Part shown: positions 1 through 64,000 of the stretch, one piece after another
Numbering within the stretch: position 1 is the first letter of the stretch
Layout: each line of letters starts with the position of its first letter
Translations under genes and position numbers: made by a program
Notes under the pieces: model-generated
Database searches by the model: none
What the model saw: the letters and a program-made list of their open reading frames with translations, nothing else
What the model was told of the DNA's origin: nothing
Source: Mobula hypostoma
Lineage: Eukaryota
Direction of reading: 5' to 3'
Assembly (NCBI RefSeq): GCF_963921235.1
Contig: NC_086108.1
Location: 91,266,001 to 91,330,000, forward strand
Length of the DNA: 64,000 nt

Positions 1-366
1 GCAGCATCTATGGAGGGAAATGGGCAGTCTATGTTTTGGCTGAGACTCCATTGAAAATGTCTGCTGACAATTCACAAAAAGGATAGAAATAATGTAAATA
101 AAGAAATGTCTTAAGAAGTGACAGCTGTTGCAGGTTTGTTGAACATAAGGCTTGACTAAGTTCTTGACTGACTAATTTGGCTGAAAACCATGCAGAATTA
201 ACAGAATAATTTAATGACTGTAGTGCAGTTGATGATGCGTGTGTGGATTTTCTGAAGTGTTTGATACAATATATTTTAAGGCACATTAGTAATTTTAAAC
301 TCTGTGGGATACAAGGGGACATGTAAATCTAGAATGGAAATTTGTTTGAAGATGGTAAATAGAGAG

Positions 367-541
367 TATTGTGTCTGTACAACTACATATCAAATAAATA
401 AAGGCTCGTGCTTGGAAATGAAGTTAACTTGTATACTCGCGTTGCAGAGAGCAACAAATCAAAGCACATGGGTAAGTTATCAGTCAATAACTAGCACTAA
501 GTGGAATCATTGTGCTAAAAGAAATAGATCTGTACACTACA
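367..541 (-). repeat. 3' LTR of Gypsy element
   Basis: Aligns with 3842-4038 (ctgtacaactacatat...aaatagatctgtacac). PPT is adjacent. Confidence 0.9.
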
Positions 542-719
542 CTTCCTCCCCCTTCAGATTAACGTAACATAAAACTGTATATGTAACAAAACATTCAACT
601 TCCCTTTAGCAGACTATATTCAAATAAACAAGCTTTCACAACAAAAGTGTTTGCTTGATATATTTTTAAATAACAGTCCATAACTAACTTCACTATACTA
701 AAGATTCAGTCTTTTGGGG

Positions 720-2490
720 GGCACTCAGGATAGCACTTCTGGACCTGTGGAGTGGCATCAGGTTTTGCAGGTGTCTTCTCAAAGACAGCTTTCTCTGTTG
801 GAGGTGTCATGTTGCTGTTAGTAACATGATCATCACTGAGAGGTAAGTCCAGTGAATGCAATGTGTCTGTCTTGTTGGATGCAGACAGCCGAGGTGTGTT
901 CTATGGCTGGGCATCTAGTATCTGGTCCCCATGATGTCTCCTTGTATGATCTCCAGCATCCACTGTGTACCTCAAAGATCTCAACCCTGGGAGATGAAGG
1001 ATTTTCACCTAGAAGATGTATTAGATTAGATTAGATTATGAGGACACTCAGTCCTTGTTTATTGTCATTGTCAAAATGATACAATTTTCCTCTAGTATGA
1101 TATCACAGAAACACAGGACAGACCAAGACTAAAACTGACAAAAACCACGTAATTATAACATATAGTTACAACAGTGCAAAACAATACCGTTTGATAATAC
1201 AGCAATACCGTAATTTGATAAGAGCGGACCATGGGCACGGTAAAAAAAAGTTCTCAAAGTCCCGATAGCCCCAACATCTCACGCAGACGGTGGAAAGGAG
1301 AAACTCTCCCTGCCATGAGCCTCCAGCACCGGAAACTTACCGATGCAGCATCCTGGAAGCACCGACCACAGTCCGACTCTGAGTCCGTCCGAAAAACTTC
1401 GAGCCTCCGACCAACCCTCCAACACCGAGCACCAAGCACCATCTCTGCTGAGTGCTTCGACCCTGCCCTGGCCGCCGAGCAACAAGCAAAGCCGAGGACT
1501 CGGGGCCTTCCCCTCCGGAGATTTCGGATCACACAGAAGCAGCGGCAGCAAAACAGGCATTTCAGAAGTTTCACCAGATGTTCCTCCGTGCTCTCACGTC
1601 TGCCTCCATCAAATTAGGATTGTGCATGGCACCCTACTTGACAAGTAACAGATATTCATCACCAGATTGGCCGCATGCGCTGTGTTGCACCACCATCACT
1701 GGAGTCGTGTGAGAAAGTAGAAGCCACAGGGTCAATCAAACTTCTATCGACCCAGGACAGAGGATATGCTCCAATATGGGAGATAGGCTTAAGAAGAAGA
1801 TACATTATAATCAATAGATTCAGGTCAGTGCTATCTGTGGTCCAGTTCTTGTAGCTATTCTACCGGGTGTCCACTGTCTTCTCGGTAATCACACGTTAGG
1901 TCCAATCTCAAAGCTCCTTGCTGATTTACTTGTCAACTGGCTGAACTGTTTATTCTGCACTTCTTCTGTAGATCTGGTTTCACGACATCTATGCAAGACC
2001 TCAGATTCCTGCTCATGAACAGCATTCCAGGTGTTTGATACGTTGTCACATGAACAGAATTCCGATACACAAAAAGGAAGATGTCCACCCTGTGCTGACG
2101 AGAAATGTCCTCCTTTTCCATGGCGTTAATGGACTTCTTGAAGGTTTGGACAAAGCTTTCAGCTAATCCATTCATTGCTGAGTGGTGAGGAGCTGACTTG
2201 CAACGTTTGACGCCATGTTTCTTCATGAATAGTTTGAAATCTTCTTATGTGTATCGTGGTCCTTTATCACCCGTAATTTGTTTTTGTAAGCTGTTTCTGA
2301 AGAAGATAGTCCTCAGAGCAGAAGCAGTCTTCTCTGATGTGGTTGATTTAATTGATATAACCTCCGGCCACTTAATATGAGCATTTACAGCAATCAGAAA
2401 CATGGAGTTCATGAATGGCCAGCAAAGTCAATATGTACTCTTTGCCATGATGTAAAGGTGTCTGTGGGGGAACATTTTGAACTTTGATTT
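720..2490 (-). pseudogene. Gypsy integrase, disrupted and interrupted by insertions
   Basis: WQRVHIDFAG near 2418-2450. ORF 1933-2226 contains SAPHHSAMNGLAESFVQTFK..YRNSVHVTT. WTPGRIATRTGP near 1840-1875 resumes as YTV near 970. Confidence 0.85.
1021..1697 (-). mobile_element. Non-autonomous LINE-tailed retroposon inserted in the Gypsy integrase
   Basis: (TCTAA)n tail at 1021-1038 with ACAATAAA upstream. GC-rich non-coding body. The 5' end starts with a GATGG (YY1-like) motif. Confidence 0.65.
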
Positions 2491-2519
2491 GAAACATTTT
2501 GAAACAGCTCTTGGTCAAG

Positions 2520-3620
2520 TCTGATTGGGATTTTTCTTAGCTATGCCGCGTCTCTGCTTTTCAACACATAAGCCTCTAACTGCTGCGGTTTGCCTCTGTG
2601 CATCACATTCACTTTCAATTTGCCTGTAGGAAACACTTTTCATCTTTGTAGATCTTCAGCATCACTGAATTATTTTCTAATGGTAACTTAGAAAACAGTT
2701 TGTTATAATCAGTCTTTGAAATAACTGACAAAGCTGACCCTGTATCCAGCTCCATTTTCAGTTTTACACCAGACGCGTCGTTTGTGATCCAGATGGATTT
2801 GCGATCTGCTTCAGTAATGCTATGTAGCTCTAGGCATGACAGCTCACCTTTGTCAGATTCTGTGTTGTTTGATTAAGTTTCAATTCAGTCATTTTATGCA
2901 TTTGTTTAGTTTTGTGTTTGAAACTCTTTTTCTCTTTTGTTGTGCTTTTAGTCAGACTTGCACACATTCTCTATGTGGCCTTGTCTGTGACACAGTCTGC
3001 AAACATTTTCTTTGAACCAGTCATTTGCATCAAGGGAGGATTTGCCACACTTCAATAACATTTTGGACGCTTTGCACCATACAGGGACATTTTGTGCATC
3101 TCACATTCTAACTTCTTTTTCTGTAGTTCTGGCCCATCCTTTGCTGCTGTCTCCATTGATATTGCAATGGTCAATGCCCGTTCTAATGTTAGGTCTCTTT
3201 CTGACAGTAGCCACTTTTGAGTGCTTTGAATATGCATGCCACCTATAAGCTTGCCTCTTAATGCATCAGAAAGTCTATCTCTAAAGTCACAGTATTGGCA
3301 AAGTATGTCCAATTCCGCAATGCTTTTATCCTTTCACTGCATCCTTCTGTGAAATCCAAATCCCTCAGCTATTAGTAGCAGCTTTGGGCTCAATTAATTT
3401 TGTAAAATTTCAACAATTTTGTCGAATATCTTGGTTACTGGCTTTTCAGGAGTTCCTAAATTGCATAAAAGACAGCACCCACTAAGCTAAGAAGTGTGGA
3501 GACATTCTTCTCCTCATCCACGTCGTTAGCATTACAATATAGATCAACCCTCTCCACATGTGATTCCCAGTCCTCATTAGTACTACCAGATTTGTCAACT
3601 TTCCGGACTCAGGCCATCAT
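2520..3620 (-). pseudogene. Gypsy gag (Zn knuckle) plus aspartic protease, disrupted
   Basis: ORF 3052-3312 (QYCDFRDRLSDALRG..LLSERDLTLERALTIA). CRLCHRQGHIENVC knuckle near 2960-3005. LKMELDTGSALSVI protease motif near 2722-2762. Confidence 0.85.
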
Positions 3621-3841
3621 GACATTATTTTCACTTTAGCTTTGCTAGTTGTGTGTGCATTACCATGTACTGTGCACTGTCACTCACGTACCCTTGTGCT
3701 AGCATACATGACTGCTTTCTCTGTACTGGGTCCCTCTTTCCTCTTGCTGTATCCCACTCTCCCTCCAAATTCTGTCATCTCATAACTGCCAGTGCAGTTA
3801 TTGATATTAGTTGACATTCAGGTTCGTACACATCACCAATT

Positions 3842-4038
3842 TGTTTTGCCTGTACAACTACATATGAAACAAATAAAGGCAAGCACTCGCAGGTGAAATT
3901 AACATATATTCACTTTGCAGAGAGAGGGAGAGAGAGAGAGAGAGAGAGCAACAAATCAATGCACATGGGTAAGTAATCAGTCAATAAGTAGTGCGAAGGG
4001 GAGTCATTGTACTTCAAGAAATAGATCTGTACACCACA
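3842..4038 (-). repeat. 5' LTR of Gypsy element, with (GA)n expansion
   Basis: TG...CA termini. Homologous to 367-541. PBS-like sequence is adjacent. Confidence 0.9.
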
Positions 4039-4347
4039 GAGAGTGCTGGTTAAATGCTGTTTCTCAAACACTCGCTGGCACAGTGTCAGCATTTGATATC
4101 AGGACTATCGTCTTCATGATATATTATCACTATCTGGAAATGGTCAGATGGGATAGCATTTCAAATTTTTCATGTTATAAAACTTGGAAACAGGAAGGAT
4201 GCCATGAACAGACTGGTAAAACAAAGGTAGAAATTAATGCATTTTGGAAGGTAATCAACAAAAGTGATGACTTCTGTCTCTAGTCATCTTCCTTCTAACC
4301 AATTCAGTTCACCTCCTAATGAGACCCTCCTCCAGTAAGTTATGGCT

Positions 4348-4672
4348 CCAAAGTTCAAAGTAAATTTATTATCGAAGTACTCTACATGTACATCTCTCCA
4401 TACAGCCCTGAGCTTCATTTTCTTGTGGGCGTACACAGTAAATCCAAGAAACGCAATAGAATCAATGAATAACCACACCCAGCACATGACGGACAAACAA
4501 CCAGTGTGCAAAAGCAATAAAATGTGCAAATACGAAAGAGAAAAAAATGCTACTAAATAAATAAGCAGTAAATATTAAGAACATGAGATGAAAAGTCTTT
4601 GAAAGTGAGTCCATAGGTTGTGGGGACTTTCCAGTAATAGGGTGAGTGAAGAGCCTGATCGTTGAGGGGTGG
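4348..4672 (-). mobile_element. Rex1/Babar-type 3' UTR fragment
   Basis: ATAAATTTACTTTGAACTT tail. Homologous to 46705-47040 and 8720-8850. Confidence 0.65.
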
Positions 4673-5557
4673 CTCATATCCAGTCTAGCAAATCCCATAA
4701 ACAAGTTCATGCAAACCTTTGATGCGCATATCCTGACGCGTCAATCATTTTATTCACTTCTTCTCATTGAATCCACACTGGCAATCAGTCTGGCAAAGCC
4801 TCATGCTTAGAATTTTGATACTTGTTTTCATATTCTTCCTTTGCCCTACCCCTTCCTACCTCTATAATTTCACCCAGCCCCGTAAGCAAATGGAACAGAT
4901 CCCAAGACGTTCAAGCATGTGAATAATAATGCAAGCTCTTGCGTAGGAATGCCACAAGGATTCCTTAGTTTCATAAACAAAGGGCATTTAGTTAAAATTG
5001 CCAGAAAACTATGCCAAAGTTTATGAATTATTTATCAAAAAATTGGAGGAAAGATTTACTAAAACCATTGCAGAGCAGCAAGGCTTATTGCCTGGGGATA
5101 TTAGAAATTCTGGCATTCTATTAGAGAGAGCAGCTAATGTTAAGCAGAGGTGGTGTTCAAAACCATGTAGGATTTTGTTGGAATAATTAAAAAGAAACTG
5201 TTTCAAATGGTAATAGCACATTGACACCGCTTTAGAGCTGATTGTCTCACAGCTCCAATGATCTGAATTCATCTGGTGATGGAGTTTTCATTCTCTCCTC
5301 GTGATCACTTAGTACACTAGGTTCCACCTCTCAAAGAAGTGATGGTTGGTAGGTCATTGCCTCTCGAGTGTGGTTGAGTGGTAGAATCTGGAAGCAGTTA
5401 ATTGGAATTGGAGAAATAAAACAAAATGGGTGCTTGGTAGTTGGTACAGACCTGAAGAGTTGAAGTGTCTGTTTCCCTGCTGTATAACTTTATGACCAAA
5501 TAATTAAGGACACGACCCACCCAGCCAACACACTTTTCGTCCCTCTTTCCTCCGGGA

Positions 5558-5862
5558 GAAGGCTCAGGAGCTTGATGACTCATATGGCCAGATTTGGGAA
5601 CAGCTTCTTTCCAACTGTGATAAGCCTGCTGAACGGATCCTGACCCGGTTCTGGGCCATACCCTCCAAATATCCGGACCTGCCTCGGTTTTTTTTGCACT
5701 ACCTTCTTTCCATTTTTCTATTTTCTACTTATGATTTATAATTTAAATTTTTGATACTCACTATCGATTTGTAATCCAGGGAGCGGGAAGCGCTGAATCA
5801 AATATGCTATGATGATTGTACGTTCTAGTATCAATTGTTTGGCGACAATAAAGTATAAAGTA
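5558..5862 (+). mobile_element. Rex1/Babar-type 3' end
   Basis: RFGNSFFPTVISLLN C-terminal motif. ACAATAAAGTATAAAGTA tail. Confidence 0.7.
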
Positions 5863-6045
5863 CTGGGTGCAGAATTAAGGCTGTTAGTGAGAGAACAAGA
5901 GGTGAGGTGAGAAGAGTATTTTTCATGCAGTGAGTTATTAAGACCTAGAATGTGCCGTCTGAAGGGGTGTATGAGCCAGATTTAATACTGACTTCAAACA
6001 GCAATTATAGAAGATGTTTTAAAATGATGAATTTGGTGAGCTTAA

Positions 6046-8412
6046 GACAGTGGAGAGTGGCTGAAGGGGTGTGGATCCCGAAGGAGGAAAATGCCACCCA
6101 GATAGATCAGTTTCACATCATCTCCCTGCTGTGTGTCGAGGCGAAGATGTTCTTCAGTACCGGTTCTAACCGGCTGTGCACCTACCTAGCAAAGAACACC
6201 TATATTTATACATCAGTCCAGAAGGGTGGCATTTCAGGGATGCTGGGCTGTCTGGGGCATATCGGTGTGGTGACACAGCTCATCAGGGAGGCCAGAGAGA
6301 ACAAGGGCAACCTGTCAGTGTTGTGGCTCGACCTGGCAAATGCATATGGCTCCATTCTGCACAAGCTGGTGCAGGTCACACTGACCAAATATCATGTCCC
6401 CAGCAGAATCAGAGACCTTATCGCTGATTATTACAGCAACGTCAGGATGAGGGTTCATCTTCAGGAGCAATTACATCAACCTGGCACAAGGTGGAGATCG
6501 GCATCATCACAGGGTGCACTATCTCAGTGACACTGTTCTCCCTAGCCATGAACATGCTCACTAAGTCTGCTGAACCAGAGTGCAGAGGGCCCAGAATGAA
6601 TTCCGCTCAATGGCAACCAACTATCAGGGCATTCATGGATGACCTCACAGTCACCACAGAATCAGTCCCAGGCTGCCGGTGGATTCTGCAAGGGCTCAAA
6701 AAGCTGGTGGAGTGGGCCCGGATGTGTTTCAAACCTGCCAAATCAAGATCGATGGTGCTGAGGAAAGGGAAGGTGGAGAACAAGTTCCGGTTCAGCATCG
6801 CAGGCACAGCCATCCCAACCATCACAGAAAAGCCAGTCAAGAGCTTAGGCAAAGTTTTTGACAGCTCTTTAAGGGACACAACATCCATTCAGGCAACCTG
6901 CACCGAGTTGGATGGCTGGCTGAAATCTGTGGACAAGTCTGGCCTACCTGGGAAGTTTAAAGCCTGGGTGTATCAGCATCGCATTCTTCCCAGAATCCTG
7001 TGGCCCCTCCTCATCTAAGCAGTTCTGATCTTGACAGTTGAAACCTTAGAGAGGAGGGTTAGCAACCACCTCAGGAGATGGCTGGGGCTGCCAAAGAGCC
7101 TGAGCAGCATCGCACTCTATGGACACCACAACAAACTGCAACTGCCCTTCAAATCCTTGGAGGAAGAGTTCAAGGTAACAAGAGCCAGAGAAGTGCTACA
7201 GTATAGGGACTCAAGTGACCCGAAGGTGGCTAGAGCAGGGATCCAAGTAAGTACTGGCAGGAAGTGGAGGGCAGAGGAAGCTGTTCAGGAGGCAGAGGCG
7301 AGGCTGCGTCACAGGAGGCTGGTGGGAGTGGTCACACAAGGCTGAGCTGGGCTAGGATCCTTTCCAACTCCCCAAATGGACACCAGAGGGAAGGAAAGGC
7401 GTCGTCTAGTTCAGGAGGAGGTGAGAGCAGTAGTGGAGGAGATGAGAGCCTGCAAGGTGGTGGGAATGAAGCAATAGGGAGCTTGGACAAGATGGGAGAA
7501 TGCGGTTGAGAGGGAAGTGACCTGGGCTGATCTTTGGAAAGCTGAACCACACCGCATCCAATTTCTCATCCAGGCAGTGTACGATGTGCTTCCAAGCCCA
7601 TCAAACCTGCACACATGGGGCAAGGCAGAGTCATCTGTGTGCCCACTGTGCTCCAAGTGAGGAACCCTGGAGCACATCCTCAGTGGCTGTGCAAGGGCAC
7701 TTGGTGAGGGATGGTACAGGTGGAGGCATGATCAGGTCCTGAAGGCCATCGCTGAAGCCGTCAGCGCAGGAGTTGGGTGGGCGAAGCGTTCCCGACCCTC
7801 CAAGCAGACCATTACCTTTATCAGAGCTGGGGAGCAGCCAATACCTGCCAAAAGAACATCTGCAGGCATTCTGACCTCTGCAAGGGACTGGCAACTGTTG
7901 GTGGACCTCGAAGGACAGCTGAAGTTCCCCAACCATATCGCAGCCACCACCCTGTGACCAGACATTGTCCTAGTGTCTGAGTCTACTAAGCAAGTGGTGC
8001 TGCTGGAGCTGACAGTCCCATGGGAAGATCGCTTGGAAGAGGCCTTTGAAAGGAAGCTCTCCAAGTACGCAGGACTGGTCAGCAACTGTCAGCAGGCTGA
8101 ATGGAGAGCGAGGTGTCTCCCAGTGGAGGGTGGTTGTAGGGGATTCGTAGCCCGTTCTTTAGTTAGAGCCTTCAGCATTTTGGGCATCGAGGGAGAGAGG
8201 AAGAGGAGAGCCATCCGCAGTACCACCGATGCGGCAGAGAGGGCCTCAAGATGGCTGTGGCTCAAAAGAGGGGAGCCATGGAGTCATAAGTAGCTAGCCA
8301 TCTGGACACAAGCTGGGGTCTGATCAGCCCTGGCTGGGTCACCTGGAGGAGGTTGTATGATGTTGAAAGACCCGAAACACCCGATGATTCCAGGAACATC
8401 ACTGAAGATGTA
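6046..8412 (+). mobile_element. HERO-clade non-LTR retrotransposon (RT, CCHC, restriction-like endonuclease), 5'-truncated and inactivated
   Basis: IPKEE..IISLL, QKGG, LWLDLANAYGS, GIITGCTIS and AFMDDL RT motifs. CPLC..LEHILSGC Zn finger, RWRHDQVL, and PDIV..ELTVPWE (PD-(D/E)xK). Has a frameshift and several stops. Confidence 0.9.
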
Positions 8413-8877
8413 TGTACACAGCACAGAGAAAAGTAGGCCATATGGCTTTGTTACACATTGTCAGGTTCTGTGCGATAATCATATGAAGTAAGATGTTATT
8501 AGATGCCAATATTGTTGTAATTTAAACCAGTTCATCCAGTTTACTGCTTTTCTATCACGTGGCAGGTGGGAAGTTAATACAACAGGCTGCACACTTCTGC
8601 CACAAGGCTTTTCTCTTCACATCCAAAGAGAAAATAAACAGAGAACAAATAGCTTATTAATTGGCACTACTTGAGAGTTGGTAACAATATAGTTGAGTTA
8701 AGTAACATAGTCCAAGTACAAAGTTCAAAGTAAATTTATTATCAAAGTGTGTATACGTTACCATATACTACTCTGAAATTCATTTTCTTGTCAGCATTCA
8801 CAGAAAATACAAAGAAATATAATAGAAATAATGAAAAACTACATTGATAATTGAATAATAATGACTGGTGGTATGGG

Positions 8878-9410
8878 GCCTAAGTTTCTGGCACCTTATC
8901 TAAGAAAGGATGTGCTTACATTGGAGAGGGTTCAAAGGGGGTTCAAGACAGTGATGGAAATGCTTATCTTATGAGAAGCATTTGATGGCTCTGGGCCTGT
9001 ACTCACTGGAATTCAAAAGAATGTGGGGGGATCTCATTGAAGCGTATGAAAGGCCTTGATATGGTAGAGTTGCAAAGGATGTTTCCTATTGTGGTGGAAT
9101 CTAAGACTGGAGGACACAGCCGCAGAATAGAGAGATGTCCATTTAGGACAGTGATGAAGAGGAATTTCTTTAGCTAGTGAGAGGTGAACCTGTGGAATTC
9201 GTTGCCACAGGTGGCTGTAGAAGCCAAGTAATTGGGTATTTTTAAGGCAGAGATTGATAAATTCTTGTTTAGTCAGGGCATGAAGGGATACAGGAAGGAG
9301 GTGGAAGATTGGGACTAAGAGCAAATTGGATCAGCCATAATGTAATGACAGAGCAGAATTGATGGGCCAAATGACTTAATTCTGCTCCTGCATCTTATGG
9401 TCTTATGGTC
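8878..9410 (+). mobile_element. CR1 LINE 3' fragment
   Basis: PYLRKDVLTLERVQ remnant. (TCTTATGG)n tail. Confidence 0.85.
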
Positions 9411-10004
9411 CATTAACTATCAGGAAGAGACTGGACATATATAGGATTAGTTTCCCTGAGGCATCATAAGAGAAAGGGAAAGCAGAAACATGATTGGAAT
9501 GAAGATTTGGGTCAGTTTTGGTTTATGAAAGCCATAATACATTTTAGACACTGTCATAGTAATCCTGGATTCATTCTTAACTACCCCTGTGCAAAAATCA
9601 TCACCTTGAGATGGTGTTAAAACACGACATTTCTTCACAATGTCACAACATGTCACAGTTATGTTACAGAATTAACAACCCGGAAGATTGTCAATTTAAA
9701 TTCTGCCTTGATATATGGTAAGATAACTGTGAGTTAGCATGAATTGTCAAAAAATTCAACTGGATCATTACTGCCTTGTATTTTTTGGCAAGGAAACGTC
9801 CTCCTCTATTTAAACTGCTCAATCCATTCATTGCGGCTTATAATATGGCTGAAGCTTACTAGCTTCTCCTGTGATAACCAGAATTTATATTCACAGGAAA
9901 TATATTCTTGTATTCTACTGATATTCATTGATACTGGTTATTTTGTCCTCATTCTAGTCATACTGATTTACCTATCCCAACAATAATGAACTTGCTGCCA
10001 AACT

Positions 10005-10770
10005 ATAGGAGGGGTGTGGAGGATTTTGGGAGAGTGTAGGAAGGTTCACCAAGATGTTGCCTGAATAAGGAGAGAATGGGCATACTTGGATTATTTTCCC
10101 TGGAGCTCAGGGGCGACCTGAAGGAAGTATAAAAAAGATTAGCTTTCTTTGTCACATGTACATTGAGACATACAGCAAGATGCATCGTTTGCATCAACGA
10201 CCAGCACAGTCCGAGTACCTGCTGGGGCAGCCCACAAGTGTCACTGTGCTTCCGGCACCAACACAGGGTGCTCACAACTTACTAACCCCAACCATAATGT
10301 TTTTTGGAATGTGGGAGGAAACTAGAGCATCCAGAGGAAACCCACACGGGCCACAGGGACGATGTACGAACTCTTTGCAGACACTTTTAGGAATTGAACA
10401 CCAATTAGCGATCGTTGGCACTGTAAAGTGTCGTGCTAACTGCAATGCTACCATGTTGACTGGACTTCTGAAAACTATGAGGGATAGAAAATGTGGACGG
10501 TGAGAGTCTATGTGAAATACTGAAGGGCATAGTTTTACGGTGAAATTGTAAAGGAGATTTATGAGGTACTTAATTTTACACAGAGAGTGATTGGTAACTG
10601 GAACATGCTGCCAGGATAGGTGGATATGATGGCAATGTTTAAGAGGTGTTTAGACAGCACATGAACAGACAGAGCATGGAGGGATATGGAATATGTAAAA
10701 TAACATGCCAACAGACTGACATTGTGGTCAGCTCAGACATTGTGGGCCGAATGGTCTTTCCTTTGCTGTC
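10005..10770 (+). mobile_element. Old CR1 3' fragment split by a SINE
   Basis: LESVGRFTKML and LGLFSLE remnants before 10135. CR1 3' UTR resumes after about 10470. Confidence 0.6.
10138..10456 (-). mobile_element. HE1/V-domain tRNA-SINE with Rex-type tail
   Basis: V-domain (gtgggtttcctctggatgctctagtttcctcccacattccaaa in rc). The tail is GTACATGTGACAAAGAAAGCTAAT. Confidence 0.75.
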
Positions 10771-11297
10771 CTACCTACTGCCCATTCTGCCGCTGGAGTT
10801 TAAAACAGCAATGAAAGTCTTCCATCTCTGGTGGTGTTCAGGGCTTCCTTCATCTTGTCAGTAACTTCTCAGTTTTCACTACTGTCAGTCAGTGATTCAA
10901 GAACAGCTTCGTCCCCTCTGCCATCCGACTCTCAAATGGACATTGAGCCCACGAACATGATTTTTAATCTATTCAATATAGATATACCATGTTTGATTTA
11001 CTTATTTATTTACTTTAACTTTTTTTCTTCTATATTATGTACCGTATTGAACTGCTGCTGCTATGTTAACAAATTTCGTGACACATGCCGGGGCTAATAA
11101 AAGTCCCAGGTGAAGATTCAGGAATACCATCGCACACAGATGTAGAAGGATTCTCCATTGCTGTTTCCATAACAGTTTTGTTTTACCAGCCAAGGTTGTT
11201 AGCCCTGAGCCTGGAAGACCGAGAGACCACTCTTAATTTGGCCTCTACCCTTCAATCTGTTTGGCATGGGTGACCCTACCAAGAGCCAAAGCATAAA
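10771..11297 (-). mobile_element. RTE-derived non-autonomous element (5' leader fused to 3' end), split by a Rex-type tail at about 10892-11102
   Basis: The leader (ggtagggtcacccatgccaaacag) matches 11865-12020. The 3' end encodes an RTE-like C-terminus, RWKTFIAVLNSSGRMGSR*. Confidence 0.65.
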
Positions 11298-11774
11298 TAT
11301 GATATTCTGCATGTATAATAAATGAGGGTATACCTTGTCAATGTGGTGAATGGATTTACCAGCATGACAGTTGAGGAAATCTATGGAATCCACCAACACA
11401 TTGGAAGTGTCCTGTGATTGCTGTTCTGCTGTGTGGAAGGATGAGGGAAGCTCAGTGAAAAAAGAAATGGTGAACACACCTGAAGAGTGTGGAAGGAGAA
11501 ATAGAAGGGAAAAAAGGAGGGAGAATTTGAAACAAAGAAACATGTTAGATATATTCAATATTTATTACACAACCACAATGGCATCAAGAAATAATAAGGT
11601 CAGATTCTTTGAGTAGAAAGCTTTGATAATAACTTTAAAAATATCAAGAGTCTTTTATAAAGTGGTGGGGGGTGCTCTAGAAAATAGGCCCCACTGAGCC
11701 ACATAGGCCTCCAAACCCCACGACAGGGTTGTGGTCCTCTTGGAAGCTGTAAACCATCAGTACTGAACTCTCTG

Positions 11775-12110
11775 TTATGGCCTCCAAGAGGACCACACCT
11801 TGTCACAGGGATTTCAGGCTTGCATGCCTCAATGACCCAGAGATCTACGTTGGCTGGAGTCAGGGTCTTGTGCTTTGGCTCATGGTAGGGTCACCCATGC
11901 CAAACAGGTCAAAGGGCAGAGGCCTGACTAAGTGTGGTCCATTGATGTTCCAGGTTCAGGGGTTTGGCTCAGGGCTAACAACCCTAATTGGTCAAAAAAA
12001 AAATTGTTACGGAAACAGCAAAAAATGCAGCATAATAGGCAGAAACTAACTTGATGGTTTCTGGGTAGGACCCTTCCAGGATGAATTGTGTCAGGAGTTA
12101 TTAATATCAA
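11775..12110 (+). mobile_element. RTE/BovB-like 5' leader
   Basis: ggaccacaccttgtc...ggcttg..ctcaatga...cacccat..acaggtc...gtgtggtcca resembles RTE/BovB 5' UTRs. An inverted partial copy lies at 11688-11752. Confidence 0.6.
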
Positions 12111-13107
12111 CCATGAGCACAAAAAGACAGATACAAGACTAAATAGATTAAAATATTGATTCTTTTTACCAAAAAACAAAACCCTGCAGATGTTGGAAAT
12201 TTGAAACCAAACCGAAAATATAAAACATAGGGTTAATGTGTTTGGTCAATCATCTTTTGTTAGATTCTTTATAATACAAGCAGGGGTTATTGAATGAAAA
12301 ACAGAGGCGGCTGGATAGAAATAAACAAGATAGCCAGAAAATATTAAAGGAACATACAGAGATAAGGATGGAAGAATGGTTCTTCACTGTTGTCTTTATC
12401 AATTTGATTCCAACTTGAAGCTCGATCCTGAGTAATTTGTGATAAAACATTGAACTTGTTTGCTGGGAAAAATCTCCTCTCCTCTTGTAATAATATCTAT
12501 ACTCGAAGATCTCCTTCCAGAAAGCTTATATCTGTACTTGACTTGTTGCTAGCATTTATCTAAAAGCTTCAATATTTATTCCAAAGATTCATGCCTTGAA
12601 GCTTTTCAGTTGCAGCTTGAGTACAAGTCATTGCAGAAAAGTCTGAAATTATATTTGCATTGATATTCAGGCTAGAGAAGAGAGATTAGACATGAACTAC
12701 CGTTGCCAATCTTTCTCAAAATGTTGGTTTATTTTGTCCTATTATACAAGTGGCAATTTGGTTTCAACCTGGATTGAATCAACAAATTAGTTTTATTTTT
12801 AATTGGACGCACAGTAATACAAAACAGGTCTCAATTTCCAATATGGAATTAAAATACAAAAATATCCATCTGCCTATCTTAAATTATCAATGAAACCGTG
12901 GTGACGTAGCATATTGTTGAAGAGAAGAACAGGATGAATTGAAACTGAAAGGACAGAAAGAAGGGCTCATATAGCTGACAGGTAAAGATTATAGTAATCA
13001 AAAGGTTAGCCAGGTTTTACTCTCTCTACTCTCATAACTTGTGGCTTAGTGCAGTTTGAACACCGTCTAAAATCACCCATGACTTCATTGGTGTTGCTAG
13101 GATCTGA

Positions 13108-14760
13108 GATGGAACATGGAGGCATACAAAGATGAGGTCGATCAGCTGGTGGTGTCACAACAACACCTTTGCCCCCAGTGTCAGTAAGACCATGGAATAG
13201 ACTGTGGACTTCAGGAAGGGAAAGTCGGAAGAAAACAAACCATTCCTCATTGAGGGATCAGTGGTGAAAAGGGTGAGCAGCTTCAATTTCCTGAGCATTG
13301 ACATCTCAGAGGATTCATCCTGGGCCCAAAACATTGCTACCATCAAAAAGAAAGCACACCAGTGGCTTTAATTCTTCAAGAGTTTGGGGAGATTTGGTAC
13401 ATCACTTACAAGATTCTACAGATGCATAGTGGAGGGCATTATGACTGTTGCAACATAGCCTGGAATGGAAGCTCCAAACCAAAGGATTGAAAGAGGCTGT
13501 GAAGGCTTAGCTAGCTGCCTCACAATCACAATCCTGAGAACAACTTCAAGAGTTATGGCCTCTAGAAACAATATCCATCACGCAGGAGCAACACAATAGA
13601 CAATAGGTGCAGGAGTAGGCCATTTGGCCCTTCGAGCCAGCACCGCCATTCACTGTGATCATGGCTGATCATCCACAATCAGTATCCAGTTCCTGCCTTA
13701 TCCCCATAACCTTTGATTCCACTATCCTTAAGAGCTCTATCCATCTTTTTCATGAAAACATCCAGAGACTTGGCCTCCACTGCCTTTTGGAGCAGAGCAT
13801 TCCACATATCCACCACTCTCTGGGTGAAAAAGTTTTTCCTCAACTCCGTTCTAAATGGCCTACCCCTTATTCTTAAACTGTGACCTCTGGTTCTGGACTC
13901 ACCCGTCAGCGGGAACATGCTTCCTGCCTCCAGCGTGTCCAGTCCCTTAATAATCTTATATGTTTCAATCAGATCCCCTCTCATCCTTTTAAATTCCAAT
14001 GTATACAACCCCAATCACACCAATCTTTCAACATATGACAGTCCCGTCATCCCAAGAATTAACCTTGTGAACCTACGCTGCACTCCCTCAATAGCAAGAA
14101 TGTCATTCCTCAAACTTGGAGAACAAAACTGCACACGATACTCCAGGTGTGGTCTCACCAGGGCCCTGTACAACTGCAGAAGGACCTCTTTGCTCTTATA
14201 CTCAATCCCCCTTGTTATGAAGGCCAGCATGCCATTAGCTTTCTTTACTGCCTATTGTACTTGCATGCTTGCTTTCAGTGACTGATGTACAAGAACACCT
14301 AGATCTCATTGTGCTTCCCCTTTTCCTAACTTGACTCCATTTAGATAATAATCTGCCTTCCTGTTCTTACCACCAAAGTGGATAACCTCACATTTATCCA
14401 CATTAAACTGCATCTGCCATGCATCCGCCCACTCACCCAGCCTGTCCAAGTCACCCTGCATTCTCATAACATCCTCCTCACATTTCACACTGCCACCCAG
14501 CTTTGTGTCATCTGCAAATTTGCTAATGTTACTTTTAACACCATCTGGGACATGCCCTCTTCTCATTACTGCCTCAAGGAGGAGTACGGAAGCCTGAAGA
14601 ATCATGCTCAAAGATTCAGGAGCAGCTTCTTCCCCTCTGTCATCAATTTCTATATGGTCCATGAACACTGCCTCGTTCTTCCATTTCCTTTTGTAAGGCA
14701 TAGTAATTTTATATCTTTTCACTGCACTGCTGCCACAAAAACTATAATGTTGCTGGCACA
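13108..14760 (+). mobile_element. Degenerate Rex1/Babar 3' region split by CR1
   Basis: KTME.TVDFRK and FNFLSIDISED remnants before 13590. HALFSLLP and RFRSSFFPS remnants after 14539. Confidence 0.7.
13594..14538 (-). mobile_element. Young 5'-truncated CR1 LINE
   Basis: KFADDTKLGG, WQMQFNVDKC, LYRALVRPHLEY, RMRGDLIETYK. (CTATTGT)n tail. Confidence 0.93.
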
Positions 14761-15537
14761 TTAGTCTATAACCCATAGGAGTATTGTTAATCCATTTGGC
14801 CCATCAGGTTTGAGCCAATGACAATAGTCAATGATAATAAAGCCGACTGTAGGTTTCCCATAAAATTATGACTCACTTAAAACATCCTACACAAATAATC
14901 ACGTGGTGTATAGTGGTTTTAATTCATCTACATCATCCAAGACAAAGAAGGTCACTTGGCTGGCTCTCAATCCACCACTCTAAATGTTCTCACCTGCCGT
15001 CTCTGTAGCTACAAAATTCATCTACAAAATTCAAAGCTAAGCCTAAATTCTGCTATTCCCTACCCAACAGCAGGGTGGGAGTACCTTCAGTAAAGGGTCT
15101 GCAGCAGTTAAAGAAAGTGGCTCACCAAAATGTTCTCAAGGGAATTTAGGAATGGACAATTTAATACTGGCCTTGATAGCAATACCATCATCCTGTAGTC
15201 ATAGTCATAGTTATACTTCATTGATCCCGGGGGAAATTGGTTTTCATTACAGTTGCACCATAAGTAATTAAATAGTAATAAAGCCATAAATAATTAAATA
15301 GTAATATGTAAGTTATGCCAGGAAATAAGTCCAGGACCAGCCTATTGGCTCAGGGTGTCTGACCCTCCAAGGGAGGAGTGGTAAAGTTTGATGGCCACAG
15401 GCAGGAATGACTTCCTATGATGCTCTGTGTTGCATCTCGGTGGAATGAGTCTCTGGCTGAATGTGCTCCTGTGCCCAACCAGTACATTATGTAGTGGATG
15501 GGAGACATTGTCCAAGATGGCATGCAACTTGGACAGC

Positions 15538-15683
15538 ATCCTCTTTTCAGACACCACCGTCAGAGAGTCCAGTTCCATCCCCACAACATCACTGGCCTTA
15601 CGAATGAGTTTGTTGATTCGTAAGGCCAGTGATGTTGTGGGGATGGAACTGGACTCTCTGGCAGTGGTGTCTGAAAAGAGGAT
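15538..15683. repeat. Fold-back inverted duplication (68-bp arms, 10-nt loop)
   Basis: 15538-15605 is the reverse complement of 15616-15683 with two substitutions. Confidence 0.95.
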
Positions 15684-17060
15684 ACCCTCAGCCTGCTGCC
15701 CCAGCACACAACAGAAAACATGATAGCACAGGACACCACAGACGTGTAGAAAATCCTCAGCATCGTCCGACAGATGTTAAAGGACCTCAGTTTCCTCAGG
15801 AAATAGAGACGGCTCAGACCCTTCTTGTAGAGAGCCTCCGTGTTCTTTGACCCAGTCCGATTTATTGTCAATTCGTATCCCCAGGTATTTGTAATCCTCC
15901 ACCATGTCCACACTGACCCCTGGATGGAAACAGGGGTCACCGGTACCGTAGCTCTCCTCAGGTCTACCACAAGCTTCTTAGTCTTTTTCACATTAAGCTG
16001 CAGATAATTCTGCTCAGACCATGTGACAAAGTTTCCTACCATAGCCCTGTACTCAGCCACATCTCCCTTGCTGATGCATCCAACTATGGCAGAGTCATCA
16101 GAAAACTTCTGAAGATGACAAGGCTCTGTACAGTACTTGAAGTCTGAGGTGTAAATGGTGAAGAGAAAGGGAGACAAGACAGTCCCCTGTGGAGCCCCAG
16201 TGCTGCTGATCACTCTGTCGGACACACAGTGTTGCAAGCACACATACTGTGGTCTGCCAGTCAGGTAATCAAGAATTCATGACACCAGGAAAGTATCCAC
16301 CTGCATCGCTGTCAGCTTCTCCCCCAGCAGAGTGGGGCGGATGGTGTTGAACGCACTGGAGAAGTCAAAAAAAATGACCCTCACAGTGCTCGCTGGCTTG
16401 TCCGGGTGGGCGTAGACACGGTTCAGCAGGTAGACAATGACATCCTCAACTCCTAGTCGGGGCTGGTAGGCGAACTGGAAGGGATCTAAGTGTGGCCTGA
16501 CCATAGGCTGGAGCAGCTCCAGAACAAGTCTCTCCAGGGTCTTCCTGAAGTGGGAGATCAATGCCACCGGTCTGCAGTCACTGAGGCCGCTAGGGCGCGG
16601 CGTCTTCGGCACAGGGACGAGGCAGGACATCTTCCACAGCACAGGAACCTTCCGGAGCCTCAGGCTCAGGTTGAAGACATGGCGAAGTACTCCACATAGC
16701 TGAGGGGCACAGGCTCTGAGCACCCTGGTACTGACACCATCCGGCTCTGCAACCTTGCTTGAGTTGAGACGTTTCAGCTGTCTTCTCACCTGTTCAGCTG
16801 TGAAGTCCACCGCGGTGGTTTCGTGTGGGGAAGGGGTATAGTCATGAGAGCAGGGTGGGGGACTGTGAGGAGGGGTAGGAGGGGAGAGTGGAATATGTGT
16901 TGGTTGGGGGTCGACAACAGATGACTCATGTGGGGGATGGGCAGGGGCCACAATGTCAAATCTGTTAAAGAACAGGTTAAGTTCGTTGGCCCTGTCCACA
17001 CTGCCTTCAGTTCCTCTGTTGCTAGTTTGCCAGAACCCAGTGATGGTCCTCATCCCACTC

Positions 17061-19410
17061 CATAAGGCCATAAGACAAAGGAGCAGAAGTATGCCATTCA
17101 GCCCATCGAGGCTGCTCCGCCATTTTATCATGAGCTGATCCATTTTCTCCTATTTAGTCCCACTCCCCTGCCTTCTCACCATAACCTTTGATGCCCTGGC
17201 TACTCAGATACCTATCAATCTCTGCCTTAAATACACCCAATGACTTGGCCTCCACTGCTGCCTGTGGCAACAAATTCCATAGATTCACCACCCTCTGACT
17301 AAAAAAATTTCTTCGCATTTCTGTTCTGAAAGGGCGCCCTTCAATCCTTAAGTCATGCCCTCTCGTACTAGACTCCCCCATCATGGGAAACAACTTTGCC
17401 ACATCCACTCTGTCCATGCCTTTCAACATTCGAAATGTTTCTATGAGGTCTCCCCTCATTCTTCTAAACTCCAAGGAATACAGTCCAAGAGTGGACAAAC
17501 GTTCCTCATATGTTAATCCTCTCATTCCCGGATCATTCTAGTGAATCTTCTCTGTACCCTCTCCAATGTCAGCACATCCTTTCTTAAATAAGGAGACCAA
17601 AACTGCCCACAGTACTCCAAGTGAGGTCTCACCAGCGCCTTATAGAGCCTCAACATCACATCCCTGCTCCTATACTCTATTCCTCTAGAAATGAATGCCA
17701 ACATTGCATTCGCCTTCTTCACTACTGACTCAACATGGAGGTTAACTTTAAGGACATCCTGTACGAGGACTCCCAAGTCCCGTTGCATCTCAGAACTTTG
17801 AATTCTTTCCCCATTTAAATAATAGTCTGCCCGTTTATTTTTTCTGCCAAAATGCATAACCATACACTTTCCAACGTTGTACTTCATTTGCCACTTCTCT
17901 GCCCATTCTTCCAATCTATCCAAGTCTCTCTGCAGACTCTCCGTTTCCTCAGCACTACCGGCCCCTCCACCTATCTTCGTATCGTCAGCAAACTTAGCCA
18001 CAAAGCCATCTATTCCATAATCTAAATCGTTGATGTACAATGTAAAAAGAAGCGGCCCCAACACTGATTCCTGCGGAACACCACTGGTAACCGGCAGCCA
18101 ACCAGAATAGGATCCCTTTATTCCCACTCTCTGTTTCCTGCCAATCAGCCAACGCTCTATCCACGTATGTAACTTCCCCGTAATTCCATGGGCTCTTATA
18201 TTGTTAAGTAGCCTCATGTGTGGCACCTTGTCAAAGGCCTTCTGAAAATCCAAATATACAACATCCACCGCATCTCCCTTGTCTAGCCTACTGGTAATTT
18301 CCTCAAAAAATTGTAATAGGTTTGTCAGGCAGGATTTTCCTTTAAGGAATCCATGCTGAGTTCTGCCTATCTTGTCATATGCCTCCAGGTACTCCGTAAC
18401 CTCATCCTTGACAATCGACTCCAACAGCTTCCCAAGCACCGATGTCAAGCTAACAGGTCTATAATTTCCTTTTTGCTTCCTTGCCCCCTTCTTAAATAGC
18501 GGAGTGACATTTGTAATCTTCCAGTCCTCCGGAACCATGCCAGAATCTATCGATTTTTGAAAGATCATCGCTAATGCCTCTGCAATCTCCACAGCTACTT
18601 CCTTCAGAACACGCAGGTGCATTCCATCTGGTCCAGGAGATTTATCTACCTTTAGCCTATTCAGCTTCCTGAGTACTTTCTCTGTCGTAATTGTGACTGC
18701 ACACGCTTCTCTTCCCTGCCACCCTTGAGTGTCCAGTATACTGCTGTCTTCCTCAGTGAAGACTGATGCAAAATACTTGTTCAGTTTCTCTGCCATCTCC
18801 TCATCTCCCATTACAATTTCTCCAGCATCATTTTCTATCGGTCCTATATCTACTCTCACCTGTCTTTTACTCTTTATATACTTGAAAAAGCTTTTAGTAT
18901 CCTCTTCGATATTATTTGCTAGCTTCCTTTCATAGTTAATCTTTTCTCTCTTAATGACCTTCTTGGTTTCCTTTTGTAAGGTTTTAAAAACTTCCCAATC
19001 CTCTCTCTTCCCACTAATTTTTGTTTCCTTGTATGCCCTCTCTTTTGCTTTAACTTTGGCTTTGACTTCTCTTGTCAACCACAGTTGCATTCTTTTTCCA
19101 CTCGAAAATTTCTTCTTTTTTGGAATATACCTGTCTTGCACATTCCTTATTTCTCGCATAAACTCCAGCCACTGCTGCTCTGCCATCTTTCCCGCCAGTG
19201 TCTCTTTCCAGTCAACTTTGGCCAGTTCCTCTCTCATGCCACTGTAATTTCCTTTACTCCACTGAAATACCGACACATCAGATTTCGGCTTCTCTTTTTC
19301 AAATTTCACAGTGAACTCAATCATGTTATGATCACTGCCTCCTAAGGGTTCCTTCACCTCAATCTCTCCAATCACCTCCGGTTCATTACACAATACCCAA
19401 TCCGGTACAG
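17061..19410 (-). mobile_element. Young CR1 LINE, 5'-truncated
   Basis: Nearly intact ORF2 with one frameshift near 17525. (TCTTATGG)n tail. Interrupts the Rex NNMREVW/SGMRTI sequence. Confidence 0.96.
17522..19393 (-). CDS. CR1 ORF2 reverse transcriptase (partial, 623 aa; continues out of frame in 17154-17525)
   Basis: SDHN, KSPGPDG, NYRPVSLTS, YLDFQKAFDKV, SGVPQ, FADDTK, WQMKYN. Confidence 0.9.
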   Translation of the reverse strand: MCNEPEVIGEIEVKEPLGGSDHNMIEFTVKFEKEKPKSDVSVFQWSKGNYSGMREELAKVDWKETLAGKMAEQQWLEFMREIRNVQDRYIPKKKKFSSGKRMQLWLTREVKAKVKAKERAYKETKISGKREDWEVFKTLQKETKKVIKREKINYERKLANNIEEDTKSFFKYIKSKRQVRVDIGPIENDAGEIVMGDEEMAEKLNKYFASVFTEEDSSILDTQGWQGREACAVTITTEKVLRKLNRLKVDKSPGPDGMHLRVLKEVAVEIAEALAMIFQKSIDSGMVPEDWKITNVTPLFKKGARKQKGNYRPVSLTSVLGKLLESIVKDEVTEYLEAYDKIGRTQHGFLKGKSCLTNLLQFFEEITSRLDKGDAVDVVYLDFQKAFDKVPHMRLLNNIRAHGITGKLHTWIERWLIGRKQRVGIKGSYSGWLPVTSGVPQESVLGPLLFTLYINDLDYGIDGFVAKFADDTKIGGGAGSAEETESLQRDLDRLEEWAEKWQMKYNVGKCMVMHFGRKNKRADYYLNGERIQSSEMQRDLGVLVQDVLKVNLHVESVVKKANAMLAFISRGIEYRSRDVMLRLYKALVRPHLEYCGQFWSPYLRKDVLTLERVQRRFTRMIRE

Positions 19411-19510
19411 ACCTCTCTCATGTTGTTCTGCTGGAGCTTCCACTCAAGCTTCCTCCTTTACCTGTCTTTAGCCTCTCTGATCCTGGCTTTCAGGTCCCTC
19501 TGTATTGCCC

Positions 19511-20500
19511 TCAGCTCTCCCTATTTCCATCTCTAAACATCCTCTTTTTAGTGTTCAGGATGTCCTTAATGTCTTTTGTTACCCATGGTTTGTTATTTGA
19601 ATAACAAAGGACAGTTCTTGTCGGAACATTGAAGTCCACACAGAAGTTGATGTAATCAGTGCACTCTGTGAGCCCATCAATATTCTCTCCATGTGGCTCA
19701 TAGAGTGCCTGCCAGTCTGTCACCTCAAAACAACCCTGGAGCTCCTCATAAGCCTCCTCCAACCATTTCCTCACTGTCCTCGAGGTTGCAGGTTTACTCT
19801 TCACCAGAGGCATGTAGCAGGGTTTCAGATGCACCAGGTTGTGATCTGACCTTCCCAAAGGGGGGAGGGGAGAGGAGCTGTATGTATTCTTAACATTAGC
19901 ACACATCAAATCCAGAGTCCTCTCCCCTCTGGTTGTACAGCTCACATACTGCGTGAAGTTGGGCAGCGTTCTAGCCATGGTAACATGGTTGAAGTCACCC
20001 GAGATGGTAATGAGGGCACTCGGGTGCTGGGTTTGTAATCTGGCTATGACGGTGTAAATGATGTTACACGCTGACGTTGGATTGGCAGAAGGAGGGATGT
20101 ACACAACCACAATTGCATGTGAGATTTCCCTTGGCAAATAAGATGGCTGGAGTCCAACAGCAAAAAGTTCAATATCCGGGCCACAAACACGTTCCTTGAT
20201 CGTAATATGACCAGGATTGCACCATCTGTTGTTTACCAGAACAGCAAGCCCCCCTCCTTTACGCTTACCGCTCTCAGTGCAATTCCGGTCAGCTCGAACG
20301 GTCTGGAAGCCCTCTATGGAAAAGCTTTGATCGGGTATGTCCTCGTGCAGCCACGTTTCAGTAAAACACATGACACTGCTCTCCCGAAATGTTCTCTGAC
20401 TCCTGACAAGCGCAGTCAACTCGTCCATTTTATTACCCAGCGATCTCACGTTGCCCATAGTGAGAAAGGGGAGACACGGCTTATAACTTCTCTTCTCCAT
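19511..20500 (-). pseudogene. Rex1/Babar APE endonuclease domain
   Basis: 329-aa ORF with APE motifs, ending in a premature stop. Confidence 0.88.
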
Positions 20501-21200
20501 AAGCCTCTGTTGTCTCGACCCGGTCCTCTTCCCTCATCTTTGTGATCCCCCTCTGCATCCTCTGTGGGTTTTCCTCCAGATTTCAGCCAGGGTGTCTGCC
20601 GCTCTGTTCACTAAACCGGCCGGCATAAGCGCAATCAGCTGGTCCCTGGAATAAACAATGCGACCATACTGCTGCCACGCTGATGAGACGTGTCCGAATG
20701 TAACTATTTCCAGTGCTAAAAACCCAAATAAAACTCTCTCCACCAGCATGTTAGACAGTAAATCAGTAAAAAAGATCAAGATTTAACAGTCAATGTATTG
20801 CAATACCAGCAGACTAAAGGATAGCTTTTATCCTGCTGTTATCACTCTTGAATGGACCTCTTGTACGATAAGGTGGGCTCTTGACCTTCCAATCTACCTC
20901 ACTATGATCTCACACTTCACTGTTTACCCGCCGTGCACTTGCTCTGTAGCTGTTACACTTTATTCTGCATTTTGTTATTATTTTATCTTGTACTGCCTTA
21001 ATGCACTGTGCAATGATTTGATCTCCAAGTCAAGCTTTTCAGTATCTCTCAGTACATGTGACAATAATAAACCAACTCCAGTTCCAGATTCCAATATCCA
21101 AGCACTTTTATTGTATAATTTTCTTTTTTTCTTGTTTTATTGATGAAAGGTTGTTATAGCCGGGGGTGTTAATGGGGACAAGCTCTCATTACCTCTGAAA

Positions 21201-21425
21201 TTTATTTATTTACATATAGTGTGGAGTAGCTCCTTCCAGCCCTTCGAGCCACACTGCCCAGAAATCCCTCATTTTAACACTAGCTTAATCGCGGGATAAT
21301 TTACAATGGCCAATTAACCTAACAACTGACACATCTTTGGAATGTGGGAGGAAATCAGAGCACCTGGAGGAAAACTGTGCGGTCACGGGGAAAACATACG
21401 TACTCCTTACAGACAGTGGCAGGAA
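21201..21425 (-). mobile_element. HE1/V-domain SINE with CR1-type tail, 5'-truncated
   Basis: V-domain present. rc tail ctggaaggagctactccacactatatgtaaataaataaa. Confidence 0.7.
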
Positions 21426-21506
21426 TGCTTCCAATGGCATTTGAGTCAAATAGCCTCTGACAACCATGTTCATCTCCCGACCTTTACGTGTGACCTAGCT
21501 AATAAA

Positions 21507-21870
21507 GACCACAAGACAAAGGAGCAGAAGTCGGCCATTCGGCCCATCGAGTCTGCTCCACATTTTATCATGAGCTGATCCATTCTCCCATTTAGTCCCA
21601 CTCCCCCGCCTTCTCACCATAACCTTTGATGCCCTGGCTACTCAGATACCTATCAATCTCTGCCTTAAATACACCCGATGACTTGGCCTCCACTGCTGCC
21701 CGTGGCAACAAATTCCATAGATTCACCACACTCTGACTAAAAAAATTTCTTCGCATTTCTGTTCTGAATGGGCGCCCTTCAATACTTAAGTCATGCCCTC
21801 TCGTACTAGACTCCCCCATCATGGGAAACAACTTTGCCACATCCACTCTGTCCATGCCTTTCAACATTCG
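21507..21870 (-). mobile_element. Young CR1 3' end, same subfamily as 17061-19410
   Basis: Near-identical to 17066-17432. TSD AATAAA at 21501-21506 and 21871-21876. Confidence 0.95.
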
Positions 21871-22744
21871 AATAAACCCGGTGGAACTATTTCTACTGAC
21901 AGGAGACGGGGCAAAGGCAGGTTACAGGCACTTTAAACCCAGTCGCTTCGGGCAGATGGGGCTCGTCAGCCGTGGTTGGCAGCTCATCTAGGAGAAGGAA
22001 AACTCTTCTCTCAAACCTCCACTGCCTTGTGGCTGTACCCACTCAAGGGGAAGGGTTCGGGAGAAAAATCTGGAGGTGGAGCCCCAAGGCTGTCCGACAT
22101 TGAGTTCAGTGCTGACAGACAACTCCTACGACGCTGCTGTTATCAAACTATATCAGTATCTGCCATTCCTTTGGGTTCATCAGTTGCATGGAGAGGGGGA
22201 GCTTGCTACATAGGCAACAGCTTGCTCCCTATATCGGACTGGCCAGGCTCTTGTATCTAAACAGCTAGGATACAACATCCATGGTTGACCCTGACTGATG
22301 GAGACCTTGCTCACTCTCACTTGGTAAGGTAGGAGGAAGCATATCCATAGACAGATGTGGTGGAACCTGACCAGACAAGTTTATACCTGAGGAAGAATTG
22401 AGAATCATTTTCATTTTTGTTCGATGGCTTGTGTGCACTGCCTAAAAGGATGATGAAAGAAAATTAGTAGCAACTTTCAAAAAGGAATTACTGAATAATT
22501 AAAACTTCACCGGGATAGGGTAATAGCAGGAGCATGGCTAATTGGCAGTGCATTCCTGTTCAACAATCATGTGTACCAAATTAACCAATCACTGTATTGC
22601 ATGTGGTTATGCACCTCCCAATTCTCATACAAGGTGCTTCTCCACTGGCTATGACCTTATTGGTGGGGTGGACATCCCTGAACACTGATGAATCTAGAAA
22701 CTCTGGCTTCATGCTATAGCATCTGATCCTCTGACAAATATACT

Positions 22745-22995
22745 CTTCACCAGGTGGTTTCTAAAGCTATTGGCGTGGCCCTGTAGCTTTGTGCCATCAA
22801 AATCAATCCTATGGCCATTGCAAATGCAATGGTGCTTACAGGATTCCCTCTGATTGAGGAGCAATGAACATCAGTCAGACAGGATGCATGGTGGAAACCC
22901 GCATCGAGGAGCACAGAGGTATATCCGTTTGGATTAGCCGAAGAAATTAGCAGAAGCAAAACATTGTATTTGCAATGGCCATAGGATTGGCTTCA
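22745..22995 (+). mobile_element. Penelope-like (Poseidon-type) GIY-YIG remnant with inverted segment
   Basis: GAYRIP..G..NISQTG.MVETRIEEH on the plus strand. 22745-22831 is an inverted continuation (HCICNGHRIDFDGTK). Confidence 0.75.
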
Positions 22996-23254
22996 ACGAG
23001 TGCTAACAAGTGCTTTGGAAATTGCTGACCAAGTATGTTTAGCTATTGGTCATTGTCCAAAATTTACTATATAAATCTAAGTTGTAACCTGACATTGTTG
23101 GGGTAGTAAGACAACAATTCCCTGTGATCATGTAATAGAAGGGTTAACTGTATACTGAAGTCTGTATCTTTATTTCTGTTCCCTAACAGCATAGTCTCTC
23201 ATAGTGATTGGCGACAAAGTTCTTTTATGGTAAATCAGAGTAAATTCTTCAGCA

Positions 23255-23450
23255 GATGAGGACTAACCAATCAGGAGGGATGGATGATGGAGGTATACAT
23301 ACCGCTGGACTAGACATGCCCGGGCATCATCGCTGATGAAGATGGCAAAGTTTGTCATTGAAATGTCGGTTAAAATCGACACCTGTACCCGGTTAGAAGC
23401 CCGAGAAGAGTTTGTCCGTCATATACTCTGGGAAAGCACTAGATCATTTT
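23255..23450 (+). mobile_element. Penelope pseudo-LTR with hammerhead motif
   Basis: CCAAT box at 23267, TATA-like element near 23293, then CTGATGA, a 7-bp stem II, GAAA and TGTC at 23333-23367. Confidence 0.7.
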
Positions 23451-24239
23451 CCACTTGATCATTTGTCACAGTAGCTCTTCCTGGAATGACTGACAAGAAA
23501 TAATGAGGACTGGTGGAACGGTGGGGTTTTCAATAGGAGCACTGTCAATTTGAGATTGAGAAAAAGCAAGTTTATACTCCCGGGGGCACTGCAATCTTCC
23601 TAGAGCAGGCCTTCAGCAATCCTACTCATCTCCAGCAGGAAAGATGTTTGGACTGTTGTAATACACTGGAAGCTCCTTTGAACAGTGATATCTGGAGTCA
23701 CAGTGACAGAAGCCTGAGCCTCCAGGGTACCAGTGTGATTTCGATAAAAGCTGATTTTGCTGTAATAGGATGTCTCACACAAGGAACAAGAGGCTGTATT
23801 TCTTATATGCAATGATGCATAGTGTCGACTGCAAACTCTATGTGAACCCCAGGGCCAATTGGGTCCTGGGCTCCTCCATGTACCATGACATAGACCCTGC
23901 TTTGACTTACTGCTGCATCACACAATTCATTATGTCCATCAAATCGTCATCCCCTGTAGCCAAACTCATTATAATCCTCATCTGAGTCCTTGCAGCAGAA
24001 TGAGGTGTGTGTCACCTTCTGCTACAAATTTTTAAAATTCTACAAAACTTCTGCATAATACAGACATCATGGTTGATGAGATGCCAGTTTGTGAGACATG
24101 GATAAGACCTAAAATGATGCTAAATGTTTTGGAGTCAGGTAAAGCCGGTGAATCAAATGAATTATCCTTTGTTGGATGATAGAAGATTGAGTAATGAAGG
24201 AAGCTGCTGGTCTACTCAGTGGGATATACTTATTCACTC

Positions 24240-27200
24240 ATCTTGACAAAGCACTTCCTTGGTGATATTGTTAAGTTTGGACAAAAGGGAAAAGGAAACA
24301 TGCATGAGGCTTAGAAAGCTGATATCAAGAAAGGCCCTTTAGGAATATGAAGGAAATAGGAACGTACACAAACCAGGAATTAGGATGGTTAAAAGGAGTT
24401 ATGGAATGTCCTTGGCGAGTAGGATTAAGAAGAATCCCAATGCATTTTACACATTAAGTGTAAAAGGGTTGCTAGAGAATGGGTAGGTGCACTCAAGGGC
24501 AAAGGTGGGAATTCATATGTGAAGCCAGAGGAAATAGCACTTGGCCTCAGTACCTCATTGTGCAATTTGATCTTTGATGTCCCTTCTTGCAGATGCCAGT
24601 CAGTTCAGATTGGCAACATCTCCTCCACAATCTCCAGTAGCACAGGTGCACCACAAGGCTGTGCACTTACCCCTGTTCTGCTTATTTTACATTTATGACT
24701 GCATTGCTAAGCACAGCTCCAATACCCTCTTCAAATTTGCTGATGACACCACCATTGTAAGCTGAAGCAAAGGTGTTGATGAATGAAAATCTGGTTGAGT
24801 GGTGCCACAACAACAACCTCTTACTCATTGTCAGCAAGACCAAAGAGCTGATTACTGACTTCAGGGGGAAGAAACCAGAGGTCCATGAGCCAAGACTAAA
24901 GGTGGAGAAGGGCAGCATCTTTAAATTCCTTTGTATTATTATTTCAGAGGACCTCTCCTGGGCCCAGCAAGTTATGAAGAAAGCACGGCAGTGCCTCTAC
25001 TTCCTTAGGAGTTTGCGAAGATTCAGCATGAAACTTCTATATTTGTGTAATGGAGAGTATATTGACTGGCTTCATCACAGCCCGTTATGGGAACACCAAT
25101 GCCCTTGAATGGAAAATCCTATATAAAGTAGTGGATACAGCCTAGTCCATCACGAGTAAAACCTTTCTCACCATTGAGAACATCTATACGAAGTGTTGTC
25201 ACAGGAAAGCAGCATCCATTATCAGGGACCCCCACCATCTTGGTCATGTTCTTTTCTCACTGCTGCCATCAGGAATAAGGCACAGGAGCCTCAGGACTCA
25301 CACCACCAGGTTCGGGAACAGTTATGACCCTTCAACCATCTGACTATTGAACCAAAGGGGATAACTTCACTCAACTTCACTTGCCCCATTATAGAAATGT
25401 TCATACAACTTATGGATTCACTCTCAAGGACTCTTCAGCTCAGGTTCTTGATATTTATTGCTTATTTATTATTATTATTTATTTCTTTTTGTATTTGCAC
25501 CTGCAAACCAACCTTTTATTGAGTATGCTTGCAATAAAATGAATCTCAGAGTTATACATGGTGACATATATGTACTTTGATAATAAATTTGCTTTGAACT
25601 TTGAATATTTAGATGAGGCTCTAAATGACTATTTTGCATCCATATACTCTAGGGAGAAGGAAATGGGTAATGGTGAGATAAGGAAAGGGAATGTAGATAT
25701 TCTAGAGAATGTTGATATTAAGTTGAGCATCTCGAAAAATGTAAAGGATACTGAAGGAAGCAAAACAAAGGCTTGACAAAGATCTTTGTATCCTCCTTAA
25801 CAACAGACAAGGTCCAAGAAGACTTAAGAATAGCCAGTTTCATTGTACTTAAGGAGGATAACAGCTTTAATCCAGAACATTACAGGCCAGTGATCCTTAC
25901 GTCATTGGAGAATATTTTAAGGAACAAGAATTCCTCACATTTGGAAAAGCAGGACCTTGCTAAGAACAGTTAACATGACTTTGTGTAGGGGAAGTCCTGT
26001 TTCACAAACTTGATTTTCTGAGATGACAAAATAGACCAATACGTGTAAATAAGTAACTTGGCTTATTATCACATGTATTGAGGTGCAGTGGAAAACTTGT
26101 CGTGCACACACAGATCAATGCGTTATAACAATACATTGAGGAAGTACCAAGGAAAACATTAACATAGTACAGAATAAAGTGTTACAGTTACAGAGAAAAT
26201 GCTGTGCAGTTAGACATTAAGGTGTGAGGTCACTTATTAGGGGGTAGATTGAGAGGTCAAGAGTCTAACTTATCATATTAGTGAACCATTCAATAATTTT
26301 ATAACAGCAGAATAGAAGTTGTCCTTGAGCCTGGTGGTATGTACTTTTAGGTTTTTGCACCTTCGGCCAGATGGGAGAGGAGGAAAGAAAGAATATCTGG
26401 AGTGGACTGTGGTCTTTGATTACGCTGGCCACTTTACTGAGGCTGCGAGAAGTGCAAACAGATAATATGGAGGGAAGTCAAGTTTCTGTGACGTGATGAG
26501 CTATGTCCACCACTCCCTGTAGTTTCATGCAGTCACAGGCAAAGCAGAGGTATACTAAGCCATCAAGTCATATACTAAGCAGAATTCAGATGGTGATGAG
26601 GAAGTGTGGTAGATCAACTAGCTGAGTGGTATTGAAACAACAACCTTGCACCTAACGTCAGTAAGACCAAGAAATTGATTGTGTATTTCAGGAAGGGGAA
26701 TTCAAGGGAACATACACTAATCCTCATCAAGGGATCAGCAGTTTAAAGGGTAAGCAGTTTCAAGTTCCTGGGTGCCAACAAGTCTGAAGATCTATTCTGG
26801 GCCCAATATCTTGATGCAATTACCAAGAAGGCATGACAGTGGTTATATTTCATTAGGAGTTTGAGGAGGTATGTCACCAAAGACTCAAGCAAATTTCTGC
26901 AGATGTACCATCAAGAGCATTCTAACTGGTTGCATCGCCGTTCGATATGGACGGGCCACTGCACAGGATCAGAAAAAGCCGCAGAAAGTCGTGATCACTG
27001 CCAGCTCCATAATGTGCACCAACCTCCCCAGCATGAAGAAAATCTTCAAAAGGCAATGCCTCAAAAAGGCTGCATCTGTCATTAAGGACCCCTATTATCC
27101 AGGACATGCCCTCTTCTCATTGCTGCCATCAAAAAGGAGGTATAAGATCCTGGAGACACACTCTCAACGTTTCAGGAACTGCTTCTTCCCCACCACCATC

Positions 27201-27470
27201 AAATTTCTGATTAGACAAAGAGCCTATGTACATGATTTTCTCTCTTTTTGCACTACTAATATATTATGAATTGCAATGTATTGTTGCCATAAACAACATA
27301 TTTCACAACCTATGACAGTAATATCTGTTTTCCTTAGAAGTCTGCGGAGATTCAGATGACATCTAACAATTTGAGAAACTTCTACAGATGTGTAGTGGAG
27401 AGTATGTTGACTAGCTGCATCACAGTCTGGTATGGAAACACCAATGCCTGTGAATGGAAAATCCTACATA
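24240..27470. mobile_element. Mosaic of old CR1 and Rex1/Babar fragments
   Basis: CR1 remnants at about 24300-24535 and 25605-26040. Rex remnants (FKFADDTTIV, KTKELITDFR, HALFSLLPS) at 24536-25600 (+), 26060-26560 (-) and 26580-27470 (+). Confidence 0.7.
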
Positions 27471-30400
27471 AAGGAGTATGATCTAGTGGCCATTACAAAG
27501 ATGTGGTTGCAGGGTGGACAGGATTGGGAATTAAATATCCAAGGATATCAGGTAATACGGAACGATAGGCAGGAAGTTAAGGGAGGTGAGATAGCACTCT
27601 TAATTAAAGATGAGATCAGTGCAATAGTGAGAGACAATTTAAGATCTAAGGAGCAGAATGTTGAATCATCTGGGTAGAGATTAGGAGTAGTAAAGGGAAA
27701 AAAAATCACTGGTAGGAGTTGTCTATTAGCCACCAAATAATAACATTACAATGGAACAGGCAATAAACAGAGAACTATCTGAGGTATATAAGAATGGAAC
27801 AGCAATTATCATGGGGGACTTTAACTTGCACATAGATTGGATGAATCAAGTTGGTCGAGGCAGTCTTGAGGAGGACTTCATAGAATGTATCTGTAATGGG
27901 TTTCTTGAACAGCATGTTACTGAACCTACAAAGGAATGTGTTACCCTGGATCTGGTCTTGTGCAATGAGACAGGTAAAATTAATTATCTTGTAGTTAAGG
28001 ATCCTCTTCAAAAGAGTGATCACTGTATGAGTGATCACAGGAAATTAGAAATGTGTACAATAAAGGAATAGCAGTTATAATGGGTGACTTCAATCTACAT
28101 GTAGATTGGGTGAACCAAATTGGTAAGGGTGCTGAGGATGAGGATTTCTTGGAATGTATGCGGGATGGTTTTTTGAACCAACATGTCGAGGAACCAACTA
28201 GAGAGCAGGCTATTCTAGACTGGGTATTGAGCAATGAGGAAGGGTTAATTAGCAATCTCGTCGTGAGAGGCCTCTTGGGTAAGAGTGACCATAATGTGGT
28301 GGAATTCTTCATTAAGATGGAGAGTCATATAGTTAATTCAGAAACAAAGGTTCTGAACTTAAAGAAGGGTAACTTTGAAGGTATGAGACGTGAATTAGCT
28401 AAGATAGACTGGCAAATGACTTAAAGGGTTGACGGTGGATATGCAATGGCAAGCATTTAAGGATCGCATGGATGAACTACAACAATTGTTCATCCCAGTT
28501 TGGCAAAAGAATAAATCAAGGAAGATAGTGCACCCATGGCTGACAAGGGAAATTAAGGATAGTATCAATTCCAAAGAAGAAGCATACAAATTAGCCAGAA
28601 AAAAGTGGCTCACCTGAGGACTGGGAGAAATTCAGAGTTCAGCAGAGAAGGGCAAAGGGTTTAATAAGGAAGGGGAATGAAGATTATGAGAGAAAACTGG
28701 CAGGGAACATAAAAACTGACTGTAAAAGCTTTTATAGATATGTGAAAAGAAAAAATTGGTTAAGACAAATGTAGGTCCCCTACAGATAGAAACAGATGAA
28801 TTGATTATGGGGAGCAAGGACATGGCAGACCAATTGAATAATTACTTTGGTTCTGTCTTCACTAAGGAGGACATAAATAATCTTCCGGAAATAGTAGGGG
28901 ACAGAGGGTCCAGTGAGATGGAGGAACTGAGCGAAATACATGTTAGTAGAGAAGTGGTGTTAGGTAAATTGAGGGGATTAAAGGCAGATGAATCCCCAGG
29001 GCCAGATGGTCTGCATCCCAGAGTGCTTAAGGAAGTAGCCCAAGAAATAGTGGATGCATTAGTGATAATTTTTCAAAACTCTTTAGATTCTGGATTAGTT
29101 CCTGAGGATTGGAGGGTGGCTAATGTAACCCCACTTTTTAAAAAAGGAGGGAGAGAGAAACCGGGGAATTATAGACCGATTAACCTAACATCGGTGGTGG
29201 GGAAACTGCTAGAGTCAGTTATCAAAGATGTGATAACAGCACATTTGGAAAGTGGTGAAATCATTGGACAAAGTCAGCATGGATTTGTGAAAGGAAAATC
29301 ATGTCTGACGAATCTCATAGAATTTTTTGAGGATGTAACTAGTAGAGTGGATAGGGGAGAACCAGTGGATGTGGTATATTTGGATTTTCAAAAGGCTTTT
29401 GACAAGGTCCCACACAGGAGATTAGTGTGCAAACTTAAAGCACACAGTATTGGGGGTAAGGTATTGATGTGGATAGAGAATTGGTTGGCAGACAGGAAGC
29501 AAAGAGTGGGAATAAACGGGACCTTTTCAGAATGGCAGGCAGTGACTAGTGGGGTACCGCAAGGCTCAGTGCTGGGACCCCAGTTGTTTACAATATATAT
29601 TAATGACTTGGATGAGGGAATTAAATGCAGCATCTCCAAGTTTGCGGATGACACGAAGCTGGGCGGCCGTGTTAGCTGTGAGGAGGATGCTAAGAGGATG
29701 CAGGGTGATTTGGATAGGTTAGGTGAGTGGGCAAATTCATGGCAGATGCAACTTAATGTGGATAAATGTGAAGTTATCCACTTTGGTGGCAAAAACAGGA
29801 AAACAGATTATTATCTGAATGGTGGCCAATTAGGAAAAGGGGAGGTGCAACGAGACCTGGGTGTCATTATACACTAGTCATTGAAAGTGGGCATGCAGGT
29901 ACAGCAGGCGGTGAAAAAGGCGAATGGTATGCTGGCATTTATAGCGAGAGGATTCGAGTACAGGAGCAGGGAGGTACTACTGCAGTTGTACAAGGCCTTG
30001 GTGAGACCACACCTGGAGTATTGTGTGCAGTTTTGGTCCCCTAATCTGAGGAAAGACATCCTTGCCATAGAGGGAGTACAAAGAAGTTTCACCAGATTGA
30101 TTCCTGGGATGGCAGGACTTTCATATGATGAAAGACTGGATGAACTAGGCTTATACTTGTTGGAATTTAGAAGATTGAGGGGGGATCTGATTGAAATGTA
30201 TAAAATCCTAAAGGGATTGGACAGGCTAGATGCAGGAAGATTGTTCCCGATGTTGGGGAAGTCCAGAACAAGGGGTCACAGTTTGAGGATAAAGGGGAAG
30301 CCTTTTAGGACCGATATGAGGAAAAACTTCTTCACACAGAGAGTGGTGAATCTGTGAAATTCTCTGCCACAGGAAACAGTTGAGGCCAGTTCATTGGTTA

Positions 30401-31562
30401 TATTTAAGAGGGAATTAGATATGACCCTTGTGGCTAAAGGGATCAGGGGGTATGGAGGGAAGGCTGGTACAGGGTTCTGAGTTGGATGATCAGCCATGAT
30501 CATACTGAATGGCAGTGCAGGCTCGAAGGGCTGAATGGCCTACTCCTGCACCTATTTTCTATGTTTTTCTATCTTTCTATGTATGATAGAACTTCTCATA
30601 CAATTGGAGAATGCAATAGTTCAACCTAAAAACAGGCGTGTGGAAAGAAATGGATCCATTGGGCAGATGCAGCATGGATTCAGCAAAGGCAGGTCCTGTT
30701 TGACAAACTTAGTGGAGTTCTTTGAGGATATGACGAGTGCAGTGGATAGAGGAGAACAGATGGACATTATTTACTTGGATTTCTAGAAGGCGTTCGATAA
30801 GGTGCTGCATAAAAGACTTATTCATAAAATAAGGATTCATAGAGTTGGGGGTGATTTATTAGCATGGTATGACGATTGGTTAACTAAGAGAAAGCAGAGA
30901 GTTCAGATACATGGGTGTTACTCTGGTTGAAAATCAGAGTGATGTGCCACAGGGGTTGGTGCTGGGCCCACAACTGTTCACGACATACATTAACGATCTG
31001 GAAGAGGGGACCAAGTGTGATGTTTGCTGATGATACTAACTTGAGAGGAAGAGCAGGTTATGCAGAAGATAGAAAGAGTCTGCAAAGAGATATAGATAGG
31101 TTAAGTGAGTGGGCAAGAGTCTGGCAAATGGAGTACAATGTTGGTAAATGCAAGGTCATCGAAGGAAAAATGAAAGAGCAGATTATTATTTAAATGGTAA
31201 AAAATTGCTAAAATGTGGAGGGACTTGGGAGTGCTTGTGCATGTATTACAAAAGGTTGGTTTGTAAGTGCAGCAGGCTCTCATGAAGGCAAATTGTTCTT
31301 AAATTCAATCTCTCTAGCAATGAAGGCCAACATTCTGTGGTGAATCTGTGGAATTCTCTGCCCAGTGAAGCAGTGGAGGCTACCTCAGTAAATATAGTTA
31401 CGACAAAGTTGGATAGGTTTTTGCATAGTAGGGGAATTAATGGTTATGGGGATAAGGCAGGTAGGTGGAGATGAGTCCATGGCCAGATCCGCCATGATCT
31501 TATTGAATAGCACAGCTGGCTCGACGGACCAGATGGCTACTCCTGCTCCTATTTCTTATGTT
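27470..31562 (+). mobile_element. Older CR1 LINE (APE to 3' end) split by a younger CR1
   Basis: YDLVAIT, MGDFN and KSDHCM|IELL joined across the insertion. QHGFSKGRSCLTNL and FADDT after 30580. Confidence 0.8.
28031..30579 (+). mobile_element. Young CR1 LINE, 5'-truncated within APE, few disablements
   Basis: ORFs 28053-28424, 28756-29877 and 29881-30357. TSD TGTATGA at 28024-28030 and 30580-30586. (TTTCTATG)n tail. Confidence 0.95.
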
Positions 31563-31569
31563 TTTACGC

Positions 31570-32495
31570 ACACAAGGTGGTGGATTCGGCCCCTTATGTC
31601 ACGGGTAACACCCCCCCCCAACCATTGAGCACATCAACATGAAATGTTGTCTAGGAAACCAGTACCCATCATCAGAGATCCCCATCACCCAGACCATGCT
31701 CTGTTCTTGCTGCTGCCATCAGGTAGAAGGTATAAGAGCCTCAGGACTCGCACTACCAGGTTAAAAAACAGTTACTACCCCTCAATCTTGAATAAAAGAG
31801 GATAATTACACTCACTTGCCCCATCATTGAAATTTTCCTACAACCAATGATCTTACTCTTAAGGTCTCTATCTCGTTATCTCATGTTCTCATTATTTATT
31901 GCTATTTACTTATATTTGCATTTGTACGGTTTGTTGCCTGGTTGATGCTTCCTGTTATAGTTACTATTTCGAAGATTTATGAGTATGTCCATAAGAAAAC
32001 CAACCTCAGGGTTGTATATGGTAACATTTATGTATATTGATAATAAAATTTACTTTGAACTTTTAATCTTTGGCACATCCAAAGAGGATGCTTTCTATGG
32101 GGCATCCATACAAATTGGTGAGAGTTAATGGAGACATCTCAAGCTTCTTTTGCCTCTTGAAGGAGTAGAGGTGTTGGTGAGCTTTCTTGGCCATGACACT
32201 ACATGGTAGAACAAGGTCAGGCTATTGATAATGTTTACTCTGAGGAGGTCTGAAGCTTTCAAACCTTTTGACCACAGCACCATTGATATAAACAGGAGCA
32301 CGTACCCCAGCCTACTTCCTGAAACTTATGATCAGATCTTTTGTTCTGCTCACAATGAGGGAAAGGTTGTTTTTATGACACTATGTTACGAAGCTATCCA
32401 CTTCCTGTACTGACGTTTGAGATGTGGCCCACATCTGCAACGTTGTAGACAGAGATAGAGCAGAATCTGGCATCCAGTTGTGAGTGTATAGGGCA
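31570..32495. mobile_element. Two Rex1/Babar fragments (+ 31570-32062, - 32070-32495)
   Basis: HPDHALFLLLPSGRRYKS and ATAATAAAATTTACTTTGAACTT tail. The minus-strand remnant resembles other Rex copies. Confidence 0.65.
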
Positions 32496-32669
32496 ATGGA
32501 TGTTGTTAAATATACTTCTGTAAAGCATTTGACAAAGAACCTTATGGTAGACTGGTCAAGAAGTTTATGTCTCATGGGATTCATGGCAATTTGGGAAACT
32601 TATCATGAATTGTCTTGGTCATAGAAAATAGAGGATAGAAATGAAAGGGTCATTCATTCAGATTCAGAA

Positions 32670-33331
32670 TAAATCTGTTGGGATTATCTACTATTTTTGG
32701 TGCTCCCGGTGTGGCCTCCTGTATATCGGTGACACCCAACGTAGATTGGGAGAGTGCTTTGTGGAGCACGTACGCTCCATCCGCCAAAAAAGTAGGACCT
32801 TCCAGCGTTCACCCATTTCAATTCTACTTCTCATTCTATCCTACTGCCACAATAAGGCCACAATCACAAGGTTGGAGGAGCAATATCTTATGTTCCGTCT
32901 TGGTAGCCTCCAACCATGAACATCAATTTCTCGAATTTCTGGTAATTTGCCCCCCCACCCTTCTCCTTCACCATTCCCTATTCTCATTTCTCTCTTTCAC
33001 GTTATCTCTTTACCTGCCCATCACCTCCTTCTGTTGCTCCTCCACCATACCTTTCTTCCATGGCCTTCTGTCCTCTCCTAACAGATTCCCCCTTCTCCTG
33101 CCCTATTTCTTTCACCAATTGACTTCCCAGCACTCTAATTCACCCGGGGAGCCTCCTCCTGGTTTCACATATCACCTTGTACCTCTTCCTCTTCTCACCC
33201 ACCTTCTTACACTGACTTCTAACCTCTTTTTTCCCAATCCTGATGAAGGGTTTCAGGCCAAATATCATCTGTTTTACTCTTTTCCATAGATGCTGCTTGG
33301 CCTGCTGAGTGCCTGCAGCATTTTGTGTGTA
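32670..33331 (+). mobile_element. Penelope-like element 3' part (GIY-YIG plus pLTR with degenerate hammerhead) inserted in an old CR1 (about 32500-34360)
   Basis: GIIY..WCSRCGLLYIGDT.RRLGECFVEH..RLEEQ..FRLGSLQP. CTGATGAAGGG at 33240. gatgctgc..cctgctgag terminus. Confidence 0.88.
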
Positions 33332-34631
33332 CTATTAATTCAATGAATGCGTACTTTTCTGATTGGAGATCTGTAACTGGTGATTTTTTTTGCAATGATC
33401 AGTGCTAGACCTCTGTTGTTTGCAATATATATTAAGATTTGGTTGAAAAGGTCGGTAGACTAATTAATTAGTAAGTATACATGAAAATTGGAGGTGTGGA
33501 TAATGAGCAAGGTGACATGAAAATTGGAGGTGTGGATAATGAGCAAGGCTATCGCAGAATACAACAGGATATCGATCAGGTGGAAATTTAGACAGAGAAA
33601 TGGGAGATGGAGCTTATTCTGAATAAGTATGTGACGTTACATTTTGGGAAGTCAAATTCAACAGGAAATCATACATAGCAGGGCCATTCATAGACAAAAG
33701 GATCCTGAGGGTAAAAATCCATAGCTCCCACAAAGAGACATGGGGTTATAAAGAAGGTATATTTCATGCTTGCCTTTATCAGTTGAGCATAAAAGTTAGA
33801 GAATCATGTTGCAGTTGTATAAATCTTTGGTTAGACCATATTTGGAGTATTATGTGCAGTTCTGGTCATTGTGTAATAGGAAAGATATGGAAGCTTTGGA
33901 AGGGGTAAAGAAGAGGTTCTTCAGGATGTTTCCTGGACTGGATTGCATTCCCTATATGGAGGTGTTGGTCAAACTTGGATTATTTGCTCTGGAGCTTCAG
34001 AGGCTGAGGGGCACCGAGAGAATATATTAAATTATGAGAGACGTGGATAGTGCAGATAGTCAGAATCTTCCTTACCCAAATGAAAATGTCAAATACTTGA
34101 GTGCATAAATGGCGTAAGTTTAAGGTGGGGGAGAAGGAGTTCAAAGGAGATGACGGAGCCAAGCATTTCACACTGAGTTTAGTAGATTCCAGAATGGACC
34201 ACCAGAGGCAGTGGTAGAAGCAGATACAATAGCAATGTTTAAGAGACACTTTGACAGGCATATGACCATATACATCAAGATGGGATGAGTTAGTTTGGCT
34301 TCATGGTCGATGCATACTTGCTGGGCCAAATAGCTTGTTTATTTTCTGTGTTTTCTGTTTACTACCCAAACAGCAAACTGCGTTTTCCAAAATCTCCCTT
34401 CTGGAAAGCACTATAGGGCTACTAAAACGAAAACTTCACACCACTTTTCAAGCATCTTCCCTCAGGCAGTAAACCTGACCAATCATTCTAGTTATCCCCA
34501 CCCCCTCTATCTATTATGCCAGTTTCTGCACTACACAGGAAACACATTAAACCACTTTTTATAATGTTGTTTACATTGTAAATACATGCTGGTGTTGATG
34601 CATTTATGCATATTTTTTCCATTCCATACTT

Positions 34632-35233
34632 GTTTTCCGTTCCAAGGTTGTCAAGCTGAGGGTGGTAGTTGCTCCTCACAGCATGCGCCTCAAATAGCCT
34701 CTGACAACCAAGTCCAACTCCTGGCTTTCTCGTGTGGCTTAGCCTCTAGCCTGGCGGAACTGTTTCTACTGACAGGAGAAGGGGCGAAGGCGGGTCCTGG
34801 CACCTGAAAACAAGTGCTTTGGGTAAATGGAGCTCGTCAGCCTGGGAGGACAGTCCATCCAAGACAGGGAAACTCTGATTTCAAATCTCTGCTACCTCGC
34901 GGCCATACCCACTCATGGGAAAGGCTTTGGGAGTAAACCCTGAGGACAAATCCGGAGCTGGAGTCCCTAAGGCAGTCCGACGTTGCCTTCAACTTTGTTC
35001 TGGCAACTCCTGCGACGACATTGATGCCAATCTGTATCGGCCCTTGCCCTTCCCTTGGACAACATCAGTGTTGTGGAGAGGGGAGACTTGCTGCATGGAC
35101 AACTGCCGGTCTTCCAAACAACCTCGCCCAGGCCTGCGCCCTGGAGAGGACACTCCAGTGTCGCCTCACCGCACAACAGATTGCAAGACTTCTCAGGCGC
35201 AGATCCATGGTCTCGCAAGACTAACGGACGCCA
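34632..35233 (+). mobile_element. Uninterrupted RTE-derived non-autonomous element
   Basis: TSD CCATACTT at 34624-34631 and 35234-35241. Homologous to 21147-22305. RTE-like 3' end atccatggtctcgcaagactaacggac. Confidence 0.75.
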
Positions 35234-36569
35234 CCATACTTCTAACTTTGCTTTTATATAATTCTTAGTTGTTTTGTTTTGAATGTTTTTATTGTTGCAC
35301 GTTACATTTACACACTAAAGCAAATTTTACTACGTGTAAACGTATATGACAAATTAAGTTGACCCTTGAACCTTGATGTGTGAAATCACACCAAGTGATT
35401 GGCACAAAGCTCTCACCATTGTCCTCCCTCGTTACTATCTATTGAGTATAGATCTGAATGGAATCAGGCTTAACATTACTACATATAAGACCATAAGATA
35501 TAGGAGCAGAATTAGGCCATTTGGCCCATTGAGTCAAATACATTAAAATACTATAAATTACAGTATGAAATATATATATAAATTGAAATTAAATAAGTGA
35601 AAAAATAAGTTTAAAAAATTAAATTAAATAACAAATTAATTTTTTATTAACTATTTAAAAAATTACTTACAGGTAGGTTGAAAAACTTACCTATAGAATC
35701 ACTTTAAGCCTTGCAGATTCACTTCCAGTTTAATTTCAATAATCCTCATTATTCTCACTCTTACCTGCTCTGCTTTCCACAGATCATCCTAGATTACTGT
35801 TAGAAGACTCCTGCTACTTCTCACAGCCAGAATGCACCTGGACTTTAAGAGGAGCAGAATGCCTTTAATTCGCAGTAACCACCACTGCCATCAGCCTCCT
35901 GCTGCCTCGTGCATCAGTGAGTAGGAAAGGACTGCTGACTACAAGTAGCAATCATTTAAAACAGCAGGCAGCACCAATTTAATGTGCTGCCTTTAACGCA
36001 ATGAATGGGGGTGGGTTAAGCCCGTTCTGAGATCTCCAGCACCCAGTTTCACCAATTACCCAATTAATCATTTTATTGTTTTAGATCTTAACCATGCCAC
36101 TCATTCTTTCATTGCATTTGGTAGAATATTTATCTTCCTAGAAAGTCAAAAAATAACAAGTCAGTATGATGCTTATAGCTCTAGTGACTGCGGTTAGGTG
36201 ACCTTTGATTATGATGGTTAGGTCACAGGATTGAATCTGATGAGCTTTGCCTTTTAAGCCCATAACCTTTGTGCCAACCTGAATGTGCAGAGTGGTAGGA
36301 AACAGCTGGAGTGTGAAATGTGAAATGGCATCACCATTTATACACTGCTCAGTTATGCAGAACATTTACAATAAACGCTTTGTGTCCATTAATAGTCGCA
36401 GCCCGTTCAATAAGTGGATTACTGGCAAAAAAATGAGAATGAACTTTGTTAATCTTTATAATTGCAAGAAATAAATAATTTACTGTAATGGCTCATTTTT
36501 GGAAGTGCAGGAAATATGACATACGATTCAAGATTTACACTGCCATAGTGTCTTTATAATTAATTAATT

Positions 36570-36908
36570 ACCTTTTCAAGTGTAGTCAATGTCCGTTGCA
36601 TAGCAGCTGATTTGTGTACGGAAAGCTCCCACAAACAACAATGTGAGGCTGATCATCTAATGGGCTCCTGTGATAGTCACAGAGTGATAAAAAATGGCCA
36701 GGATCCCCAGATCAACTCCTATGCTTTTAAGTGCTAAGGGAGACAATGGATAGAGTCAGAGTTCAAATCTTATATAAAGGGATGATGACTAAAATTGCAA
36801 CACTCCCTCAGCACTACACTGTCAGACTTGATATTCGTGCTGGCGTTTTTAGCGTGGGTCTTGAACCCTAATTCTGACTCAGATGAGAGTGTTGCCAAAT
36901 GAATCATA
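36570..36908 (-). mobile_element. Ancient Deu-domain tRNA-SINE (SacSINE1/AmnSINE-like)
   Basis: rc tRNA-like head (tggcaacactctcatctgagtcagaa..gggttcaagaccca). Body motifs actccctcagcactacact, tggccagga, tcccacaaaca and aagtgtagtca recalled from Deu-SINEs. Confidence 0.65.
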
Positions 36909-37014
36909 ATGATAAACTTAAATTTAATAGAAGTTTAATAGTTTTAAAATAATACTCTATATTTCGGGAACTACCTGTTTTCACCTTTAAGCTCTCTGAT
37001 GGCTTTACGGGATC

Positions 37015-37990
37015 TTTAGCCGGAGGATGGTGAATCTGTGGAATTCATTGCCACAGACAGCTGTGGAGTCCAAGTCATGGAGTTTGATAAGCTCTTGATT
37101 AGTAAGGGCATCAAAGGTTACGGAGAGACAGCAGGAGAATATAAATCAAAGTCAAAGTCAAAGTAAAAATACATTATCAGAGTACACTATGTCACCATAT
37201 ACAACCCTGAGATTGTTTTATTTTTCTGCCAGCATACTTAGCAAATCTATAGAACAGTAACTGTAAACATCATGAACTGTAAATAAACGGTGCAAAAGCA
37301 GATATAAATAAATAGCAGTAAATAACGAGCATGAAATAACAATATAACAGAGTCCTTAAATGCGTGTAGTTATCCCCTTTTGTTCAAGAGGCTGATGGTT
37401 GAGGCATATAACTGTTCTTGAACCTGGTGGTGTGAGTCCAGAGGCACTTGTACCTTCTATCTGATGGCAGCAGCGAGAAAAGAGCATGGCCTGGGTGGTG
37501 AGAATCTTTGATAATGGATTATACTTTTGTAAGACAATGTTTCATGTAGATGTGGTCAATAGTTGGGAAGGTTTTAGCATGACGTACTGGGCCGAATCCA
37601 CTACTTTTTGTAGGATTTTCCGCTCAAAGGCATTGATGCTCCTATACCAGGCTGTAATTCATCCAGTCAGCACACTATCCGCCACACATCTATAGAAGTT
37701 TGCCGAAGTTTCTGATGACATGCCAGGACTCTGAAGACTCCTGAGGAAGTAAAGGTGTTTTCTTCACAATAATATATACATGACATGTCCAGGACAGGTT
37801 CTCTGACTGAGTGATACCCAGGAATTTAAAGATACTGACCCTCTTCACTACTGATCTTTCAATGATTACTGGCTCATGGACCTCTGGTTTCCTCTTCCTG
37901 GTCTACAATCAGCCATGCTGGCATGGCAAAGCAGACGGTGGGCTGAATGGCCTAACCTGCTCCTATTTCTTATGATCTTGTGGTCTTATT
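37015..37990. mobile_element. CR1 3' end (+) split by a Rex1/Babar 3' fragment (-, about 37141-37905)
   Basis: gtgaatctgtggaattcattgcc CR1 segment, with its tail at 37905-37990. (CTTTGA)n Rex tail at 37146-37165. Confidence 0.75.
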
Positions 37991-38087
37991 TGGGGGAGGA
38001 AGGCGGTGGAACGGTCACCAATGAGAATCTGAAAATGCTTTCCTATTTGTCATCAGAAGCTAAATGAAGATCAACTGACAGGGATGA

Positions 38088-38302
38088 TAAACAAGGGATT
38101 CTTCAGATGCTGGAAATTCTGAGCAACATATCCAAAATGCTGGAAGAACTCAGCAAGTCAGGCATCATCTATGGAGGGGTATCACCAGTCAACGTTTCAG
38201 ACTAAGAACCTGATGAAGGGTCTTGGATTAAAACATCATATGTTTATTCCTCACTGTAGATGGTGCCTGACTTGCTGAGTTCCTCCAGAATTTTGTGTGT
38301 GC
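38088..38302. mobile_element. Palindromic Penelope-derived mini-element (older copy)
   Basis: aaaatgctggaagaactcagcaagtcaggca..tgcctgacttgctgagttcctccagaatttt inverted arms around CTGATGAAGGG. Same layout as 59589-59810. Confidence 0.8.
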
Positions 38303-39324
38303 AGCTAAAAGTGATGTTAAGGTAATACCAATATGCGCAGGTATACAATACCTCGGCTCTCTAAAATGCATTGCTGGTCTCGTTTATAATCCTTAACGGG
38401 TACTGGCCTATTGCCAGCAGCCCAGCTGTTCCATAGACAGTGAGAAGGCAACGGAGCCTTAATCTATTTCGAGAAAAGCAGCTTCGATTGCTGGGTTTGT
38501 GCACAAGAGATGACATGACAGCTGGCAAAATAGCAAAGGTTGTCTGTACATCATTTGCTGTGCATGGAACTTCAGTTTTCCGGTGGTACCAAAATACTTC
38601 TCTGTGTTTTTTTTAAAAAAATCTTTTGACTCGTTTTAAAATGTAAACCAGGGCAATCTTAGCACATAAATAAATAATGGCATACATTCTTGTCTGACAG
38701 TGCTGTAGACTAGGAAGGAGAAGGGCCTTCAGTCACTGCTTCCTGATGTGTGTGCTTAATAATTAAATAGAGAGCAGCGTTCAATGTATTGTAGCACGTT
38801 ACCTTGAGCAGCTTTTCCTCTGTTTCCCACTTGAGAGGTTTTTTTATCTCACAGATCAGAGTTTTGGTTTCAGATGAGTGAGTCTACAAACAAAAACTAA
38901 GCTCATGTTGGCCGTTATGATTACTGCGCCAGAATCAATGATGAATATCAATGAACTAAGACTTACTAGCTGATGGCAATGTTTCAGTGGATTTGATAGC
39001 CATTTGTGCAGATGGTTTCCAAGGATGAATCAGTGTGGGTTTTGTACCAGTTGAACGTTGCTACCCTTCACTATTCCAGTTCAGTAATTGAAGGATGCAG
39101 AGTTGGACAACACTTTCTGCATACTTTCTAAATATCAATTACAATTTTACAGTCTTGTTAGGATTCAAATAAAGTTGAAAGTATTGAAGACTCCGAGCAG
39201 ATGAGGAAGATTGTGAACATAACAACCTCTTAAGCAAGAGATACGTGTGATCATGAAATGAAACAAAATAGCACAAGTTATGCAAAGGTGTGGAACCCCA
39301 GTCTAATTCCATGGCATAAGTTTA

Positions 39325-39640
39325 ACTTCACTTGTCACAGGTCCATCAAAACATACAGTGAAGTGAGTTGTTTGTGTCAAATCAAATCAGCGAGGATTGT
39401 ACTGGACAGCCAGCAAATCTCCCCATGCTTCTGACACCATATAGTTGGACTGCTACTCACTAATCCTAACCCATACACTTTCGGAATGTGAGAGGAAACC
39501 AGAGCACCCGGAGGAAACCTACATGGTCATGGGGAAAACGTACAAGCTCCTTATAGACAGTGGTGGGACCCCAAGATTTTACTTCCATTTTACAGCTGGT
39601 GCTGTAACAGCATTACATTAATCACTATACTACTATGCCA
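39325..39640 (-). mobile_element. HE1/V-domain SINE with Rex-type tail
   Basis: ggaaaccagagcacccggaggaaacc V-domain. Homologous to 10138-10456. Confidence 0.75.
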
Positions 39641-40221
39641 TCACCCCAAAAATGGCGGGGTGACAGGAGACTAGACTCAAGTGCCAAATACGGTGAACAG
39701 CAAAAGGGAGAAAACCAAATTCCCATTGGAGAGAAGAGCAGAACTTCCTTGAAGTGAGATTTCTTGGAAGACTAGTGGCAGTGAAACCAAAGCAACATAC
39801 AACAGATGCTGGAAACCTGAAATGAAACAACAGTGTTAGGGGGATACATCTGTGGTGAGACAACGGACAACTAAAGTTCAAAAAAGATGTTTCATATAAT
39901 CATAAGAACTCATGAAACAGGGGCAGGAGGGAGCCACATAGACTCGCAACTCTGTTCTGTATTCAATAAGATCCAACGTTGGTCTCAATTTCCCTCTTCT
40001 GCCTGTTCACCATAAATAATAACTCCTTTATGGTTCAGACCGCAACCTCTTTCAGCCTTGAAGCTGTCTGGCCGACTGAGAGCTTCTAACATTTTCAATT
40101 TTTATCAAAGAATGCGGATTGCTATTCGGATCAAATTTGGTACGAGTGCCATATTACCTTCCGTAAAGCTAGCACTTGTAATGATAATGGTTGTCATAAA
40201 TACCATGTTGCAATATAAAAA

Positions 40222-40283
40222 TACTGTACGGTGCAAAAGTCTTGGGCTCATATATAGATCGGGTGCCTGAAACTTGCACAGTG
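40222..40283. mobile_element. Short palindromic Tc1/mariner-like MITE
   Basis: gtgcaaaagtcttgggc...gcctgaaacttgcacagtg imperfect inverted termini around a short spacer. Confidence 0.45.
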
Positions 40284-40711
40284 CTTTATTGTTCAAAGGA
40301 GTACTTAGAATTTGAGCAAAGATGGTCTTGGAGCAAGAACTGAAATTAAGAAGTCTAGTTTTTTTTCCATCCAGGCCTTTATCAGGGACCTTCCATCAGG
40401 TATTAAATGCATCAAGCATAAGACTGTATGATATTTTTTAATGAGCCCTCCGAAAGCATTTGCTTTTAATTTTCTGGGTACACCCTTCCCAACTTGAGTG
40501 CTTGTGGAAGTGTGGAAACCAATTTCATTGATTATAACTCTAAGCAGGTAAAGGTGTAACAGTTAAAGATGTACAGTACTAGCTGTTTAATTCATCGGGC
40601 CAAAACATGTCCAAACTGGCCCATTGCCTAAACTTGGTACCCAATGTGTTCATCTGTCTGCATGAACCCAATATGGACCTGAAAGGCTGGCCAAACTCAT
40701 TCTTCCTTGCA

Positions 40712-41046
40712 GGAGAACTTATAAGATGATGAGAGGCATTGAGAGGCTTTTTCCCAGGGCTGAAATGTTTGCCACAAGAGGACACAGGTTTAAGGTGCTG
40801 GGGAGTAAGTACAGAGGAGATGTCAAGGGTAAGTTTTTTAACTCAGTGAGTGGTGAGTCGGTGGAATGGGCTGCTGGCAACAGTGGTGGAGGCAGATACG
40901 ATAGAGTCTTTTGGATAGGTACATGGAGCTTAGAAAAATAGAGGGCTCTGGGTAAGCCTAGTAATTTCTAAAGCAGGGACATGTTCGGCACAACTTTGTG
41001 GGCTGAAGGGCCTGTATTGTGCTGTAGGTTTTTCTATGTTTCTAAC
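40712..41046 (+). mobile_element. CR1 3' fragment
   Basis: YKMMRGI..LFP..TRGHRFK. (TTTCTATG) tail. Confidence 0.85.
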
Positions 41047-42044
41047 TTCCCACAATCGCTCAAGGTGAAACAAGCCCTGTGTAATATCTAGGCCTCTGAT
41101 GCGAAACCCTGAAGCCCAACTTCTGACTGCCATGGTGGCAGCTGACTGCTATCCAAGGCCTTTCAGTTGTTTTGTATATATCTAAAGACAGTATAAAAGT
41201 TTTAAATACTTTATAAAATATTATCTAATAAAAATTAACTAGTATTACTATAAAATCCTAGAACTCACTGAAGAAATTAAGTAAAACACTTACCTGCAGT
41301 TGGCTTTTTTCACTCATTCAGCTTTACACATCTTACAACAGCCAGTCAGAATTGAGTTCATTAGAAGAACAGAAGACCCAATGCACCAGTATCTACTCTC
41401 TAGCTCACCTCAACTTCTATATTTCAATACACATGTGTAGGAGTCAGAGGCAAGCAGACACATTGTTCACAGGCAGGTCACAGTCCAATTAAAGCCTTTT
41501 AAAAATGTATTTTTCCTTCAACTAACAGAGGGCCAGAACTGCTACTAAATCACATCCTTTTGCATCCTTCCAAGCACCTGCATATAGGTATTCTTGGCAA
41601 TGTTAAACTGTGTGATGCATCTCAGGAGCTGTTACAAGTCATCAGCCTGATTGAAATGACTGTAATTATATTATGCCAGTGATAACACTGGTCTGCAACC
41701 TGCTTTTCATCACCACTTGCCTCATCCATAAAAATCAAGTGGTTGATTTCTATGTAATTAAACTGATTAATTTTAATTGCAATTTCTATTTTATGAGATG
41801 GCACATTCTCTTCCAGAAATACATTGACTATAAAGAAGCAGCAAGTACCATATTATTAGTTCTATTTAACACTGTATATTCATAAATGTTCACCTTCAGA
41901 AGAATAAGGTCCACTATTTCTTCTGATACAAACTGATGGAGCATCATTACCATAAAGTTCAAAGTAATTTTGCAATGGCTGAAACTTCATTCCACATAGA
42001 TCTTCTTGCAAGTTTCCAATATAATATATTTTCAATAGTTATTA

Positions 42045-42392
42045 GAGCGTAGATGCGGAGAGGATGATTCCTATAATGGGGGATCTAGGACCAGAGGGCA
42101 CAGCCTCAGGATGGAAGGACATCTGTTTTGAAAAGAGATGAGGAGGAATTTCTTTAGTCTAATGGTGGTGATTCTGTGGAATTCATTGTCACAGACGGCT
42201 GTGGAGGCCAAATCAGTGGGTATATTTGAAGCAGAGGTTGACAGGTTCTTGATTATTCAGGTTGCCAAAGGGTATGGGGAGAAGACAGGAAAATGGGGTT
42301 GAGAGGGATAATGAGTCAGCCATGGTGAAATGGAGGAGCAGACAAGATGGGCCAAATGGCCTAATTCTACTCCTTTGTTTTATGGTCTTATA
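42045..42392 (+). mobile_element. CR1 3' fragment
   Basis: TRGHSLR and MRRNFFS remnants. TTATGGTCTTAT tail. Confidence 0.8.
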
Positions 42393-43619
42393 GAAAGGAA
42401 ACATTTAAAATATATGGAATGTCTGATTGATAAATAGCACTCAATAATTCATATCCACAGAAGGAGAATTATGCTTTAATTTACAAGCAGCTGAAGAGGA
42501 TCTGCAGGCAATGTGCTGATAAGATAGAATCGGGCAAGTTTTAAACCTGGGAACACAAGAGTAAGGGAAAAGTTCAACAGAATCTCTTTTTAATAAGCAA
42601 AATGGTTCTCATCTACTAATTAAAAGATAGCTGGCACTGATCGAAGCCGTGTCACCATCTGTCAGAGGCGGCAGGATCTTTTCCTACAATCATTGGTGGT
42701 AGTCAGTCTAAGGCTTGGAGAGTGCTAGTGAAAGTTTGACATAATACCCTGACTTTCAATCACAGCTCAGAGTGTATGATTGATGAGAATGAAAGGAGGT
42801 GAACGGTAGTCTCCACAGGAGTCCCACAAAGTTTTAACCTATTAATAAGGTGACAGTGAGAGGGAATCATTCTTACAGTTAATGGCAGGAATAAGCAATG
42901 GGAATTGTAGATGAAATGCTGCACACATTTAATAGTTTCACAAGCAGTCAAGATCGGTGAAGACCTACTCAAATCGTAGCTTTCAACTACTGCAGCATTA
43001 ATTTTACATGTTCTTCCATGTAATGAATCCTGAAAATTATCTAACAATAATATTTGTCATTTCTGTCTTCTACTCAACACCTAGATGCATTAACATACCT
43101 GCAAACACATGCCAATTATCAATTCTCACCCACATTATCACACACGCTCCGAGATTTTCAACCACACAGAGGTTCTCCACCCTAGGTACAGGATGCCTAC
43201 TGAAACAGCTTCCTCATCGTTTGCAGGAGTTGGTTTGTATAAATAGTGTTCACTGTAATAGATGCGTTCATTGGCTCAGTAAGTTACTGCAGCAGCCACC
43301 ATAGCATGCGTATTGGCACAGAAATGATTGAAGATGATCGGATACAGTATTCACATTAAATGTTCCACCTATGCTGCCTGCATTCCATGATTTCTTCTGA
43401 GTTAAACCTTGTAGGTAACACAAGGACATGTCTTTGATTTGCCAGTCCTCCCACACCATTATTTTACCTTACATCTGTCTTCTTTCAGATAGACAAGAAC
43501 TCCCGCTGGTCTGGTTTTGTCTATTGAGCAATATGGCAGCAAAGAAGGGAATACAAAAACACGTGATCCTGCTACAACCATGGACCTCCTCACTTTGCAT
43601 ACTCCAAAGGTTTGCCTAG

Positions 43620-45845
43620 AGGTTCTAAACTGGAAAAAGGCCAAATTAAGGTTCTAAACTGGAAAAAGTCCAAATTTGAAGAAACGAGAAAGGATCTAAA
43701 AAGTGTGGATTGGGACAGGTTGTTCTCTGGCAAGGATGTGATTGGTAAGTGGGAGGCCTTCAAAGGAGAAATTTTGAGGGTGCAGAGTTTGTATGTTCCT
43801 GTCAGGATTAAAGACAAAGTGAATAAAAACAAGGAACCTTGGTTCTCAAGGGATATTAGAACTCTGATAGAAGAGAGAGATGTATGACATGTATAGGAAA
43901 GAGGGAGCAAATAAGGTGCTTGAGGAGTATAAAAAGTGCAAAAAAATACTTAAGAAAGAAATCAGGAGGGCTAAAAGAAGACATGAGGTTGCTTTGGCAG
44001 TCAAGGTGAGGGATAATCCAAAGAGCTTCTACAGGTATATTAAGAGCAAAAGGATAGTAAGGGATAAAATTGGTCCTCGTGAAGATCAGAGTGGTCGGCT
44101 ATGTATGGAACCAAAAGAAATGGGGGAGATCTTAAATGGGTTTTATGCATCTGTATTCACTAAGGAAACTGGCATGGAGTCTATGGAAATAAGGCAAATA
44201 AGTAGTGAGGTCATGGAACCTATACAGATTGAAGAGGAGGAGCTGCTTGCTATCTTGAGGCAAATCAGAGTAGATAAATCCCCAGGACCTGACAGGGTAT
44301 TCCCTCAGACCTTGAAGGGGACTAGAGTTGAAATTACAGGGGCCCTGGCAGATATATTTAAAATGTCGGTATCTACGGGTGAGGTGCCGGAGGATTGGAG
44401 GGTAGCTCATGTTGTTCCATTGTTTAAAAAAGGCTCTAAAAGTAATCCGGAAAATTATTGGCCGGTAAATTTGACGTCGGTAGTAGGTAAATTATTGGAA
44501 GGGGTACTAAGAGATAGGATCTACAAGTATTTGGATAGACAGGGACTTATTAGGGAGAGTCAACATGGCTTTGTGTGTGGTAGGTCGTATTTAACCAATC
44601 TGTTAGAGTTTTTCGAGGAGGTTACCAGGAAAGTGGATGAAAGGAAGGCAGTGGATGTTGTCTACATGGACTTCAGTAAGACCTTTGACAAGGTCCCGCA
44701 TGGGAGGTTAGTTAGGAAGATTCAGTCGCTAGGTATACATGGAGAGGTAGTAAATTGGATTAGACATTGGATCAATGGAAGAAGCCAAAGAGTGGTAGTG
44801 GAGGATTGCTTCCCTAAGTGGAGGCCTGTGACTCGTGGTGTGCCACAGGGATCAGTGCTGAGTCTATTGTTATTTGTCATCTATATCAATGATCTGGATG
44901 ATATTATAGTAAACTGGATCAGCAAATTTTCTGATGATACGAAGATTGGAGGTGTAGTGGACAGTGAAAAAGGTTTTCAAAGCCTGCAGAGGGATTTGGA
45001 CCAGATGGAAAAATGGGCTGAAAAATGGCAGATGGAGTTTAATACAGACAAGTGTGAGGTATTGAACTTTGGAAGGACAAACCAAGGTAGAACATACAAG
45101 GTAAATGGTAGGGCACGGAGGAGTGCAGTAGAACAGAGGGATCTGGAAATACAGATACAAGATTCCCTAAAAGTGGCGTCACAGGTAGATAGTGTGGTAA
45201 AGAGAGCTTTTGGTACATTGGCCTTTATTAATCAAAGTATTGAGTATAAGAGCTGGAATGTTATGATGAGGTTGTATAAGGCATTGGTGAGGCCGAATCT
45301 AGAGTATTGTGTGCAGTTTTGGTCACCAAATTACAGGAAGGATATAAATAAGGTTGAAAGAGTGCAGAGAGGGTTTACAAGGATGTTGCCAGGACTTGAG
45401 AAACTTAGTTACAGAGAAACGTTGAATACGTTAGGACTTTATTCCCTGGAGCGTAGAAGAATGAGGGGAGATTTGATAGAAGTATATAAAATGATGATGG
45501 GTATAGACAGAGTGAATGCAAGCAGGCTTTTCCCACTGAGGCTAGGGGAGAAAAAAAACCAGAGGGCATGGGTTAAGGGTGAAGGGGGAAAAATTTAAAG
45601 GGAACATTAAGGGGGGCTTCTTCACACAGAGAGTGGTGGGAGTGTGGAATGAGCTGCCAGATGAAGCGGTAAGTGTGGGCTCACTTTTAACATTTAAGAA
45701 AAACTTGGACAGGTACATGGATGAGAGGTGTATGGAGGGATATGGTCCAGGTGCAGGTCAGTGGGACTAGGCAGACAAATGATTCAGCACAGCCAAGAAG
45801 GGCCAAAAGGCCTGTTTCTGTGCTGTAATGTTCTATGGTTCTATG
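43620..45845 (+). mobile_element. Young CR1 LINE, 5'-truncated, with 29-bp tandem duplication at the 5' junction
   Basis: ORFs 43612-43887, 43880-45598 and 45579-45770. (TTCTATGG)n tail. aggttctaaactggaaaaag is repeated at 43620 and 43650. Confidence 0.95.
43880..45598 (+). CDS. CR1 ORF2 reverse transcriptase (partial, 572 aa)
   Basis: KSPGPD, MDFSKTFDKV, GVPQGSVL, FSDDTK, WQMEFN, LYKALVRPNLEY. Confidence 0.88.
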   Translation: MYDMYRKEGANKVLEEYKKCKKILKKEIRRAKRRHEVALAVKVRDNPKSFYRYIKSKRIVRDKIGPREDQSGRLCMEPKEMGEILNGFYASVFTKETGMESMEIRQISSEVMEPIQIEEEELLAILRQIRVDKSPGPDRVFPQTLKGTRVEITGALADIFKMSVSTGEVPEDWRVAHVVPLFKKGSKSNPENYWPVNLTSVVGKLLEGVLRDRIYKYLDRQGLIRESQHGFVCGRSYLTNLLEFFEEVTRKVDERKAVDVVYMDFSKTFDKVPHGRLVRKIQSLGIHGEVVNWIRHWINGRSQRVVVEDCFPKWRPVTRGVPQGSVLSLLLFVIYINDLDDIIVNWISKFSDDTKIGGVVDSEKGFQSLQRDLDQMEKWAEKWQMEFNTDKCEVLNFGRTNQGRTYKVNGRARRSAVEQRDLEIQIQDSLKVASQVDSVVKRAFGTLAFINQSIEYKSWNVMMRLYKALVRPNLEYCVQFWSPNYRKDINKVERVQRGFTRMLPGLEKLSYRETLNTLGLYSLERRRMRGDLIEVYKMMMGIDRVNASRLFPLRLGEKKNQRAWVKGEGGKI

Positions 45846-46704
45846 TGTGATCAGCATGTGGTCTCACTGGCCATAAATAGCCAGCAGGAGACACTGGAGA
45901 TGCCGGAATTGGGAGCAACATACAAAAAAGCAGGTGAAACTCGACGGGTCAAGTAGCATCTACGGAGGGAAATGGGCAGTCAGTGTTTCAGGTTGAGTCC
46001 GTCCATTTATATGGGCAGCAGTTAAGTTCTGTTTCAGATGACTGATGAGGGTTGGAAGCAGGTGCCTGAGGATGAAGATCATTAAGCTTATGCTGGTAGA
46101 TGTCCCTGACATCCCAGGTGAAATTCGAAAGTGGAATAGGGTGGGAGATAGGGGGGATAGAGGATGCATCCCCTTCTTTGCACAGAGGTTTGCATGGAAA
46201 CTGCAACCATCCTATTCAGAGTGAAAATGATGGACCTGCATTCAGCACTGCTTCACACGGTATCATGTAGCTTTTAATGACTGGGTTCTTTGCATCTGCT
46301 ACAGAACAAAGGGAAGCCACCCAATGGTACCGCATCTGCAGTTTTGCATGCAGCATGTGGTAAGTCTCTATGAGTACATCTTTGGAGATTACCAGTCACA
46401 ACCTTCACTGTGCTTCTGGAAGGGAAATATCTCCTAGGTCTCTTAACAGTTGATTTTTTGGGCCGTTTCCCTCCAATAGGTGCTGTTTGACTTGCTGAGT
46501 TTCCCTAGCATTTTGTATACGTTCCTCAAAATTTCCAGCTTCTGCAGAATCTCTTGTGTCCTAGGCCTGTACCTTGAACCACATGTTAGGGAACCATTGG
46601 ATTAACAATGAAGCACAATTTCCCACAATGACAGGGATCCCTTGAGGCTCAGCAACGATCTGTAGGATGGTACCTGCCACAACAATTCTTCAACTCAATT
46701 CTTA

Positions 46705-48840
46705 AAGTTCAAAGTTCAAAGTAAATTTATTATCAAACTATATACAAGTCACCATATACAGCCGTGAGGTACATGTTCTAGTGGGCATACTTAAATCCAA
46801 TCGCCATAATAGATTCAACATAAGGCTGCACCAACAGGACAGACAACCAGTATGTAAATGACAACAAATCTGTGCAAATACAAAGTGAAAGAAAAAATAG
46901 AAATAATAATAATCAGAAGAAATAAGAAATAAATATCAAGATCATGAGATGAAGAGTTCTTGAAAGTGAGTCCGTAGGTTGTGAGAACATTTCAGTGATG
47001 GGGGAATTGAAGTTGAGTGAATTTATCACTTTGGTTCAAGAGCCTAATAGTTGAGGGGTAATAAATTTTCCTGAACCTGGTAATGTGACTCCTGAGGCTC
47101 CTGTACCCTCTCTCTGATGGCAGCAGTGTGAAGAGAACGTAGCCTGGGTGGTGGGTGTTCCTGATGACGGATACTGCTTTCCTGCGACAGCGCTCCATGT
47201 AGACGTGCTCAATGGAGGGAAGGGCTTTACTCCATGATTAACTGGGCACCTACAAGATCTCTGCTGACATATGGCAATTAAAACCAATCCCATCTTCTAA
47301 TGCGTGGTCCATACCATCCAATCCCTGCCTGATCATGATGGGGCAAGTGAACTGGAGTTCATTTGTCCCCTAACAGTTAAGAGTAATAACTGTTCCTGGA
47401 CCTAGCGGTGTGAGTCCTGAGGCTCCTGTACCTTCTTCCTGATGGCAGTACCTAGATGGTGGGGGGTTCCTGCTGATGGATGCTGATTTCCTGTGATAAG
47501 GCTCCATGTAGATACACTCAAAGGTGAGGAGGGCTTTACCCTTGACTGTATGCACTACTTTTGTAGGATTTTCTATTCAAGGGCATTGGTGTTTCCATAC
47601 CAGGCTATGATGCAACCAGTTAATATACTCTCTACCACACATCTATAGAAGTTTGTCAAAGTTTTGGATGACATGTTAAATCTCCGCTGATGTCAAATAG
47701 AGGTGCTGCCGTATTTTCTTCATAATGGCACTTATGTGCTGGGCCCAGGAGAGGTCCTCTGAAATAATAACACCAAGGAAGTTAAAGTTGCTGACCCTGT
47801 CCACCTCTGATCCTCCAATGAGGACTGGCTCATGGATCTTTGGTTTCCTCCTCCTGAAGTTAATAAACAGCTCTTTGGTCTTACTGACATTGAGTGAGAG
47901 GTTAGTGTTCAGGCACCACTCCACCTGATGTTCAGTCTCCCTCCTGCATGCTGATTCATCACACCTTTGATTCGGCTAATGGTGTCATCAGCAAACTTAA
48001 ATATGGCTTTGGAGCCGTGCTTAGCCTCACAGTCATGAGTGTAAAGCAAGTAGAGCAGGGGCTTAAGCACACAGCTCTGTGGTGCACCTGAGGTGATGGA
48101 GATTGTGGAGGAGATGTTGTTGCCAATTCGAACTGACTGGGGTCTGCAGTAAGGAAACTAAGGATCCAATTGAGGAGGTATTGAGGCCAAGGTCCTGAAG
48201 CTTATTGATTAGCTTTGAGATGATTGTATTGAAAGCTGAGCTGTAGTTGATAAAGAACATCCTGATGTATGTATCTTCGCTACATAGATACTCCAGAGTC
48301 CAGTGAAGAAATGGCAAACTGGAGCAGATCCCAGTTGCTTCTCAGGTAGATATGCTTCATTGCCAACCTTTCAAAGCACTTCATCACAGTGTATGTAAGT
48401 GCTTCTGAAAGATAGTCATTGAGGTAGGTTACCATGTTCTTCTTTGGCATCGGTATAGTTGAAGGCTGCTTGAAGTAGGTGGTTATCTCAGACTGCTGAA
48501 GTGAGAGGTTAAAGATCTCAAAGAACATGACTAGCCAGTTGATCAGTACAGGTCATTTGTGCTCGTCCAGGTACCTCATATGGGCCAGATGCTTTCCATA
48601 GGTTCACCATCCTGTAGGGTGCTCTCACGTCAGCCTCAGAGACTGAAATCACAGGGTCATCGGGGGGCTGTGGGAGTTTGTGAAAGTTCCTCCATGTTCT
48701 GACAGTCAAAGCCAGTACAGAAGACGATGAGCTAATCTGGAAGTGAGTCCTGCCACAGCTGTCAAGCATCCTTCATTGATTCAAGTTTAGTCCAGAATTG
48801 CCACTTTGCCCGTGAGATGGCTTTCTGGAGATCATATTGG
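46705..48840 (-). mobile_element. Degenerate Rex1/Babar fragments (two 3' ends plus RT region)
   Basis: (CTTTGAA)n tail. LLPSERGYRS, SLNVSKTKEL, YSSAFNTII, VMKCFERL. Confidence 0.8.
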
Positions 48841-48959
48841 ATAACATTTAATTCTGTTAAACTTTTAACCACTCACTCAATCACCGTCAAATGTACCAGT
48901 CTTTAAGGACCTCTTTAATCAACACAAGCTAATCGACATTTATAGTCCAAATATGGTAG

Positions 48960-49256
48960 AATAGGGGTTAGTACAATACTTCATTGTGCCAGCTATAAAA
49001 TCAGTATTTAATTCCCACTACTGGCTGTACAGAGTTTGTATTGTATGTTCTCCCTGTAACAGCATTGGGTTTCCTCCGAATACTCTGTTCCCTCCCACAA
49101 TCCAAAGAGCTAGGGGTCAGTAAGTTGTGGGCGTGCTATGTTGGAGCTGGAAGCATGGTGACACATGTGGGTTGCCCAACCCATCCTCGAAGCAAATGAC
49201 GCATTTCAGTGTATATTCTGATAATGTGACAAATAGAGATAATGTTTATCTTTATC
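48960..49256 (+). mobile_element. HE1/V-domain SINE with Rex-type tail
   Basis: Degenerate V-domain (gggtttcctccg..ctcccacaatccaaag). ATGTGACAAATA tail. Confidence 0.6.
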
Positions 49257-49442
49257 CTTTATAAATAAACCAGTTCTATAGAGCCGAAGATTTCAGCAAA
49301 GGAACCTGACAGTAAGATATAAAGAAAGACTGATTAATCGGAAAGAAATGTTCACTTGGGGTCAATAGTCTATGAAATATACCAAAAAATGTTTTCGACA
49401 GTTATTCATAATACACAAGCACCAACTGATTTGCAAGAAACT

Positions 49443-49733
49443 TTGTTTATTTAGTTATTTATTTAGAGATACAGTGCGGAACAGACCCTTCCAGCCCAAC
49501 AAGCCACACCGCCCAGCAACCCACCTGTTTAACCCTAGCCTATTCACAGGACAACTTACAATGACCAATTAATCTACTAACCAGTACGTCTTTGGACTGT
49601 GGGAGGAAACCAGAGCACCTGGAGTAAACGGGAAGGATGTACATAATTCTCACAGACAGCATCAGAATTCAACTCCAAACTCCAATGCCCTGAGCTGTAA
49701 TAGCTTCTCGCTAACCGCTGCGCTACTGTGGTG
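49443..49733 (-). mobile_element. HE1/V-domain SINE with CR1-type tail
   Basis: rc head cacagtagcgcagcggttagcg (A-box-like). V-domain present. Tail gggctggaagggtctgttccgcactgtatctctaaataaataa. Confidence 0.8.
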
Positions 49734-51408
49734 CCCCCGAAACATTCTAATTTCACTGAAGAAAAGACACCAGCTTTAATTCAAAACTTCTCACAAACTT
49801 CAGACATTTAAGCAGATCTTTAATTAAGTCATATTCAAATCTAGATATATGTTATTGACCTGATATCTTTCTGAACATGCCTTAGTGTGGAAGAAAATAT
49901 AATGCTTTTTAGTCATGCACATAAGTCACAGGCTTGAAATTTTTTCAAGTTATACATACATCAGAGCAGAGTTGTTTTACTGAAATTGCTAAGTCAAAAT
50001 GCCATTTCTCTTCCAATCTTTCAAGCACAGCTTTAGTTGATGGAACACATCAATCACTGTGTGTGTGCTCCCTGGAGCCTTATGAACTAACAGCCTCTAC
50101 CTTTCGAGCATGGACCCACACACTCATCATCAAACAATTATTTACCTCTGCTTGCTCCTTAGATTATTTCCTGCTACGTTTTCTACTAATGATCACCGTT
50201 AGTCAAGATTATTTTTGTCACGTAGTCACTGAGTGAACTACTGCTGTGGAATAAATACTAATTAATAAACACACCTATTAAATAAAAGGCCCTCACAGCT
50301 GAACAGCTTTGTTAATTAGGAAGACTACTTGCAACAGTTCTGCTAAGTTTGGCAACACTTCAAAGTTATTTTTAACAGTGTAAATCCAGAATAAAGGGTA
50401 GATGTATGTGATTATTGGTGTGCACAGTAGTTTATATTGGTCTCCTTCAGTTTTCTGTGTTCCCTTTCTTGCCGCTGACTAGCTGGTTGGGAGGTGGGGG
50501 TTTGGGGGGTTGATGTCCTAGATGCCTTGTTTTCTGGCTGGGCGATATGTTAATTGTTGTGCGAGGGAGGGGTTGAGGGTTTGGGGTCTGATGTTATTTT
50601 TGATGTTTTCCTATGTGGGCGATCTGTTAGTCTTTTTTGTCTTTTGTGTGTGAGAGAGGTGCAGTTGGGGGTTTGATGTTATTCTCACTGTTTTTTTTGG
50701 GAAGGAGTGGTTGGGGGTCTGAGGTTTGATGTTCTACCTACCGTTTTCCAGCTGGGCAATCTTTTAGTTTTTGTGCATCGGAGTGGTTGGGGGTTTGGGG
50801 TTTGCGAATTTTTGTTTCTTTTCTGTTGTTGTGTTGGGGGGTGGGGGGGGTTGATGTCTTTTCTTTCAATGACTTCCATGGTTTTTCTGTATTTCATGGC
50901 GATCTAGAGGGTTGTACTCTGCACACATACTTTGATAATAAAATGAACCTTTGAACCTTTGGACCTTAGAGATCTCCTTCCAGAATAAGTAGCAGTGAGA
51001 TTCTGCGATGGAAATCTGGTGAGCAATATTAAGAGCATAGATTTAGCCCCATCTTAAGTCTATATCCCATTGTGTCTTTTTGAATGCAACTGATATTAAT
51101 TTAACTGATAAGAGTTAGAATCCTTCTCTAATCATTTACATCTTTGTCATTAAGACAAATCTGTGCATATCTTTATTCAATCTCGCTCTGTCTCTTAAAC
51201 AGCTATATCAGGGTTGACTCAATCAGTGCATATGTATTCTGCTTCATTGCAACATAAACTGCAATTGTTGATCTTCTACAATACTTCTCAGTGTAAATGT
51301 GAAAATTAGGTGGAGAGAGTTATGAAAATATATGCAATGTCATAATATTATTCATGGACCGTGCAATTATTTTGAATAATTTCCTGTTTTGAAGTGCCAG
51401 ATAAGTGC

Positions 51409-52023
51409 CAAATAAGCACTCAAATATAACTGTTGCATTCAGTTAATATTTTAAATCCTGAACAAATGTATAAGATTTACTGCTAATATTACAATGACCT
51501 TGTCTTTCACAAATTCACCTGTACGATAAAATTAAAGATAAACACTGAAGTTAAAAATGCAGGAGTTGACAATATGTAATATGCAACATTTAGGGTTTGA
51601 TTTTATTCCTTTAAACTCTTTCAGTGCTGCTGAGGGAGAAAAAGGGGGTAATCTTGGCTTTGAACTTTTCTTACAGATGCATTGGCATTTTCAGCCTATG
51701 TCATCAGTGAATATGTCAAATAAGCACTCACATATAACTGTTGCATTCAATTAATATTTTAAATCCTCTGCAAATGTATATTTACTGCTAATATTAACAA
51801 TGACCTTGTCTATCACAATAAACCATTCTCATTTCTAAAATTTCACTTGTATGATTAAATTAAACACTAAAGTTAAAAATGCAAGAGTTGACAATATGTA
51901 ATATTTAAAATGTTGGGTTTGATTGTATTCCCTCAAACTCTTTCAGCGCTGCTGAGGGAGAAAAGGGGGTAATCTTGGCCTTATACTTTTCTTACTGATA
52001 TATTAGAATTTTCAGCTTATGTC
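51409..52023. repeat. Tandem duplication of about 300 bp of non-TE sequence
   Basis: 51409-51702 and 51717-52023 align end to end with scattered substitutions and indels. Confidence 0.92.
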
Positions 52024-52261
52024 TTTGCACAATTATAGAAACACAGAATCACACAACATGGAAACAGGCCATTTCGCCCACTACATCACAGTGATCTGTG
52101 GGCACCCTCTCAACACTTAGCCCATAGCCCTCCCTGGTTGAGCATTTCATTTGCTCATCTCGACACCTTTTAAATGCTTTGAGCAATCCACCTTCAAAAA
52201 TTATCTTAGGCAGTGTATTCCAGATAATTATCAATCTCTAGATGACGAAGGCCTCCCTCAG

Positions 52262-53220
52262 ATTCAGAATCAGAATAAGGCTTATGATCACAGTCATATG
52301 TCATGAATTTTGTGGATTTGCACCAACATTACAGTGCAATACTGTAAAAATTACTATAGATTACAATTTTTAAAAAATAAGTAAATAACATAGTAGATAA
52401 ATTATTAAATACATCACATGGAAAAAAAAACTAAGGAGCAAGATAGTGAAGCAGTGTTCATGAGTTCATGGACCATTCAGAAATCGGACTACAGTGGAAA
52501 AGAAGCTGTTCCTGAAATATTGAATATACAGTCCTAAGGCTCCCGTACCTCCTCCCTGATGGTAACAATGAGGCAAGGACAGGTCCTGGAGAATAAGGGT
52601 CTCTAATAATGGATGTAATAGAAACCATAGAAAAACTACAGCACAGAAACAGGCCTTTTGGCCCTTCTTGGCTGTGCCGAACCATTTTCTGCCTAGTCCC
52701 ACTGACCTGCACACGGACCACATCCCTCCATACACTTCCCATCCATGTATCTGTCCAACTTATTCTTAAATGTTAACGAAGAACCCACATTTACCACCTT
52801 GTCTGGCAGCTCATTCCATACTCCCACCAAATCTCCCCTCATTCTTCTACGCTCCAGGGAATAAAGTCCTAACCTATTCAACCTTTTTCTGTAACTGAGT
52901 TTCTCAAGTCCCGGCAACATCCTTGTAAACCTTCTCTGCACTCTTTCAACCTTATTAATATCCTTCCTGTAATTTGGTGACCAAAACTGAACACAATACT
53001 CCAGATTCAGCCTCACCAATGCCTTATAGAACCTCATCATAACATTCCAGCTCTTATACTCAATACTTTGATTAATAAAGGCCAATGTAATAGAAACCAT
53101 AGAAAAACTACCTTCTTGAGGCACCACGGCTAGTCCTCATGATGGAATTGACTGAGTCTACAATCCTTCACAGCTTTTTTCCATCCTCTGTGTCGGAGCC
53201 TCTACACCAGGTAGTGATGC
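52262..53220 (-). mobile_element. Rex1/Babar 3' fragment split by CR1
   Basis: (TTCTGA)n tail. LLPSGRRYGSL and FRNSFFS. Resumes at about 53108. Confidence 0.7.
52616..53111 (-). mobile_element. Young CR1 3' fragment with internal deletion, bracketed by a 27-bp direct repeat of its own tail
   Basis: Same subfamily as 43620-45845. RMRGDL is fused to VGVWNELP. The repeat is at 52613-52639 and 53085-53111. Confidence 0.9.
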
Positions 53221-53724
53221 CCAGTATTATCCCTTATTGCTTATAAATCTATGCTCTTCAGTTTTACCTACCTCTGATATCGAGAAAGGTTTCCTGCAGT
53301 CTATCAGATTAAATAATGTCCTTTATAATTTGCTATCCTTCAATCATGTTCCCTCTTAACCTCTTCCGACCCAGGGAGAACAGACCAAGCCTCTTTAGCC
53401 TGAATGGACCCAGGTTATAAGAAGAGATTGTGTAGACTATGACTTTATTTCCTGCAATGTAGCAGTTTGAAAGGCGACGTGATAAAGATATATAAAATCA
53501 TGAGTGGCAGAGACAGGATGAAGAAGCACGGTCAGGGACGAGGTGCAACAAACAAAAGGGAAAGGTTTATGTTCAGGGACTTAAAACAGACATCAGGAGC
53601 ATCTTCTTCATGCAAAGGATGGTGCGTATCTGGAAATGAGCTGCCAGAAATAGTATGAGGTAACGTTGAAAACCCATCTAGATTAGTATATGGTACAGAG
53701 AGGTTTAAAGAGGTACGAACATCC

Positions 53725-54200
53725 AGAACAATGAACAAAATGCAGCAGGTCAAGCGATATCTGGAAATGTACAGTTGACATTGAATTGAGACCCTTTATC
53801 TGCCGGCATAAAGAGATGAGGAAATGGAGTGGGGAAGTGTGATAGATAGATGGAGGAACAGAGAGTGGAAATAGCAACAACAATGGTGGAGGCAACACAA
53901 GGCTGGATATGATGGAATCTGGTAGGAAAGGAAGGTGGAGCATGGTATCAATTAAGGAAGGTGAAGTGGGCAGATGGGAACAGGAGCGGGAAGCGTGTGA
54001 CTGATGTTCAAGTCTATAGGGTGGAGAGGAGAGAGAAGGAGAAAGGAACGAGGTGATGGGAAGCAGGAACAGGTGGAACTGGGTAAATCTGGAGGAGAGA
54101 GAAAAAGGGCAGTGGGAAGCAGTTTTCCTGAAATTGGAGAGTTCAACTTTTATGCTCTCAGGTTGTAGATTAGCCAGACGGGGTATGAGGTATTGGCCAT
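53725..54200 (-). mobile_element. Degenerate Penelope-like 3' part
   Basis: rc encodes LIPRLANLQPESIKVELSNFR (GIY-YIG C-terminus), followed by a pyrimidine-rich UTR and a pLTR remnant. Confidence 0.6.
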
Positions 54201-55123
54201 CTCCTTTAGCTTCACTCTATCATACTAGGCATGAAAGCTCAGAAGAAATGACCCATTTCTGTCAGAGCCACTTGCCAATGATTGCAAAATTATGACAGAT
54301 GTACCAAAAAGAAAATGATCAACAATGCATAACATTCTATCAAGTTTTGCAGAGAACTCTTGTCACAAGGCAAATTAATTGTTATAATAAGTAAACTGCA
54401 AATCCATTTTTATCAGTTTTTTTCCTGTCCCAGAAAATAATGGATAGCACATTGGACAAAGGGAAAATGCTGCAGATGTTGAAAGCCTGAAATAGAGTTT
54501 AATTTCAATTTCTGCACAAGTTCCAAATTCCTTTCTCTTCAACTAGATCCAACACTGCCTTCTGCATGAAGCAATAGTTTACTTTCAACGTGAGGCAGTT
54601 TGACTCAGTTTGTTGTTTGGGACTTCAGTGATTCCAGTCCATTGAATGTTATTCCTATTAATATTCTAATGAACCTTTAACTCCTTGTTTTAGATAGTAG
54701 CTGATAAAATAGTAAATTCTCCAGTGAACCTGGTCATTTTAAAGGGAGCTTGGGAAACAAGATGTGAATAGAGGGCTAGGCGAGGATCCAGTGCTGGAGT
54801 TTCCAAGTCTAGAATCAACACTGAGATGAGAACAGGGTTCTTGACTAGATGCTAGACAAGAAACTGATGTCACTAGATGAGAATCCAAAACAAGACAGAA
54901 ATCCTAAATGCAAATACAGACTAAACCAAAGTTGAGCTGATGATTGAGCACCGAACCTAGGTTCAGGTGCTCTTTAACTATCCAAATCTTGGCGCCAAAA
55001 CATGGCTGCCAATTAGTGGAGCAGGATAGAATCTTTAAAGGATTCATACTCCAGGGAATCAGAGCATCTAAACCCTGAAGGCTGGTGCAGTCGCGTGCAC
55101 ACCGTGGCACAAGAAGATGGTGG

Positions 55124-55670
55124 ATTAGATTAGGTTAGATTAGATCAAATCAGATTAAATTAGATTGAATTGTATTAGATTAGATCAGATTTATTAGCCA
55201 CATGTATATTGAAACATAGAGTGAAATGTACTGTTTGTACTAACAGCCAACCCAATTGAGTATGTGCAGGGGGCAGCCCACAGTATCATTGTGGGTGCTA
55301 ACATAGCATGCCCACAATGTTCAGAGGAGCAGCCAACATGCAACAAGACAGACACAACAACAGCAAAGCGAATTCCTTCCTACCCCCACCCCCTCTCCAA
55401 ACAACCCATAGGAGGGTTACCAGTCCTTGTGCTCAGGGCCTGCTGACCGCAGACCTCGACCTCAACCTCGGGGATCGTAGGTCTTCATCCTCAGCACCTG
55501 TTGACCCAATCTCCAACCTTAGGATTCACTGGACTTCGACATCCAGAACTGCCAACTGATAGCAGGCTTTCGGACCTGTCCTGCACAGACTTCCGACCCT
55601 GGGACTCGCCAACCTCGAGGATCTCTGGCCCTCGTTGTTGAGGCCTGCTGACCTCAGTCCTTGACCGCAG
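55124..55670 (-). mobile_element. Non-autonomous retroposon with (TCTAA)n tail and short internal repeats
   Basis: (TTAGA)n at 55124-55190. The 3' part resembles the SINE tails at 10138 and 39325. Confidence 0.55.
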
Positions 55671-56255
55671 GGATTGCTGGGGAGTGTGGAAAAAAGAAGC
55701 ATGTATGCTTAAAAGAAAGAGGGAACTGGAGATGTAGTAGGTTAAAGGGAGGACAGAAACTGAACCTCAATGAACCTACAGGGTCAACAGGATCTGGAAT
55801 CCCAATGAATTGGAGGAATCAGCACTTAGTGAGCCAGATGCTGAACTATTAGGATTTGTGAATAGTCTTTATATGGTTATTTGATCATTATATGATTGAT
55901 TTCATGGGCTTTGTATTGCCTCTGGGATGCAGCCCAATTAGGAATAAAAGTAAGGGCAGAAAATGCTGGAAGCAATCCAATGAAAAATGCTGCAGACACT
56001 GGAGATTTGATATGCTGCAAACATGTGCATTAACTGGACTTTTTTAGTGCATTGATCATAGGATTTGTGCAGAAACTTCTCTCCCACAAATACTGGTAAA
56101 CTGATCAACAGAACAGTGTTGAAGTGGCTTCTGAGATGCTTGAGATTTCAGGAGGAAATCTATTGTACATTACTACAGGCTGAACATTGACAGAAAATGA
56201 ATCTTAAGGAATAGCAATTAAGCTTTGAACTTCAGTTTCCAATCTTTTCCAAGTT

Positions 56256-56770
56256 TGTGATGCAAAGAACGGGGCGAACCCAAATGCAGGACACTGACAC
56301 AGAGATTGAGTTAGGATGCAGACGAGGGTGAGAGAGTGGCTGGAGCTGAACGGCGAACAGGAGGGTGAACAGGAGTGCAGGAGGCAGGCAGAACTTATCT
56401 TGACACAGGGCATTGCTGGCGCTGAACGGCAAACAGGAGACAGGCGGCAGGCAAAACTTATCTTGACACGGAGTGTAGAAAGGCAAGCAGTAGGCAATAC
56501 TTTTCTTGACACGGAGAGACGGAGTTACACAGGTAATCCTCGGTACTGAAGTAATAAGCAGCCGGGAATGTTAATTACCACACTAGCTAAAACAACGATC
56601 TGGCAACGAGTGGATGCAAAGCCCGGGTTTTTATGCTGCAAGTCTTGATGAGAACCAGGTGTGTCGCCATCAAAGGGAATTAGGAGAAAATGGGGAATTA
56701 GCAGTCGGGACCGTGACACAATCAAAGGGAATTAAGAGAAAATGGGGAATTAACGGTCGGGACCGTGACA
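56256..56770 (-). mobile_element. Solo LTR (Gypsy-type) with internal and terminal tandem repeats
   Basis: TG...GTGACA termini with flanking GTTTG on both sides. CACCTG and TATA-like motifs on the minus strand. Three cttgacac repeats. The terminal 50 bp is duplicated. Confidence 0.75.
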
Positions 56771-56949
56771 GTTTGTGAGGATAGCAACATTCAACCTTAT
56801 TTCTCCTAAATTCACAAACATCCTAAATGTTGTCTAATTTCACAGACATTATCACAACATTTTGACTCAGATTTCTCTCAATTTATCCTCACTCTTGGGA
56901 TATCAGTGCCATTTCGGTTGTCTAAACATCTTCAGCTGCATCATTTATG

Positions 56950-57800
56950 ACCTCAGCAAAGGAAGAACCCAAGGCTGGATACAGTAAGATGTAGACAACA
57001 TCAGGCTGCTGATAAGAGACAAGTAACATCCATTTCCCCAAAGTATTAGCCAGTTGCTACCCCCAACTAAACAATGTCTTACCAGCTGTTCCAGACACAC
57101 AATAGCTTTACCATCATGTCTCCCCGCTATAAATACCCTGAAGATAGCCATTGACAGAAATTCAACTAGACTAGCCACGTGAAAACTCTAATGCAAGAGA
57201 AAGTCAGAGACAGGGTATCCTGTGACAAATAACTCAACCCTTGATGGGCTGAAACATTTCTGTATTTAAAAGGCATAAATCAGGTGTGTGATGGAATACC
57301 TCTCACTTGCTTGGATGACTGCAAAGCTAAAACTCTCCAAAGGTTTGACACAATCCATAATAAGAACCCAACAACCAATTTAAAAATTCATTCTCTTCAT
57401 CATCAATGTATGGTGGATGAATTTAAGAGACAAGGAAGACCATTATTGCTGGAATATGGAACAAAGGTTAAACTGCTAGAAGAACTCAGCTGGTCAGTCA
57501 GTATCTATGGAGGCAAAGGGATGATCATCGTATCATCTCAAAACGTTGACCATTCTGTTCTTTGCAGATATCTCCATATCTTCAGCTTCAACCACCAAGA
57601 AGAGCAAAGGAGGCAATACTACAGCAGCACCACCAACTGCAGGTTCCTCTCCAAGCCATTTACCGTCGAGATTTGAGAAATCACCATTTATGCTGGGTCC
57701 AAATCCTGGAAATCTGAACCCAGCAACATTGTGAGCCCCTTCATCAGGACCACTGCAGTTCAAAACAGTGGCTCACCAGCTCATTCTCAAGGCTGGATAA
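56950..57800 (+). mobile_element. Ancient CR1/L2-group LINE 3' remnant with a Penelope pLTR piece (about 57455-57575)
   Basis: 3' end ctgcagttcaaaacagtggctcacc..ttctcaagg matches 15098-15140. gaagaactcagctggtcag pLTR motif. Confidence 0.5.
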
Positions 57801-59221
57801 TAACTTCTCCTTTTTTAGAGCCTAAAAAAGAATTAAAAACACAATGCACGGGTTATCCCGAAGTAACCAGGTAAGCAGCTGTAAGCTTATTTGTCTTTCA
57901 GTTCTTAAGCACCTCCAATGTACTGCAATCCTGCTGCCTTTTCCTGGATGAATTGGTTCAAACTTAGGAAAACTGTCTGAATGAAGATAATGCAAAATTT
58001 TCAATTATTTTCTTTTCTTAATGAGCTATCAAATTAGAAATCCTCCTCTCCCAACGGGCTTGTCCTGATACTTTGGATGTCATTTTCCACCCATTTAACT
58101 TCTGATCTAGTTCTAAATGTAGATGCTTGCTGGACTTAAAATTCAGGACATAGTTTTTGATGAAAAGCAATTCATAGGAGATTGCACAAACTACTGAGCA
58201 ATTAACTAGAAGATATGAATCATTTTAAAATGGAAAAACGAGGAACCTGCATAAATGGGCATGAATGCAGAGGAGGGGGAGCAAGATTCATTCAAGATAA
58301 GGTAGTTGTAAAAGAAATTTAAAGGAGAAGATACTAGGAGTATTTAGCGGGCCACAGACCATCTTTGGAGTAGATAACTGAATTAATGTTAAGATATTGT
58401 CCTGTATTGCATTCTACCATTCCCTTTGAAATAGCTGACCAACAAAATTAATTGCAACACACACAAAATGCTGGCCAGGCAGCATCTATGGGAAAGAGTG
58501 AACAGTCAATGTTTTGGACCAAGACCCTTCGCCGGGACTGGAAAAGAAGAGGAGAAGTCAGAGCAAGAAGGTGGAGGGAGGGGAGGAAGAAGTACAGGGT
58601 GGTGGGTGATAGGTGAAAATGGGAGAGCGAGAGAGAGTGAAGTACAGAGCTGGGAAGTTGATTGTGAAGGAGAAAACGTGCTGGAGAACCGGAAAAAAAT
58701 CACTCCCTCATCCACGCGCAAAAGCAATGCACAAACAGTAAGAAGAACATCACACCCCTCCCCCATGTGCAAAAAAACACTGTGCAAGCAGCAACAAGAG
58801 CATCAAATCCCCCCCCACCCCCACCGCCACTCCCAGCACAAAAAAATAAACAAATGGTGCAAACGGGAACAAGAAAGAACGTGCGAAAACACAGAATTCA
58901 AGAACATAAAACTAAGAGAGATGAAGTGAACTACAGTCCAATCCATAAACTGCAGATCCAGAAATTCAGTACCATCCTCTGACAGCATGGAGGGAGAGAG
59001 AGACCATTCAAATGCAGGGGCCCTCCTTCAGGAGCAGCGAGTGAGAGACCGTCACACACAGACACCTTCCTCGCTCAGCAGCCAGAGAGAGGCTGGTTGA
59101 CGGCGCTGAACACTCGCTCTCCTTCTGCACTCACCTCAGTGTTTCAACCTTCCTCGATGCTTTCACTCACAACACGCTGGAGGAACTCAGCTGGTCAGGC
59201 AGCATCCGTGGAAAAGAGCGG

Positions 59222-59254
59222 TCAACATTTCGGGCCGGAACCCTTCGTCAGGAC
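59222..59254 (-). ncRNA. Minimal type I hammerhead ribozyme motif
   Basis: rc: gtc CTGACGA aggg ttccgg ccc GAAA tGTT gac. Both core boxes are intact and stem I is 3 bp. Confidence 0.6.
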
Positions 59255-59588
59255 TGTAGAGGGAAGGGGCAGAGGCCCTATAAAGAAGGTGGGGGGAGGG
59301 TGGGAGGGAGAAGGCTGGTAGGTTCCAGGTAAAAAACCAGTAAGGGGAAAGATCAAGGGGTGGGGGTGGGGAAACAGGGAGGGGATGGGCAGGAAAGGTG
59401 AAGAAGGAATAGGGGAAAACACAATGGGTAGTAGAAGGAGGCGGAACCATGAGGGAGGTGGTAGGCAGCTGGGGGAGGGGGCAGAGTGAAATAGGGATAG
59501 GGGAAGGGAGGGGGAGGGAATTACCAGAAGTTGGAGAATTTTATGTTCATGTCAAGGGGCTGGAGACTACCTAGACTGTATATGAGGT

Positions 59589-59810
59589 AAACAACAGGAA
59601 TTCTGCAGATGCTGGAAATTCAAGCAACACACATAAAAGTTGCTGGTGAACGCAGCATCTCTAGGAAGAGGTGCAGTCGACGTTTCAGGCCGAGACCCCT
59701 TGTCAGGACTAGGTCCCGACGAAGGGTCTCGGCCTGAAACGTCGACTGCACCTCTTCCTAGAGATGCTGCCTGGCCTGCTGCGTTCACCAGCAACTTTTA
59801 TGTGTGTTGC
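59589..59810. mobile_element. Palindromic Penelope-derived mini-element with two inverted hammerhead motifs
   Basis: 13-bp TSD CTGTATATGAGGT at 59576-59588 and 59811-59823. Inverted arms span 59624-59810. Motifs at 59679-59706 (-) and 59716-59743 (+). Confidence 0.92.
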
Positions 59811-60225
59811 CTGTATATGAGGTGTTGCTTCTCCAACCTGAGTTTAGACTCATCATGGCAGTAGAGGAGGCTATGCATGGACATATCTGAATGGGAATGG
59901 GAAGCAGAGTTGAAGTGGGTGGCAACCGGGAGATCCTGTCTGTTGTGGCGGATGGAGCTTTAATCGGCGAGATTGGCGAGAAATGGAGGCGACCAGTCTC
60001 TAAGCTTCTAGGTTTTGAGGCTTCTCACCTCTTAGAATCTCCTCAGAGACAGCAAAGTGACTGATCGCTCAATGATCTTCAAACTGTAGATCACAGACTC
60101 TAATGGTACCGGAAACACACTTAAAATAAAAAGGAGACGTACGAGAAGTGAAAGAAGCAGTTTCATGGACTATCTGCAAGATGTCGCCTGAGATAGCATT
60201 TTTCATTGACTCCATCTTGACCAGA

Positions 60226-62145
60226 GTTCAAGTTCTAGTTCATTTTATTGGCATTCAAGTGTATACATGGATACTGCAAAAAGAAGCAACGGTTACCCAG
60301 ACCAAAGTGCACAACATTTTACATATAACTCACACAAAACACATAAAGTAATATTACCACAAATAACTTAACAAATAATAAGGTGCAATTAGAACACATG
60401 TTAAAAAGTAAACAGCGTATCACTATTGGCGCTCCATGTGTGATGTGACTTGGGTAGTTGCAGGGAGCTCAGTAGTTTTACAGCCTGGGGAAAGAAGCTA
60501 TTTCCCATCCTAACAGTTCTTGTCCTACGGTACCTCCTGCCTGATGAGAGGGGGTCAAAAAGATTGTCGGACAGATGGGAGGGATTATTGACAATGCTAA
60601 AGACCTTGCATATGCAATGCTCCTGATAAATATCTCTGATGGGTGGAAGAGAGACCCCGATGATCCTCTCGGCACTCTTGTAGGGACTTGTAGGGACTTG
60701 AGGTCAGATGCCTTGCAATCCCTGTACCAGATGATGATGCAGCTGGTCAAGACACTCTCAATAGTGCTCCTGTAGAAATTGGTTAGAATGGGGTGGGAGA
60801 ACTTTCCACAGAAAGTGGAGACACTGCTGAGCTTTCTTGACCAACGAGATGGCGTTCAGGAACCAGGTGATGTCGGTTATGTGCACTCCCAGAAACTTGG
60901 TGTTCCTAACTTGCTCCACAAGAGAGGCATGTACGTGCAGTGAGGAGCGGTCAGCCTGAACCTTTCTAAAGTCCACAGTTGTTTCTTTAGTCTTGTCCAC
61001 GTTGAGACTCAGGTTGTTGTGCTCACCCCATTCTGCTAGCTGCGCTACCTCCTCTCTGAACATCACCTTGCCGTCGTTGTTGATGACCCAACTACTGTTG
61101 GGTCATCAGCAAACTTCTTTCTTTCTTTTTAAATCTTTTTATTGAATAAGTATACAAAAAGGTAAGCCATATATAGGCACTAATACACTGTTAGAATATA
61201 ATAAAATTACAGAAGATATTAATACAAAAAAAATGATACAAACAATGTAATTTAAACATAACGTACCAAGGTAACATAATAGTATACTAATTTTTATATA
61301 TATATCAATAGAGAAAAGGAAAAAAAATCCCCAAAAAAACCCACCGTGCAACTAACTAAAAGCAAAGCAAAGCAATGGGCTAACTTGAAACCAAACAGAG
61401 TTAAAAAGAACTTAAAATCACGTCCTCAATCCCGACCTCCATTAAAAACAGTAAAAAAACAAGAAGGGTATATATTACATTAAATGAAAATATTGAATAA
61501 AAGATCTCCAAGTCTGTTCAAATTTAAATGAGGAGTCATAAAGATTGCTTCTAATTTTCTCCAAATTCAAGCATAATATCGTCTGAGAAAACCAAAAAAA
61601 GGTAGTTGGAGCATTAAGCTCTTTCCAATGTTGTAAGATACATCTTTTCGCCATTAAAGTAAGAAATGCAATCATTCTACGGGCTGAAGGGGAAAGATTA
61701 CTGGAATCAGCAAACTTGATGATTCAGTTTGAACTGGATCGAGCAGCGCAGTCATGTGTCAGCAGCGCGAATAACAGCGGGCTGAGTACACAGCCCTGGG
61801 AGGCACCAGTGCTCAGTATGATGGAGCTAGAGATGTTTCTGCAACACGGACTAACTTTGGCCCTTCTGTCAAGAAGTCCGGGATCTAGTTACAGTTGAGA
61901 CCCAATGAGGACGGTTTATGTTTCAGCTTCTGAAGGATGATCATAATAAACACTGAACTGAAATCGATAAACAGCATCCTGCATACGAGGCATCGTTTTC
62001 CAGGTGGGAAGGATGGAGTAGAGTGCAGAGGCTATGACATCATCAGTGGACTGATTTGAGTGATAGGCAAACTGGAAAGGGTCCAATGTAGCAGGAAGAT
62101 GGGATTTAATGCAATCCATAACTAGCCACTCAAAGTACTTCATTT
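60226..62145 (-). mobile_element. Rex1/Babar RT and 3' region split by L1
   Basis: MKYFEWLV..LDPFQFAY, LSLNVDKTKE..VDFRK, KFLGVHI. KFADD is split by the insertion. Confidence 0.8.
61117..61705 (-). mobile_element. 5'-truncated L1-clade LINE
   Basis: L1 ORF2 C-terminus (AKRCILQHWK..LNLEKI..FEQTW). AATAAA plus A-rich tail. 12-bp TSD ATCAGCAAACTT at 61105-61116 and 61706-61717. Confidence 0.88.
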
Positions 62146-62849
62146 AAGGCTTGGAAAGTAGTCAAGGGACCCGTGAAGATGGCAGTGAGTACCCTTAAAA
62201 TGACATCAGTTCACTTATCTGCATCCCTTAGTTCCAAGGTGTTGCAATTTCCATTTTATATGTGTTGTCTCTCTTCCAAAAGGCATTATTTTTGCTGTAA
62301 CAATAAAAGTAATCAGATGTACGTTCTAGTGAACACCAGCTATTTATGTTAAGAAATAATTTGAAGCAATTTTCTTTAATGTAGGGAAAAGAATAACCTG
62401 CCTGCGGTGGGAAAGACTGAGCATGAATATTTCAATCTTAATCAGAAGAGGCTCCTACAAGTCATTCACTGATGACTTGTATCTGGTGCAAGATGATGTA
62501 GAATTAATCAAATTACACTCACTTAGTTAGTCAGATGTACATTGATTCTTACTTTAAGCAATTTTTGTGTTACATGATTATATGCAAATTATACTTCAAC
62601 TGCATGATTGGCTTGTTAAATTAGTAGAGTTCAAAGAACCATGGATCTGTATTTGATAGAACTTCATATACCACAGTTTGATCATAATTTTGACAGGAAA
62701 TATATTTAGGGAAAGATACATGAATTCTTTTGTACTTTTAACTTCAATGCCCTTTTAAAACCAATTCCAAAAAGAGATGGGGGAGATCCTAAAATGGATT
62801 TTTTGCAACTGGGTTGATTCAGGCGACATATAGTGAGGCAAAACAGCAG

Positions 62850-63530
62850 TGAGGTCATGAATCCTATACAGATTACAGAGCAGGAGGTGTCTTGAGGCAA
62901 ATAAGGGTGGGCAAATCCCCAGGGCCTGACAATGTGGTCCCTTAGATCCTGTGGGAGGCTAGTGCAAAAATTGCAGGTGTCCTCAGAACAGGTGAGATGT
63001 TGGAGGATTGGAGGATAGTTAATGTTGTTCCAATGTTTAAGAAAGGCTCTAAAAATAAGCTGGGAAATTGTAGGATGGTGAACCTGACATTGGTAGTGGG
63101 TAAGTTATTGGAAGGTATTCCAAGGAATCCGATATATAAGTATTTCTATAGACAGAGACTGATAAGAGTAGTCAACAGTGTTTAGTGCTTGGTAGGTCAC
63201 GTCTAACTAATCTTATAGAGTATTTTGAGGAAGTTACCAGGGATGTTGATGAAGGCAAGGCAGTGGATGTTGTCTACATGGACTTTAGCAAGACTTTTGA
63301 CAGGATCCTGCAAGGAAGCTTATGCAAGTAGGTTTAGTTGCTAGGCATTCAGGAAGAGGTAGTAAATTGGATTAGACATTGGCTTCATGAGAGAAGCCAG
63401 ACAGAGGCTTGTGATTAGTGGTGTGAAGCAGGGATCAGTGTTTAATCCGTTGTTGTTTGTCATCTATATCATGGATCTAACCGATAATGCGGTAAACTGG
63501 ATCAGAAAATTTCAGAATGACACCCAGACT
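62850..63530 (+). mobile_element. Old CR1 RT fragment
   Basis: KSPGPD, EDWRIVNVVPMFKKG, VDVVYMDFSK. Confidence 0.85.
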
Positions 63531-63544
63531 TGACGACCTGTGTT

Positions 63545-64000
63545 ACAGGGAAAAATTGAATATTGAATAAAGTTTTAACCTATTCAACTCTGGAGCCTCG
63601 ATCCTCGGCATCAATCCCTGGATATACCAATCACTGAACACTTGGCCTCGAATTCCAATTTCACTGATTTGTGAACCCAGGGGATCATCAAACTTTTCCT
63701 CCAGAGATGGGAAAATGTGGCCAAAATGAAGAATAAGAAAGTGACAAGAAAGGAAATATGGAAATATTTTACTCCAGAAATCATCTCTGTGAATAAAAAT
63801 AATTGCCAATAGGAATATAGAAAATATACAGCACAGTATGTAGAATATAGAATAGGAAGCTACTTAACCTGCAAGTCTGTTCAATAAGGCAACTGCAGTT
63901 CTGTGAGGCAACTCCATGTGCCTGCCATTTTTTATATCTCAAATTAACTTCATTTTCCAAAATCGTTTCAACAATTAACCTAGCATATATTGCCATTTGT
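63545..64000 (-). mobile_element. Possible degenerate L1 ORF2 fragment, running off the window
   Basis: AT-rich. Weak L1-like YKKWQAHGV segment. Confidence 0.35.

Follow-up and report, generated by a model that had tools for sequence, protein, structure and literature searches.

Penelope-like elements (PLEs) have characteristic insertions, and inverted pLTRs and short extensions are named as peculiarities of these elements in the available text of PMC8969392. The usual PLE insertion, as drawn in Fig. 2 of PMC8557442, combines an inverted 5'-truncated copy with a tail of 30-40 bp at one end, and a tail of this length is described in the accessible parts of PMC8557442, PMC3846280 and PMC11167929. 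The corresponding sections of PMC3846280 give the head-to-head arrangement as the most frequent one and propose self-priming for palindromes at inverted junctions; an example from that source is Pen2a_Av of Adineta vaga, which has inverted pLTRs, a 31-bp tail and a 9-bp target-site duplication (TSD) and lies inside another Penelope. Biochemical results excerpted from PMC11167929 show that a purified PLE protein nicks and extends both target strands, that synthesis begins inside the RNA at two neighbouring sites, the distance between them being the tail, and that hammerhead cleavage is unnecessary for this reaction.

The hammerhead ribozymes of these elements have been described separately. The metazoan PLE type-I minimal hammerheads covered by the available portion of PMC4209133 (Cervera and De la Pena 2014) have a short helix I of 4-5 bp, a bulge between positions 9 and 10.1, and a palindromic ACGU in place of helix III, and in Schistosoma dual motifs lie 100-700 bp apart on opposite strands. 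Protein-free relatives derived from PLE pLTRs and carrying type-I hammerheads, the non-LTR retrozymes, are reported in one chondrichthyan genome in the part of bioRxiv 10.64898/2026.07.22.740005 that was available. Among the papers listed by literature searches, none deals with palindromic mini-PLEs in sharks or rays. Here we describe a small palindromic insert from the ray Mobula hypostoma, compare it with these systems, and evaluate how it is likely to have formed.

Organization of the insert and its target

The insert occupies positions 59589-59810 (222 nt) of the window, by which we mean the whole 64,000-nt stretch of DNA that was analysed, and lies between two identical 13-mers. The features of the insert and of the element that it interrupts (the host) are listed below; P0001 and P0003 are Hypanus sabinus gene models and X14 is one of the sequencing runs considered later.

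59168..59520, minus strand: 3' non-coding terminal repeat of the host, of another subfamily, with its own decayed hammerhead (C3 at 59251); ~78% like the insert in the hammerhead part
59521..59586, minus strand: last 21 codons and stop of the host, downstream of the break; 17/20 residues identical to P0003 residues 359-378 (C-terminus)
59576..59588, plus strand: left TSD copy (host sequence), 13/13 identical to the right copy
59589..59623, minus strand: one-sided tail, the long 3' end of the element, 35 nt without a partner in the hairpin; 59589 is a common family end
59624..59709, minus strand: left arm, a 5'-truncated Penelope-like terminal repeat with its sense on the minus strand and a 12-nt deletion between 59657 and 59658
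59674..59711, minus strand: minimal hammerhead; C3 at 59706, G8A at 59701, helix I 5 bp, helix II 4 bp, predicted cut after 59679
59710..59712, no strand: hairpin centre, a self-complementary TA common to both arms and one extra G; X14 contigs diverge past 59711
59712..59747, plus strand: minimal hammerhead; C3 at 59716, U4C at 59717, helix I 4 bp, helix II 4 bp, predicted cut after 59743
59713..59810, plus strand: right arm, a 5'-truncated terminal repeat with its sense on the plus strand, ending at the short (tail-less) end; its counterpart 59624/59625 is a shared family end
59811..59823, plus strand: right TSD copy, 13/13 identical to the left copy
59813..59959, minus strand: host coding remnant upstream of the break, from the C-terminal portion of a Penelope-like endonuclease domain; over 48 aa, 83% identical to residues 384-431 of P0001

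A short duplication thus surrounds the whole unit. Its word occurs twice in the 64-kb window when both strands are searched, with no occurrence on the other strand, and a match of this quality at a fixed place would arise by chance at ~2e-8. In other copies of the host family, contigs pass from 59588 directly into sequence resembling 59824 onward (84 contigs in run X1 and 55 in run X5), so the word is single in empty copies and the duplication is confirmed. The first 6 nt of the right copy (59811-59816) match the element's own continuation at 4/6 letters, and slight primer-template pairing at the short end is therefore possible.

Within the duplication, two head-to-head, 5'-truncated copies of a terminal repeat form a hairpin of 86 paired positions (59624-59709 with 59713-59810) around the 3-nt centre, with three mismatches and the remaining 83/86 identical. 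The left arm lacks 12 nt that are present at 59765-59776 of the right arm, and the gap falls between two TGCTGC repeats. The MFE of the insert is -171.8 kcal/mol (z = -18.9), a value that none of 200 shuffles equalled, and the tail of 35 nt stands at a single end (59589-59623). All three substitutions between the arms fall in 59699-59723, at most 11 nt from the hairpin tip, and the other 75 compared positions are identical; this clustering (post hoc P = 0.0016) hits both hammerhead cores. Neutral decay does not explain it, and error-prone joining or mutagenesis of the tip could. The sequence-only reading of this locus had already recognized the perfect 13-bp TSD, a hairpin with arms of about 85-95 bp, the 12-nt deletion of the left arm and one minimal hammerhead per strand with a core substitution in each (U4C on plus, G8A on minus). 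These features are borne out, and what that description overlooked is the 35-nt extension at 59589-59623.

In its head-to-head repeats, one-sided tail and short TSD, the insert resembles the inverted-pLTR PLEs such as Pen2a_Av (PMC3846280; PMC8557442, Fig. 2), and the microhomology-mediated deletion and the nesting in another Penelope are likewise described in the available parts of those two sources. The TSD is 13 bp here and 8-10 bp in the elements that they describe, and unlike those elements the insert has no ORF between its arms, both of which are shortened to ~100 nt; the whole insertion is thereby one hairpin. The two ends lie about one tail apart and roughly 90-135 nt downstream of the hammerhead, as for PAc, an Anolis Poseidon element characterized in vitro in the accessible sections of PMC11167929, for which both target strands are also extended and cleavage is unneeded; the host at our locus, unlike PAc, looks Neptune-like as judged by description. 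The motifs match the type-I minimal hammerheads of PMC4209133 in their helix I of 4-5 bp, bulge and palindromic ACGU, and differ from the dual motifs presented in that portion of the source in being directly adjacent, in the core change that each carries, and in having G10.1-U11.1 in both. Like the non-LTR retrozymes outlined in bioRxiv 10.64898/2026.07.22.740005, the insert is protein-free, derived from a PLE pLTR and equipped with type-I hammerheads, but the retrozymes there are head-to-tail tandems whose same-strand hammerheads allow cleavage and circles, whereas the insert is head-to-head with mutated motifs on opposite strands.

The host is a minus-strand element extending from about 59959 to 59168. 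It retains its last ~67 codons only, without the GIY-YIG motif, and on sequence comparison is a 5'-truncated Penelope-like remnant and not a gene; the "Penelope GIY-YIG gene" of the sequence-only reading is corrected accordingly. Pfam searches with the two host peptides (49 and 21 aa) gave no family, and homology was established by protein searches, one in which all four candidates were Hypanus sabinus gene models and another with 33 matches. GIY-YIG matches in the models themselves are weak and lie below the curated cut-off (P0001 residues 352-425, E 8e-4; P0003, E 2e-3). P0001 also contains RT-like motifs and a cysteine-rich linker of the CxxxCxxC type, and the host looks Neptune-like, a clade assigned by the description of the linker in PMC8557442, as available, applied to this relative and not by a tree. 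Models P0001-P0004, which bear names such as kinase-domain protein, mucin-2 and ATP synthase subunit, end in a PLE endonuclease peptide and are likely to be repeat-contaminated annotations or exonised fragments. As a TSD of the host itself, the best candidate matched at 6/7 nt and was not accepted.

Targeted insertion into an endonuclease gene is unsupported; the window contains several PLE remnants, and nesting is therefore unremarkable. Further decayed Penelope-like remnants lie at 32671-33330, 58453-58620, 57475-57511, 45894-45930, 46530-46550 and 54127-54216. The portion 32671-32916 matches P0001 residues 349-438 at 46%, and the copy at 58538 likewise has C at core position 4. Other repeats in the window include a near-perfect palindrome at 15538-15683 (68-nt arms, 97%, 10-nt spacer, no hammerhead motif), which resembles the result of a local inversion within another repeat, and a MITE-like segment of ~860 bp at 11158-12021 with long imperfect terminal inverted repeats (83-89%). 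Two minus-strand frames, 60401-61102 and 61100-61730, resemble what we take to be remnants of LINE reverse transcriptases.

Related copies and the parent element

A second, older palindrome of a related subfamily lies at 38090-38301 (38072-38320 of the window). It is a tailed head-to-head Penelope-like palindrome whose arms are 72% complementary, and it is bounded by a decayed duplication of ~19 bp (14/19; 13 of 2000 random pairs scored as well). Its left arm ends in helix II, without the CUGA core, and its right arm begins at C3, the two being joined by a 2-nt CC overlap; it has the architecture of the insert and a different centre. The turning points of both palindromes lie no more than ~15 nt from the 5' edge of the hammerhead, which suggests, with n = 2, a tighter placement than random truncation would predict. 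Both arms of the insert reach ~36 nt 5' of the cleavage site, which rules out turning at the cleavage site and indicates that the template was uncleaved.

Near these turning points, longer copies carry, immediately 5' of the hammerhead core, a splice-acceptor-like pyrimidine tract that terminates in CAG (59254-59300; 58539-58580, minus strand; 33200-33236, plus strand, with CAA there). A splice acceptor near the hammerhead is described for the Drosophila virilis Penelope in the text of PMC4209133 at hand.

The parent family was evaluated in contigs from public sequencing runs. Contigs of four of the 24 runs listed (X1, X5, X14 and X17) were aligned to 59500-59712 at 85% likeness, with 50,909, 33,828, 4,848 and 3,489 aligned pieces. 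X14 and X17 are guessed to be RNA and were taken as samples of sequence and not as evidence of transcription; contigs were read as presence only, and their summed depth was not taken as copy number. Position 59589 is a common family end with unrelated flanks in 574 X1, 522 X5, 79 X14 and 54 X17 contigs (agreement 0.41-0.43). Position 59624/59625, which matches the end of the right arm, is a second common end in 17 X14 and 7 X17 contigs. Past 59711, by comparison, 23 X14 contigs read through into different sequence, which marks the centre as a site of truncation instead of an end of the family. The arms are, as these alignments indicate, the last ~100-135 nt of a longer and very abundant element. 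Their likeness of ~78% to the end of the host, itself the remnant of a PLE with an endonuclease, also marks them as pieces of the 3' terminal repeat of such an element.

Strand changes make up 6 among the 15 joints listed of 20, leaving out of the count rows such as 59709/59673 and 59710/59680, for which the kind of joint was not stated. Four of these changes, again among the 15 listed of 20, touch the hammerhead part (59692-59710), namely 59633/59707, 59655/59697, 59656/59710 and 59657/59692; all are different, each has a depth of 8.7-13.7, and none is at the centre of the insert. In three of the four, the opposite side of the joint falls at 59655-59657, next to the deletion of the reference itself, and a bias from that deletion is possible. 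Loose ends are represented by 24 listed of 722, and symmetric centres are probably invisible to contig alignment, one side of the joint being too short. At 59589/59622, an opposite-strand joint (6 X1 and 8 X5 contigs; two species) brings the long, tailed end up against the short end with no intervening letters. It could reflect tandem palindromes, the junction of a circle, or an element that landed in an earlier copy, at the ATT immediately inward of that copy's tail. Exact-pattern scans of metagenome, prokaryote and viral collections gave 0 matches, as expected for a vertebrate repeat.

Formation of the hairpin

We consider the insert to be the product of a single integration, made via twin priming by an autonomous Penelope-like element with an endonuclease, and to be inert now, with a probability of about 0.6. 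The more general statement, that the hairpin was made at insertion by either twin priming or fold-back/self-priming, is very probably correct. In the proposed sequence of events, the endonuclease would nick both strands 13 nt apart, as the TSD implies, and each 3'-OH would prime reverse transcription on the element RNA. One cDNA would begin at the outer start site and yield the 35-nt tail, the other would begin at the inner start site and carry none, and both would come to a stop close to the 5' edge of the hammerhead, having copied ~100-135 nt. The two cDNAs would then be joined through the 2-nt TA microhomology with one extra G, and repair would fill the TSD. The hammerheads would be passengers of the terminal repeat, uncut in the event and mutated since. 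Twin priming, the microhomology joining and the absence of cleavage activity are the parts of this scheme that we infer. Both arms are observed in the orientation of first-strand cDNA heading inward from each end of the TSD.

In L1 twin priming, an inverted segment lies inside one TSD with a joint at short microhomology, the second primer annealing internally so that the segments do not overlap. The insert shares the inverted segment within one TSD and the short microhomology, and differs in that both of its arms copy the same terminal stretch. The PLE literature examined, in the parts available, gave no demonstration of twin priming in PLEs, and PMC3846280 favours self-priming.

The second arm could instead have been made in the same one-off, inert PLE insertion by self-priming or fold-back of one cDNA or RNA, or by a template switch. 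This route agrees with the self-priming that the accessible text of PMC3846280 invokes for palindromes at inverted junctions. The near-identity of the arms, whose common letters differ from the X1 consensus, would also follow from copying one arm from the other, and the clustered mismatches at the tip could be errors of a fold-back junction. Letters common to both arms can, however, be markers of a subfamily, and a fold-back through the TCAG/CTGA match around the centre, read from an X14 consensus that is weak (agreement 0.55), would not regenerate the GTC before the plus core. Twin priming, moreover, directly yields arms that use different family ends and that stop precisely where the TSD begins; we regard fold-back as an unlikely account of the second arm.

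Status as a mobile family

Improbable, in our estimation, is the proposal that the palindrome is itself non-autonomous, being transcribed by read-through and reinserted by Penelope proteins with fixed ends and a fixed centre. The insert retains the cis end with its tail, and the relevant sections of PMC3846280 indicate that pLTR sequences alone can mobilise cargo in trans. Two palindromes within 64 kb turn near the same motif, the 59589/59622 joints could be tandem palindromes, and the contig test is probably blind to symmetric centres. Fixed ends are nevertheless expected from the two RT start sites of the parent and do not prove a separate family, no promoter is evident, and an 86-bp duplex RNA would bury the template region. 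Heterogeneous ends and centres would mark independent inverted truncations of long Penelope elements, as the sequence-only reading had itself pointed out; the ends proved to be common, whereas the centres vary, both among the joints seen in the contigs and between the two palindromes of the window, with the proviso that symmetric centres would probably escape this comparison.

Neither of the established classes of small elements fits the insert. MITEs, which are derivatives of DNA transposons, have equal terminal inverted repeats and a TSD of fixed length. The arms of the insert are unequal by the tail and derived from a retroelement, and its TSD is 13 bp vs the decayed ~19 bp at 38090-38301. 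Instead of the head-to-tail tandem of a non-LTR retrozyme, with at least two complete hammerheads on the same strand, it has one motif per strand in inverted order. The earlier attribution of the insert to Penelope, with minimal dimer-type hammerheads and mobilisation by a Penelope RT/endonuclease, was right, the tail and inverted arrangement being the standard structure of a PLE insertion. Its further proposal of a distinct MITE/retrozyme-like unit is not supported, and the claim of a family is weakened, given arms that belong to the end region of a longer, abundant element and turning points that vary.

Catalytic potential of the hammerheads

The plus core reads CCGACGA from 59716 and the minus core CTGACAA from 59706, and each is followed by a bulge, the 4-bp helix II and GAAACGTC. 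Both motifs have the components of a minimal hammerhead, with helices I and II, the bulge and the palindromic positions 15.1-16.1 in the lack of a helix III, and the palindromic ACGU is kept in both. The intact core (C3 U4 G5 A6 N7 G8 A9, with G10.1-C11.1) is found in neither: U4C is present on the plus strand, G8A on the minus strand disrupts the C3-G8 pair, and G-U replaces G10.1-C11.1 in both. An Rfam search at the insert returned no hammerhead family, with 8 matches at E<=10 and none reaching the gathering score.

Folding calculations point in the same direction. Forcing the hammerhead fold on the full transcript carries a penalty of 56.5 (plus) and 62.9 (minus) kcal/mol, and just past the cut site the penalty is 54.0 (plus) and 49.5 (minus) kcal/mol; in the isolated arms, non-hammerhead folds are favoured by 4-7 kcal/mol. 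Since the antisense arm precedes the motif in transcripts of either strand, the complement is made first and would trap each hammerhead motif. Each transcript contains one motif, and dimers require two on the same strand. With G8A, U4C and G10.1-U11.1, ribozyme activity is predicted to be unlikely, and both self-cutting motifs look broken in this analysis. The claim that active ribozymes are produced from either strand is consequently not supported, given the mutated cores and the trapping complement.

A working double ribozyme or regulatory hairpin RNA, cleaving when transcribed from either strand, is thus very improbable. Helices I and II and the palindromic ACGU are retained, U4C reduces activity and is nonetheless tolerated in vivo in a viroid, where that variant is sufficiently active according to the available text of PMC3088659, and a PLE hammerhead can be protein-assisted (PMC11167929, in the portions cited). 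Against these points, the pair disrupted by G8A is one at which the single changes G8C and C3G each abolish cleavage of a PLE hammerhead in that part of PMC11167929. Minimal hammerheads, of which each strand here has a single one, showed no cleavage as monomers and low activity as dimers in the results seen from PMC4209133. The fold penalty amounts to 50-63 kcal/mol, and of the Xenopus retrozyme dimers reported in the accessible part of bioRxiv 10.64898/2026.07.22.740005, 1/9 cleaved and 8/9 did not. Scarcely credible is an assembly artefact from a folded read, to which one might ascribe that no contig among those listed spans the whole of 59500-59712, in view of arms that differ by a 12-nt deletion and three substitutions, a one-sided tail, a perfect TSD, and host sequence that resumes in register.

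Implications

We place the insert among the known inverted insertions of PLEs, of which it is a minimal case whose passenger hammerheads have decayed. It does not represent a novel type of element, and taken alone the locus carries little weight. If transcribed, its 86-bp duplex could be a substrate for ADAR or a Dicer-type enzyme. A broader reading, which we hold to be doubtful, is that in this lineage both cDNAs tend to stop at the 5' edge of the hammerhead, that palindromes of ~200 bp are made repeatedly, and that some are re-amplified as protein-free units with ribozymes inactivated at the tip. The RT might be stalled there by a ribozyme with bound protein, or the site might coincide with the 5' end of an RNA, an initiator or a splice acceptor. 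Were this true, a census of centres would be a direct genomic read-out of Penelope inverted-repeat formation.

As a class, stub-sized two-armed insertions constitute the simplest record of PLE integration, each displaying within 250 bp the two RT start sites, how far apart the nicks lay, and the join. The formation of PLE inverted repeats is still undefined in the available text of PMC8557442 and PMC3846280, and counting such insertions in a copy-rich genome could separate twin priming from self-priming.
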